A stretch of 63,915 bases of DNA, counting the filler, from Reticulomyxa filosa (Eukaryota; Protista; Foraminifera): NCBI GenBank assembly GCA_000512085.1. It is 19 parts of 19 records of this genome, joined end to end, with 100 filler letters (N's around TTAATTAATTAA, not from the genome) between each part and the next. Parts side by side here need not be neighbours in the genome. Positions count along the whole stretch, not along the records: positions 10,984 to 26,969 come from ASPP01004742.1; 18 more parts are not named here. The stretch is one strand, 5' to 3'. Of this stretch, positions 1 through 63,915 are shown in pieces; within the stretch, counting starts at the first letter, position 1, and every line of letters begins with the position of its first letter. The notes under the pieces are model-generated. The model was given only the letters and a program-made list of their open reading frames with translations. It was not told the origin of the DNA and searched no databases. The translations under genes and the position numbers were made by a program.

Positions 1-1045
1 CACACTGATGACAATAGATGCGGAACAGAGTGGCGAAAAGGTCTGGCAGCCATCGATTTTGGATCATACTGGACAACATGGAGATGCCTTTGGAAGAAAT
101 CTTTTTGTTTTGGTCAATATAGATGAAGTGCAATTTGGTGGTGCGATGATGATCAAAGAAGAAGTTTTGAATGAAATGGCAAGTCTTATCGGTGATTTTG
201 GTATGGGACAACCTGAGCCATTCCAAGCGAGGGCATTGAATAGGTATGATTTCAAAGAGCAAAGGGATGAACTTGTCTGTGATGTTGTTATTGTAAGCGA
301 AAGAGATCATTTGCAACGAAGACGTTTGCAGACGACATCGCAGTCCATAGTCCAAAATGTAGTAAAACTCCAAGTCATTCAAATGGTTGTCTTCCACAAA
401 CAGCCAATCAATGGGATGCGACATTGAACTATATCGCAAGCAATTTGCAATTAAGCGAACCAATTCTTTTTTTTTCGATTTGTCAGGAGTTGCATTTTTG
501 CAAATCGATAAAGTTTCAATATCAGTTATCAACCTATATACATATATGTATATATGTATATATATATATATATATACGTATACATACATGTACATGTATG
601 TGTATATAGACTAATTTTATTTATAAATATAACTCCACTTCAGGAGACAAATGGGAATGTTGGACTACGTCGGGATAATGGATGAAGGAATAGAGAAAAT
701 ACAACTGCTCGTGTTTGGATAGTTGGTAGAATAGATTTTCATGCATGCAAAACATACTCATGATATCATCGGCGTAGTTTGGGGTTTGGATCCTCCCTTT
801 CCATTCCAATACGCATCGCTTGATGGTCTTGGTCTTGTGTTTTTCGAACCACTGAAACCACTGCTTGTTCACAGCGGATACAACTAGATGTTCGTATCCG
901 TGCAAGTACTCACCTACGCAGTGGATCATGACCACCTCAGTCAACGCGAGTGCGCCTAGTTCGTGTGCGTTGCTTGTGCTCTTCTTTTTCACTTTTGACA
1001 AATCCGGCGTTGTCGATGGTATTATTGTTGTTGTTGTTGTTGTTG
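1..1045 (-). CDS. Partial leucine-rich-repeat (RNI/F-box-LRR-like) protein, at least 2 exons, open at both contig ends
   Basis: ORF 621-1001 plus a manually translated exon (~533 to 1) after a TATATAG acceptor. It has LRR-like units LFVEDNHLND, ISFAYNNITD, LRLSHTKITD, IYIDQNKKIS. The intron contains (TA)n. Confidence 0.55.
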
Positions 1046-1145
1046 NNNNNNNNNNNNNNNNNNNNNNNNNNNNNNNNNNNNNNNNNNNNTTAATTAATTA
1101 ANNNNNNNNNNNNNNNNNNNNNNNNNNNNNNNNNNNNNNNNNNNN
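1046..1145. other. Artificial contig spacer (44N-TTAATTAATTAA-44N). It also starts at 3159, 5242, 10884, 26970, 28302, 29809, 32612, 34183, 35439, 41317, 44615, 46693, 48454, 51994, 53981, 60115 and 61791
   Basis: Identical 100-bp unit with a six-frame-stop linker, seen 18 times. Confidence 0.98.
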
Positions 1146-2593
1146 TGTAAAAACTGTACATAAGGTTGTCATCAGCGTTCATCATAGTGTATTCAATAGC
1201 TAATTCAAACACAGTTTCGGTCTTAGCACTTTGGAATAACTGTTCATTCAATTTCGTAATCTATTTTTGGTACTCTGACTAATAGACAATCTAAACATAC
1301 TTTCTTTTGTACTATTAAAGAAATATATTAGATAAGAAAAATAAATGAAATAAAAACTAAATGCTTAGAAGAAACTTTTAATTATTGAAATGATAAAAAT
1401 TAGATATAAAACGATTGAAATGAATTAGAAAAAAGATTGAACAAATGGAATGTACTTGATATATCAATTTTATTGTACGAATACTAAAATTTCAAAATGC
1501 ACCTAAAATTATATTTTGCATACTGCTGTAAAAAAAAGAGCAAATGTAATATTTTTTTTATTGTTTGTTTAATCTCAGCAAAAAAAGTTATGTAAGTAAT
1601 TCTTGAAAGAAATGCTTATGCATCTATTTATTAGCTGTTTAATTTAAATTACGTTTCTTTGAAGATTAGTCAAATTTCTTAGTTTATTCATATATATTTT
1701 CAATTCATTTTTAACTGTTATTAAATTGATTGATTTCCTATTTCAATTATTATTATTCTTTTGAAAAACATTGATGTAAGTAACTTTTTTTATCATAATG
1801 GACATGCTACAGAAAAAGAACAAACATATTACTATTTTCACTTTACATTTATTACAATTCTTTTTTTGAAACTTTTGCAAAGCAATTTATTCTTTTCAAA
1901 TATGTCTGATTTAAAAAAAAATAGATTTTTAGTTTTGTGACAACATCATTGCATGATAGAATGATAACATAATGAAATCCTTCGTAACAAATTGACAAAG
2001 CTGTGACACAACAAACAAAGATGGCAAATTTGTTGAATTTCTTTTAATTTGTAAGAAGATAAAAATAACTTTATTCACACAAAAAGTTTAACAAGGATGC
2101 AGATTTTCTTTTTTTTTCATGTCAATACTTGTTTTATTTAATTTTAAACAGGAATATCGTTATTATTCATGCTTTCGCTATTTAAAATAGTTGTAAGAAA
2201 GTAAACTGTTTATTTTTCTTTTTTTGACTAGAAACTTCGCAGGAATTGGTTTAACGAACAAACACTAATCAATATTTCTTTTTTCATTAAATATATTGTG
2301 TGAATTGTAAAATAGGTGTTTTGAAATAAATGATTTACTCAAACTTTGCAATAAAATAGAAATGGCTTGTTTAGTTTACCATTGATCGCTGTTTCTCGAA
2401 TTTAATTTTGCATTTTTATTTTTATACAGAAGTTGAAAACAGTTTGCCAACAACTATCCCATTCTACACAAAGTGTGGGTTAGTATTATGCTTAGTTTGT
2501 ACTGTATCTTCTTTAAGTTTTTCCTGAAAGGGGATTTTCACTGCATCTAAAAAAAATTATCAACTATTGGGACAGGGAAAAGGGGAAAAGAAA

Positions 2594-3158
2594 ATGTTGA
2601 GAATATTACCACAGAAAACATTAACAGGACTGCTTTTGCAGTATTTTGATAAATATTTGAAAGGGATAGAAGCGGACTTAAGACTCTCTTTGTGGGGAGG
2701 GGATGTAATATTGGAGAACGTGGAACTGCGTTTGAATGTATTGAATGAAGAGTTGAAAATGGGAGAAAACTTTGACAATCCATGGCAAATAACGAAAGGA
2801 TTTGTTCGTAAATTGGAAATCTCGATACCTTGGTCAAGAATCACATCTAGATCGGTAGAGATAAATATCAACGGTTTGGAATTGACAGTGAGTGCGTTGC
2901 ACAGTCGACAAAGTCGCAACGAGGGCTTATTAAAAAAGTCTCAAGTGCATCATCACACTACAATAATACGACGAGCCAACTCCAAGTCTGCAGACAACAC
3001 AGAGCACATGGAAGATGAAGACGAGGAGACAGACGACGTGGACGGAGATGACCACGAGCAAGATGAAGACGAGCTCGCAAATGATAAAACGGGGCGTTAT
3101 TCGTCATCAAAATCGAGCATCAATCCCAAAAAAAAAAAAAAATGGACGACAGCAATAA
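2594..3158 (+). CDS. VPS13: VPS13-family protein, N-terminal chorein domain (3' truncated by contig end)
   Basis: LLLQYFDKYLKGI..LRLSLWGGDVILENVELRL..KGFVRKLEISIPWSRI..VEININGLEL is the Chorein_N signature. Confidence 0.85.
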
Positions 3159-3258
3159 NNNNNNNNNNNNNNNNNNNNNNNNNNNNNNNNNNNNNNNNNN
3201 NNTTAATTAATTAANNNNNNNNNNNNNNNNNNNNNNNNNNNNNNNNNNNNNNNNNNNN

Positions 3259-5241
3259 ATTTTCAAAATATTGTCATAAGTCAACACATAATGTTCAAAT
3301 TCTCCTTTACACAATTCTTTTATTATTTCTCCCTTCTTTGCCTCTGGTACTCCTACTGCTTGACACAGTACTTTAATTCGATCCTCTTTTTCTTCGAGAA
3401 TCACTTCGTTGGATGGTATTTTCATCGTTGCTCCCTATTACGTTTGTAATTTACATTTATTTGTTTATTCGAAACAAATGTATTAACTGTTATCCATGCC
3501 GATAATTGTTGTAATTTGCCCATCTCTTCTTTCCAACAAAGTAGGACAAACTTTGCATTTTTCAAAAACTCACGCTCTTCATTATTCACGTCATTTTCAT
3601 TGGAAATCATCAATGAAATGGACCCTTTTTTACATCACATATCTTCAGTTTTTAAAAAAGAAATCAGCATTTTTTTTTTGAGATTCTAGTTACCGTCTTG
3701 GTTAATCAGAAAGAATTTGGAAGATTGCCATTTTTTGCATAAGCAAAACTGAGCATCTATCTCTTTGGCGCTCACATCCACACAAAAAAGTTCTTTGGCA
3801 ATTTCGATTGCATTTTTGGTTGCTTCGTGCTTGTATTGGATGGAATGATTGTGAACGAGTTTATTCGCAAGCAATTTGGAATCAACCAGAATTTTAAATT
3901 GTGTGAATAAAAACTTGAAGGATATGGTTTGGTGCAAAGGACTTCGCATTGATACGAATTGACTAAACAAAGATTTGAAATTATCTAAATCTGTATCAGG
4001 TAACTTAATTTTGTCTGGATTGATGTCAGGTGTCTCAGGGGGGGAATAAACAAATTTCATCATCTTCGACTTTACAAGTCTGTATGAAAAAGAGGGAAAA
4101 AAAGCAATAAAAGATTCAATGTAAAAAAATATTCAACAAAATTTCCACACTTTAAGTTTCCAGCTCGAAATTCTTTGATCCATTTAATACAATATTGTGC
4201 TTCTTCTCCAAATTGGAACGGATTATTGGTCTCGTTCACACTAATCGTTGGAAATTTTGATGTGGGAAACAAGGTGTATAAAACATCTTTTATCTTCTCT
4301 GAAAGTGAATCAAATTTGGATGGAATTTCAATGAAGAATGCCATATTTGGATTCACATGGAAACTGCAACCATCAGTGTCAATGTGTTGCAAATACAACA
4401 ATTGGAATAAGAAGTCATTCATCTCTTTGCCCACACAAGATGAGATATCCAAATGATACACCACCAAATCATCTTTACTTCTCTTTTTCTTTGTTACTAT
4501 TTCTTGATCATCCACTTTCGAATCGTTATTGAATTGACATGGATGATGTTGCCAAAATTTATTAATAGTAGAATCCCAATCAATTGTACTACTGTTAAAT
4601 CTCACATAAATCCTTTCTAATTTTTCTTCTTTCTCAATATTATGTTTAATTTTCCATGTCTTTCCCATTCCAACATCCTCTGACATGTACAATTGAACAA
4701 ACGGCTTTCGATTGATTCTTTCCGTTAAAAACGACTTCCATTTTTTCATATACAAAGAATCTTCCATGTTTAATAAAGCTATGACTTCCTTGCATTCGAA
4801 TTGTTGTAAAGTGACTGCTACCTCATTTTCTCTATAGGAAGAGAAAATCACAAATAAATACGGATGCATTTGTCGCAATTCGGATTGACTTAATAACATG
4901 TGTTGCAAAAGCTTGACTACTTTGGCCGAAGTTCTCTTTGTCAATTTTTCAGGCCAAACTAAACAATACAATGGTGTTCGCGCATTTTGTTTGTTGTCCT
5001 TTTTGGTGCACAATAATGTTCGCAATAGCAAACATTCAACTTCTTCTTCAGTTGTTGTTTCTTTGCATATTAACACATGTTCTGATCGTGGAATCATTCC
5101 AAGCAATTTATACAAATTCGAGACTTTGGCAAATCCTTTCTCGTATTCAATTACCAAATTTGGTTTGCCTCGACATAATGGACTTACTTGTGCAGAACAA
5201 TTAGGTGCAGTTTCATTGTTTTTTGAATTGATCAAAATTTT
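3259..5241 (-). pseudogene. RNF213/mysterin-like AAA+ ATPase fragment, with an intron and frameshifts (pseudogene or homopolymer errors)
   Basis: PNLVI, EHVLICKETTTEEEVECLLLR, VGMGKT (Walker A), YHLDISS, FLFQLL..FFIEIP and YVLTYDNILK occur in RNF213 order. Frame breaks near 4040 and 3422. Confidence 0.75.
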
Positions 5242-5773
5242 NNNNNNNNNNNNNNNNNNNNNNNNNNNNNNNNNNNNNNNNNNNNTTAATTAATTAANNN
5301 NNNNNNNNNNNNNNNNNNNNNNNNNNNNNNNNNNNNNNNNNCGTATTACATTTAGTACAACCTCTTCCAGCTGACGTCCCACACTTAGAAGAATTGTAAT
5401 TTTGTACGAATTCAATTTAGGGCTATTTTTTGCCAATTGAGCAATACAACATTCGATATACTTGTTGAAACTTTTTTTAAATTTCACTTGTGCTTGTCAC
5501 ATCACCCAAATTTTTTCATGATTTTTTTCCTAGGTTAAGAGCAATATTAGTTAGCGAAATTTATGATAAAGATCACTTAAAATAAAATTGGGCCAGGCCT
5601 TAGTGAAGGCCCTCCCCTAGCTTTACTTCAAAAAAAATCAAAACGCAAATTTTTTTGATTTTGATAATTTCATTTTAAAAATAACCCAATAATGCGGGTA
5701 ATGTTGAAAAATAATCACAGTTAAATCACCCAAATTAACTTTTACCTCTGATACAAACATAAAAACACCAAGT

Positions 5774-7393
5774 TTAATTGACTGTCTTGACTTCAATTGT
5801 GAAGGTCAAATCTGTGTTTGGTGGGATATCAGGTTCGGATCCCTCTTCACCGTAGCCCAATTTCGCGGGAATCAACAGTCTTCTTTTGCCACCAACTTTC
5901 ATTCCAAGCAATCCTTTTTCCCATCCTTGAATGACTTCTCCTCCACCAACTTTAAATTCAAATCCTTCTCCGTCAATTAGTTTATCAAATACTTTTTTGT
6001 TTGGCAATTGTCCAACGTAAAAAACTGTCACTTTAGATCCTTTCTTAACAATCTACGAAAACACACAATGCATTTAATAAGGATATTTTTTTCCTTTTGT
6101 TTTATTGCTCAACTTTGCCGTCACCAACACGGAGATCTCTGAATTTCAACCCTTCAGGCCCTTTTTTCCATTCTTCTTCTTCTTTTTTTTTGTTGTCTTG
6201 GGCTGCTGGTTCTTTTCCTTTTGCAGGTTCTGCTTGCTCAGCTGCTTTTGGCTCCTCTTTTGCCTCAACAACTTCTGTTGGCTTTTCGTTTTTCTTTTCT
6301 GCTTGTTGATTTTTCTTTTCCGCTTGGTTTTTCTTTTTTTGGTTTTTGTTATTTTGATTGGATGCTTCCTTCTTTTCTACTGGTTTTTCTGCTGGTTTTT
6401 CTGCTGGCTTTTCCACTGGCTTTTCCGCTGCCTTTTCCGCTGCCTTTTCCGCTGGCTTTTCTACAGGTTTTTCTGCTGGCTTTTCCGCTTGTGCTGCAGG
6501 TTTTGCTTGCGGTGCGGGTTTGGTTTGTGTGGCAGGTTTGGCTTGTCCTTCTTTAACTTTTTGTTTTTTTGCTGCTGATTGAGTTGCTTCTTCATTTCCT
6601 CCCACTTCAGATAAATTGCGTTTGCGACCGGCGTTTCCTTGTCTAAAAAAAATTCACATTTTCAACAACCACGGAAAAACGGTTTTGCCTTTTACTTAAA
6701 AAGTGTAAACAAAAAAACAAACTTTTTTACAGCAGAGCTTTCTTCCATTTCAACATCGTCATCAACGTCTTCTATGTCGCTTCCGAGATCAAATGGGGCC
6801 TCGCCAATGAATTGGTCAGCTGGTGACAAATATCCGACCAAATAAACTGATGATGGTTTCTCACCAGAAACATTCAATTGAACGCTTTCTGTTGTATTGT
6901 TTGTGTCCAACAAACATGTGAAGAATACGTTTTTTCTTGATAGTTCTTGTCTTTTCAAAATGCGACTACCCGTGTCAAAAAAAAAAACACAACAAAATAC
7001 CTGAGATAACCAAGTTTAATTGATGGTTCTCATGGTTATTGGTTAACGTGCATATAACTCCTCTGTTGAATTTATTAGTGTCAGATGTGTCAATAAACAA
7101 ATAAAAGGGAATACACGAAGGAAAACTTACGGAGATTCGTCGTTCTCGTCAGATTGTTGGGTAATAGTCAAGGAAGTACGAGTGCCTTTGACAGAGTCAG
7201 GACCGAGACATGCATTGGTGATGCGGACAAAATATTCCTCTACATTGCTTACTACCAATGGTTCGCCAGGTTTCACTGTTCCTTTCCAGAACAAGTCAAT
7301 CGCGGTCTCTTCGGCGTCTTCAATCTCTTCTGACAAGATTTCTTCCTCAGGTTCTTCCTTTTGTTGTTGTGGTTTCTTGGATTTGCTGGCCAT
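5774..7393 (-). CDS. Nucleoplasmin-like-domain FKBP peptidyl-prolyl isomerase (FKBP39/Fpr3-4 type), multi-exon
   Basis: N-terminal NPL domain (FWKGTVKPG..ITNACLG..VYLVGY), acidic/basic linker with AEKP repeats, C-terminal FKBP (FEFKVGGGEVIQGWEKGLLGMKVGGKRRLLIPAKLGYG..IPPNTDLTF). Confidence 0.9.
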
Positions 7394-7896
7394 GATATTT
7401 TCTTGTTAATGAGCAACAAGGAACGATGAAAATAGTATTAAAACTTAAAAAATTTGGGCAAGCAGAGAAAAATTCTAGAAACCTGTAATCGTAATATGTC
7501 GCAGATCAACCACTTGACTCTTTATCAATAGTTAAGGAAGTATCAGGAGGCAAGTCTAGACAAATTATTTTATAATTGTTTAATTTTAATTATAGATGCA
7601 AGTTAATTTTTCAAAATAGTAGTTATTGTAAAATTCTATTTTATGTTGTGGGAAAATTGTATGTTAACGTTGTGGAATTGGAAATTTGAATATTTTTATT
7701 TTTTTACGCAATTTACTGACACAACATTTTGAAAAACAAACGCATGATATGAGCAAAATTGTACAAAGAGATTAAAGCGTATGTACTGTTTTTTCGTCTT
7801 CAAAAACTTTAGTCGTCAAGTTCTCTTACAAAAGAAAAAAAGATTAAAATTTTTTGATTATATCTATCGATATTCTTGTAATTCTTTTCAGCTCCA

Positions 7897-8862
7897 ATGG
7901 CGGCAACTCAAGGAATTTTTGAGCCCACACAATCCAAATATATTAGAAAGCGCAATCCAAGTACAGACCAAGGATCAATAGAGGAAAACGAAGTGCGAAT
8001 AACCACCCAAGTTAAGTGCAGCACATAAGAGAGTTTGTTTCCGCAAAGAAAGAAAATAGTTGAAATGTGAAAAAAATGAAAAATATGTGTAAAGGGAAGG
8101 GTGAAACGTTATGCGGACTATGCTGTACGTTTACTGAACGGTCCTCAAGAAAGAGAGAAGGAAGCTGACACACAAGACGGAAAAACACCCAATGACAATG
8201 AAAACACGGAGAGGACGGGCCCAACGAAGCAATTTGACACAATAGTATTAAAGGCTACCGGCAGAGCAATTTATAGTGCAGTGACAACGGCAGAAGTGGT
8301 GAAGCGAAAAGTCGCAAATCTTTATCAAATGACAAAATTAGATACGTTGGAAATGACCGATATTTGGGAACCTCAAGAAGAGGGACTAAAGGAAGTCAAA
8401 ACGACGCGCAGAGTGGCGAGCATTTGCATCATATTGTCACGCGATCAATCAGAGTTGGAGATCAATGCAGTGGGTTACCAAGAGCCCATTCCCGCGGAGA
8501 GCGTAGGAGGACCAACCATTGGCAAAGGCAATCGAGGTCGTAGTCGCAATCGCGGAGGAGGGCGTGGAGGGGTAGGAGGATCTGGCTTCCGAGGAAATGC
8601 ACCTTCTGAATCCCGAAATTTTGGGCGTGCTCCAGGATACCGTGGCCGTCGACATGAATTTGGCAACAATCAAGAGAGAGACTTCCAGTCCAACCGAAGA
8701 TTTGGTGGTGGTGGTGGTTACAATCGCGGACCTGGTCGCGATCAAAGTGGTGGCTCCCGTCCTCGTGGAAATAACCAGAACTTTGGTAACAACCAGAACT
8801 TTGGTAACCAGAACTTTGGTAACCAGAACTTTGGTAACAACCGACAACAGAACAGAAGATAA
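7897..8862 (+). CDS. Alba-domain (Rpp25-like) RNA-binding protein with RGG tail; exons 7897-8010 and 8095-8862
   Basis: ENEVRITTQ|GRVKRY..IVLKATGRAI..TAEVVKRK..DIWEPQEEGL..RRVASICIILS, then RGG boxes and NQNFG repeats. GT..AG intron at 8011-8094. Confidence 0.88.
8770..8838 (+). repeat. Coding tandem repeat AACCAGAACTTTGGT x4 (NQNFG)
   Basis: Directly visible 15/18-bp units. Confidence 0.9.
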
Positions 8863-10016
8863 TTCCATTCCCGGCATTGTTCAACAGCAGTGGTTGCTTG
8901 TTCCTTTTCAGAACTGCTTGAGTAGTCAAACTTTGTTAAAAAAAGCAAAAAAAACAAATTTTCGTGACGGGAGAGAAAAGGCACTTTTCTTTGGAAAAAC
9001 TCAAGAGCTTCTTTGATTATGCAAGCAAAGAAATAAAACAAACACATAAGTTTGATTTAATAAATAAAAAATAATTGCTCAGTTATGGGTCATCCCAATG
9101 AGCTTTCTTTTTTCCCCTTACAATTTTTTTGGTAGCAATCTTTTCCAATTTAAAATTTTTTAAAAATATCTGTTATTCACATATATAAATTTGAAGAGTT
9201 CTGCACACCACTAAAAGCAGCTAAAGATCTTTTCTTATTATAAATGACGGCATAATTTATAATCTTTCTTACTAACATAATAAGTTAATTATCATTAAAA
9301 ACATTATTTTATTTGCCTTTTTAACAAAACTAGTGTTATACCTCTTGAGTGTTTCACCTTTGTTAAAACTAAAAAGCAGGAAAAATATTTTCAAAACATG
9401 TATTCCTTTTTATTTTATAACAAACTAAATTTCAGTCAAAAAGAGGCAAGATGGCAACTTAAATATAATAATTTTTTTTTTATTTACTTAATACTACACG
9501 TTTGTTCAACAACTAAAAAATAAACGTTTTTTCAAAATTTTTTTAACATCATAAAATTCATTTTATTTTTCGACATTTTTTGATTTTATTTTGATTTGTT
9601 TACGCTGTAGTGCTGTAAAAAATAATCAATATGTCTGTAATTGACAAAAAAAAAATTTTCAACGTAATCATTGTGCTATTTTAAAAAAAAAATTGAGAGA
9701 TACTGGGTTCCAGCAAGCTTATATCGATATATATGTGCAGTAAAGTTTGATTTTTGTTTATATATAAGCGAAGAAAATTTCCAGAACAGTCTTTAACTGA
9801 GCCGGAATAGTTCATAGTATAGTGCTTTCGTCAAACTAGAGCGAAAATATCGATATATGTCTGCATATCTCTGGAACGCTATCGGAACAGCCAAGAACAA
9901 TATCGGAACAATATATAATATATTAGAATATATTTGGAACGTGTTTTAGTACTCGGTGGATATAATGACATCAAATAATTCTCAGTTTATGATGTCAGTG
10001 TACAACTAATGATGGC

Positions 10017-10860
10017 ATGTATCAAGTATATCAACACAATATTAAAAGGCAAAAGATTGAACCTAAAGTACATCAATTAGAAAAAATAGTTGAAAATAAT
10101 GAAGAAGATGAAAGAGCAGATAAAGGAAATGATACACAATGCAATTTAAATGAAGAAAAAAATAATGATGAAGTAAATGAAATAATGTTTGGAAAAAAAG
10201 CAGAAAAATCAGACGACAATATTTTTGCAATAATTTTCCAACATTAGTAACTACTCTGTCAAATGAAAGATGTTGATATCTGCATCATCTTTAATTCGTT
10301 TTGTGAATATAGACTCAAAGTATATCAGACCAAAAATAAAAGCACATACACAATCAAAAAGTTGGAAAACTCTTTATGTTCATTTGTCCAAAAGTGTTCA
10401 AAATTCAGATCTAGAAGAAATTTTCAATCGATTTAATGACATGCACAGTAAAGAACTTGTTCAAAATTTTCTAAAGATGACAATGAATTGCAATTTATAA
10501 CACCAAAATGCTGCATATTTCAAAAATCATATCAAGAAGAAGCAAAAAAGAAGAGGATTGAAGATGTGAACAATCCAAATGTGAATCGTTATGTTCTCAT
10601 TAAAAATATAAACATACTTGAATCTGAAAAAAGAATTAAAATCGTGAAACAATTAACAAAATTTGTAGTGGCAACAAGAATGAAGCTATAATTGAAAAGC
10701 CAATCAAACAACAAAAACAAGACATGCAAAATACATAAAACTTGTATTGGACAATGATAACCCGTAAGTGGCCAACATTTGCACCAATCTCAAGCAAAAA
10801 CAGCGAAAGTAGTCAAAACTAGAATCGACAACTAACTACAGTAGGTTGCAAAGAAAACTG
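10017..10860 (+). pseudogene. Degenerate RRM/gag-like ORF relic
   Basis: Broken ORFs with RRM-like TLYVHLSKSVQNSDLEEIFNRF and downstream Cys/His remnants; many frameshifts. Confidence 0.3.
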
Positions 10861-11137
10861 AACGCCTAAAACGATATCTTATGNNNNNNNNNNNNNNNNN
10901 NNNNNNNNNNNNNNNNNNNNNNNNNNNTTAATTAATTAANNNNNNNNNNNNNNNNNNNNNNNNNNNNNNNNNNNNNNNNNNNNATATTACCCATATACAT
11001 ATATTAAATTGTGTAGTTATATATTACTATAAACACTGATTATTGTATGCTAGTAATCTAAAATACATAAGCGATTTAAAGTTAAAATAAGGAATAAAAA
11101 AGCTTATAAAAGGATAGAAATATTTAAAAGTAATTAC

Positions 11138-11671
11138 ATGAACGACGATAATAAAAAAGTTAATAATGCTCATGATACATTCTTTAGACAATCCTTGAGT
11201 CATAAACAAGTAGCAAGAGAATTCTTTGAAAAACATTTACCAAGATACGTACTCAACGTAATAGACCTGAACACTTTAAAACCAGAAAAAGATACACTTT
11301 CTGATCCCGGAGTTGGTGGTGGCGCAGTTGATGTACTATTCTCAGCAAAGTTTAACGGACAAGACGGATATTTGATGTTGCTTACAGAACATCAAACAAC
11401 TGTTGATTACTTTATGGCCTTGCGTCTTATAAAGTACAAATTGATGATTTGGGAAAGATATCGTGCAGAAAATCCCAAAAGTAAAAAGCTGCCACTTATC
11501 TATGCCTTTGTTTATTACACTGGCAAGCAACAATACACTGCCCCAGTTGATTTCTTTGAACTGTTTGATCAGCCACTTTTGGCTAAAATGTTTCTGACAG
11601 AGCCTTTTAATCTTGTTGATCTGCACAGGACTCCGGACGAAAAGATACTTTCTAACGTCAGTAATGGATAA
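11138..11671 (+). pseudogene. Rpn/YhgA-like recombination-promoting nuclease (putative transposase), 3' truncated by IS982
   Basis: HDTFFRQSLS..AREFFEKHLP..DVLFS..GYLMLLTEHQT..MALRL..LPLI..YTG..F.LVDL. The ORF ends inside the IS982 left end. Confidence 0.88.
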
Positions 11672-12526
11672 GAGAATAGAAAAATAATAGGCTAAGTTGT
11701 GTGAAACAATGAACTCGAGCCTATTAATATGACTATAAAAGATATAATTGCCTTATACTGTTGTCTAGACGATTTTGCTAAATCTACAAAGAATGGGAAA
11801 AGCATCGACAAATACCCTCTTTTGGTAAGAAGCAAAGAGACAGAAAAGGCAAGCTTAACTTAGGAGAGATGTTAACAATAATAGTGATGTTCCATTTGAG
11901 TGGCTTTAGAGACTTTAAAAACTTTTATCTTTACGGGATTAAGCATAAATACCAGGATTGTTTTAAAGAGCTGCCATGTTATGAACGATTTGTGCAGTTA
12001 ATGAAAACTCTATTTATCCCATTGTGCATATTGTTGCAAAGCCTAAAAGGTGAAAGAACTGGGATTTATGTAGTTGACTCAACTAGCTTAGCAGTATGCT
12101 CTAATCTTAGAATAAGAAGTAATAAAGTTTTTGCTGGACTAGCAGCACGAGGTAAAACTTCAACTGGTTGGTTTTATGGGTTCAAGATACATGTAGTAAC
12201 AAATGATAAAGGTGAACTTATGGCAGTAAAGATTACAAAAGCTAACACAGATGACAGGTCGGTATTAGACCAAATAACTTCTACACTTGTTGGGAAGATA
12301 TATGCTGACAAATGGTATATATCTAAAGATTTATTGCAGAAGTTATATATTAGAGGATTGCGTATATTTACTGGCATCAAACGCAATATGAGAAATTATC
12401 TTCTTCCACTGATTGATAAGATCCTACTCCGAAAAAGGTTTAACATAGAAGCCATTTTCCATATCATGAAAAACCACATGAACCTGGAGCATACAAGGCA
12501 TAGGTCTGTAACTAATTTCTTCATTA
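11655..12526 (+). mobile_element. IS982-family element; transposase frameshifted near its 5' end and cut at the 3' end by IS5
   Basis: MTIKDIIALYCCLDDFAK(fs)..EMLTIIVMFH..VDSTSLAVC..GWFYGFKIH..ADKWY (normally DKGY)..RKRFNIE. Putative left end ACGTCAGTAATGGATAAG at 11655. Confidence 0.85.
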
Positions 12527-13022
12527 GGGACTGTTAACAAACCTCCAATTTGATTAAAGCAAGAGCAATAAAACCCATGAAAGTGAGATTTAGCTTGTCT
12601 ACGCGCATAGCAAGGCGTCTGTTTTCTTTAATCTTCGAAAAAAGGTTTTCTATGCGGTGGCGCCACTTATAGACCGTTTTATCAAATCTAGGTTTTATTA
12701 TTCTATTTCTCTTCCTTGGTATTTCGGGCGCAATACCGACTTTTGTAAGCCAGCTTCTAATTTTATCAGTGTCATAACCTTTATCTCCAACAAATCTATC
12801 TACCACATGAACATTTAGTAAACTTAACATTTCATATGCAAGCTTCGAATCATGCACTTCAGCTCCCGTAACCTGAACGCATACCACATCTTCTTTGCCC
12901 ATAATGACATGTATCTTCGAGCCTTTACCTGATACATTCTTACCTATGCTTTGTTTCCCTCTTTTTTTTAGTGCTCCCAGACCATGTCTATGCGCTTTTA
13001 CTGTCGTTGAATCCATAAATAT
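12527..13022 (-). mobile_element. IS5-family transposase, C-terminal (DDE) part only; 5' part lost at the IS1595 boundary
   Basis: DSTTVKAH..KIHV..GDKGYD..YKWRHRIENLFSKIKENRRLAMRVDK. Terminal GGGACTGTTAACA follows TA. Confidence 0.85.
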
Positions 13023-13036
13023 CGGATTTATGCATT

Positions 13037-13636
13037 TTAAGGCTTGGAAAACTTATCTTTGAAATTTTTCATCTTATCTTTAAAGGAAGAGATTTGAAAT
13101 AGCTGCCTTGGGTCTTTGGTCAATTTATATGAAGCGTTCGCTCCTTTTTCCATTGTAGCTAGTGATCCAGCTTTGCCAGTAGCAACTTCACTTTTTGACC
13201 AAACTCCAAAAATACAAATTCTCAGGAGCGACTCCTAAACACAAAAGACCCTCGTATTGCCTATGGTATCTGACATGATTAAATTGAAACTTTCCTCCGG
13301 TATCTTAAAATCGCTTCCAATATAATCGGGATTGAATTTAACAATATCAACTCCAACTCTACGATTTCTTGGTAAAAGGTTGTAAAATGCACTAGTGCCC
13401 GCCGAAGGTTCGATAAATTTATAATCGGTTTCATTAGCTTTATCCTTTTTGATAAAGGCCACCAAAAAGTCAAAGCACTTTTCGGCAATTTTTGGCTTTG
13501 TAAAAAATTGATCCAAGCCAACATTGTGAACATCTACCCAACTTGGAATATATTCATTTAATCTTTTCCAAGATTTATTTCTCTCTACAAGAGCTAATTT
13601 ATTATTTAGTGCTAAATTAAACATATTATCTAACAC
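13037..13636 (-). pseudogene. IS passenger relic: N-terminal DNA methyltransferase half fused to a restriction-endonuclease-like C-terminal half
   Basis: DQFFTKP..FIEPSAGTSAF..VGVDI..DF is the SAM-binding half, with no NPPF motif. An alternative frame gives DTGGKFQFNHVRYHRQYEGLLCLGVAP..(fs)GVWSK..YKLTK..SKP*. Confidence 0.55.
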
Positions 13637-14511
13637 AATTTAAAATTAATTTCCCAAACATTTCAGGATTTTCTTTGTTGTTAAGTCTCCAACAAAATTC
13701 ATCCATGTACTCCCTAGGTATTTTTACTTACCCAATGAAACTGGCCCATCATTCCTCTTTTAACAATAGCCCAAAAGCTCTCAATTGTATTAGTGTGAAT
13801 ATCACCAACAACATACTGCTTTGCACTATGCTTGACTGTATGATGAGGCATTAAGCCTTTGAAAGGGATATAACCTTTAAAATCATCAGTCATTAAAACA
13901 GTTTTTGAAACATCAATATTATCTTTCACTATTCCTCTTAAATCAAGAAATCTTAAGCGTTTTTGAATAACTGTTTTAACTTTACCACCTCTTTCGATCA
14001 TACCAACTACACATTCTTTTTTAGTTCCCCTGCCTCTTTTAATTGTTGGTAAATTACCGTCATCGTCTTTATCATTATTTCTCTTTCTTGGCTTTCCTCC
14101 AATGTAAGTCTCGTCCATTTCAACTATAACATTTAAAAGCTCTGCTTGACCGCCTTTCATAGCATTTCTGATTCTCAACATCATTGACCAAACTGTTGGC
14201 TGTCTCATTCCTAAATCTCTTGCTATCTGTGAACTAGACACGCCTTTGCGAGCGTTGAGCATCAACGACATAACCAAAAACCATTTTTGTAAATCAATGT
14301 GAGTATGATGGAAAATTGTTCCAACTGTTACGCTGAAAGATTTTTTACAATTCCAACATTGCAATCTTTCTTTATTCTTTTCTGTGTGTTTGCAAACCTT
14401 ATCAGAATCACAATAACCACATTTAATTTCTCCATTCCATCTAACTCTTTCAAGATGATCTAAACATTTCTTTTGAGTTGAAAACTTCTTGGTTATTTCT
14501 AAGATATTCAT
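13628..14511 (-). CDS. IS1595-family (ISXO2-like) DDE transposase; C-terminus frameshifted at homopolymers
   Basis: Zn-ribbon CGYC..CWNC, VEMDETYIGG, LMTDDF, HTNTIESFW. Restoring 2 nt gives SKKYLGEYMDEFCWRLN..CVR*. Confidence 0.9.
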
Positions 14512-14573
14512 AAATTTTTATTTATAATTTAGCAATTGAATGTAGCTAGATTATAAAAGGGATTAAACTAAAA

Positions 14574-15350
14574 TCAAGCCTTAAAATGTATAAATCCGTC
14601 ATCTGAATTAAGTGCAAGAGCCATTAATGCTTCTTTCTCAGCCAATTCTAATTTTCCTTGATTTCTATACACTTTACAAAGTTTGCTATGAGCAATGGAA
14701 TCATTGGGAGCATTCTTAATAGTCTTTAGTAATGTTTTCTCAGCAAGTCCCCAATTCTCTGCTTCTATATATTTTTCCGCAATATTCATGCTATCTATGC
14801 TTCTAAATAACATACTAACTATCGACCTTTTGCTTCTTGTAGCTGGTTTAACACAAGGTATCGGTATATATTTCCTAGCGGGGTCAACTTCTCCTTCAGT
14901 ACCTTTTACTCTCACCCAATCTCCCTTCTTCAAATTAAACTTTGAATTGACTAAATTTTTGCCCACCACTACTTTATATATTGAATCCAATACAAATCTA
15001 ACATAATCAGTATCGTTATCCTCATATACATCGTCCATATAAACACCCACGGCTATAAAGTGGCCAGGTTCTTCAACATAAAACATCGTTTTTTTCTGCT
15101 CTTTTGGGTCTAAGACTGGTTCTATATTGTGATCCTCTTCTATAAATAAATTAACTTGCACCTTGATCATCTTGCCGCCAAGTCTTTCATCTTCTATTCT
15201 AGTGCAACCATATTTCTCAAAATATGTAATTGGTTCATAATCTTCAAATTGTAACGTCCATTTAGACTCTGCAATAAACTCTGTTTCTACTTTTACTACT
15301 TTAAAAGTAGTAAGCAGTTCTTCTGCTATTAAACGATGTGTTATAATCAT
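14574..15350 (-). CDS. Hypothetical protein with C-terminal TPRs (putative immunity partner of the orphan tip), truncated by IS1595
   Basis: TPR-like WGLAEKTLLKTIKNAPNDSIAHSKLCKVYRNQGKLELAEKEALMALALN. The stop lies inside the IS1595 IR. ATGA overlap with the upstream ORF. Confidence 0.6.
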   Translation of the reverse strand: MIITHRLIAEELLTTFKVVKVETEFIAESKWTLQFEDYEPITYFEKYGCTRIEDERLGGKMIKVQVNLFIEEDHNIEPVLDPKEQKKTMFYVEEPGHFIAVGVYMDDVYEDNDTDYVRFVLDSIYKVVVGKNLVNSKFNLKKGDWVRVKGTEGEVDPARKYIPIPCVKPATRSKRSIVSMLFRSIDSMNIAEKYIEAENWGLAEKTLLKTIKNAPNDSIAHSKLCKVYRNQGKLELAEKEALMALALNSDDGFIHFKA

Positions 15351-15598
15351 CTCTTTTCTCCAAACTTACCATTATAAAATTTTCTAGGTGCAGCCATCAT
15401 AGTCGTCTTTTTGCCATCATACGTAACAACTATTACGCCTTTCTCAGGATCACTCGCAGAAGGAAAATAATAGGCTGCTTGATTCTTGCCATGCACTAAT
15501 CTCATATTTTGAACTGGCGCTTCTTTTATTAGTTGATCTGCTAATGCATCAAATCTCTGTAGTGCTTTTACTTGTTTGACAGGGTCTTGTACGAACAT
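15347..15598 (-). CDS. Putative orphan toxin C-terminal module (83 aa)
   Basis: Small basic ORF directly after the immunity-like gene and coupled to the next gene. It begins MFVQ, like IFVQ just before the main toxin tip. Confidence 0.45.
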   Translation of the reverse strand: MFVQDPVKQVKALQRFDALADQLIKEAPVQNMRLVHGKNQAAYYFPSASDPEKGVIVVTYDGKKTTMMAAPRKFYNGKFGEKR

Positions 15599-15627
15599 AT
15601 CAGTAAGTTCTGACGGTTAACATAAAC

Positions 15628-15652
15628 TTTTAATTTTGTCGCAAAATTAAAA
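15628..15652. terminator. Perfect 11-bp AT-rich hairpin just after the immunity-like gene
   Basis: TTTTAATTTTG-TCG-CAAAATTAAAA. Confidence 0.35.
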
Positions 15653-15659
15653 CCTCCAC

Positions 15660-16115
15660 TTACGTTATGTCTTTAAAATGAAATTGTTTTTTAGCATCGA
15701 TTGGATCCCCTCTTTCACGAATGACAATTTCCCCCAATTTACCTGTATACGGATCAACTTCAAATCCAATCCCTCCACAATAGACAACTATTATATCTAT
15801 TTCTTCCCAATATTTTACTCCGTCAATTGGGAACTTTCCCAATATGGGGTTATCCTTTATACTCACTCTTTTTCCTGTCTCAGGCCTAATTCCATATGGC
15901 TCTTCGACTATCCATAATAAATTACTATCAAAATCAAAACACCAAACTCCCCTTCTTTTATCCAATTCTGGGTGCTTTTGATGCACCTCATCAGAATTAA
16001 ATCCCACAATAACCCTATCTTTCATTAGCACTCCTTCACTTGCTTTGAACGGGAAAGTTATAACTTTATCTCCTACTTGATATTTAGTAGAATATATTTC
16101 TATTTCTTTAATCAT
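15660..16115 (-). CDS. Putative cognate immunity protein (151 aa)
   Basis: Overlaps the toxin stop by 8 bp. Beta-rich pattern GVWCFDFDSNLLWIVE..FEVDPYTGK resembles small proteins found after polymorphic toxins. Confidence 0.6.
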   Translation of the reverse strand: MIKEIEIYSTKYQVGDKVITFPFKASEGVLMKDRVIVGFNSDEVHQKHPELDKRRGVWCFDFDSNLLWIVEEPYGIRPETGKRVSIKDNPILGKFPIDGVKYWEEIDIIVVYCGGIGFEVDPYTGKLGEIVIRERGDPIDAKKQFHFKDIT

Positions 16116-19100
16116 TTTTTATTTCTCCTATTTTTTTGAACCAATTGTTTTCTGCTTTATCTGTGAGATAAAACTGAGTTCCCAAACCATTACCACCAAA
16201 ATTCTCTTCTTTAACAATACCTATCGCTATTGTTACTCCTTTTGGCGGAGTTATCTCTGATAAATGTGTTGGCAGATACGGCAAATCCAACTTATCTTTG
16301 ATTTGATGTAGGGTTAACCCCTTTATATCTTTTTCTAATACTATGAACTGACCATAATATTCAGCATCTTTAGGATTATAAACTCTGAGGAATTTCTGCT
16401 GACCGTCTGCTTCGAATACCGCAACTTTAGTACCTGGCTTAAATGGTGGTTTAAAGTAATGATCTTTTATTTTTGTATTCATAGACTCAGCAACCATTGT
16501 TTCTGTGACATAGACATGTTGCATAAATTCATAACCCGGCAGAGATGTCAGGTCATCAAGTCGCAAATCTTTTGTGAGATGGATATCGCGATATTTATGC
16601 CAATTCTGCACAAATATCTTTTCTTTTACAACTCCCCAATCTTTAAAATCGACATATTGTTTTAATGTTTTAAATGCAGATGCACCCTGCATTCCTATAA
16701 TTGCAACGGCTCCACTTAACGCTACCAACGCTGCCGCATCTTCATATTGCAATCCAGGAAATTGCTTTTGTAAAGTTCTTGCTCCTTTATCAACCCCCAT
16801 CATATAAGCATCAGCAAGAGCCTCCCCAGCAAGAAGGTTGACTCCCTCTCCCATCGCTGTTGCCCTTAACGCATTGGCTGCTCCAGCTGGTCCTGCTACT
16901 ATCGTCTGAAACACTCCACTGATTATATCAGTACCCCATCGCGTAGCCAGCGGATATTCTTCACATAAATCACTATACCAGGATAATACTACCTTTGCTT
17001 TACTACCAGCATCACTTAAAATCTGCGTGCCAGTACTCATATCAATTGCTTGACTTGACCCAAGAATTTCGCTTTCAACGCGATGACTAAATTTTATTAA
17101 TTCTTTCTTCGTTTGTTCTGGTAAATCAGTAGCTGTATTTATTTTCTCTCTATATTCATTAAAGCCTTCAGAAGTAGGCACAGACGCGACGCAAGTTTGC
17201 TCTTCTACAGCCTGGGTATTGGCACAGGATTTTTCAAAATTATCAATGTTGTTTGGTATATATAGCTTTTGCCCAATAAAAATAAGGTCGGGATTCTTAC
17301 TTAATTCAGGATTCGCATTAAGTAAGGTAGCGAGAGTTATACCATTCTTCCTGGCTATATCAGACAAAGTATCATCTGTTGCTACTGTATAAACGTTCTT
17401 TTCAGGTATCTCGGCTGGTCTTTGCACGAAGGTATGATGATTTGCTTTTGGTAAATTTAATTTATCTCCTGCATATATTTTATCAGGATTAGAAATTTGC
17501 TGATTGGCTGTTAATAAATCTTCAAATTTAATGTCTAGTTCTTTTGCTATTGTCCATAAACTATCCCCGGCCTTGACTGTATAGGCACCACTTTGTCCTT
17601 TTTCATCCTTTAGCTCAACGACTTCTTCATTTTGCTCCTCTATGCTTTCAATTTTTTTCTTCGAAGCTGTTTTGTCAGTCCTGGCATTATTTATAGCCCC
17701 GGCATCTTTTTTCCTGTTTAATCCGCTTTCTTTAGATACTTTCTCTTCATCAAGTCTTTCATTGCGTTTAAATGATCCAGGCTTGTTATCACTCACTTGC
17801 TTGCTTTCTTCAAGCTTCCTATGGATATACTCTCCTATCTGCCTTCCAAATCTGTCTCCTGCCTCCCCAGCTACCATATCACTCACAGGTCTTACTATCT
17901 CATGCTGGCGAATATGACTTATCGCACCACTAACCAGATTTGTAAATCGGCTTCTTAATTCATCGTAACCATTAACCTGATTTAATAAACTTCCTATGTG
18001 CTCACAAGATCCTGTCAGTCCGTTTTTATATCCTGATATCTCTTCAGAAAGTTTTACATCATTAAATTTATTACAGTTGTTGTAATCGATTTCCCCATCA
18101 TGCACATACCCTTGAGCGCTGATCTCAGAAAACAATTTACCTCCTTTATCTGCCCCAAACTCAATATTTAATTGTTGTTGCAGCATCTGACCACTCATGG
18201 ATGCTTTCGCTCCAATCATCTCTATCGCCTCTCTTGTACCTTGGCTAATCTTCCCCATAGCTTCATTATTTTTAACTGAGCCCATAACAACCTTTACTCC
18301 AGTATCAATAACCGCTCCCAATCCTATCATATTCCCAAATGCTGTATACCCTCCAACCGCATGCCCTGCCATGCTCGTTGCAAATCCTGTAGCAAATCTC
18401 GTATCGTCACTATCAAATCTATTTTGATATCTTGTCACTATCTTTTCTATCTGACTGAATAATTCTTCCTGAAGTTTGTGATTATTGTTCATAGCATCAG
18501 TTGTAAATATTCTATTTAATACTTTTTGATAGGCTACAATCATCTCATCTATTATTGCCTTTGCTTCTGCCTGTATATCTTCAGCATCGACCAATCTCCT
18601 GGCGCCATTATACAACACTGCTCCGGCAACAGTCGTTGTCACTTGTATTGCACTTACCATCGCCAAAAACTTCTGAGGATTGGTTGCTGCCTCTCGTATA
18701 TTACCTATCTTGTCTGTCATCCATGTATGACTTATTAGTCCAGCGTAATCCAGAAAATGCAATAACCCTGCTGTTGCAAGGGATATTCCTATAGACATAC
18801 CTTTGGAGTTTATATAACTGTTAAAGTCTATCGGTTTGCCAGTCCCTACAGAAATTAATCCTCCTATAATATCTCCAACGCCTTGCATAACCAGTGATGA
18901 CCCAAATATTGCTCCAAACGCCCCTGTACTAGCTGCATTTAACATCCATAATCCGGTGAAAATCGACGCAACTCCTAATACAGCCGCAAATACTGTGCCT
19001 AGCCAATCCTTTTCTTCTGCAAGCCGATATGTCGATATATCAAATATATACACTCCGCTACTGGCAAGTTGCTCAAGCATAAACTTCTGACTAGCAAAGC

Positions 19101-22100
19101 TTATATCCTGATTTAAACTTTCCAGTGCCAACCGGCCAGATGACGATATTAACCCTGTTTTATTTACAGCCTGATAAATAGCTGCTGTTATATTGATATC
19201 CTTGACTATTTCTTCCATAGGCATTTGCCGATGAAGATATATCATCTCCTTACCAGAACTTCGACCTGCTATTTGAATATTTCTCTCCAGCGCTTGCACA
19301 AGCTTTTTATATACCTCAGCCGCACCCAGCAATTGTATTGCAAGATCGTCCTGATAATCTACCAGTTTATTACTTAACAAGAACACCAACTGCCCTTCAA
19401 ATGCCGGAATAATCCATTCTTCCATTCTTCTGATTGCATTCGCTAAATCCTGGCAAAAAGCCTGCTTCACCTGCTGCGCCCTCGCTGCCTGTTTTACTTC
19501 CCAAATATCCGCTCCGTTCTTGACAAGGGATATATAACTTTTGGCATTATATCCATGCCAACCGTATATATCATCAAGCTGTACAGCCTGCTCTAAAAAT
19601 CCTTCCGCCGAAGCCAGAGGGTCAGCTGGGGCATAATTCTCACCACCAAAATTAAATCTTTGCTTAACCAATTCCCAAACATTCGTGATCCACTCAACCC
19701 AACCTACATCACCGCCACTTACAGTATATCCACTTCCTTTCTGCTTATTGGCAATGCTAAAATATTGCCATGCCTTTAACACGAGATAACTTGGATTCTC
19801 CATTAGTGTCCCGGCATTCTTCTTATTATCAAGCAGGGCTTTATATTCAAAAAATTTTGATGCCAATTGCTTTTCAAGATCAATCATAACTTGCTTCAGG
19901 TTGTCTTCATTATCGCTATGACACCTTCCATCTTCTCTAAGCAAATCATCATATTGCTTTAGCCATATCCCCCAATCATCTGTAATCTGCCTAAGCTCGT
20001 ATTGATTATTATATATCTCCCTGTCTGCTACCCATATGAAATATTTACTCCGAAGTTCAGCACTTGATAATGCTTTTTCACTACCCTTGTTATCATTCAA
20101 ATCCGCAAACGATGTATCATATTTTAATCGCTTCAATAAATAACCTTCCTTTCCACGCAAAAATCCCCCTCCTTGTTTGCCAGATAGAGGCTCCTTATTG
20201 ATTGCCTTCTCAAATTCATGCTCTACTCGCTTATATATCTCCTTATACATCGTGTAGCCCTTGCTAGCTGCTATAAAGTGTATAATCTCGTAGGCTTGCT
20301 TGTTTAGATTCTCTGCCTTTGATCCTTCAACAGATATGACTGTCATTATATGCTTTACTGTATTAGGATCTATTGTTCTTATCGTATCAGTTATATCAAT
20401 TACTTCTGCAACCTTGTTTTCACCCTGAACTACCTTCAGGAATACCCTTGAGTTTTCAGCATAAATATAAAAACTGCCTGCTTCTGATTTCTCCAAAGCT
20501 CCAAAAATTATCTTGTATCCGGTAGGAGAATCTACCTCCTTCCTCAACTCAACATATAAATCAAATAATTTATCCCTAATTTTTAACTGCGGGATATGGC
20601 ATAATTTATCTTCTCTTAGTTTTGTTACTTCTTTTTGGTTACGCTCTTCTCTTAAACATTCTATATCTGTATCGCACTTATTTTCATATATCCGTTCCAA
20701 ACTCGCTATTACCTGTGCAGACCCAGGCTCTCCCTGACGCGCTGCTCTGCCATAACCTTGTTCTTCCACTCTCGCACTGCCAGAAACCATCCCCATGATT
20801 ACATGCAATCCTCCATTCTTTCTGACTTCTCCACTAATCTTTAAATCTGTCCCTCGTCCTGCCATATTCGTTGCTATGATTATTTCTCCCACTCGCAGTT
20901 CTCTCTTATTCTTTACGTCATATTCCAAAGTACTATTTGCAGTCCCATAAACAAAAACTTTCTCGGAATCATAGCCAAAAGCCAGAAGTGCTCCCCTTAA
21001 CTTCTCAACCTCAGCTATCGTCTCAACTATGATAAGAGCTGCTCTGCTACCTTCTATCTTCCTCTTGATAACTCCTAATATCTCTTCTTTCCATGCCACC
21101 GATGTCTCTGTTACTATCGCAGGATATTCCTCAAAATCTTTCTCTATAAATGAAGGAATAACGCTCACATCTACTCCATACATTGTCTGTAAAAATTCAT
21201 GATGGTGCTCTAGCCCAAGAGTACCGCTAACCCCATATATATTCCCTTTGTACTTACTAAAAAATCCAAAAAATGACATAAAAATACTAACGACATTCTC
21301 AGGATACATCGTAAGTTGATGTTTTATCTGCAAATACTGATGTAATCCATCACTCCATTGCAATCCATGTTGCAATGCTCCTGTGTTCTCGTAATCAATC
21401 GGTGTTATCGTCCTGAATTGATACCTTGAGCCATAATCTGGCTTGTGAATAATATAATTACTCTTTTCCTGGTAATAATACGAAGAAATCATCGTATCTA
21501 GCCACCTCTGTAACTGTTCACCTGCAAATCCCTCAAGATATCTTGGAATTACAACTTTCCTCTCTCCTCGATTCTCTTCAAATGCAAATAATATACTTTT
21601 TGTAAAATTCCCTATATACCGTTTTATATACTCATCACAATCTCTCCCTACGCTATTTAACTCAACATCATAATCCTTTCTATCTAGCATCTCAGGCACG
21701 AACTCCCTCTCCATGCCTCCAGCAGGATTCTTGAAACCCGGAACTTTCAAATAGCATTGTTCTTCTGTTTGCCATAATTTATCACCAACGGCACTCGCAA
21801 CTCCCCTCATATATACTAAAAGATAACTCAAAACCTCAAACCCAGGTATAAATCCAGATAGTTGCACCTTCATACGGTCAAGATCAATAAACATATTATC
21901 AACCTCGTCAACTATTACTACTTCAAATCCCCTGCCTCTTCTCGTGTCTGACGAAATATCCCTTAAAGTATCTCCTATAAAGTATGTCAATGCTCCATAT
22001 ACAATCTCTCTCTCATAACATTCTTTCCTGCCTTCCTTATGAAGCAACCTTACTTCTTCTCCTGTTATAAGATTTCCTCCAAAATTGATTAAATCACGGT

Positions 22101-24966
22101 TTAATGCACGTAATACTTCAGCTTTCTCTCCAACCTTCACTGCTATACTTTCTATTGTATCTTTTTCTTCTGCCAGGTAAAAATCCCCTATGTTATGCCC
22201 AACCCTTATCCCAAATAAATTATAAAAGTTATAGCTTGATATCGCATCCCTTCTTGCCAGTACGTCAGAACTTGTCACTATATCTACATACTTGCCCTGC
22301 AATACCTTTATAATTGCCAAACACGCTATTATTAGTGACTTGCCTTCTCCAGTTGCTATCTCTGAAAGACCTCCCCCTTCCGATTTATACAACACCAACA
22401 ATGAGAGCAGTTGTGTGAGCCTGGGATGGCCATATCCTCCAAGTATACTCTTATGCGCCGCCTCAGATAATACAGCCATAACTTCTGCTATATTACTATC
22501 AGTCACTCCTGGTATACTCTGTTTCCATCTGATAAAATCTTCTCTCCCCCAATCGCTTAATCCCTTGCCTATTCTCTTTGCTTCATAACCCCTAGTACTA
22601 TCCTCATAACCCTTCCACCCAACTCTAATAGCTTCTGTCTTCTCAAGCTGATGGGTAAAATAATTATTCTTTATGTCACTCCCTATTAATTCTTCTAATC
22701 TTGCATTGCCTCTGTTCTTCCCTTTTAACTCCAGGAGTAACTTCCATATATCCTTACTTATGTAAAAACGATTATCACTGATAACTTGATTAATTTTTTC
22801 TGGCAGGTTCTCCAGAGAAGTCTTCTCCATATATTCTTTAGCACTAGTCCCTCCCCGATCTACCATAGCTGGACTTACTTTATAATCAGTAAGCCTCTCC
22901 AAAATACTAACCAATTTTCCAGTATCAGATACAGTTTTTGTAAATCTATATAAAAAATCTGCTTGCCAGCCAATCTCGCCACTCAAATAACTTATACTCC
23001 TCTTGAGTGCTTTCGCATCAGGCTCAGATAAACCTGTCTGCTTATTCATAATCAGTCGCTGCAGCAAATTCTCATAAAACTTCCCTATAGTAACACCTGT
23101 ACTCAAATCCCTTTTAAAATCCTCTTCTCTTATCCCGTGCTCCTTGATAAAATTTGTTAAGGCTTCTATCTCTCTCATATCAACAGCTTCTAGTAAATTC
23201 ATATACTGTATCAAATCCCATGAGATCCCAGTAATAGACTCTTTAAACTGCGTACATTCTCTTTGTGTTAATAAAAATTTTGCCTTGCCACATTTTATCC
23301 ACGTAACCGCGCTATCTTTACTACCAGCAACACATTCTTTACTTTCCGGACATTTTGATACGATATCAAAACCCGCATTTAGTCCTCTCTCTTCTTCACT
23401 AAATTCTATCCCCCTAAAGAAGGAATCTGCTACCTCTCTCGCATGTTCTAGCAATTCCACATTCCGAGAGTGTAATAGTCCTTTGAAAAATTCACTTGTT
23501 TCTTCCTTAACACTACCATTCCACCCTTCAGTTACTCTCCTGATTATCTCTATTCTCTCAGTCAAGCTCTCCTGTTGATAAAAATCATAAACCTGCTTTT
23601 GTATTTCATATCTTGATGCTTGCTCTTTTGTAAACCCTATCTTATCTAAAATCTTTACTGCCTTCTTATATTGAAGAGGGAAAAGCTTTGGTAAAAGCTT
23701 TATTAATCCTTCAAATATCTTAGTTTGTATATCTGCTGGTATTACAGTTAGCTGACTAAATAAGTTTATACTCATTTCCATCAGTCCTCTATCTTCGGTA
23801 CTCAGATAACTGGCAAAATCTCTCAGTGTTGCCATTGGCACTTCTATACTATGTTGCACTAATCTATTCCCTATAAATAGAGCAATTTTCTTATCTTCTA
23901 TTCTAACAAGAACTTCTATCAGCTCACCTAATAACCCTTTCGTTAAAAACCTGCCTTCCGCTACCAAATCCAGTACAAGTCTGCCAAAATGCTTTTGCTC
24001 GTTCCCATAATATCTAAAAATTTCACCAGTTAACTCATCACACAGCTTTCCTGACTTCTCCAGTAGCCTGTCAGCATAGCTTTCCACAATCCTGATAACA
24101 TTCTCATCAAACCCTGCTGCAAGTAACTTCCCTATTGACTTGCATATAAAAACCCCAGTTGCTTCTCCAACTACACTATCTTCAATTAACCTGTCAAAGT
24201 ACGAAAGGCTATCTATACTGGCTATATACCCATGATAATCTTGGGCTTTAAATAAACCTCTTGCCAAATCATGTGACCTGCTATCATATTCCAACAATGA
24301 CACAAGCCTATCAAAGTACTTGTATGACCATTCTTTTGCTTCGCTAATTTCCTGATTAAATATTCTGAATATTACCTCCCTTATATCATCTTCAACTCTT
24401 TCTTGCTTAACAAAATCAGTCAAAAAATCTATATCACTTTCCGAGCACCCATACTTTACTATCTGCGTACTTAATAACCCTGCTACAATTCTCCCCAATT
24501 TCATTTGGGGATCTTTCAACAATCCCTTAAGATATCCTATCGTCTCTCTATCTAGTTTGTAATTCGTAACACTCGCCAATGCTGATAGCACTGCAAATTG
24601 CGGACCATTAAACAACCATATTAATCCCTCCACTTCAGAAGGACTCCACTTCATTATTTTATATAAATTATCTTTTAACAGATTCTGCTTAAATAGAGAT
24701 TTATTCTTATCTTCCTTCCCTTCTATATAAACATATTTGATTATCTTCTCGTAATATACCTCTGCACTCGGCGGAACTAACCAATCATTCAGCCGACACG
24801 GCTTTTCTGCTACAGACACATCATATGGATCAAACTCTCGATTGGGTGCTAAACATTTATCTATATATCCCGCCTTATATAGCCTTAAGGCTTCTCCCCA
24901 CTCTTCATCTATACCTGTTAATTCATTAAAATAGCGATGGTCAAAGATTAAATCTATTAGATCCAT
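16108..24966 (-). CDS. Giant (2952 aa) SecA-ATPase-domain / hydrophobic-helix / 2xLysM polymorphic toxin with TNT-like C-terminal tip
   Basis: SecA motifs EIATGEGKS, VDIVTSSDVLARRDA, DEVD, WSDGLHQYLQIKH, GVSGT, IATNMAGRGTD, GGLHVI, QGYGRAARQGEPG. Hydrophobic Gly-rich helices at ~19010-18290. LysM YTVKAGDSLWTIAK and YTVATDDTLSDIARKNG. The tip reads RVY..GQF..LP..GIV..FGGNGLGTQFY. Confidence 0.85.
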   Translation of the reverse strand: MDLIDLIFDHRYFNELTGIDEEWGEALRLYKAGYIDKCLAPNREFDPYDVSVAEKPCRLNDWLVPPSAEVYYEKIIKYVYIEGKEDKNKSLFKQNLLKDNLYKIMKWSPSEVEGLIWLFNGPQFAVLSALASVTNYKLDRETIGYLKGLLKDPQMKLGRIVAGLLSTQIVKYGCSESDIDFLTDFVKQERVEDDIREVIFRIFNQEISEAKEWSYKYFDRLVSLLEYDSRSHDLARGLFKAQDYHGYIASIDSLSYFDRLIEDSVVGEATGVFICKSIGKLLAAGFDENVIRIVESYADRLLEKSGKLCDELTGEIFRYYGNEQKHFGRLVLDLVAEGRFLTKGLLGELIEVLVRIEDKKIALFIGNRLVQHSIEVPMATLRDFASYLSTEDRGLMEMSINLFSQLTVIPADIQTKIFEGLIKLLPKLFPLQYKKAVKILDKIGFTKEQASRYEIQKQVYDFYQQESLTERIEIIRRVTEGWNGSVKEETSEFFKGLLHSRNVELLEHAREVADSFFRGIEFSEEERGLNAGFDIVSKCPESKECVAGSKDSAVTWIKCGKAKFLLTQRECTQFKESITGISWDLIQYMNLLEAVDMREIEALTNFIKEHGIREEDFKRDLSTGVTIGKFYENLLQRLIMNKQTGLSEPDAKALKRSISYLSGEIGWQADFLYRFTKTVSDTGKLVSILERLTDYKVSPAMVDRGGTSAKEYMEKTSLENLPEKINQVISDNRFYISKDIWKLLLELKGKNRGNARLEELIGSDIKNNYFTHQLEKTEAIRVGWKGYEDSTRGYEAKRIGKGLSDWGREDFIRWKQSIPGVTDSNIAEVMAVLSEAAHKSILGGYGHPRLTQLLSLLVLYKSEGGGLSEIATGEGKSLIIACLAIIKVLQGKYVDIVTSSDVLARRDAISSYNFYNLFGIRVGHNIGDFYLAEEKDTIESIAVKVGEKAEVLRALNRDLINFGGNLITGEEVRLLHKEGRKECYEREIVYGALTYFIGDTLRDISSDTRRGRGFEVVIVDEVDNMFIDLDRMKVQLSGFIPGFEVLSYLLVYMRGVASAVGDKLWQTEEQCYLKVPGFKNPAGGMEREFVPEMLDRKDYDVELNSVGRDCDEYIKRYIGNFTKSILFAFEENRGERKVVIPRYLEGFAGEQLQRWLDTMISSYYYQEKSNYIIHKPDYGSRYQFRTITPIDYENTGALQHGLQWSDGLHQYLQIKHQLTMYPENVVSIFMSFFGFFSKYKGNIYGVSGTLGLEHHHEFLQTMYGVDVSVIPSFIEKDFEEYPAIVTETSVAWKEEILGVIKRKIEGSRAALIIVETIAEVEKLRGALLAFGYDSEKVFVYGTANSTLEYDVKNKRELRVGEIIIATNMAGRGTDLKISGEVRKNGGLHVIMGMVSGSARVEEQGYGRAARQGEPGSAQVIASLERIYENKCDTDIECLREERNQKEVTKLREDKLCHIPQLKIRDKLFDLYVELRKEVDSPTGYKIIFGALEKSEAGSFYIYAENSRVFLKVVQGENKVAEVIDITDTIRTIDPNTVKHIMTVISVEGSKAENLNKQAYEIIHFIAASKGYTMYKEIYKRVEHEFEKAINKEPLSGKQGGGFLRGKEGYLLKRLKYDTSFADLNDNKGSEKALSSAELRSKYFIWVADREIYNNQYELRQITDDWGIWLKQYDDLLREDGRCHSDNEDNLKQVMIDLEKQLASKFFEYKALLDNKKNAGTLMENPSYLVLKAWQYFSIANKQKGSGYTVSGGDVGWVEWITNVWELVKQRFNFGGENYAPADPLASAEGFLEQAVQLDDIYGWHGYNAKSYISLVKNGADIWEVKQAARAQQVKQAFCQDLANAIRRMEEWIIPAFEGQLVFLLSNKLVDYQDDLAIQLLGAAEVYKKLVQALERNIQIAGRSSGKEMIYLHRQMPMEEIVKDINITAAIYQAVNKTGLISSSGRLALESLNQDISFASQKFMLEQLASSGVYIFDISTYRLAEEKDWLGTVFAAVLGVASIFTGLWMLNAASTGAFGAIFGSSLVMQGVGDIIGGLISVGTGKPIDFNSYINSKGMSIGISLATAGLLHFLDYAGLISHTWMTDKIGNIREAATNPQKFLAMVSAIQVTTTVAGAVLYNGARRLVDAEDIQAEAKAIIDEMIVAYQKVLNRIFTTDAMNNNHKLQEELFSQIEKIVTRYQNRFDSDDTRFATGFATSMAGHAVGGYTAFGNMIGLGAVIDTGVKVVMGSVKNNEAMGKISQGTREAIEMIGAKASMSGQMLQQQLNIEFGADKGGKLFSEISAQGYVHDGEIDYNNCNKFNDVKLSEEISGYKNGLTGSCEHIGSLLNQVNGYDELRSRFTNLVSGAISHIRQHEIVRPVSDMVAGEAGDRFGRQIGEYIHRKLEESKQVSDNKPGSFKRNERLDEEKVSKESGLNRKKDAGAINNARTDKTASKKKIESIEEQNEEVVELKDEKGQSGAYTVKAGDSLWTIAKELDIKFEDLLTANQQISNPDKIYAGDKLNLPKANHHTFVQRPAEIPEKNVYTVATDDTLSDIARKNGITLATLLNANPELSKNPDLIFIGQKLYIPNNIDNFEKSCANTQAVEEQTCVASVPTSEGFNEYREKINTATDLPEQTKKELIKFSHRVESEILGSSQAIDMSTGTQILSDAGSKAKVVLSWYSDLCEEYPLATRWGTDIISGVFQTIVAGPAGAANALRATAMGEGVNLLAGEALADAYMMGVDKGARTLQKQFPGLQYEDAAALVALSGAVAIIGMQGASAFKTLKQYVDFKDWGVVKEKIFVQNWHKYRDIHLTKDLRLDDLTSLPGYEFMQHVYVTETMVAESMNTKIKDHYFKPPFKPGTKVAVFEADGQQKFLRVYNPKDAEYYGQFIVLEKDIKGLTLHQIKDKLDLPYLPTHLSEITPPKGVTIAIGIVKEENFGGNGLGTQFYLTDKAENNWFKKIGEIKND

Positions 24967-24981
24967 GATTCATAATTCTTA

Positions 24982-25284
24982 TTATAACTCTTCGTGATAC
25001 TGAGCTTGCTCTTGATTACCTTCTAAAAGGGTAAAATCATCAACTACCAACTCTTCTCCTGCTACTTCCTGTGCTGCCTTTTGTTCTGCGATCCTCTTTG
25101 CTTCAGCTTCCTCTGCTGCCTTTTGTTCTGCGATCTTCCTTGCTTCAGCTTCCTGTGCTGCTTTTTGTTCTGCGACCTTCCTTGCTTCAGCCTCAATTAT
25201 AATGCCAGGTACAAGTGGCGGGCTAGGCTTAGAATCCGATATTACATTCCATTTCTTTAACAAACCTTTCAATCCTCTTGGCAT
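24982..25284 (-). CDS. Small protein with Ala/Glu/Lys helical repeats, 15 bp upstream of the giant toxin gene
   Basis: Three copies of a ~42-bp unit encoding EAEARK(V/I)AEQKAA(Q/E). Confidence 0.6.
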   Translation of the reverse strand: MPRGLKGLLKKWNVISDSKPSPPLVPGIIIEAEARKVAEQKAAQEAEARKIAEQKAAEEAEAKRIAEQKAAQEVAGEELVVDDFTLLEGNQEQAQYHEEL

Positions 25285-25607
25285 GCGCCTTGCTCTGTTC
25301 CATTTACAATTGCCCTCAACTTATAGTAGTACTTAACTTTGTCAATATCAAAATTTGTGAAGAATAGAATTTCCACCTCTTTTTCTTTATAATTTATTTT
25401 TTCTACTCACTCTATTTTTTAAAGTTTTTTTTAAGAGAGGCTATAGTGTGTGTTTACTTATTTAAAAAGTTTAACTAATTTAAGGAGACTTTTAAATTAG
25501 GCGTTTTATCTTGGGTGTAGCAAATGAAAGGTAACTACTTTGTAGGGGAAAAATGACGTATTTCTGAGAGATATAGAAATTTTTGATTCAAAATGTTATT
25601 TTTATTT

Positions 25608-25621
25608 TTTGCGACAGAACC
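25608..25621 (-). mobile_element. Solo IS6-family-like terminal inverted repeat
   Basis: Reverse complement is GGTTCTGTCGCAAA, matching the IS6/IS26/IS257-type end GG(C/T)(A/T)CTGT(T/C)GCAAA. No IS6 transposase is on the contig. Confidence 0.5.
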
Positions 25622-25737
25622 TTAAATATCGATGGCCAAAGATTAAATCGAGCGATGGCACTTTTTTAAGTATGTCACTAAGGATTTTAGATACCCAGGA
25701 AATAGATATCTCATTCTTCGACAATCACGACAGAGGT

Positions 25738-26969
25738 TTAGATTACCTTCAATTCATACTTAAGGTAATAGAGCTTAAGCTTTCTGTCGGCTCTTTTTGT
25801 CATTTTTCCATATCCAACCTCCTCCTCTTCTGCAAATTCCCTTATCTTTGTCTCACTTAATCCATCTACCCATTTATAATACTTTTCTAGAAGCCCCTCT
25901 TCTTTCATCCTGTTGCTCAATCTTTCTTCCTCTTCTTCTTCTCTAGCTTTTTTCTTTTCAAGATAAACCTCAAAAGCTATCTCATCGACACTTTTATTCT
26001 CTTCCATCGCCTTCTCCATGTAATGGAGCTTAAAAACATCTTCTCTTATATCGTCATACTCTCCTGCCATTTTATACTTCTTTCTTATTTCATCTTTATC
26101 TTCTTCTTTTAATCCCCTATACCATTGCCAATAATTACCTGCTTCCATCGTGTCAACTATCCTGCATAACTCAATCGATATCTTCTTCTTTTCTTCTCTT
26201 TTTCTCCTCATTAATTCCAGGGTTGCTAGTTCTTGTTTGCTTTTATAGCTTGACTCTATCCACATCTCTCCCTTCCTTAGTGTGCCTATCAATACTTTCA
26301 AAGGATCGTTGTATTTCTTATAATGCTCTTTATTATGTTTTATTCCATATGCAAAGTGTTCTATCGATTCCTTAACAACGCTCGCTGGTAATACATTCAG
26401 TTTGTACAAACCCACAAGATGATGCTCTTTAAACTGCCATTCTTCCAACAAATGGATGTTAATCGTTTTCCATTCTTCTGGTAAGTCTTCAAATTTAAGT
26501 ATCGAGGAACTTATCACTTTTTTTGATTCACTTTTCTGAATGTCATTTTTTATCTCATTTTCTTTTCCTTGATTTATTTCCTCTTTTTTTTCTCCCTCTC
26601 TCTGCACTCTCTCCCTCTTAAGAATATTATTATTATAATAAGGAAGCGATTTTTAATAAAAATTTATAAAACTCACTATCAATTTTATATTGAGTAAAAG
26701 TATTATTTCTCCCAGTATTAAAATTAACTGTAAAAAGAAGTTTTTTTCTCTTCATTCTCTTGATAGATTGCTTTAATGAATCTAAAGGACAATTCAGGAA
26801 TATAGCCATGTCTGGCAATCTAATCCTATCTGTTTGTAAATTTTTTTTATCAATAATTAATGAAGATAAATAAGTAAAAATTTTTAGAGTCAAACCTCTT
26901 AATTTATAGCTAGCAAATTTATCAATGGTTTGTCCCTGTCTGTCCCCCACAAAAGAGGTGGTTTGTCCC
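25738..26969 (-). CDS. Putative plasmid replication/wHTH protein. Probably one gene split by a frameshift near 26650; 5' truncated
   Basis: HTH-like IRLPDMAIFLNCPLDSLKQSIKRMKRKKLL. A frame shift gives KSLPYYNNNILKRERVQREG, which joins ORF 25738-26607 (VKESIEHFAYG..DPLKVLIGTLRKG..W). TGGTTTGTCCC is repeated near the contig end. Confidence 0.45.
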
Positions 26970-27069
26970 NNNNNNNNNNNNNNNNNNNNNNNNNNNNNNN
27001 NNNNNNNNNNNNNTTAATTAATTAANNNNNNNNNNNNNNNNNNNNNNNNNNNNNNNNNNNNNNNNNNNN

Positions 27070-27240
27070 GCAAGATTATTTGTCGGTTGATTACTGGCAA
27101 AGTTGGATTAAATAATTGTATTTGGTGTGAGGGAGACTGTTGAGCATTTCTTGATTGAATGTTTGTGGTACAGTGAATTACGTAGCGATTGGTGGACAAA
27201 TGTCCAAGAATTGATTCCAGATATCAATGTGCCAGTCATC
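27070..27240 (+). mobile_element. Non-LTR retrotransposon 3' relic (C-terminal zinc finger of the RT ORF)
   Basis: NCIWCE(fs)ETVEHFLIECLWYSELRSDWW fits the LINE motif CxxC..ETxEHxLxxCxxYxxxR. Confidence 0.65.
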
Positions 27241-27299
27241 AGCAAACATTCAACATTGAATAGCCAATGATGATGAAGTGGGATATATTTTTTTTAAAT

Positions 27300-28250
27300 G
27301 AGTTTAGATATCTTCTTCTTCAGGAATGTAATACCAAGCTTTTCTCTTGCTTTACGAATTATTTCACATTGCAATGAATCGCTAGGATGTTTATTACAAC
27401 ATAAAACACATTTGTGTTTGCTTGTGTTGTTTTTGTTTCTGCACAATACTTACAACTTTACGTTTCTTTGGCACTCACGAGTGATATGATTCGATCTGTA
27501 GCATTTCCTGCATTGCTTGAAATGCGAATTTGTACATGATTTGTTTTTATCGAATGACTCTACTTTCACTGTTGAATATCCAATCTGAATATCATTGTCT
27601 TTCGACATTTTAATGATATCATCAAAATTGGATATCATCACTTTAACAATTGGCATTTTATGAAATTGTTTCACTTCTTGAACGTGATATCCATAATTTT
27701 CCAATATTTTTTTTATTTCATTTTCACTTTATTTATTTCAGGATTGATCACTGCTTCTTCTCGTTTTTTCTTTTGTTCAGCAGCGAATGTCTTGCTATAA
27801 ATATCACATCTTGGACGCATTGTAATTCGTTGATTTTCATCTTTACTTTCTTTTTGCTCTATTTGTCCATTCTTGATGTTAAAATTATTTGCAAGTTGAA
27901 TAAGCTGCTCGCTGATATCAACCGCAAAATAGACAAATAGTATTTGGAAATTTCCAGAAAATGTATGCGCTAATAAATCACTGAAGTAGCTGATTTTGGT
28001 TATATGGGCTTAATTGGAGTTATGACAATTGTTGGAGTATTTGCACACAATAATTATAATTAAACTTACATATTCTTTTCCAACACGTTCTCAAATATAA
28101 TCTCATCAACTGTCTTTTCGTCATTGTATTTTCCTTTTTGTCGCGCTTCTTTTAGCGCTATGTCCATCTTGTTTTGATGCGTTTTACTTGATCAACTGAG
28201 TAACATAGTCTTCCAATGCTGGAACATTGTGCAATAGTACAATCTTGTTC
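27300..28250 (-). mobile_element. Degenerate gag-like/ORF1 zinc-knuckle relic
   Basis: QCRKCYRSNHITREC (CCHC knuckle), followed by KCVLCCNKHPSDSLQC after frameshifts. Confidence 0.6.
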
Positions 28251-28835
28251 AGTTCTTTTTTTTAGATGGGTTGCTTCATCTTCAACTCGCACTTCTTTTT
28301 TNNNNNNNNNNNNNNNNNNNNNNNNNNNNNNNNNNNNNNNNNNNNTTAATTAATTAANNNNNNNNNNNNNNNNNNNNNNNNNNNNNNNNNNNNNNNNNNN
28401 NTGTTCGTTTTTATTTTGGTGAAACCATGATTCGAGTGACAGTAAAAATGAAAGGAAAAGAATATGTCGAACATGAAGTACAAATTAAGTATGATTTTGT
28501 TGTTCAACCTTTGGATGCAATTGGTTGATGCTGTTTTGTAGTTTCAAAGAAAATATCAGAGTTGTTCGTTTTTGTGCAAGACACCCTGATTATTTCAACT
28601 TTTTTGGTTTAATGTGACTGGTTAATGATATTCTTCTAATTTGTATGTTCGCTTTTACATCCTGCAAGCAAAATATTCCGTCATTTAAATATAACACAAT
28701 AATTTTATAATGTTTCATATTTTCAATTTCATTTATTATAAATTGTGCAAAATAAAAAGTCTAAAAAAAATAATTTAAAAAAAAGATTGAAGTTTTTTTT
28801 TGTTTAAAGGAAAAAAAACCTTCTAGATTCTGATA

Positions 28836-29504
28836 ATGTTATTAGATTTTGAGGAAAGGTGGCAGAAACTTAATGAAGAGTATCTGTCCTCAGTGACAAG
28901 TTTGGAACGACAATTGAAGTGGTTCAGTTCTTGTGATCCAACAGTAGAATCAGAAGTAACAAGAGAAAAAGAATTAAAAGAATGTAATAAGCATATTCGT
29001 GGAGCTGAAAAAGCGATAGTGTCATTACAGCAATTAATTCGAGACTCATACAATTTATCAGATTCAGAAAGAAATACTCATCGAATACAGATATCAAAAT
29101 TAAAAACAGAATTAGAAGGTTTTAAAAAAGATTATCAAGCAATTGAAAATAATAATGGAATATCATTAGATGTATTAAAAAGTAATTCAAATGAAAGACA
29201 ACAATTACTTCATGGACAACATATTATTGATAGCACACATAACGCTCTTTTACGTGGCAAACAAATTATTTCTGAAACTGAAGATACTGCTGTTCATACT
29301 GCAAATCGACTTAATCAACAAGGACAGCAATTAGAAATTGTGTTAGATGATCTCCAACAAACTAATTATACTCAAGATAGAGCTCGTCGTATTATGTTAG
29401 GAATGGCTCGAAGGATGATCACGGATCGAATTATCCAGTTTTTTATCGTTATTATCGAATTACTTATCATTGGCATTCTTATTTGGTATAAATTCTTTAA
29501 ATAG
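28836..29504 (+). CDS. Qb-SNARE (Vti1/NPSN-like)
   Basis: Helical N-terminal domain, SNARE motif ISETEDTAVHTANRLNQQGQQL..RARRIMLGMARR, and a C-terminal TM helix. Confidence 0.85.
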   Translation: MLLDFEERWQKLNEEYLSSVTSLERQLKWFSSCDPTVESEVTREKELKECNKHIRGAEKAIVSLQQLIRDSYNLSDSERNTHRIQISKLKTELEGFKKDYQAIENNNGISLDVLKSNSNERQQLLHGQHIIDSTHNALLRGKQIISETEDTAVHTANRLNQQGQQLEIVLDDLQQTNYTQDRARRIMLGMARRMITDRIIQFFIVIIELLIIGILIWYKFFK

Positions 29505-32500
29505 CTTTTTTTTTTTTTCTCACTTGTTTCTAAATTCATTAAGTTAGTCCGATTGGATTGTTCATCATAAGACAAAAATATTAGTTTAAACAGACAGAAA
29601 CAGTTTGTTTTTTTGTTTCAATCGCAAACAAAAAAAAGCATTTTTCTTTAAATATTTTTTTTTTTTGAAACGTATGAAAAGTTTTAGAAAAAACTTTTAA
29701 AGTTTTTTTGTAAAAAGAAAACTGAACCTTTGAAGGGGTAAAAACTTATAAAACAGGACGAGTTGCATAGTTGTTTATGAGAAGAATATAAACAAAGATG
29801 GCCATGAANNNNNNNNNNNNNNNNNNNNNNNNNNNNNNNNNNNNNNNNNNNNTTAATTAATTAANNNNNNNNNNNNNNNNNNNNNNNNNNNNNNNNNNNN
29901 NNNNNNNNGTTTGACACCACCACGACCGCATTTAATACATGCAGTGCCAGCAATACAATTCCATATACCAGCGATGAGTTCATGTTGCTGCTGAAGTCAA
30001 AGAGTTTTCCACTCGTCTTTTCTCATCCGTTTACCCCTCTCTTGTCGGGCACATTGAAACTAAAGGACACCAAATCGGTAACAAAGCCACTTTAAGACAG
30101 GAAAACAAATAAAATTTGTGGCAGCGAATATATTTATAAAATTTTAAATGGATCTCAAATTGTTTATAGAAATACCGAATTTATTGTGAAATGCAATTTG
30201 TTGCACTTGTTTTATGCGCATTAACAATAGCTCAATGCAAAAAAAGAATTGAGCTTTTTCTCATTTCAAAATTCTTTCCACTTGAAAGATTAATCATAAT
30301 CTTCAATCAAAAAACCGAAAAAAGTTAAATAAAAAAAAGGATGGCTGGTGAATACCCAGCAAGTGTTCAGAGCTGCCGGGTATGCAAAAATGCTTACTGG
30401 CCATTGCTCGTTATTTTCAACGCACAAAATTGTCATCAGGTCAGCATTGTTGCGCTCAGCCGAACGTCCTAGCATTGTTGAGTTTTGTTGTTTGTGTATT
30501 GTATGCGTTGCAATCGTTTTACACTTTGTCTTATTTTTTGATTGAGTGAGAAAGGAATAATCTCAAAAAAATTGATTGGTTGCCTTTTTATAGAAAAGCA
30601 ACAAAATGTGAAACTTCTCCAAAAAAAATACCTGCACAACTCCGATCCCTTGTAAATATGCTTATTGCCCTCCCACACGTTTTAACAGGACTGCCATTTG
30701 AGGTCGTTTTCTTGTGATGGCAGATAAGTCCAATCAAAGAGTAAGTGTGGTATTGCAGCTGGGCCACGATGAATGGGTCGAACATGTCAAAAAGTAGGTA
30801 CATAGCAATTAAGGAGGCTGTTTGCCAAACGAGTTGGTCCACTCGCACACTCACGTCTCAGTCCGCCCTGTACGTCAAAAAAACATTTGTGCATACCTCA
30901 AGTTGTTGTATGCGTTAAAGGGAAGATGTTCCAAGATGACAATGATGCAAATTTTTCACAACTGGAACATGTGTGTATGTATACCGTGGAGTCACTGGTA
31001 TTTGTTTCAGTGACGATAACTTGTTCCATTCTCGGAAGCGCTCGCTTTGGTGTCTGCGCGCTTGCTTGTTAGCAATTTCAAAGCTTTGGAAAAGGAATGT
31101 ATATCATTTTGTGTAAGAAGATCTTTGTTCATGATTTGACAATGTTCTCAAAACGACATGATAACATCGATTTGTTCTTGAAATGAACAGAAAGGTACCA
31201 CAATCTTAGTTTTTAACTTTAGAAGTACTGAAATTTCGCACTTATTTAAGTTGTACAAAAAACTTTAATAAATTTTTATTACAAATAATGTCTGAAAAAA
31301 AGATTATAAAATTTACTTTAGAAATTATTGTGTTTGCTTTATTCTGAAAATATTAACGAATGTATTTCTAAAAGGGCCTAGTTCCTTTTTGTTTTCTTGT
31401 CTTTCATGTTGTTACGTAAGTTAAAACTTAGAAGAGATGCTGTGGCTTTCGATACAAAAGTGAAAGAATAATCGAATTACATGGTATACTGTCTGACAAG
31501 ATATGTTTTTTAAAGAAATAAGCAGTCTTTTCCCTCTGCTGCATTCCACTTTGGACTCTCTATATCCAATTCAAATCGACCAATCACTAGAAGAGTGCAA
31601 GAGCATGATATTCAAACGCAAAAACTGGTGTGCATATGCCACAAACCTTTGCAAAGGTCTAAATCTTTTTCGTATGGTCATTATAGCAATCTCATGTTAT
31701 CCGGAACTTTGTAATGTATCTTTTACCCGATTCATCAACTTTCTGCTATTGCCCAACAAATCTACTTCCTTCTGATCTGCTTATCGTCACGTGCGTACTA
31801 CTTATTTGCAATGCTTTTCGCACACATCTTACTTCAATTTTGTGTGCATATTAATTTTTGAATAACTATCAATTGTTTTGTTTAATTCTAATCGCCTTTT
31901 ATTAGCATAAGCTTGTTCGTTCCAGTTTTAAGTTTTTTTCAAGCTTTTCCATAAGAAAGACATTGCACAATGAAACTTGCCGATAATGGAAATAATAATG
32001 ATATTGAAGAAATTATCTTGTTGTCTTCTGTACAGAAGAATTCACAAAGCACACATTCACAATAAAATATGTGAGTGGAAGCAATCATCAGTGCCATTTA
32101 TTACTTTTCTTGTTGATAATATTCATGTATTTCAAAAAGATCAATTTCAATTTATTAAATACGCCATTTTGTCAGTCGGTGGTGCACATTTTCCTGATTT
32201 GTATTCAAATCTGAAATGAGGTAAAAGAGATAATTGAAAATAAAAAGGAAAAAGAGGATAAATAATTCTATTTTATAACAATCGAAAATTTTATTAGAAT
32301 GGCGAAGACAATAGTAATTTGAATTGCCTGAATTACAAAACATAAAAAAAAACAAAGTGTTATAAAATGCATACAATTTCAGACATTAAAAAAGAACCAT
32401 TGTATGCAAAAATAATATTTAAAGATTGTGGCAATGTTCATATGCATCCCAAGGTCGTCGTCGTATGTTATTTGCTTTGCTTCTGCTGGCAGGCTTTGCA

Positions 32501-33104
32501 ATAAGATCGAAACTTGGTGATGATGTAATCGAAAGCGTTTTTGATAGCCGATACAAGAAGCGACGAGATAGTGGCTCCAGACTAGGCCATGGCATCGACG
32601 TCATCTCAAATNNNNNNNNNNNNNNNNNNNNNNNNNNNNNNNNNNNNNNNNNNNNTTAATTAATTAANNNNNNNNNNNNNNNNNNNNNNNNNNNNNNNNN
32701 NNNNNNNNNNNTTGTTGTTCCATTTGTTTTTTTTTTCAGCAGTTGTGTTACAGTGAACTTAAAAACTAAGAGAATCAGTGAACGCAAACTTGGCTATGTC
32801 TGATCGAAAAGGAAAGATTGTCAATTTTGAATGTAAAATAAATATCACATATTTTGACCTTTTGAAAAAAATTAAATGACTGTCACGTTGCTTCACTACA
32901 GAGTCATTCAACAAATAAGTGATGTTTATTCAAATTTTTAATGTTTTTTCGTGAACCTTGTGCGTTTGTTTTTTGTGATAAGAGGAAAAAAAGGCTTTTG
33001 AATAATAATCAAGAAAAGTTGGAACTCATTTTTTATAACTGACAACAGAAATACAAAAAGAAAGAGACTTGAACGCAATAATAATAAAAAACAATGAATT
33101 TAGT

Positions 33105-33975
33105 TTACAATTTACTTTTTGAAGAGCGACCATTCAACTGATAAAAGTGAATAGCATTTGAATGAACCATTTTTTGGATTTGAGCTTGGTCAAAATGATT
33201 TTTGACAAGCATTGAGATATACATGTGCCAATACATGTCATAATCTCCATGTATTTTATCAACAGGGAAGTCGCTCGCAAACATCACTCGATCCACTCCA
33301 AAGTTGTCAATACCAAACACTGCAATTTTTCCACCACCTTTTCGCAAAAGTTGTTATTGAAAATGCCCCAACCACTCATCTTAATATAGACATTTTTGCA
33401 CTTGCTCAACAAGGCAATGCCTTGTTTCCAAATGTCCATATCCTCCTCGAGTGGAAAGCCGCAATGGTTAATCACTATTTTGAGTTTCGGGTATGCTGCT
33501 GCGACTACCGCCGCACAAGTCATTTGACAAGGGTAAATTTGCATTTCAAATATTAATCCATGTTTGTCCAAGCTCCTTTTTTTTTTTTTTGTCATAAAAA
33601 AAAAAATAATAATAATTCGGACTTTGTGACTTTTGACACATTTTAAAAAAACAAAAACAAAATGGAGGGAAATTCATACCGTAATCCGTGATGGAACTCG
33701 GGACTCATCAGCACATCGAATCTTCTTACTAACTGACGGTTTTTATATTTGGGATGGTAGTCCAGACAATGACGGACGCCACGAAATTGAGATGACAGCT
33801 TTTGGTGCTGTTGTATCACAGTTTCCACATTTGGATCGCATAAATCTATACATGCAATAATAGCGGTAGGATGCTTGTATTGAACGTACAAGTCTTGCCG
33901 ATATCTTGTCTCTTCCAAAGGATCGTCATGGAAACATTGAACATGCACAGATTTATTCAACTCATATAAACTCGA
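33105..33975 (-). CDS. Amidohydrolase_2 family (lactonase-like), spliced, with a frameshift near 33345
   Basis: KSVHVQC..EETR, FRGVRH, FEMQIYP, IVINHCGFP, NVYIKMSG, FGVDRVMFASDFPVD. Confidence 0.8.
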
Positions 33976-34469
33976 CTCTTGATGCAGTAGTGTCCTTTTC
34001 CGTCAAATTGGGTAAAAAAAGGTCCAATTAAATTGGAAAGGAAAAGATTGAATGTACAGTACCGAAGATGGAAATGTACGATGAATTTCGCCTTCAACAA
34101 ACAGGAGAGGTAGAAGTGTTTGTTGTTTGTTTCGTTTCTGTTTAGACTCTTTTTTTTTTTAAGGAAGAATGCCGAAAAAAAANNNNNNNNNNNNNNNNNN
34201 NNNNNNNNNNNNNNNNNNNNNNNNNNTTAATTAATTAANNNNNNNNNNNNNNNNNNNNNNNNNNNNNNNNNNNNNNNNNNNNGTCTACCGAAATGGGAGC
34301 ATCAGACGGATAAAGGATACTTAAACAACCTAAAACAAATGTTTGTGGAGTTTGTGGAGGAATCAACGAATTCAAAGGTTGGCAAAGAGAAAGAAGAATT
34401 CAACATACAAGAGACATTAAAGTTGATAACAAAGTGAGCGAAATTGCTACAGAAATTACAGATAAACAT

Positions 34470-34790
34470 GTAATTTTGTTTCATGGAGGCACAAGTAATG
34501 GTAAATCCACGTTAATACACTTCCTTTGGATCAAAAATAGAAAAACAATTGTAGATGATAGAACTCATATCGTTACTATCAAAGTCCAAAACAAAGCTAT
34601 ATAAAACGTTGTCATCGGTTTAAGAGCGGTGTCAGAAACGCGACATATCACAGCTGCTTCAATCGATTTAAAGGAGATGAGTTATTTACTGAGAAAGACA
34701 GTGTTGTGTTTTATGACACTCCAGAATTTGAAGATACAATTGGCCCTGAAGTCGCTGTTGCAAATGTCATTGGAATCATTCGAGTACCAG
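34470..34790 (+). pseudogene. P-loop GTPase-like relic
   Basis: ILFHGGTSNGKSTLIH..SETRHI..FYDTPEFED across broken frames. Confidence 0.4.
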
Positions 34791-34949
34791 TTGAGAAAAT
34801 TAATATGTCCATTTATTAGCTTATATTACAAAAGTATTTGTGGTATTTACACACTTAAATTGTTTTGCTAGTCTCATAGTATTAGCATTGTCAAAGCTAA
34901 TTACAATATTCACTGTTATCTTTTGACACCGCTGTCCGACCATTAGTGA

Positions 34950-35400
34950 ATTCATTTTGGATAGGTACAATGCCACGATCATTGCTTATGGGCAAACGAT
35001 TGGCAAAAACAAAAAAAAACATTCTTTTATTGTTGGAATTATTTTAATTCCATCGAAAATCTAAAGAATTTTTTTTTTAGACAGGATATGTGATAAAAAG
35101 GTGTTAAAAAAAAAAATGATATTATAAAAAAAACTTTATTGTTCTTAATTATTTATCAAAAAAGGGTCCAGAAAAACATATACTATCATATTTTGCTATT
35201 CAAAAACTCAATTTACCGACACGATGAACAAAAACACAGTTGACCAAATTCAATGTTCGTTTATTGAAATCTCTAACGAAGAGACTCGAGACGCCACCAA
35301 GGCATTGACAATCCGTGAACACACAGATCTGGAAAGCACCAACTCCCGAATACACATCCCATGTTCCAATTATTTGAGAGAAAGAGAAAAAAGTCTTATA
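34950..35400 (+). pseudogene. Kinesin motor-domain relic
   Basis: LDRYNATIIAYGQT, then (intron) GSRKTYT, QIQCSFIEISNEETRD and LTIREH: degenerate kinesin motifs. Confidence 0.6.
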
Positions 35401-36627
35401 CAAAGGATTGTGTGTTTGAGAAATGCTTACTTTTTTTTNNNNNNNNNNNNNNNNNNNNNNNNNNNNNNNNNNNNNNNNNNNNTTAATTAATTAANNNNNN
35501 NNNNNNNNNNNNNNNNNNNNNNNNNNNNNNNNNNNNNNTTTTTTTGCAATCTACTGCATAACTCAAATACATCAAACAAAAAAATCAAGCGACTCAAATC
35601 GAAAATCATAATCTTTGATTAATATAACATTTTTAAATATATTCTACTTCATTTCTTCGCATTCTGGCTCTGTCAATAACAAAATTTGAAATGTGATCTA
35701 GTTCTAATATTTTTGAACTCTGCATTTCATACATGCTAAATGCAGTCAGCAAAATATCAAACAAATTTAGACATTTCCTTGTTAAAAAACAGTCATAAAA
35801 TTTTTTTTGCTAAAAAAAGACTAAATCATAGTTGGAATAACCAGCAATATTTGAATTTGTTAATATTGATTGTTTTGTAAACATCGACTACTTCCGGGTC
35901 CAATTACTTTTGGATTGAATAAGAAAAAGAAGTGTTTATTGGATTTGCTATGATAATCCACAATTTTGTGAATCTGTATTTGCTGTTAGTGATAGAACAA
36001 TACTGGTTATAAGTTGGATTAGTCTGCTTGGCTTACTCATTTTGTAAATATTATTAAAATTTGCCTTTTTTTTTCCGACATTGTCAAATTGTTTTTTGGT
36101 CATTGTTTCATCAATGTTCTCATTTAAAAAATCATAAGAACTCAAATCTTGTTATAAAAATTTCTCATTGTATAGCACACATTGCCACTGCCCATTATTT
36201 CGGACATAAGAGAATTTTGTCTCCGTTAGATCAATCTTTTTTTTCCTAATGCATAATGTTACCACAACGTAAACTCACGTCAAAGTTTAAAAGCTCAAAA
36301 CTTTACTTGTGGCAATAAAGAAAGTTTCAATATTCCATAACAAGAGCAAGTACGCGACAAGTCTTTGTAGTTTGTCACCAAAAGACAAACATTACATATG
36401 CCAAAAGAAAAAAAACTGAACCGTACAGCCCCTTGTAACCCTGTCATTTTAATTGATTTGATAAAATTACTCAATAACAAACATTTTTAATTGAAAATAA
36501 AAAAAATTAGAGAATTGAATAGTTTAAGAATGTTTCGTTTCAAATTTTTTTTGAATTTTTTACTAAATATTTTGACTGAAAGTGCATTAAAAAAATAGAA
36601 ATAATGGTGTGGTGAATTAAATTCACC

Positions 36628-36868
36628 GGCGATACCTAGAGATACTGCAATACTAGGATCACCACTTCATCTAACCCAAACAAATGTAAATCCATCTGAG
36701 TTGTAAATCTACAAAAGAGCAAGCCCTTTTGTATGTAGATCACAGTGAAGTTTGGCTCAAGAAATCATCCTAATCAACTGTTTAGAAACAAATAGTTCCT
36801 AATCTCAGAGATCAGGCTGAGAAGAACTGATACTACACTTGATCTTAGCCAAAAGGCCGAGAAGGTAT
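36628..36868 (-). ncRNA. U2: U2 spliceosomal snRNA (~240 nt)
   Basis: 5' AUACCUUCUCGGCCUUUUGGCUAAGAUCAAGUGUAGUAUC; stem IIa CUCAG/CUGAG; Sm-like AUUUCUUG; stem-loop IV with an AUUGCAGU loop. Confidence 0.95.
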
Positions 36869-37250
36869 GAAGAAAATGTAAAATAGCTTCAAACATAGAT
36901 GTCAGAAACACTTGTTGATAAAGTACTTTGTTCCAATGACATAGTGGAACTCGCTTGTCACTTACACTTCTTGTTATTTCACTAGTTATTTGCATTTTTC
37001 ATTACAACTTTAAATAGTCCCATAATCATTCTTGAATCTGTATACCCGTCAACTTATTGAAATAGCATCTAAAGTATACAATTTTTATTTTTCATTTTCA
37101 GCATTTTTTGACAATTTTATTTGTTAATATTTTCCAAAAGAACTTCCACAAATTTTTTAATTGGATATATCCTGACACTGTAAAATTTTTGAACAAATTC
37201 TACAGTTTCGAACTCAACGAAGGGACCGACGAATTGACTTTGTTTGAGCA

Positions 37251-38305
37251 ATGAAACACATAATGTATCGCGTATCCATCCCAAAAAAGTAAATGTATAT
37301 TATTTTTCCATTTTTTTTTTGACAGTTACACATTAATACATAGATTGCATTGCAATTCGCGCAACTATTCAACTCAGTCTTCAGTAACGAGTTCACTTAG
37401 GACCTGCAATAACTTGGTTCGAAGTGAGACCTTGCCTATCAGAAAGGGTGTGAATATCTCATCACAGCTCGTGTGTCATTCATCCCGTCATATCAATAGC
37501 CAAAGTTAAAACCAAGTTTGTAAATCAAATCGAAATCAAATGACAAATCAATCAATCAAACAAAAGGTGGTCCTGAACCATTCCGATCTGAAATTAAGCA
37601 AGAAAAGCCACCACCAGGATATTTAGCAATAGATGGCGTGTTTGATGGCAGTGTTCAGATCGATGGTAAAAAATACAAACACTCACTATTTGTGTGCCCC
37701 CAATTTGTTGTGCAATGGATGCCAGCATCTCTGGAACAAATCACACCAGAATCTTTGGCATTGGCGACAATTCATTATCCTTCGATTCGTTAATTTGCAA
37801 TACATATATTAAAATATGTGTATTTCAAATTGTTACAAACTTTTGGACACAAAAAAATAAATTAAAAAAAAAAAAGGAGGGGATTGCATTATTAAAAAAT
37901 TCAATTCAATTGTCACAATATGATATAACACATACATATATATATATATATATGCATATGCATATTAAAGGACATGTATTCGTTGGAGTGGGGTATACAC
38001 TTCCTTGCCCAACACCACCCGATTGGGTTGCTTTTTTAGCCAAATATCGCGTCACATGTGAAATTGTCACCTTTGCTACTGCTATGCGACTGTTCAACAG
38101 CCAAAATACTCTGACTCAAGACTTTGTTGAGTTTTTTTGTTCCATTGCAATATGTTCACAGCATTGGCCTCATTTTAATATATCAAACTATTGTGTTTGT
38201 GTGTTTGTGTGTGGCTAGGCTGCTGCTTTATTGTATGAACCCCATGTAGTTTCTAGATTACATTCATTGACTCGAAAGGTGGACCTTGGAATGGCTGATC
38301 ATTAA
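37251..38305 (+). CDS. NDUFAF3: Mth938-domain protein (NDUFAF3-like complex I assembly factor), multi-exon
   Basis: IDGVFDGSVQIDGKKYKHSLFVCPQFVVQW..ITPESLAL..HVFVGVG..CEIVTFATAMRLFN..AAALL. Ser/Arg-rich transit-peptide-like N-terminus. Confidence 0.7.
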
Positions 38306-38733
38306 TAACCTATCTAATCCATTATTTTTGGTACGATTTCATCAATAGTACACCAAAAAAAATTTTACTTTTTTTAGCAATATTTTTCATAGCATCTCGG
38401 CGTGATATGCAATCGGCCAACTTTTTCGCAAACTGTTTCATTCACTGTGGACAATCTCTACCGAAAGTTGTAAGAAAATTCAAACAAAAATGGAAATGTT
38501 TTGAACTATGTGAGACACGTTTGACTTTTCATTTGCTTACCAAAAGTGGGAAACAAAATCAATGAACTTATATCACAATCATTGTACACAATTTTAAGAA
38601 AAGTCTAATTCTCGAAACTTTACGTTGACTACAGACTGCACGATTTCAAAAAAGTTGCTTTGGGGTTTTAACTGTTCAACCTGTGTTTCGACAACTTTTG
38701 AGTCTTTGCATTTAAGTTTATTTTCGTGACAAA

Positions 38734-40764
38734 ATGTCAAATTTAATAAACTTTTGGTCCAAAAATGGAGATAATAATAACTTAAAGCTAAAATTACTTC
38801 TCGTTGGAGGTGGTGTGCTAACTCTTGCGGCAGGTGTTTTACTGTATCAGCACAGGCCAAGTAAACAAGAAGGCACCCCAAACCTGGATACCCCTTATTC
38901 TTTCTTTTTTGGCAATTTGCAGTTTGTTGCGGAGGCCCACCACAAAAAGAAAGGCCATGAGCTGATTTATGAAGCGTTTGTGAAAAGCAAAGCCCCAGTA
39001 GTTAATATGTCATTTCCTGAGCGCACTTGCAGACTGCTTTCCGACGATCCTGAGATAATCAAATTTGTATTCGAAACCGAGTTTGAGTCATTTGAAAAGG
39101 GTGAAGTTGTTAGAGAATGGATGCATGAAATTCTAGGTACGTACATTTGCTCTCATCCCCCTTTTTTTTTTTACCCCTCTTCCAATGGAATATTCTTTTT
39201 TTTTTTTTTTAACAATAATAGGAGATGGAATCTTTATGTCAGACCCACCAAAGGTATTTTTTAAAAAAATTTATTGTTGTCACTATCTTGAGTGGTACAC
39301 AATTTGCTGACGAGGAAAACATGAGTCTGTTATATATAAGTACTGATGTGTATGTGTTTTTCTGGACAACAATATGTCGCAATCTTATGTGGAAAAAAAA
39401 AAAAAAAAAAAAACAGTGGAAAATGCACCGAAAAGCGGCGTCACGAATGTTTTCAATGAGAAATTTGAAAGAGTATATGTTTTCGTGTGCGTTATCCGGC
39501 AGTCAACGTACAGTGGCAAAGCTGAAGGAATTGAAAGATATGGACCAATTCAAAGAGAGTGGCGTTGACATCAGTGATATACTGGGCAGATTTACCTTGG
39601 ACTCTTTTATCGAAATATGTTTTGGTCGGTCTTTGGAAATCGTCGAAAGTGCCCCTAATGAACATGCTTTCAGTCAAGCTTTTGATGAGAGTATCCACAT
39701 ATGTAGTGCCCGTTCTGTCGATTTGTTTTGGAAATGGAAAAAGAGTCTTAGCATTGGAAACGAGCAATTGGTCAAGAAAAATGAAAAAATTTTGAATGAG
39801 TTTGTATATCGACTGCTCGACATTGACACTGTTAAGTATAGTTTATTTTGTTTCATCTTTTTTTTTTTTTTTTTTTTACATCAACAATATCGTAGTCAAC
39901 ATATAATTTGAAGGGTTTAAAAAAAATATAAAAAAAAAATGTTAAGCGTCGTCGGTTAATTGACGAAAGTGGTGTTGACAAGCACGATATAATATCATTG
40001 TATTTGTCAATGGAACCAAAAATTACTCGAAAGGAGTTGCGTGATGTCGCTCTAAACATGATCATCGCTGGAAGGGATACCACCCGCCTTTTGTTATCAT
40101 GGTTTTTCTACGCGATCGAAAATAAGCCAAAAATTTTGGAAAAAATTCGAGAGGAAATTAACGCGATTTCAACATCGGATATTTCTTACACACAAGCATC
40201 GGAAGGGTGAGGATTGTATTTTTTTTTTTTTTTTTTTTTGAGATATTTGGTCAATTTTTTTTTGTGTTGTTTATGGTCAAATAAAGATTGAAATATACCG
40301 AATGTGTATTATTGGAGACATTGCGTTTGTATCCTCCTGTGGGGTGGTCATGGAGATATGCTCGACAGGACATGAGCCTTCCTGAAAAGAATTTCCATAT
40401 GCGAAAAGGAGATTCGTTGAGTGTACAACACTGGGCAATGGGCAGAAGCACTGCCATTTGGGGAAAAGACGCATTGATCTTTGATCCTATGCGCTGGTAT
40501 GCTGAAGGCATTAACACCAAAACTCCATATGAATTTGTCCAATTTCACATCCCTCCTCGGGTATGTTTGGGACGCCAGTTTGCTCTATTGGAAGCAAAAA
40601 CATTCTTGTTTTACTTCTTTAAAAATTTCAATTTTAAAGCCAAAATTAGCCGCCCCATTAGCTATGATCATAACGAAGATCATGCAGTATTAATTCCTTA
40701 TTCTTCTGGGGCTTTATTGCAAATGAGTACTGGATATTATTTGACTTTGACTACTGTTGATTAA
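38734..40764 (+). CDS. Cytochrome P450 (CYP86/704/52-like fatty-acid hydroxylase type), multi-exon
   Basis: N-terminal TM, WKMHRK, IIAGRDTT, ETLRLYPPV, FDPMRW, FHIPPRVCLG. Confidence 0.92.
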
Positions 40765-41507
40765 ATCTTTTTTTTATCGGTTTGGAGTATACTACATTTA
40801 GCTATACTTTTCAATTTGAATAATTGAAAAATATGTTGTTTTTTATTGCGGTTCAATCAAAATTTATGTTTCTTGCAAGATGTTACTAACGTTGAGTCCA
40901 CTAAAATAGTTTTGTGTAAAGTTAGAGCAATATTGATGTCGATTTATTGTATGGTAACCTAGTCAAAGAAAACTGAATGTTAGGAAGCTAATCTTTGTGA
41001 AAGTTAAATTTACAAGAATGTAGCTGTTACAACAAAAAGATTTTATGTTCAGCGAATCAGATATCGAGCGAAGTATGACCTATTACTTATAATGTTTCAA
41101 CAGAAAAGAATCGAAAGTTTAATCATAAGTAGCCACCAGCCAAACAGCTAAATTCCTTCTATCAAGTCACATGATCGTCAGCCAGAAATTTTAGAATCAA
41201 CCAATAATGAGTCAATCATAATATTTACTGATTGAAACAAATTTTCAAATACCAGTTTGTGACTGGCACAAAGTGTAATACGAAAATCTCACTATATGAA
41301 ATACTTTTCATAAGAANNNNNNNNNNNNNNNNNNNNNNNNNNNNNNNNNNNNNNNNNNNNTTAATTAATTAANNNNNNNNNNNNNNNNNNNNNNNNNNNN
41401 NNNNNNNNNNNNNNNNCTAATGTGCACGTATACAACATGCATGGAAACGTTTAACAACATCGTTTAGTGCAAATAAAGATTTTTTTTTTATAGAAATTTT
41501 GTGAGCT

Positions 41508-42082
41508 TTAAAACTGGTTGTTGACTTTATACTTATGCCCATCTTTTGGACTTCGGCTGCTGAAACGTATAAATACACCGGCGTGATCGTTCGTGCCTTG
41601 CGAAGGGAACCATTCTTTCAAACTGGTACGGATAGTGTCGTCCAGTGTTTCTTGAAATTGTCTCAAAATAGTAATTTCTTCCATCGACAACTTCTGCTTT
41701 GAGAAGTATTTCCCACGGTAAAATGCAATCAGTGCTTGTGCCAGTGAAGGTTTAATGTCAATAAATTTGGTTGGATACGTATGCTTTTTGATATATGGGT
41801 ACCATACGTTCACGTCAAATGCAAGGTGTTCAACACAATGGAAAAATTTTAGCCTTTCATAAAAAAATTCCGAGTTATCTCCTTTACCATACCATTCTTC
41901 CCAGTGTTTTGGATAGAAATCAAGAGGTTTCTGTCATAATTTATTGTTCCCCCCTTCTGCTTTGCCTTTTTCACAGAATTCCACTTTGTTGACGCTTTAA
42001 CTTCGTAGTGGTAGGAGCCAAAGCAACCTGAAGTATAACTGGGTCTATAAGTTTCATTCCACAATGTGGAGGAATGTTTCAT
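41508..42082 (-). CDS. Cdc123/R2K-type ATP-grasp protein, 5' exons
   Basis: VWYPYIKKHTYPTKFI..GVFIRFSSRSPKD (R2K-clade RxSxRSPKD motif). Confidence 0.65.
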
Positions 42083-42673
42083 GATTGCTTTTTTTTTTTG
42101 TTGTTTATTATGGGATTGTTGGTTGAAAGAATGTCAAAAGTATTAGTGCTCCCCTTGAAACTTTGAGCCAGACACAAAGTTTTCAGTCAAAATTTTGATA
42201 TCTGCAGATATTGCAAATTTGGATTTTAAGCGAATGAGTTCAAACATGTTTCCTTACTTTAAAAATTTTGAAACAACTCTTACCTATCAATAACCAAAAC
42301 ACTGTTAGAAGACATTAACAAAGAGAAGATGTTAGAAATAAGTGCTTCTCCTGAGATTCGTATTCGACAATATTTTTGTTTAAAAGTGATTTTCGAAAAG
42401 TATGAATATATTGATAGACTTATGCGCTTTGAATCCTTTGCACTAGTCTTTGAAGATCTTAGTTGATACAGGTTTAAGCCTCGAATTTATTTTTGCGAAC
42501 CTTGGATGTGTTTTATAGTATATTGGTAAATATGCCATGGGTCAAAGATAAAAAAATAAAACTATCAAGTGTTGCAAACAATTCTTCTGCACGGATTAAA
42601 TAGATGAACAATGAACCAAAACAACAGCAACAACATACAAAAAATTCAAAAAAATAGCAAAAACAATTTTTCA

Positions 42674-44614
42674 CTAACTTCTTAGGGTTAGTTCATTACC
42701 GATGCTCATACACATTTCATGCAATTGCGCATCACTGTCGCAAATGTCCAACGCTTCTAACAAACAGCCAAGTGATACTTCGTATTCTTTCTTTTCGAAA
42801 GATTCAATGCCTTTCTTTTTATTCTCTAAATAGGCTTTTCTTTCTGGTTTACTTAAAAGACACTCGCATCTGCTAATCTTTACACCTCTTTTTTCCGCTT
42901 TTTCGATACATTTATTGCAAGCTTTGATATCACTTGGTTCGCTTTGTGGGGGCGATTCATCAGCACTATCGCCACTTGGCGATAGTTCGTTTATCTCGGT
43001 AGGTAATATGCTGTCATTCATTATCACATCAAAATCTTTTCTTGAGAGAGAGATAGATAGGAGGAAAAAATGTAGCCTTTTTTTTTAAAAAACGTGCGAA
43101 TACTAAAGCAAACCTTTTGCGTCGAAAACGTTTAAAAGATTTCTTAAGATATTGGTTTTCTTTAGTGTTGTCTACCACAAGTGAACCACCTTTTTCCTGT
43201 TGCGGTGATTGATCTTTTGTAATGGAAGATGGGGTATTTCTTTTCGGTGATTCTTCGAAAATTCGTGTAGCTTGTATTTTAGGACTGTTTTTATCCTCGT
43301 TGTTGTCTTCGCCTTCACTCTCATCATCGTCTTCATTATCATTCTCGTCATTGTTTTCATCTTCGTCGTCATCATATTCAAACAAACACATAGACACACC
43401 ATACCACAAGCGTATTAAATACCAAAAAAAAAAAAAATACGCATACATATACACATATGTATTTATAGCATATGCAACTAAAATAGTTGAGCAACCTGAA
43501 TCAATGGGAATGATCTCGGTAACGTTTTGATTCGCGACAGGATAAATTGTAGGATTGTCAGATTTTGGTCAGGCGGTGACTCGGATTCGGTTTCTTCGTC
43601 ACTATTGTCGTGCACGATCACTGGATCTTCCGAGGGATGTGGAGGAAGCGAAAGAAGCGGAAAAGAAGAAGGACCGGTTAAATCAGTAATGATTTTTTGG
43701 CGTCTGAACAATTGCACAACCAATCAAGAACCCAGTTCAAGTACAGTGTGATAATTGGGAACAACGAGAAATTAAGAGAAGATCGAGAGAAGAGGGGGGG
43801 GGAGGGGGAAAAAAAAAAGGGCTCACTTAAGTGGAGGTTCGTCAATAGCACTGACATTACCATTAAACGATGCAGAGGAAAATGTTCGCTTTCGAAGGTG
43901 TAACTCGCCGCCATTGTCAAAATGTGGATACGTTAGTTGATTGTCGGAAATCAAATTCGGCTTGTTTGTGTTATTGACGTTTTCATTTAGTTCTCTTTTT
44001 TCATCGTCTTTATTTGGCAATGGTGGCAATGGTGGCAGTGGCGGCGGCGGTAAGGATGAACCTTCGTCTTCAATATCGATGATGTCTTCCATTGATTTCA
44101 AAGGTAAGATATACCGTTCAAGATCAGCTCGCAGCGACTCTGTTACGTCCTTCGTCACGTCCTCGCTGTCGTTTTCGTCACTTGATTGCAGGTCTACAAC
44201 GTCGGACGTAAGATCGACAAAAGAATTAAGCTTGTCAGACGGGTGTGATATGCCTTTGCCGCATTCATGATCCTCGAGTACTTGCTGCAATTGCTCGTGA
44301 AAGTTTCCTTCCTTGTTTCCGGTCATCGCCACGAACGGATCAAACTCCTTCTCGTCTTCGTTACTAAACAGCAGATTTGATACTGCCGTGTTGCGAGCAT
44401 TGACTCGGCCACGAGAATCTAAGTTATGAGCAAATATAGACATAATATATGTATATATGTATATTTTTGTGATAATTATATATACACGCAACGAGGTTGA
44501 CCGTTCTTTTGTGTCAGCATTTGTCGGATTTGTTCTACGTTTGCTCTTAATTCGGGATTCTCTACAAGCTCTTCTGGATTGGTTTCGAACAATAAGTCAT
44601 GCTGCGATAATCCG
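42674..44614 (-). CDS. Multi-exon acidic/proline-rich hypothetical protein with a TPR-like C-terminus
   Basis: Consecutive minus-strand ORFs separated by introns. KKKGIESFEKKEYEVSLGCLLEALDI is TPR-like. Confidence 0.45.
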
Positions 44615-44731
44615 NNNNNNNNNNNNNNNNNNNNNNNNNNNNNNNNNNNNNNNNNNNNTTAATTAATTAANNNNNNNNNNNNNNNNNNNNNNNNNNNNNN
44701 NNNNNNNNNNNNNNGGGAAAAAAAGGAGGGA

Positions 44732-45376
44732 ATGAAAAAAACACGCACACGTACACATAATGATCGACATAGTGACGATATTGTAATTCATTTGAGATGT
44801 GGAGACATTTTGTATGGACATGAGTCATATCACTTGATGACATTGAAATACTTCATTTATGTCCTCGATCGTATATTTGAACAGACGAATAGCAGTGTAA
44901 AGCAGCAAAATACGTATATTATATCACAGACATCTGGCAAAGGGAGTCATCGAAAGGAAGATGCTGAAAGCATTGGAAATTGCCGTCAGTTGGTATTCGC
45001 TTTTCAAAACAAATTGAGCGAACACTATGCCAACCGTTCTGTACAGATACGCTTTGAGTTGGTGAATAATGACATTATTAATGACTTTGCACTTATGATG
45101 TATGCACCAAATTTAGTCTGTGGCACATCCACTTTTTGCTTGCATGCAGCACTTGCAAATCCTTATGGACGTGTGTTTCTTCCGGACTTGGGTCCTTGGG
45201 ATTTTCTCACAAAGCATTTGAACGAGATTGTTAAAAGTGCTGTCTTGCCTCCGACACATTCAATTGTACGTGTTGAGGCAAACAACTGGTTCTTGCGAAC
45301 AAATGACATTTCTCAAAGACAATGGCATAAAAGAGGTAACTTTTCACAACTGATCGTGTATTTATTGTCTCACTGA
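44732..45376 (+). CDS. Fucosyltransferase-like (GT11/GT23 fold) protein, 3' part
   Basis: IVIHLRCGD GDP-sugar-binding motif; DFALMMYAPNLVCGTSTFCLHAALAN. Confidence 0.6.
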   Translation: MKKTRTRTHNDRHSDDIVIHLRCGDILYGHESYHLMTLKYFIYVLDRIFEQTNSSVKQQNTYIISQTSGKGSHRKEDAESIGNCRQLVFAFQNKLSEHYANRSVQIRFELVNNDIINDFALMMYAPNLVCGTSTFCLHAALANPYGRVFLPDLGPWDFLTKHLNEIVKSAVLPPTHSIVRVEANNWFLRTNDISQRQWHKRGNFSQLIVYLLSH

Positions 45377-47679
45377 TTCGCCTCCAGTTGTTTCGATACC
45401 CATCCTTGCCCATTGTTTTTGTCAAATGTCCATTTCATTTTTAAAACCATTGTCCCAAAGGGAAGAAAAATTTGTACGGACAAATTGGTTTTTTTTTTTT
45501 TTTTTTTTTGTTTCGTTGAATGTAGTCTTATTTTTTATTTTTTGCTTTTTTATTTTTGTTCGTTTTTGTTTTTTAAAAAAATTAACAAGATGCTGCAAAT
45601 TGATTGTTGTTACAATACATTCGCAACACTTGCTATGGGTGACGGGATGAACATAAGAGAATGAGACAATCGTATAAATAAAATCCATCGGTGACTACAG
45701 CAGCTGGTTTTTCTCAAGCTGATGCTCATCACAACATTTTAGTGACATTTCTTTTTTTTTATCGATGCCCGTGCTATTACTACGACCACAAATCAGTATA
45801 TTATACAAATTACATTGCAAACAATGGCTCCAAAGTTTGACGTTTACTTACACTTTTGGAAGAAAAAAAAGCATTAATGCGATCCTTTTCAATGCATCTG
45901 TTCGAAGAGTTTACAAAAGTAAGGCAGGATCAAATTAAAATCAGCTAAAAAAGTTTGTCCAAGTTTTTTCAATTGTTTACACTTTTTGAACATATTTCAG
46001 AGCGCGTGGCATCAAGTAGCTTGCACGCAACAGTGCTTAATTGACATGCTTTCCTAAGGGGGTCAATGCCAAAAATAAATGATCACTAGCTGGGTCAGTT
46101 TAGCTCTTTGCGATTAAAATTTGTCGAGATTACCAGAGTGACTTTGATGAGTGCGTGTTTTTGTTTTTGTACTTCCAACACTATTTCTTAATTTTTACTC
46201 AGCAGTAGAATTATTTCAACCGTTCTGTTTTAATTGCTTCGCTGCCTAAATCGCCCAAAACTTTGGGAACGGAATAACATTATTACTTTAAAAGTTAATG
46301 AAAATGGTAGGGAATACCACAATAGTTTTGTAGGTATCCTTGTGATGTGATAATGACCAGCGCTGTAAAGGACTGAATAGCGCGTGCAAAATAATTTCGC
46401 GAACATTCCATTTGAAGCATCGTGACTTTTGTCATTATATTCACGCTTTCATAACTTTTTGTGTATAGTTTTGATTTAGGGGTGGGATCAAATTTGGTTT
46501 CGTTTATAAAATGAATTTTACGTTAAAAAAAACTGATTGAAAAGTAAGTCAGAAACCTATTAGATTGGGTATCCATAGTGACTTTCATATTAACATTGTC
46601 TAAATTAAAAAGTGTTTGAACAAGACCGCGTGTATCACACAAAGATGAGTCAATAGAAAGTGTTTTTGGGGTATTCTTGCCTTTTTTTTTTTNNNNNNNN
46701 NNNNNNNNNNNNNNNNNNNNNNNNNNNNNNNNNNNNTTAATTAATTAANNNNNNNNNNNNNNNNNNNNNNNNNNNNNNNNNNNNNNNNNNNNAAAAAAAA
46801 AAAAAGATTTTTTTTATTATTATTAAAAAAGGGGCCCAGTTTAAATAAAAGAAATATGAAAACATAAAACCAAAGTGAGAAAAAAAAATCTTACGTAGTG
46901 GATGGACTTTATAGACGCATAATCGCTAGAGTAATCGACTGTCCCGACACTCATTCGATCGTACGACAAAGCGACTATCCCAAATACTAATGCCAATAAT
47001 GGCTATGATTTGATTTGGTTTATTTGCCCGTTTTTTTTTTTTTATGTATTTATTTATGTATAGGATTTTGTTTTGGATCTTTGGGCATTCAAAACACATG
47101 GGATGTTGGACAACACAAGATAATAGTTGAATACCCACAACACATGGTTCCAAGGCACTTTACGGTAGCGCTCCAATCTCATCGAAAGGCCCTGATCAAG
47201 CCACTGTCTCTGCGGAGGGGCGTGAGGAGGAAGCTTAGTCAATTGCGTGTCTGTATCCACTTCTGATTGGCCCACGGTATGAGTGGGGGCATGAAAATCT
47301 CCAACTTCTTCAGTCATATTAACTCACCAACAATACAATTGAAAATAGAGAAATGACTTATTAAAAAAAATTTTAAATTTCCGCGCAAAAAAGAACAAGT
47401 ATTTTTAGTCCCTCTTAAAGCTTTGCCAATTACTGATAATTTGTCTAAATTCGACTGTGCAACATTTTTTGTTTGCAATTTACCGTATGATTTGTATTAT
47501 CAGCAATTTTGAGGTTTTTTTGTGTGGCTTTAGAAAGAATTCGCACAGACCTTTTTCGTAGGTAAAATAATCAACTCAAGAGTAACGCATGGCTGCTGCA
47601 TTTTGATCAAAAATAGGTCAAATAGCCAAAAACATGCGTTTACACTGTCTGAAAAAAAAAAAGGTGATGACTACTGACG

Positions 47680-48425
47680 ATGGACTGGAGAAGAAGCCAA
47701 CACAAAAAAGTTCTGTTCAGAAAAAACACGTACCCTTCATATCTGAATCACTCTCATGAAAAAAAAAAACTCGAACCATATCAGGAGCGAAGATTAGCAG
47801 AAGCGGCGAAATGGAGTCGCCCCCATTTGCGAAAGCGTTATGTGCATGGTTCAAAGATTCCAACGTTGTCACAGCTGACCAGAAAGAGGTCGCAGTTGTT
47901 GGACTCAACAATGGGGATGAACAAAGAGGATGAGGAGAGACTAGTACAAGAGAAGGAGAAGTTGAAAAATCAACGATCAAAAAAGTTGAAGGAAAAGAAC
48001 GACTATAAGAAGTTGCAGCAAGGTAACAAAGAGTTTATGAAAAAGAAAGAAAAGGAAAAGACGGATGAAAAATTAAGCAAGTTGGACGCATTGGCATGGG
48101 AGAGTGTACTTTACACCTTTGGCAACGAGGACGACGAAAAGGAGACACCAGCCAACGGGAGTCCGGAAGAAGTATATTTCGACGCCGAAGGCGAAGCATG
48201 TCCACCGGTGGGTGGACACACAGCCGGAGCACTGCAGCAAATATCCAGCGATGAGTTTTTTAAGCACTTTAAAATGGAGGACTTTCACCTTCAAGAAGAA
48301 CAGCAAGAAGATGGTGATGACGACAACGACGAAGATGAAAATGATAAGGACAATGATCACAGCGAAAAAGAGTCCAAAAAGGCCTATGATAATGTGAACC
48401 ATGCGAAAGATGTTAATAAAGCAAC
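47680..48425 (+). CDS. Hypothetical Lys/Glu-rich coiled-coil and acidic protein, partial
   Basis: Long ORF with coding-like composition; no recognisable domain. Confidence 0.45.
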
Positions 48426-48553
48426 CCCTTTTTTTTTTTTTTTTTTTTTTTTTNNNNNNNNNNNNNNNNNNNNNNNNNNNNNNNNNNNNNNNNNNNNTTA
48501 ATTAATTAANNNNNNNNNNNNNNNNNNNNNNNNNNNNNNNNNNNNNNNNNNNN

Positions 48554-49085
48554 ATTGGTGTGATTGGTGGAAATGGATATACAATTTGTTCTGATCAATT
48601 GATAAAACCATTCGAATATTGGATATTGAAACAACTAAACAATTCAATGTATTCAAAGGACATACAGATAGTGTGAAGAATGTAAAATATGGATCAAATG
48701 AACTAATGAATACAATATTATCTGGATCATCGATAAAAGTGTTCGTTTGTGGGATATTCGATCTGGTCAAGAAATTCAAGTGTTTAATGGACATACAGAT
48801 CAAGTATGGTCTGTAGAATATTCACCATTTGTAATAAAGAATAGTAGTATTAATTCAAGTGTGATAAGTTCTAGGTCATTGGATAATAAAATTCGTTTTG
48901 GGGATATTCAATCAAATAAGAATGAATTGTATGTGATCAAAGGAAAAAATCAAGATAGTGAAATATTGTATTTGAAGTTTTTACAATTAAAAGAGAATAA
49001 GAAGAGAAAAAGCAATGATGACATTAGCTGTGGTATTAATCTTATTATAGTTCGTGTGGTGGTTTGATTCGTATTTGGGGATAGT
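48554..49085 (+). pseudogene. WD40-repeat pseudogene
   Basis: DKTIRILDIET..FKGHTDSV; WDIRSGQEIQVFNGHTDQVWSVEYSP; in-frame stops and frameshifts. Confidence 0.8.
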
Positions 49086-49929
49086 GAACATATTGTTGAT
49101 CAATTTGGCTTTGAATTAGTTAAATGAGAAGAATTTTTCAGTCCTTTCTTTTTTCTCAATAAAATATTAAAACAAACTGCAATTTAAAGTAACTTTCAAT
49201 TGAAAAGGATAATTTCTTTTTTTTGATAGCTTATTTTTTGATTGAATGAAAAGAAAAGTATGATAATCAGTATTTTCATTTACACACTTACTCACCGTGT
49301 TGATTCTTCACTTTCAAAATTTACTGTGATGACAAAATGTATTAAACAAGCTGTTGAGACTAAATGCATGCCAACTGTGATATTTTATTTCAAATTTAAA
49401 CACTTAAGCTTAAACAAACAGATAATTATCCTTCCAAATTGATGTTTAATAATTTACAATTGATTGCATTTTTAATACCATTCTTTATTTTGACCAATGC
49501 TTGAACCATTCCATTGAAAATGCGCAACTAGCTATCTTTGTATTAAATCATTTTCATTCTTTGGATAAGGTGTATTCGATGGAACTGTTTTCATCCATCG
49601 ATTATCCACTATCATCAAAATGAATCCGATGTTTTACACAAACTTAAACAAATTAATGATCTTTGTGACCAACCACCAAACTCATTTCATTACATTTTTT
49701 GATGGAATTGTTTTCATATTCATCAAAACGATTCACCATATTGCAATTCCAATCTTCAATCAAATCTGGACATTTATGTTTAAATTTGCTAGTGATAACA
49801 TAATCCCAATAAGTTGTCAATTGATATAATGTTAATATATATAATTTTGTGTCCGTATCAAATATTCAGTTTTCAAAGTACGATGTGAGTTTTTATCTCT
49901 CCAAATAAAATCACCACTTATATAAACGA

Positions 49930-50330
49930 CATAAAATGTTATTATTTTGTCAAAATACAGGATTATCAATTGAATATGATGAAAATAATAACTTTTTTCA
50001 ATTTCATAAATTACCTATTTGTAAAACTATTGCACAACTTTATCATTATGCATATATGCTTATTGATGACATTATATTATTTTTTGGTGGATTTTTTTGG
50101 ACAAAGAATGGACTTCTGTTTCAAAATCAATACACAGATATTCAATTAAAAAAAAAATAATGAATGGCATTTAAAAATGTTTTACTCGGTTCATTGGAAG
50201 ATTATGTTGCAATATTGAGCGAAGATTATAGTTATGTACACATAATTGGAGGACAAGAAAAAATGACAAAAGTATCAACTCATATAAAGACAAAAGCACG
50301 TATATGGAATCCTTCACATTTGGTAATTAT
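49930..50330 (+). pseudogene. Kelch-like beta-propeller relic
   Basis: MLLFCQNTGLSIEYDE..DDIILFFGG..YVHIIGG in broken frames. Confidence 0.55.
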
Positions 50331-51512
50331 TTATTTTATTCATTCACTTATTTATTTTAATCAAATACAAATAAAATTATGTTAACCGTAAAAAAAATAA
50401 ATAGTCAAAAAATGAAATAAAATTGATTAATCAATATTGGATTCGAATTTTAAAGATAAAATTAGGATGGATTGATCATTTTGATCAAATTATTATGAAC
50501 TATAGTAGAATGAAACAAATATAATCCAATATTTTACTATTAAATAAGATAGATGTTAATAAAAAAATTATCTTATCATATCCTATAAATAAAATTTTGT
50601 TTTTACTATTTTTTCCCTGTTTTGAGGAAAAACAAAGAGTATTGCTTAAAAGGCATCACTTAAAAAAGTTGTATGGTAATAAATTGAGTATTTCTGAAAA
50701 ACATGATAATAGCCAATTCAAAAAAAGCTTGTGAAAAAGATGATCAGAAACAAAACACACTAGATTGTGTATAAAGACATAGCATTCCACATTACAAAAA
50801 TATTATTCTTTTCTTTTGTTTTTATGTCTTGCAGTTCAGTTTTGCAAGACTTTCAAAGATTTTCTTGTTGTTGTTTTCCCTACCGTTTCTGAAACATCCA
50901 TTCAAATTCGTTTAGTTACGATACTTGAGTTTTGTGGTTCATAAAACTCGAACCACAAAGGACGTAAAATTGACACACCACGCAATGCCTTGGGTTGGCT
51001 GTTGCAGTTTTTTCAATTTTTATTTAGAAGAAAAAATAAATAACAAATACGCTGAAATTAATGGCATTGCTACACAAGGAGCATATGAAATAGTTTCAAA
51101 GAAATATCCTTATCCGAGATGTTAAATTCAGCCAATAACATTGTAAGAGTTGTATTGTCAAAAATATTTGTGTATTAAACGAAGCTGATGACAACAAAAA
51201 AAAACGTAATATTTTTTAAAAAGAAATTGATTAAAGATGTATTTACGTTTGAAACGTTATAAATTAATTAATTCACTTATCTATTTGAAAGGGCTCAAAA
51301 AAAAAAAAAAAGGGGGTAAACTTGTCAAATTGGAAGATAACTAAAACAGCCCCGCAGCTATTGCAAAAGACAAACAAAAAAATATCGAAATGAAAAAAGC
51401 AAAGGAGGAAAACAAATCAAACATACAAAAAAATCTCAGAAAACAAAAAAAAATTAACAAAATAAATGTACTTAAAAAAAAAAAGACTCAAAATAACATC
51501 ACATTAACCAAA

Positions 51513-51945
51513 TTAGCGTGGGTCCTTAATCAGCCAAATTTGGTCCAAAAGTTCATCGTTAGCAGAGGCAAAGAACTGCCAAAGCAAGTGAGTATCGTTG
51601 AAGACTTGCACTTTTCCAAATCCAAAATGTTCATTATCAATTTTTGCAGAATATGCTTTTTGAGAGGCATTAATTTTTTCGTGTCCCTCAATGCTCCCAG
51701 CACAGCCAATGGTGATATGTACCGGCGCACCGGGGTTTGTGTAATTGTATTGAACTACCTGTCCATCAATGATCGGGTATGTACGATCGTACGCATGAAC
51801 GTGGCCAGTAATATACGCGTCCACGCTGTATTTTAAAAACAAAGGTTCAAACGACTTTCGCAGCCAATCAGGTGTGAAAGGCGGATAATCTGGTTGTGTG
51901 TCTGAATGATAGCTGGTGTACATAGGTCGATGAGCCATGGCAAGT

Positions 51946-51947
<2 letters not shown>
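51513..51947 (-). CDS. Purple acid phosphatase (metallophosphoesterase), last exon
   Basis: AHRPMY..EPLFLKYSVD..GHVHAYDRTYP..PVHITIGCAG..FGFG..NDTHLLWQF. Confidence 0.9.
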
Positions 51948-51985
<38 letters not shown>

Positions 51986-53854
51986 CAAAAAAANNNNNNN
52001 NNNNNNNNNNNNNNNNNNNNNNNNNNNNNNNNNNNNNTTAATTAATTAANNNNNNNNNNNNNNNNNNNNNNNNNNNNNNNNNNNNNNNNNNNNAATATTT
52101 CAGCAAATCTAACGACTTAATTTATAATTTTTTTTTTTGAGATACAAATGACAAAGATGAGCATACTTAAACAAATAAAAAATAGGCAAATATTATTGTA
52201 ATATTTTTGAGATTTGTTAAAAAAATTTGATGTCAAAAATGTGAAAGTTTGAGAAAAAGATAAAATGTGATAAATATTTTATGATTACTTTGCGTATCTC
52301 TTATGCGATAACGATAAAAATAAAACCTAGTCAAGTGGATGAAAAATGTGTTACAGCCCATACTTATGGATTAAGTGATGCTCGAATTTTATGTAAATTA
52401 TCACTACTATATAAAAATTAAAAAGGAAGATATTGCGCTTCCACATTATTTTATAAAATATCTCCAATATTTAATAAAAAACATACAACTTTGTGAACAA
52501 TTCACAGTGATTTTTTTCTTTTTATCGATATATGGAATTTTTACAAAACCAACACACCACTACTAAGAAATGAAACAAGACAATAATAGATGATCAAACG
52601 AAGAGCTAATGCAAATGCATCAATTAATGATATGTTCTAAAGTTTTATCATTGGCATTTGGAAATCATTGACACCATTTCAATACAAAAGTATCAAAACT
52701 CACAATAATAAAAATCTTTGTGGTTCTGTCATTTCTTGTTGTATTTTAATGATCGACTCTTCCTGTGTTTATTGTAATATGTATTAAAAAAAGTGGTGTG
52801 ATTTTTTTTATAAAAAAACTATTAACTCATTGATTTACATAGGACTCCAAATCAGTGTCCAATTGATAAATGTGGAATCCAAAACAGGTATAAACCATCA
52901 TGATAAAGCAAAGTAAGGAAATGATAATTTGAACATCAGTAAATTTATAATGTCCATTATTTAAACTTATCACAATTCATCTACTTTGTTCTTTGTTTCC
53001 TCCAACATCTCTTTAGAATTGGAAAAGATCATTACTTCCAATTCTTGTGTATCTTGCAAAATGTGCAGCTTAATCATTTGCACAATAACAAGAAGAATTT
53101 CACAAGAGTATCGAAGGTGATTTGGTACGACATAATACAATTGCTTTGGAACATGGTTACAATCATTACAATCTGATCATTTAGACTCACATTGAAATGG
53201 ATAATGTTTCAAACACAATCTTTTTCATGTCTTGTCGTAGTGCAAAGAATACGATTTCATTCTCGCGATTAACATAAATTACCAATCGCGATTTTTTAAT
53301 ATCTTTGCAACTGCTGCTTGGCAAGCCGGTCCATTAAATTACTGACTCTCCATCTTTGCAAAACGAAGATAGGATATGATCATTGAATGAAAACATCACT
53401 TCACGAACATTACCGGAGTTTCCATTGTTTTGGTTTTGATTTGAGACGCTCCCTTTCCAGCACTTTGTAGATTCTTTAGACTCGTGCCAATAGCAGGAGT
53501 GGATGAATTGTTTGCAGTACTGCCAGCGTTATCGTCTACGACTGCGCTGGGCACTGAACGGAGTGGCTCCTTGTTTCGCAAAACGTAGTAGAGTATTGAT
53601 AGTACCGTTGCTCAAAGCGGATGGATTGCGATTCTTTTTTTGGAATTCGCTGGTAATGGGAGGAGGGGCCTCTTCGTAAATCCGCAAGTAATACTACTCG
53701 ACTCCAATTAATCTTTTTAGGCAGATTGGTGCAAATGAAGACACCAGGAATAGGTGGTAATTTGTTAAAGTCCACGGTTGAAACCGACGAGTTCGGTTTC
53801 ACAAGTGGTTTGAGCGTCTCAAATTTATTTGAAGTTGCAGATGGTTTGTTGGTA

Positions 53855-53980
53855 TTGACATTGACATTGACATTGACATTGACATTGATGTTGACATTGA
53901 CATTGACATTGACATTGACATTGACATTGACATTGACATTGACATTGATGTTGACATTGATGTTGACATTGACATTGATA
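53855..53980. repeat. (TTGACA)n hexamer microsatellite, probably an Asn-Val repeat on the minus strand of a partial gene
   Basis: About 20 visible units, in frame with ORF 53536-53802. Confidence 0.85.
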
Positions 53981-54245
53981 NNNNNNNNNNNNNNNNNNNN
54001 NNNNNNNNNNNNNNNNNNNNNNNNTTAATTAATTAANNNNNNNNNNNNNNNNNNNNNNNNNNNNNNNNNNNNNNNNNNNNGTATTCTTAACTTTACTTTT
54101 TTTTTATTTTTTTTTTTATTTTTTTTATTTATCCGTATCCAGGAAGTGATATATATATATATATATATATGTATATGTATACATACATATGTATGTGGGA
54201 ATATATCTTTTATCATCTACCCTTTTTGCATTTTGCTTTGATTGA

Positions 54246-56910
54246 TTGCCACAGCTGAGAGGCTATTGCCAATTTTCGCATGACTGGTGCGTGGATTGGC
54301 GCGGTGTGAAAGTCGAGGAATGTCCGGATGAGCAGTACATGATGTGTCTGCACTGTGGCAAGACATATCGGAATGTGAAAACGCCGGTACCGTGGTTAGT
54401 CGGGTTTTCCAAGGAACACAATTTCCATTCTATCCGGCTTTGCGGGTTGTGCTTCACAGAAGCCCATAAAGAAGCCATTGACAGCACACGCATCAGCATT
54501 CACGACTATCTCGAAGCGAATTTAAGTAATCCAACGAAAACCATGGAATTGTGTTTGGTCCATCGACTATTTACTACTAGCAGGTACACATTATATATAT
54601 GTACATATATGTATATATAATATGTATGCGCATGGGAAGGATTACATTTTGAAATCTTGCACACTTACAGTCGTTTAATGCTTACGTTGGTGAATGAATT
54701 TCATTACATTTGGAAAAACCATTGGGAGGATCATAAAAAAATGTTACAGATTATCAACTTGTTATGTAAAAAAAAAAAATAAATAAATAAATAAATTTGT
54801 GCGAAAACATAACTTGCACTTAAAAAAAAAAAAAAAAAAAATATATATATGTATATATATGTGTATATATAATTATATGTACACATATAGTGTTCGACAA
54901 TGGGTAAACTTCCTTTGGGAAGAAGACTTTCCTTGCAATAGTCAAGCACGACAACATTTGAACTCATTGATAAGCAAGCTGCTGACAGCATCGAATGGGA
55001 ATCTTTTGTTCAAAGACATCTTCCAAGCGACGCAGTTGCTACTGTCCAGCTATCGCAAACAGTACTTGCACGAAAGACAAATTCACCAGCAGGAAGAAGA
55101 CGCACAGTACTTGACGGCCAATCATTCGTCGTTTTCGTTTGCGCCGATATCGCCGGCCCCGCTGTGGTCGGAACGCAAGATGTTGTCTCCGACTTCGAGC
55201 AACACCGAATTGATCGACATGAAGTCGGTCGATTGCAACTTGCATTGGAACGAAGGCGAGATCAGTCGCGAAGCGAGAAAGAAGTTTGAGATGTTGCTGC
55301 AAAGCAAGCAGGCGAGCATGAACAGATATCGAAGCAATTATCGGATCGGACACAGCTGCATCTTGCAAATGTGTGAAAATGATTACGACTTGCTTTTGAC
55401 ACGACGGCAGAGCGACAGCCACAGCGAAACCAAACCTGGTCTTGATCATCCGTCCGATCACGTTGGAGGAGGGACGGTCCTTGCGCACTTGTCCAGGGAT
55501 GGCAGCAATTCCAGTCTTACCACGAGACATACCTATCAGACGGAAACTACAAATACCTCGGCCGTTTCCCATCCTTCCCAAGACACGTCCACGGACAATT
55601 CCAGTCGCACGTTCAAAAAAAAACACAAAAAAGCTAAACTGTTTGGTTCACGTCCTGTTCGTGGGGATAATCATCAAAAAGATAAAGATAAAGAAGATGA
55701 AAAAGAGTCGAGCCACTTGGCTCTACAAATTTTGGAGCAAGAATGTAGAGTCATTGCCGAGTTAAGTTTTTACTATCTTGTTTAATCTTGAAATGTCCTC
55801 TCTTTATCTTTGCCATCGCAATCACATACACACATACATGATTTCTTGTGTCTGTACAGACAACTAACGCTTATGATGTTTGAGAAATTTAAACAAATAA
55901 CGCCAACAGAGCTACTTCAAAAAGTTGAGGCTTGTTGAATTTGGAATTATGCATACGTATATATGTATACATATATGTGTGTACATATATGGCTATATGA
56001 TGATATTCTATTGTGTAACTACATGTAATGTCTATTGTTGGGACACAAGGAAAATGGATGCATTTGCAAACAAATAAATAAATAAATAAATAAAGGGCTG
56101 GATGACGCACGACAAATTAAATCGCGCTCCAAATGTGGTGAATATGATATTCTTTTGCGAGTCCATTTCGTCGTGGGTACAATTTGAAATTATTGCGGAA
56201 AAGCCGGCAAATCGTTATCGCACGTACGAAAAGTTTATTCGTATTGCCAAAGAATTGGACAAAATTAATAATCAATATGGACTCCTCCAAGTGTTTGCTG
56301 GCTTGGATTCGCATTACGTTTGTCGATTCAAAAACTTGGAAACAGTTAACATTTTTGCATTTGTCTTTTTTAAAAAAAAAAGAGATGGAACGGATCAATT
56401 TTGGTATCAATAGACATTAGAAGCATCAGAGCCTGATCTTGCTCGGTTTATGAAAAATACAGCCAAGCTAATGAGCACCTCGAGAAATTTTTTCCATTTA
56501 CGACAAGGGTTATGGCGCTTGGAAACACCATGTATTCCTTACTTAGGAGTCTTCCTTAAAGATGCTTTCATGATCGACGAATTGTTTAAAAAATCAAAAA
56601 TTGGTAGGGCAGATCCAGAACAAACCAAGCGTGTTTGGGATATTTACTATCATATCAATGCCTATCGACAAGTATTCTACTCTTTTTTTTTTTTTCTGTT
56701 TTTTCATTCTTTACACATACTAAAAACAAAAAAAAATGAAACATATAGGAGTTTTATCGTTTTCCTCAGTATAAAAACCTCCAAAAATATTTGAAAAGAG
56801 AGCTCCAACGTGCCAGTGAAGTCGATTTAAAATTACTGAGTGACCATGGGGGTCAATTAGCAAAATTGGAAAACAATACTGAAAAATCATCTAAGTGGTG
56901 GGCAATTTAG
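54246..56910 (+). CDS. RasGEF (CDC25-domain) protein with N-terminal Cys-rich region, multi-exon, 5' incomplete
   Basis: IAE|QLTLMMFEKFKQITPTELL, APNV..SSWVQFEII, NNQYGLLQVFAGL, PCIPYLGVFLKD. Confidence 0.9.
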
Positions 56911-57721
56911 TGTGGTGTTTTTTTTTCTTCTGCTTTCTTCCAAAGATTTTTTTTTTATTCTGCTTATTTCTTGTCCTTTTTTTTGTCTTAGTAGCTTTCT
57001 TCACGCAGTTCCAAATTGAACATATTTTGTTGTATTCAATCAAATCTAAAAGAAATCGCTACGCTTGATCTCGCATTGTCTGTGATTATCTTGTTGGAGA
57101 TATAAATAATACGTTGTAAATGCATAGTACTAGATAAAAAGTACTGTGGAAAAGGAGTGTGAATGAAATGCAAGTGATTTTGAGCAAATTTGATAAAAAC
57201 GAATAAAACAATGGAAAAAAAGGGCATAAACTTCCTAAAAAGTAATTTTACACGTAGTTAGACTGTAACTCATTGTGGCAACATTTAATGCATAAGACAA
57301 ATACAGTCTACTTTCCGTGCGTATTAAACAAGCCATAAAACTTTCAATGCGACTGTGGTAAAAATAATTCAAACAAAATTGAAGGATACAATGCAGCTTC
57401 AAACTTCAATTACTGACTCAAATGACAGTCATTTTCCTCTTCCCTCCTGCGGCATATACTTGTGTTATTTTCATCGGATATGAAAGTGTTTTGTACTGTG
57501 ACTACATATGTTCGATTTACGTTAATGGATTAGTACTTGATGTTTTGTTGAATTTTAGTTAAGTGAGGACATTTAGACATGCATGATGTGATAGTCTTGA
57601 CATTCCAAGCAAATTGCAATTTCTCATTTTTACTTTTAATTAATGCGCAATCACTTCTATTTTTTTGAAAAATCTAAAAAATTAGCGCATCAAAAAAAAT
57701 TTCTCGTTTAAACAAGTTATA

Positions 57722-58887
57722 TTATCTCCATATTCGGATAGTTTTGTCATAAGAACACGATACAATAATATTACTATCTGATGAAACATCTACACCTCTC
57801 ACCAAACCGGAATGTCCTTCCAACTTTTGTATTTCTTGTCCTGATTTTACATCCCACAAACGAACGGTATTATCTTCTGAACACGATACAATAGTTTGAC
57901 TATCAAGAAAACATTTCACTCTAAGCACATTATCTGAATGACCTTCAAGCATTCTCAATTCTTTTCCTGATTCTACCTCCCATATTCGAATTGTTTTATC
58001 ATATGAACAAGAAACAATAAACTGTCCATCTAAAGATAATGCTGTGCATCCTACAGACTCTGAATGCCCTTTTAATTGTCTTATCATTTTGCCTGTTTTT
58101 ACATCCCATATGCCAATTGTTTTGTCACTAGATGACGATACAATCATTTGTCCATCAGATGAAAATTGTATATCTCTTATATTATCTGAATGACCTTCAA
58201 GTGTTTGAATCTTTTTCCCAGAATGTGCATCCCATAGTATTATGGTTTTATCACATGAACTGGATGCAATTATTTTACCATCTGGAGAATAACGCACATC
58301 TAATATCCAGCTTGAATGTCCCTCTAATTTCATTAATTCATTCCCAGATTTCACATTCCAAAATCGAATCGTTTTATCATAGGAACATGAGACAACTGTA
58401 TCTCCATGTAACGAAAACTCTGCTGCACTAGTCCAATCAAAATGTCCATCGAAGATTTGAATTTGCTCTCCAGATGCAATATTCCATATTCGAACAGTTC
58501 CATCGTCTGAAGTTGATACAACCTTGCGATTATCCAGAGAAAATCTTACACAATTTACTTCACCGTCATGTCCTTCTAATACTTTTGATAATTTAAAGTA
58601 TTTGGCCTATACGTTTATAATAATATTTCATTTGAATGCAAAATGAAATAAAACAAAATAAATACATTTAACATATTTAGCAACGATTTTGTCAAAATCA
58701 TATATCCATCCTAATTTAATACCCAAAAGCTGGACCCAGTTTTGAAGTATTATTTTTATTTCTTTTTCTGACTTTTTTGTTCATTCAAATCAATAATTTA
58801 CGTTTGTTTGAAAAGATATTGAAGAAATCTTACCAACTGTGATACATTTTCTTTTTCGTTAGTATTGCTTTTCATGTTGCTAAGCAT
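57722..58887 (-). CDS. WD40-repeat protein, multi-exon
   Basis: Seven regular LEGHS..V..SxDG..IVSxSxDKTIRIWD repeats. Confidence 0.9.
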
Positions 58888-61800
58888 GATGAATTAATCT
58901 TGAAGAGCTTTGAACTTTCCCTCAAAAGGGTTTACACCTCTTTACTGACGAGGTAACGCCATGCTTTGACAGTACTACAGGGCAAGTCACTATAATAGAT
59001 GGCCAAACTCTAAAGAAACTGGGGAGCCCTCCAGTAGGCTAAACTCTCTCAACAAACAACTTCATTCATTGACAGTCTTTTTTCCAATGATTATTGTTGC
59101 AGCTCTTTATTCTTCTGTTTTTTTAATATCATCATTTAATAAAAATATTTCATTTTGTTTAATTTGTTGTAGCTTTCTCTTTCAATTTATGTTGATCCCA
59201 CAATTGAAAACATTCATTTACTATTTTTCCTCTTCACTCACACGGAATACGGTACTAAAATTACAATGCCTTACAAAGTAATAAATAAATACAACATTGT
59301 GCATATTCATCAATATCACTTAAACAACCAAAGAGACAAATAACAAAATTAAAATAATGGTTTAATAACAAAAAAATGTAATGAAAAAAATGAACATAAA
59401 CAACTAACAAAAACATTCTAATATTTCTTTCATAGAATTATGGAACATCAACGTAGATTTTAATCAGACCTGTTGATATCACAAAGCATCCAGATTCTCT
59501 AAAGGAACTAGTAGATCACAATTCTAAGAAAGAAAATAAGTGGAGTTTATTCAAACTGGCTGTATTCTCAAAAATTATAAAATGTACTATATGAGAATTG
59601 TCAATTCAAAACAAACAAATAAAATAAAAACAATCAAATTACTTTGGTCAGTTGATACTATTTGGTCTTTGAAAGTCCTAAGGACTAATTATTAATTCAT
59701 CAATATTCCGATATGTTGACAGTGGTCTCCAGGTGTTGTAGCAAAAGCATAAAAATGTTTTTGATGTCTTAGGTGTTTGCAGCGCTAAGAAGCCTTCAGC
59801 TTCGTAGTGTGCTGGTGCGTATGCATTCGGCCTATGCACAATGTTAGTTTTTTCGGGTTTGTATTTTTTTTGCCTGGACTTTTTTCACGCGGTAAATGAT
59901 GTTGATTTTTGACATGCCGCCATGTGTAGATGTATTTTATACATTTTGTTCATTTACTAGAGCGTTGGCTGTTTTTCTCGCTACTTTTTGCTTTTGGTTG
60001 CCAATGATTATGAAGTGACACTAATATTTTTTTTTTTGTGAAATGATATAGTATCGTCAAATAAATAAACATCATTTACATAAAAATAAGAATAGTGATA
60101 TATTTTTGTCAATTNNNNNNNNNNNNNNNNNNNNNNNNNNNNNNNNNNNNNNNNNNNNTTAATTAATTAANNNNNNNNNNNNNNNNNNNNNNNNNNNNNN
60201 NNNNNNNNNNNNNNCTTGTTCTTGTTTCTATCCATTTCATTATTCAAACAAACAAAAATAAAAGTAAAGCTAGTGTCTTGACACAAATAAATAAAATAAT
60301 TTATGATTACCTGTTCTACATTCTCCAAATAATTGGATCAATGTTTTTATTTCCATCATTGTAGTTGTTATCTTGCATACCTCCATTGTATTTCACACTT
60401 CCTATTGAAATATAGTTGGACAATCATATGAACATACTGTCTTGACATATTTTGAAAAAAATAGGAAATGAAATATACCAAATATTACAACATTGTTAAC
60501 ATCTCTATGATACATCATTGAATTTATTACTATGGATAACGTAGCAAAATGATGAGCATTACCAGTCATTGTCTTTTTTTTATATGTTAAAAAAATATCA
60601 ATTTCAAAATATTTCATCTTGTCTTCTTTGATGTACTGCAATTTCATGCGATATAGAGAAAAACAAAAACTATTTCTTTACCAAAATCAGAACACAAAAC
60701 AAAACTCGTTATTGTAGTGAGTTGATACACAGATAGCCTTTGAGAGTGGCAAAAGATTAATGATGAACAATTCGAAAAGGGGAATGAATTTGTGACTGTT
60801 CAGTCCACTTATTTTTTTGTAATTGATGATTTTATCCAAAAATTTCACAGATATATGTTAAGATCGGAATTTCCATATTATGTTATTAAAACTTGAAGTA
60901 ATTATAATTTTTATTCAAGAATGAATGTATATTGTAAACATCATCAATTTTAAACTTTGGTTTGCTTTAAAAATACAATAAGTAAACGGACAATCGAAAG
61001 ATCTCCACTTTTTGGATAATTTTCATTTGCTTGCTTTTTTAAGTCGAGGAAAATTTTTAATCTGAAAACTGTTCTTGATTTACACAAAAAAGAATTTTTG
61101 TTTTTCAGTCATTATTTTACTTTACAAAATTGTAATAATTTTTATTGGATGTTTAGCTTTACTTCTTTATCAATAAAATCAATTTATATTGAAAGATATT
61201 ATCAAACAAAAATTTGTTTAAGAAAATTTCTAAAAATAAGACAAACATGTGAAATTGAAATAAACAAAAACAAAAACATCTTGAAATTTTGAAACTTTGA
61301 CAAAATAATAACAACAAATTGAACTAAGCTTGTGCATGTCGAATTCAAGTGCTTCTTTTCATTTTCTAGTATGAATATCCATGCACTATGAAAGGAGATA
61401 GAAGAACTTTTAAGTCAAAATTGATGAAAGTTTTGAAAAATACTCCAGGTGTTTATGTTGCCAAAATAAATGTGTTTTTTATTAACAAAAGAAAACTTCA
61501 GTGTCAAAAACGAATTAATTTTTGTGAGAACCCCACGACAAAAAAAGTTATCGTTTCATTTGCTTTGTTACTATTACAAAGTTAGTATATTTCTTTTGTA
61601 TAGAAGAAAACATGTTCGGAACGGTAAATGGCTAGACGTTAACAAATTGATAAACATTCAATTCAATTACATTCATTTATTTTTAGAGCAGAAATTTTTT
61701 TGAAATATTTTCATAATTGGACTTTTAAGGTTTTTTTCAAACTCACAGCTTGTCATATGGTCAAACAACTAATGTTATGTTTTTTTTTTTNNNNNNNNNN

Positions 61801-61939
61801 NNNNNNNNNNNNNNNNNNNNNNNNNNNNNNNNNNTTAATTAATTAANNNNNNNNNNNNNNNNNNNNNNNNNNNNNNNNNNNNNNNNNNNNTTATATACAT
61901 ATATATAATATTTATATATATATATGTATATGTATATAA

Positions 61940-62245
61940 TACCCAAAGCAGGTTTGACATATCTCCCTTTGCTGAAAATGCAGTTTTCCATGGAATGGAT
62001 AGTGAGAATATCTTTGGTTTCGAACACATCTCCGACGTCGTTGATGAAGATGACAATGCAATTGTACTTGTCACAAAGTTCTTTCAAGTGATTGCACAGT
62101 TCATAAAGCAGCTTAGCTCGAACGATGAACACTTTGTTTTCTTTCAACACATTGCTTTCATCTCTCGTCTTTGTGGTGGTGGTGGTGGTGATGTATTCAT
62201 TGTCATGGTCATATTCAACGTCGTAATCATTCGCATTGGCTTGTT

Positions 62246-62276
<31 letters not shown>

Positions 62277-62867
62277 ATCCTCATTCATGTTCATCTCATT
62301 ATAACTCTTTTCTTCCTCTTCCAATCCCGACCTTTTTTTTTGTATTGCACTTTTGTCGTCGTTGTCGTCGTCCATAAACCGATACAGAGCAGATATGCTG
62401 TCGACTATTATCAATTTCACATTGCGATTCTTTATGTACTCCATCAATCCATTGCTCATCACCGCGTTTTGCTCTTCCAACGTATGTGCGTGATGGATGA
62501 AAATGTGGTCCAAAAATGAATGAATGTTCCCGTAACGTGCCACGTAATTCTCCGCGTGGATTTGCAGGAATCGCTCTCGATGGATTGGCTCCTTTGTCGT
62601 CAAAAATAAACTGTTCCCATTAAATCCTCCATCTTTTCTCGTCAATTGCACTTGAAACAACAACTGCATTGCCAATTGCGTTTTGCCTGTCCCGCTTTCG
62701 CCGCTTATTTCACACAATCCTTTTCGTAATCCTCCGTTCACACATCTGTCCAAATAGGGACAACCAAAGGATAACGATTGATATTCTTTTCGTTCCAATT
62801 CTAACCATTGATTTACCGTTTTGGGCTCTAACTGCTTGTCCTCTTCTTTCATATAAGACAAAGTCAT
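61940..62867 (-). CDS. XRCC3: RAD51 paralog XRCC3-like, with a low-complexity insertion; 3' truncated
   Basis: LSFGCPYLD..GGL..EISGESGTGKTQLAMQLLFQVQL..GGFNG..IIVDSISALYR..VIFIND..KPALG. Confidence 0.82.
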
Positions 62868-63258
62868 CTTTTTTTTTTTTCCCCCCCAAGGAAAGGAGGG
62901 GGAAACCCACTTTTTAAAATCTTTCTTCTCAGCTTGATTTATTTGGAAGAAATGACAAATCCTTCACGGTTTTTTTAAAAATAAATTACTCAATTTTTTT
63001 TGTTTCTACAAACGTGTGCTTTCTGATCACTCCAGATCTGAACATGGTATCAAGTGAATCTGATTCACCTTACACCCCACCCCTCCAAAGTATTCTTGCT
63101 ATTCAGTCATTTTTGTTTCATTGGGCATTATGTTTGTATATTAAAATTCTCTTGTCTTTGTTTATCTCTACTACGCATCCTTGCTTATAACGACAGACGC
63201 CCGACAAAAGAAAACAAGGGAGGCAAAGAGATATTCTAATTGATTTTTTTTTTTTAGC

Positions 63259-63870
63259 ATTTTCGATTAAAGCCTGAGCACACAACTTTTGGTCTTGATG
63301 AGTGGAACAGAGAATGTTGAAATGTCAAAAGGAGAGTATGAAAAGGTAATAGCAGATCAAAAGGAGACGATAGAAGATCTAAAAAACCAAATAAACAAGC
63401 TTCAGCAACAACTGGTAGCAAAAAGTCGGATAATAGCATCATTGAAAAAAAGCGATGGAGTGATGACGAAAGCTCTGCCTCCGTTGCCACCAAAGAGACA
63501 AATGAACAGTCCCGACAACGACTCGCCAAGGTCGACGATATCGAATCCAGTATCGTCGTTTGTGCGCAACAACAGCAACGACCGAGAAACGAACGAGGAT
63601 TTGAGCGACACGAAAAGCGAGCAAGGATTCAGTCATAGCGTGAGTCGTCATTACCGCAAGCGAAGCAACTCCACTGAAATGACATCTCCAATTAGCAGTG
63701 GTGGCAGCAGTAGGGTGGTCTTTGCGCAAGAAGTCGGGTTGCAGCGTCCCCCGTTGGGACCTGCCCCAAAGAAGCCTACTCTGCCACTGCGTCCAGCGCA
63801 GTCTGCCGCACGCGAAAAGAGGACACGAGCACAAACGAGTGCAACAGAAGCACCCACAAATCTATCTATT
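63259..63870 (+). CDS. Partial hypothetical Ser/Pro-rich exon
   Basis: GC-richer block after a TTTTAG acceptor, encoding e.g. QRPPLGPAPKKPTLPLRP. Frame uncertain. Confidence 0.3.
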
Positions 63871-63876
63871 CACGGT

Positions 63877-63915
<39 letters not shown>

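Follow-up and report, generated by a model that had tools for sequence, protein, structure and literature searches.

A SecA-related giant protein as the trunk of a candidate polymorphic toxin locus on a bacterial contig of the Reticulomyxa filosa assembly

The window, a stretch of 63,915 nucleotides from the Reticulomyxa filosa assembly (GCA_000512085.1), is a chain of contigs with N44-spacer-N44 joints. A 15,986-bp contig (positions 10984-26969), flanked by spacers on both sides, was bacterial as evidenced by an intron-free operon, four transposase-type genes and a rep-like gene. The cassette described here sits on this contig, the one bacterial contig examined. Other contigs of the window carried eukaryotic genes (VPS13, Alba, SNARE, P450, WD40 and Rad51-like). 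Two ORFs of 289 and 105 aa (25738-26950, minus strand) resemble a gene beside ParA on symbiont plasmids and are likely a replication gene. The best plasmid match of the 289-aa ORF adjoins ParA on a plasmid of Ca. Bandiella. A Midichloriaceae symbiont of Reticulomyxa is described in PMC10847448. Based on the bacterial contig, this reported symbiont and the match beside ParA, the contig is probably a piece of a Rickettsiales symbiont plasmid that was assembled together with the host. Transfer of the cassette into the protist nucleus was unsupported, as the contig is without introns, IS-rich and bounded by spacers.

The cassette comprised five co-oriented ORFs on the minus strand. All were located where the sequence-only reading had placed them, including the 8-bp overlap of the 2952-aa and 151-aa genes and the ATGA overlap of the 83-aa and 258-aa genes. 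The first ORF (24982-25284) encodes a low-complexity helical protein of 100 aa and stands where relatives have a coiled-coil accessory gene upstream of their giant gene. It has an acidic tail with an EL end, as have several relatives, and no significant homolog was found among the ORFs of the compared loci. The second gene (16108-24966) is complete and encodes a putative polymorphic toxin of 2952 aa, assigned by ORF, Pfam and family searches. A database protein filed under Reticulomyxa filosa is 99.97% identical to it over aa 3-2952 and has the 100-aa ORF fused in front. The 151-aa gene (15660-16115) encodes a likely cognate immunity protein of no named family, with homologs directly behind the same tip family.

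An 83-aa ORF (15347-15598) starts 61 bp past the end of the 151-aa gene and appears to be the truncated remnant of an orphan toxin tip. It shared 24% identity with the C-terminus of the giant protein in locus L001 and 40% with an ORF behind a broken giant gene in locus L202, and the likeness begins upstream of its ATG. The last gene (14574-15350) encodes a protein of 258 aa, which shared 27% (L001) and 48% (L202) identity with the genes that follow the matching tips. Based on these alignments the two genes are likely an orphan tip and its immunity gene. The 258-aa gene had earlier been read as a TPR gene; a TPR-like tail is present, below the Pfam cut-off, but the main part of the protein (aa 1-170) is an immunity-type domain. 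Both homologs found, in L001 and L202, are without the tail. The orphan tip was considered as kin of the main tip and found to be unrelated (HHalign probability 0.4). A 24-bp inverted repeat of IS1595 type (14575-14598 and 13023-13046) overlaps the end of the 258-aa gene, where an IS1595-type element may have cut a longer array.

The 2952-aa protein begins with a region (aa 1-800, 22567-24966, minus strand as are all regions below) comprised of a short Cys-pair cap and a long, likely helical part, as judged by alignment and profiles. Neither a signal-like segment nor a Pfam family was found in aa 1-800. A SecA-derived motor follows (aa ~801-1730, 19777-22566), defined by a model, structural alignment and motif counts. 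SecA ATPase motifs had been read at about aa 860-1410 and are present, but the fold reaches beyond this stretch to about aa 1720-1730. Gly/Ala-rich hydrophobic helices (aa ~1985-2120, 18607-19014) are predicted to be membrane-inserting from hydropathy and an alignment of 20 relatives. Such helices had been read from about aa 1985, and each of the 20 relatives in the alignment has a stretch corresponding to the hydrophobic segment at aa 1991-2009. The two LysM domains noticed earlier correspond to two Pfam PF01476 stretches (aa ~2462-2570, 17257-17583) and may target the protein to peptidoglycan. LysM is optional in the family, being present in 8 of 17 relatives scanned and absent from 9. The protein ends in a toxin tip (aa 2813-2952, 16111-16530), a predicted NAD(P)+ glycohydrolase of the Tne2/Tse6/Rhs1-CT/TNT fold, assigned by a fold model and the conserved residues R2861 and Q2931. 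The Pfam matches of the whole protein were SecA_DEAD (E 3.6e-27), P-loop_SecA (2.3e-10) and the two LysM stretches (4.9e-27). No Pfam or PDB relative was found for the hydrophobic region or the orphan tip. No TPS/hemagglutinin, RHS, PAAR, LXG or MuF domain was found in the trunk, using Pfam and NCBIfam for the 2952-aa protein and Pfam for 17 relatives. CdiA domains were likewise absent by Pfam. The sequence-only reading had seen no T5SS, T6SS, T7SS, Rhs or MuF trunk motifs. An SseC translocator match was seen in one relative only (P0007), weak and below the cut-off (E 1.3e-4), and in none of the other 16.

A search with aa 800-1500 returned 75 proteins. Named entries from Rickettsiales and gammaproteobacteria are among the best 28, most of which aligned over about aa 1-2420. 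Relatives with this common trunk (aa 1-2420) come from Rickettsiales and Coxiellaceae-like bacteria. Two alignment scans gave 75 and 76 loci, unlike a single-sequence locus scan, which gave no matches. Profiling the trunk as eight segments picked out a core set in which all main segments are present. A quick tree built from 73 SecA-domain rows placed this core set in a clade of 35 (SH-aLRT 100). The clade is separate from ordinary SecA and is nested in a broader assemblage of SecA-like giants, whose sources are Wolbachia, Cardinium, other symbionts, ciliates and animals.

Matches to the hydrophobic trunk region came from 16 of 400 Rickettsiales genomes, from 7 of the 22 genomes in a small gammaproteobacterial order and from 3 of 401 genomes in an alphaproteobacterial sample; these counts describe samples and are no proof of absence elsewhere. 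Genome G322 was left out of the Rickettsiales scoring, for this region and for the 151-aa profile alike. All matching genomes (16, 7 and 3) were 2.3 Mb or smaller, and the named genomes with the family are those of symbionts. The bacteria carrying SecA-motor giants are kin of known protist symbionts. In a phage collection only matches at the level of ordinary SecA were found. A complete 22.9-kb plasmid of Ca. Bandiella woodruffii contains two accessory genes, the giant gene, two neighbours, a relaxase, a coupling protein and ParA, and the whole module fills about half of it. In many relatives the operon opens with, or has close to its start, a DUF1826-like gene with an HxD...H pattern (16 ORF matches, 7 of them seeds). 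This gene occurs in 22% of cluster members and is absent from the cassette studied here.

The last 140 aa of the 2952-aa protein had 736 relatives at E<=0.001. Among 53 of these that were scanned, several have the match at the C-terminus of an Rhs, CdiA-type, LXG or PT-TG carrier. The tip model had a pLDDT of 97.1. Its closest folds were Tne2 (Z 11.2, rmsd 2.4, 106 residues), Rhs1-CT (Z 9.5) and Tse6 (Z 8.8), followed by two fungal NADases (Z 5.8) and TNT (Z 4.8), with other folds at 4.2 or below. The six best of 48,161 chains compared with the model were all NADases. Foldseek ranked the same proteins first, but with no match at E<=0.001. No Pfam match above the cut-off was found for the tip, and the TNT profile matched weakly in 15 of 95 tip relatives (best E 7.5e-5). 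R2861 was kept in 92 of 94 tip rows and Q2931 in 93 of 94. The alignment of Q2931 and a GGxxQ-type motif with Tne2 was weak (E 1.4). A conserved, essential glutamine in these NADases is described in PMC10539506. By its predicted fold, the tip is very probably an NADase that destroys NAD(P)+. With Tne2, Tse6 (Tne1), Serratia Rhs1-CT and TNT it has the fold in common, at only 10-17% identity, and its activity is a prediction.

The 151-aa protein had no match in Pfam, NCBIfam or the PDB. A profile built from five sequences gave 15 matches in 10 of the 400 Rickettsiales genomes. Ten matches were near-full, two of which (both in genome G325) are among the five sequences of the profile. Seven of the ten were directly behind the tip family, one was in tandem behind such a pair and two were solitary. 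The five fragmentary or weak matches were without a tip. The 151-aa protein is predicted, with the same high confidence as the activity of the tip, to block the NADase.

To compare tips, 28 loci with a visible 3' end and 14 further proteins were used; the 28 include loci that are truncated or fall slightly outside the core clade. The 42 tips fell into 24 clusters. The next ORF was co-oriented and lay -32 to +66 bp from the giant gene at all 28 loci. Identity to the 2952-aa protein was 37-52% in the motor (core members spanning the motor). Over the final 150 aa it was for the most part 10-28%, rising to 29-34% where the tip was common to both. Most of the 87 sequences scanned, and most tips, were without a Pfam family. 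Those named were AHH, WHH/colicin DNase, colicin D, colicin E3-type (Cytotoxic) and CdiA RNase (RNAse_A_bac) among tips, and SMI1/KNR4, Imm11 and DUFs among neighbours. SMI1/KNR4 genes were directly behind WHH-type tips at three of three loci. Lipobox-type or membrane-anchored genes were seen, reading by eye, behind tips with a lipase motif. An invariant C-terminus with no dedicated downstream gene had been named in advance as one outcome that would refute a toxin locus. The comparison gave a conserved trunk with tips and downstream genes that vary together.

An exchange of tips was visible in one pair of loci. L008 and L079 were 99.7% identical over 2,497 aa and then only about 20%, and their next genes differ. 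The tip and neighbour of L079 shared 99% DNA identity with a cassette that G005, the genome to which L008 belongs, has on a hemagglutinin-repeat/LysM carrier. It follows that tips move between the SecA trunk and a CdiA-like trunk. The junctions of the two cassettes have about 2 bases in common, and an assembly chimera at L079 was considered unlikely on this account. Orphan arrays were present behind the giant genes of three genomes (G325, G304 and G004); the array of G004 has roughly eight pairs of tip and neighbour. Counted against the toxin reading were two loci with no evident toxin at the end of the giant (L082 and L187) and one where a TPR gene follows it (L027). Truncated and IS-interrupted copies of the giant gene were common. 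The polymorphic toxin layout claimed in the sequence-only reading was recovered in each part: a conserved trunk, tips common to other carriers, a co-varying neighbour and orphan cassettes. From the conserved trunk, the exchange of tips, the pairing of tips with neighbours and the orphan arrays, the locus is almost certainly of a kind that forms a working toxin/immunity system.

The same layout of trunk, variable tip, immunity gene and orphan array characterizes the polymorphic toxin systems CDI/CdiA, Rhs, LXG and MuF, as set out in PMC3482391. The tip and immunity families AHH, WHH, colicin D, RNAse_A_bac, SMI1/KNR4 and Imm11 are held in common with them. Unlike the CDI, Rhs, LXG and MuF trunks, the SecA-giant trunk consists of a SecA-derived ATPase and hydrophobic helices with none of those Pfam domains. 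In the text of PMC3482391 consulted, SecA is mentioned once, for host-directed effectors of Amoebophilus. SecA-like ATPases in giant secreted toxins of actinobacteria, predicted to aid secretion, are described in PMC8195603, and a SecA-like domain in a module of Wolbachia phage WO in PMC5062602. Together with the giants of Omnitrophota (bioRxiv 10.1101/2023.11.21.568195) these likewise have, as described, a divergent SecA DEAD motor next to membrane helices; a swappable tip with cognate immunity does not figure in the descriptions consulted. Toxin loci in a Bodo symbiont are reported in PMC8163844, and the rickettsial CRCT/CRCA modules of toxin and antidote on large carriers in PMC9111745. Two LysM toxins with different tips are noted for a Peranema symbiont in PMC11077975. 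The genome of this symbiont contained three large LysM ORFs, with the SecA-giant trunk only in P0012. The word SecA is absent from the main text and five text supplements of that paper, and P0012 may be drawn in its Fig. S9. As far as the consulted parts of these sources go, neither the CRCT/CRCA modules nor the 'LysM-like' toxins define the SecA trunk as a family. No description of a SecA-trunk toxin/immunity family was found in open-access full text, only these partial precedents. The assignment to a polymorphic toxin system of CDI/Rhs-like layout, outside those trunk families and with a trunk class not found described, is strongly supported.

Bacteria are probably the targets. Tips of colicin D, colicin E3 and CdiA RNase type, the envelope location of immunity to lipase-motif tips, immunity genes that stand alone (2 of the 10 near-full matches), long orphan arrays, and the presence of the tip family on Rhs, CdiA and LXG carriers elsewhere all fit competition between bacteria. 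They speak against the view that the tips hit the eukaryotic host or serve addiction of host or plasmid, with immunity only shielding the producer and the SecA part acting on membranes or organelles of the host. That view is improbable, with several points in its favor: eukaryotic cells, too, are acted on by NADases such as TNT (PMC10539506), the tree puts the clade among SecA-like giants from Wolbachia, Cardinium, further symbionts and eukaryotes, the whole module takes up about half of a 22.9-kb plasmid, addiction is proposed for other symbiont toxin loci in PMC8163844, and an HPD J-domain found in some members could recruit Hsp70 of the host.

The motor region was modelled over aa 800-1990 from 47 sequences (pLDDT 84.5). 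The model aligned with residues 31-775 of B. subtilis SecA over 615 residues (rmsd 4.4, Z 39.9), and included both nucleotide-binding domains, the clamp region, the long scaffold helix and a finger-like helical hairpin. SecA entries (Z up to 40.6) scored above DEAD-box helicases (Z 27), and the longest alignments (599-615 residues) were to SecY-bound SecA. The motor has the fold of SecA and SecA2 in common from the first nucleotide-binding domain to the finger region, with the Walker A, DExD and arginine-finger motifs. Unlike these it is embedded in a toxin of about 3,000 aa, at about 22% identity, with paired cysteines and no secY beside it; no SecY-like partner was found in the SecA-giant loci. 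Divergent SecA in the Omnitrophota giants is said to be without scaffold and wing (bioRxiv 10.1101/2023.11.21.568195). The present model appears to keep these at least in part, unlike the Omnitrophota giants as that preprint describes them.

Among the 35 core rows GEGK[S/T] was kept in 34 of 34, DExD in 35 of 35 and QxxGRxxRxG in 27 of 34. The deviation of motif VI in the remaining 7 of 34 was counted against the mechanism proposed below. The dN/dS of the motor in four pairs was 0.13, 0.15, 0.18 and 0.27, the last on very few changes. A separate ordinary SecA was present in all four genomes checked. With its motifs kept, its dN/dS low and an ordinary SecA elsewhere in the genome, the motor is maintained and distinct from housekeeping SecA. 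A housekeeping role was rejected on the separate canonical copy in 4 of 4 genomes, on the motor's own clade and on an NCBIfam score of 168 bits against a cut-off of 862. Fold, motifs and selection make it likely, with good confidence, that the SecA part is an active ATPase which grips polypeptide. Alternatively it could be a structural or leftover stalk, with delivery by another route that takes no ATP from it. The same tip does ride a hemagglutinin trunk without an ATPase, and truncated and IS-interrupted copies are frequent, but no part of the trunk is as well conserved as the motor, whose catalytic motifs are kept under purifying selection, and the stalk reading is very improbable.

The location of the motor was approached through the members of gammaproteobacterial type. 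IAT_beta (PF11924) matched above the cut-off, as a partial match, in four of four aligned N-termini of this type, covering only about 90-115 of 279 profile positions, and no solved structural relative of the barrel region was found. In five of five members shown a hydrophobic N-terminal segment was followed by an HPD J-domain. The order in this type is hydrophobic segment, partial barrel match and J-domain, with the SecA motor C-terminal to the barrel. In type Ve proteins the part after the barrel is outside the cell. Neither a signal-like segment nor a barrel was seen in the Rickettsiales members, the 2952-aa protein included. Two cysteine pairs in the motor region were scored in 35 rows, with kinship ignored. 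Both, neither or one of the cysteines were present in 26, 9 and 0 rows for one pair and in 20, 15 and 0 for the other. The cysteines of a pair are thus present or absent together in these rows, as those of disulfides would be. Disulfides would be reduced in the cytosol of the host, and this was counted against a motor outside the producer.

Rickettsiales toxin/antidote modules have no characterised route in the accounts consulted: CdiB is lacking, T6SS is rare and T4SS is incomplete in some (PMC11077975, PMC10847448). In the proposed mechanism the conserved trunk and its SecA-derived ATPase would carry the exchangeable tip, with the immunity gene and the orphan pair following. The ATPase would work outside the producing symbiont, with host ATP as fuel, and thread its own tip toward a neighbouring bacterium. 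Location outside the producer is favored by the barrel-bearing subclade, the paired cysteines and the small symbiont genomes, and it means that ATP is available only from the host cell. It is slightly more likely than not that the motor acts on the C-terminal part of its own protein, which would pass through the hydrophobic helices or along them. Passage of the tip by the motor after export, not during it, is somewhat less than evenly likely overall. The whole explanation, a toxin locus whose motor lies outside the symbiont and threads its own tip toward a neighbouring bacterium on host ATP, has an even chance. In its fullest form, a self-contained outward SecA injector fuelled by host ATP that pushes swappable toxins into rival symbionts, some helped by host Hsp70 through the J-domain, it is less likely than not.

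Self-export is a strong rival to the outward motor. The SecA part would then be a private export motor in the cytoplasm of the producer, working with the producer's own SecYEG or with the membrane helices of the protein, like an accessory SecA2. The whole SecA architecture is kept and its longest alignments were to SecA bound to SecY, cytoplasmic ATP is plentiful, and the Rickettsiales members have no signal-like segment. PMC10847448 reports incomplete type IV secretion both for Bandiella and for the Midichloriaceae symbiont of Reticulomyxa, and Rickettsiales are without CdiB according to PMC11077975. An analogous self-export is proposed for the giant proteins of Omnitrophota and actinobacteria (bioRxiv 10.1101/2023.11.21.568195; PMC8195603). 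The barrel-bearing members already have a signal-like segment, however, and their motor is C-terminal to the barrel, and paired cysteines lie inside the motor. An export motor in the producer is rather unlikely on balance.

If the outward motor is true, the injector would form a delivery class open only to bacteria inside other cells, and the motor would account for SecA-like giants that so far lack an explanation, in Wolbachia, Cardinium, ciliates and animals. The family supplies a conserved carrier, natural tip swaps, a mobilisable 23-kb plasmid with the whole module, and many unnamed tips paired with immunity genes. With a cargo that has a simple readout, the role of SecA-like domains in giant proteins of symbionts and eukaryotes becomes testable. 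Giants bearing ankyrin and OTU domains also have the SecA-like domain, as do eukaryotes in which no Pfam toxin tip accompanies it; the domain may therefore have an earlier function that has nothing to do with delivering tips.

The whole window is a chain of contigs separated by the spacer N44-TTAATTAATTAA-N44, and genes on either side of a spacer are not biological neighbours. Public gene models treat bacterial genes of this region (window 14574-25284) as eukaryotic. Model P0001 fused the 100-aa ORF and the giant toxin gene, both bacterial, into one eukaryote-style gene, and P0235 (326 aa) is likely a similar fusion of the bacterial 83-aa and 258-aa ORFs. Some database SecA-like proteins labelled as eukaryotic may be symbiont contamination. 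Many metagenome contigs of approximately 4 kb (L099, L102, L104, L107, L109-L113 and similar) each carried a single SecA-like ORF of approximately 900 aa and are possibly gene-sized chromosomes of ciliates. An IS1595-type element with 24-bp inverted repeats at both ends was located at 13023-14598 of the window. Its 133-aa passenger ORF (13235-13636) had a methyltransferase-like motif by eye and no Pfam match.

A DUF1826-like gene was conserved at or near the operon start in relatives (L008:1915-2751 and 15 further ORF hits). It encodes a 2-oxoglutarate oxygenase-like HxD...H pattern, and its product could modify the toxin. In one locus an FG-GAP repeat gene was inserted between the accessory genes (L077:3263-5341). 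The upstream coiled-coil gene was present in three tandem copies at L187:7807-9968.

In the subgroup with a putative barrel (L010, L081, P0020 and P0021) DEVD was replaced by DEED and motif VI was altered. The tips contained a Cys motif suggestive of papain-like enzymes, with no Pfam match, and their neighbours were membrane-anchored. About eight orphan tip/neighbour pairs were arrayed downstream of a split giant gene at L182:8577-20000, most of the tips having no Pfam family.

SecA-like giants were also found on plasmids. The Ca. Megaera plasmid CP113870.1 (L194) encoded two in tandem, of about 5,200 and 1,590 aa, both outside the core clade and with no small coupled gene downstream. NZ_CP110822.1 (L193) is a mobilisable plasmid of 22.9 kb, about half of which is toxin operon, similar to colicin plasmids. 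Its tip had a lipase motif and was followed by two lipobox-type genes.
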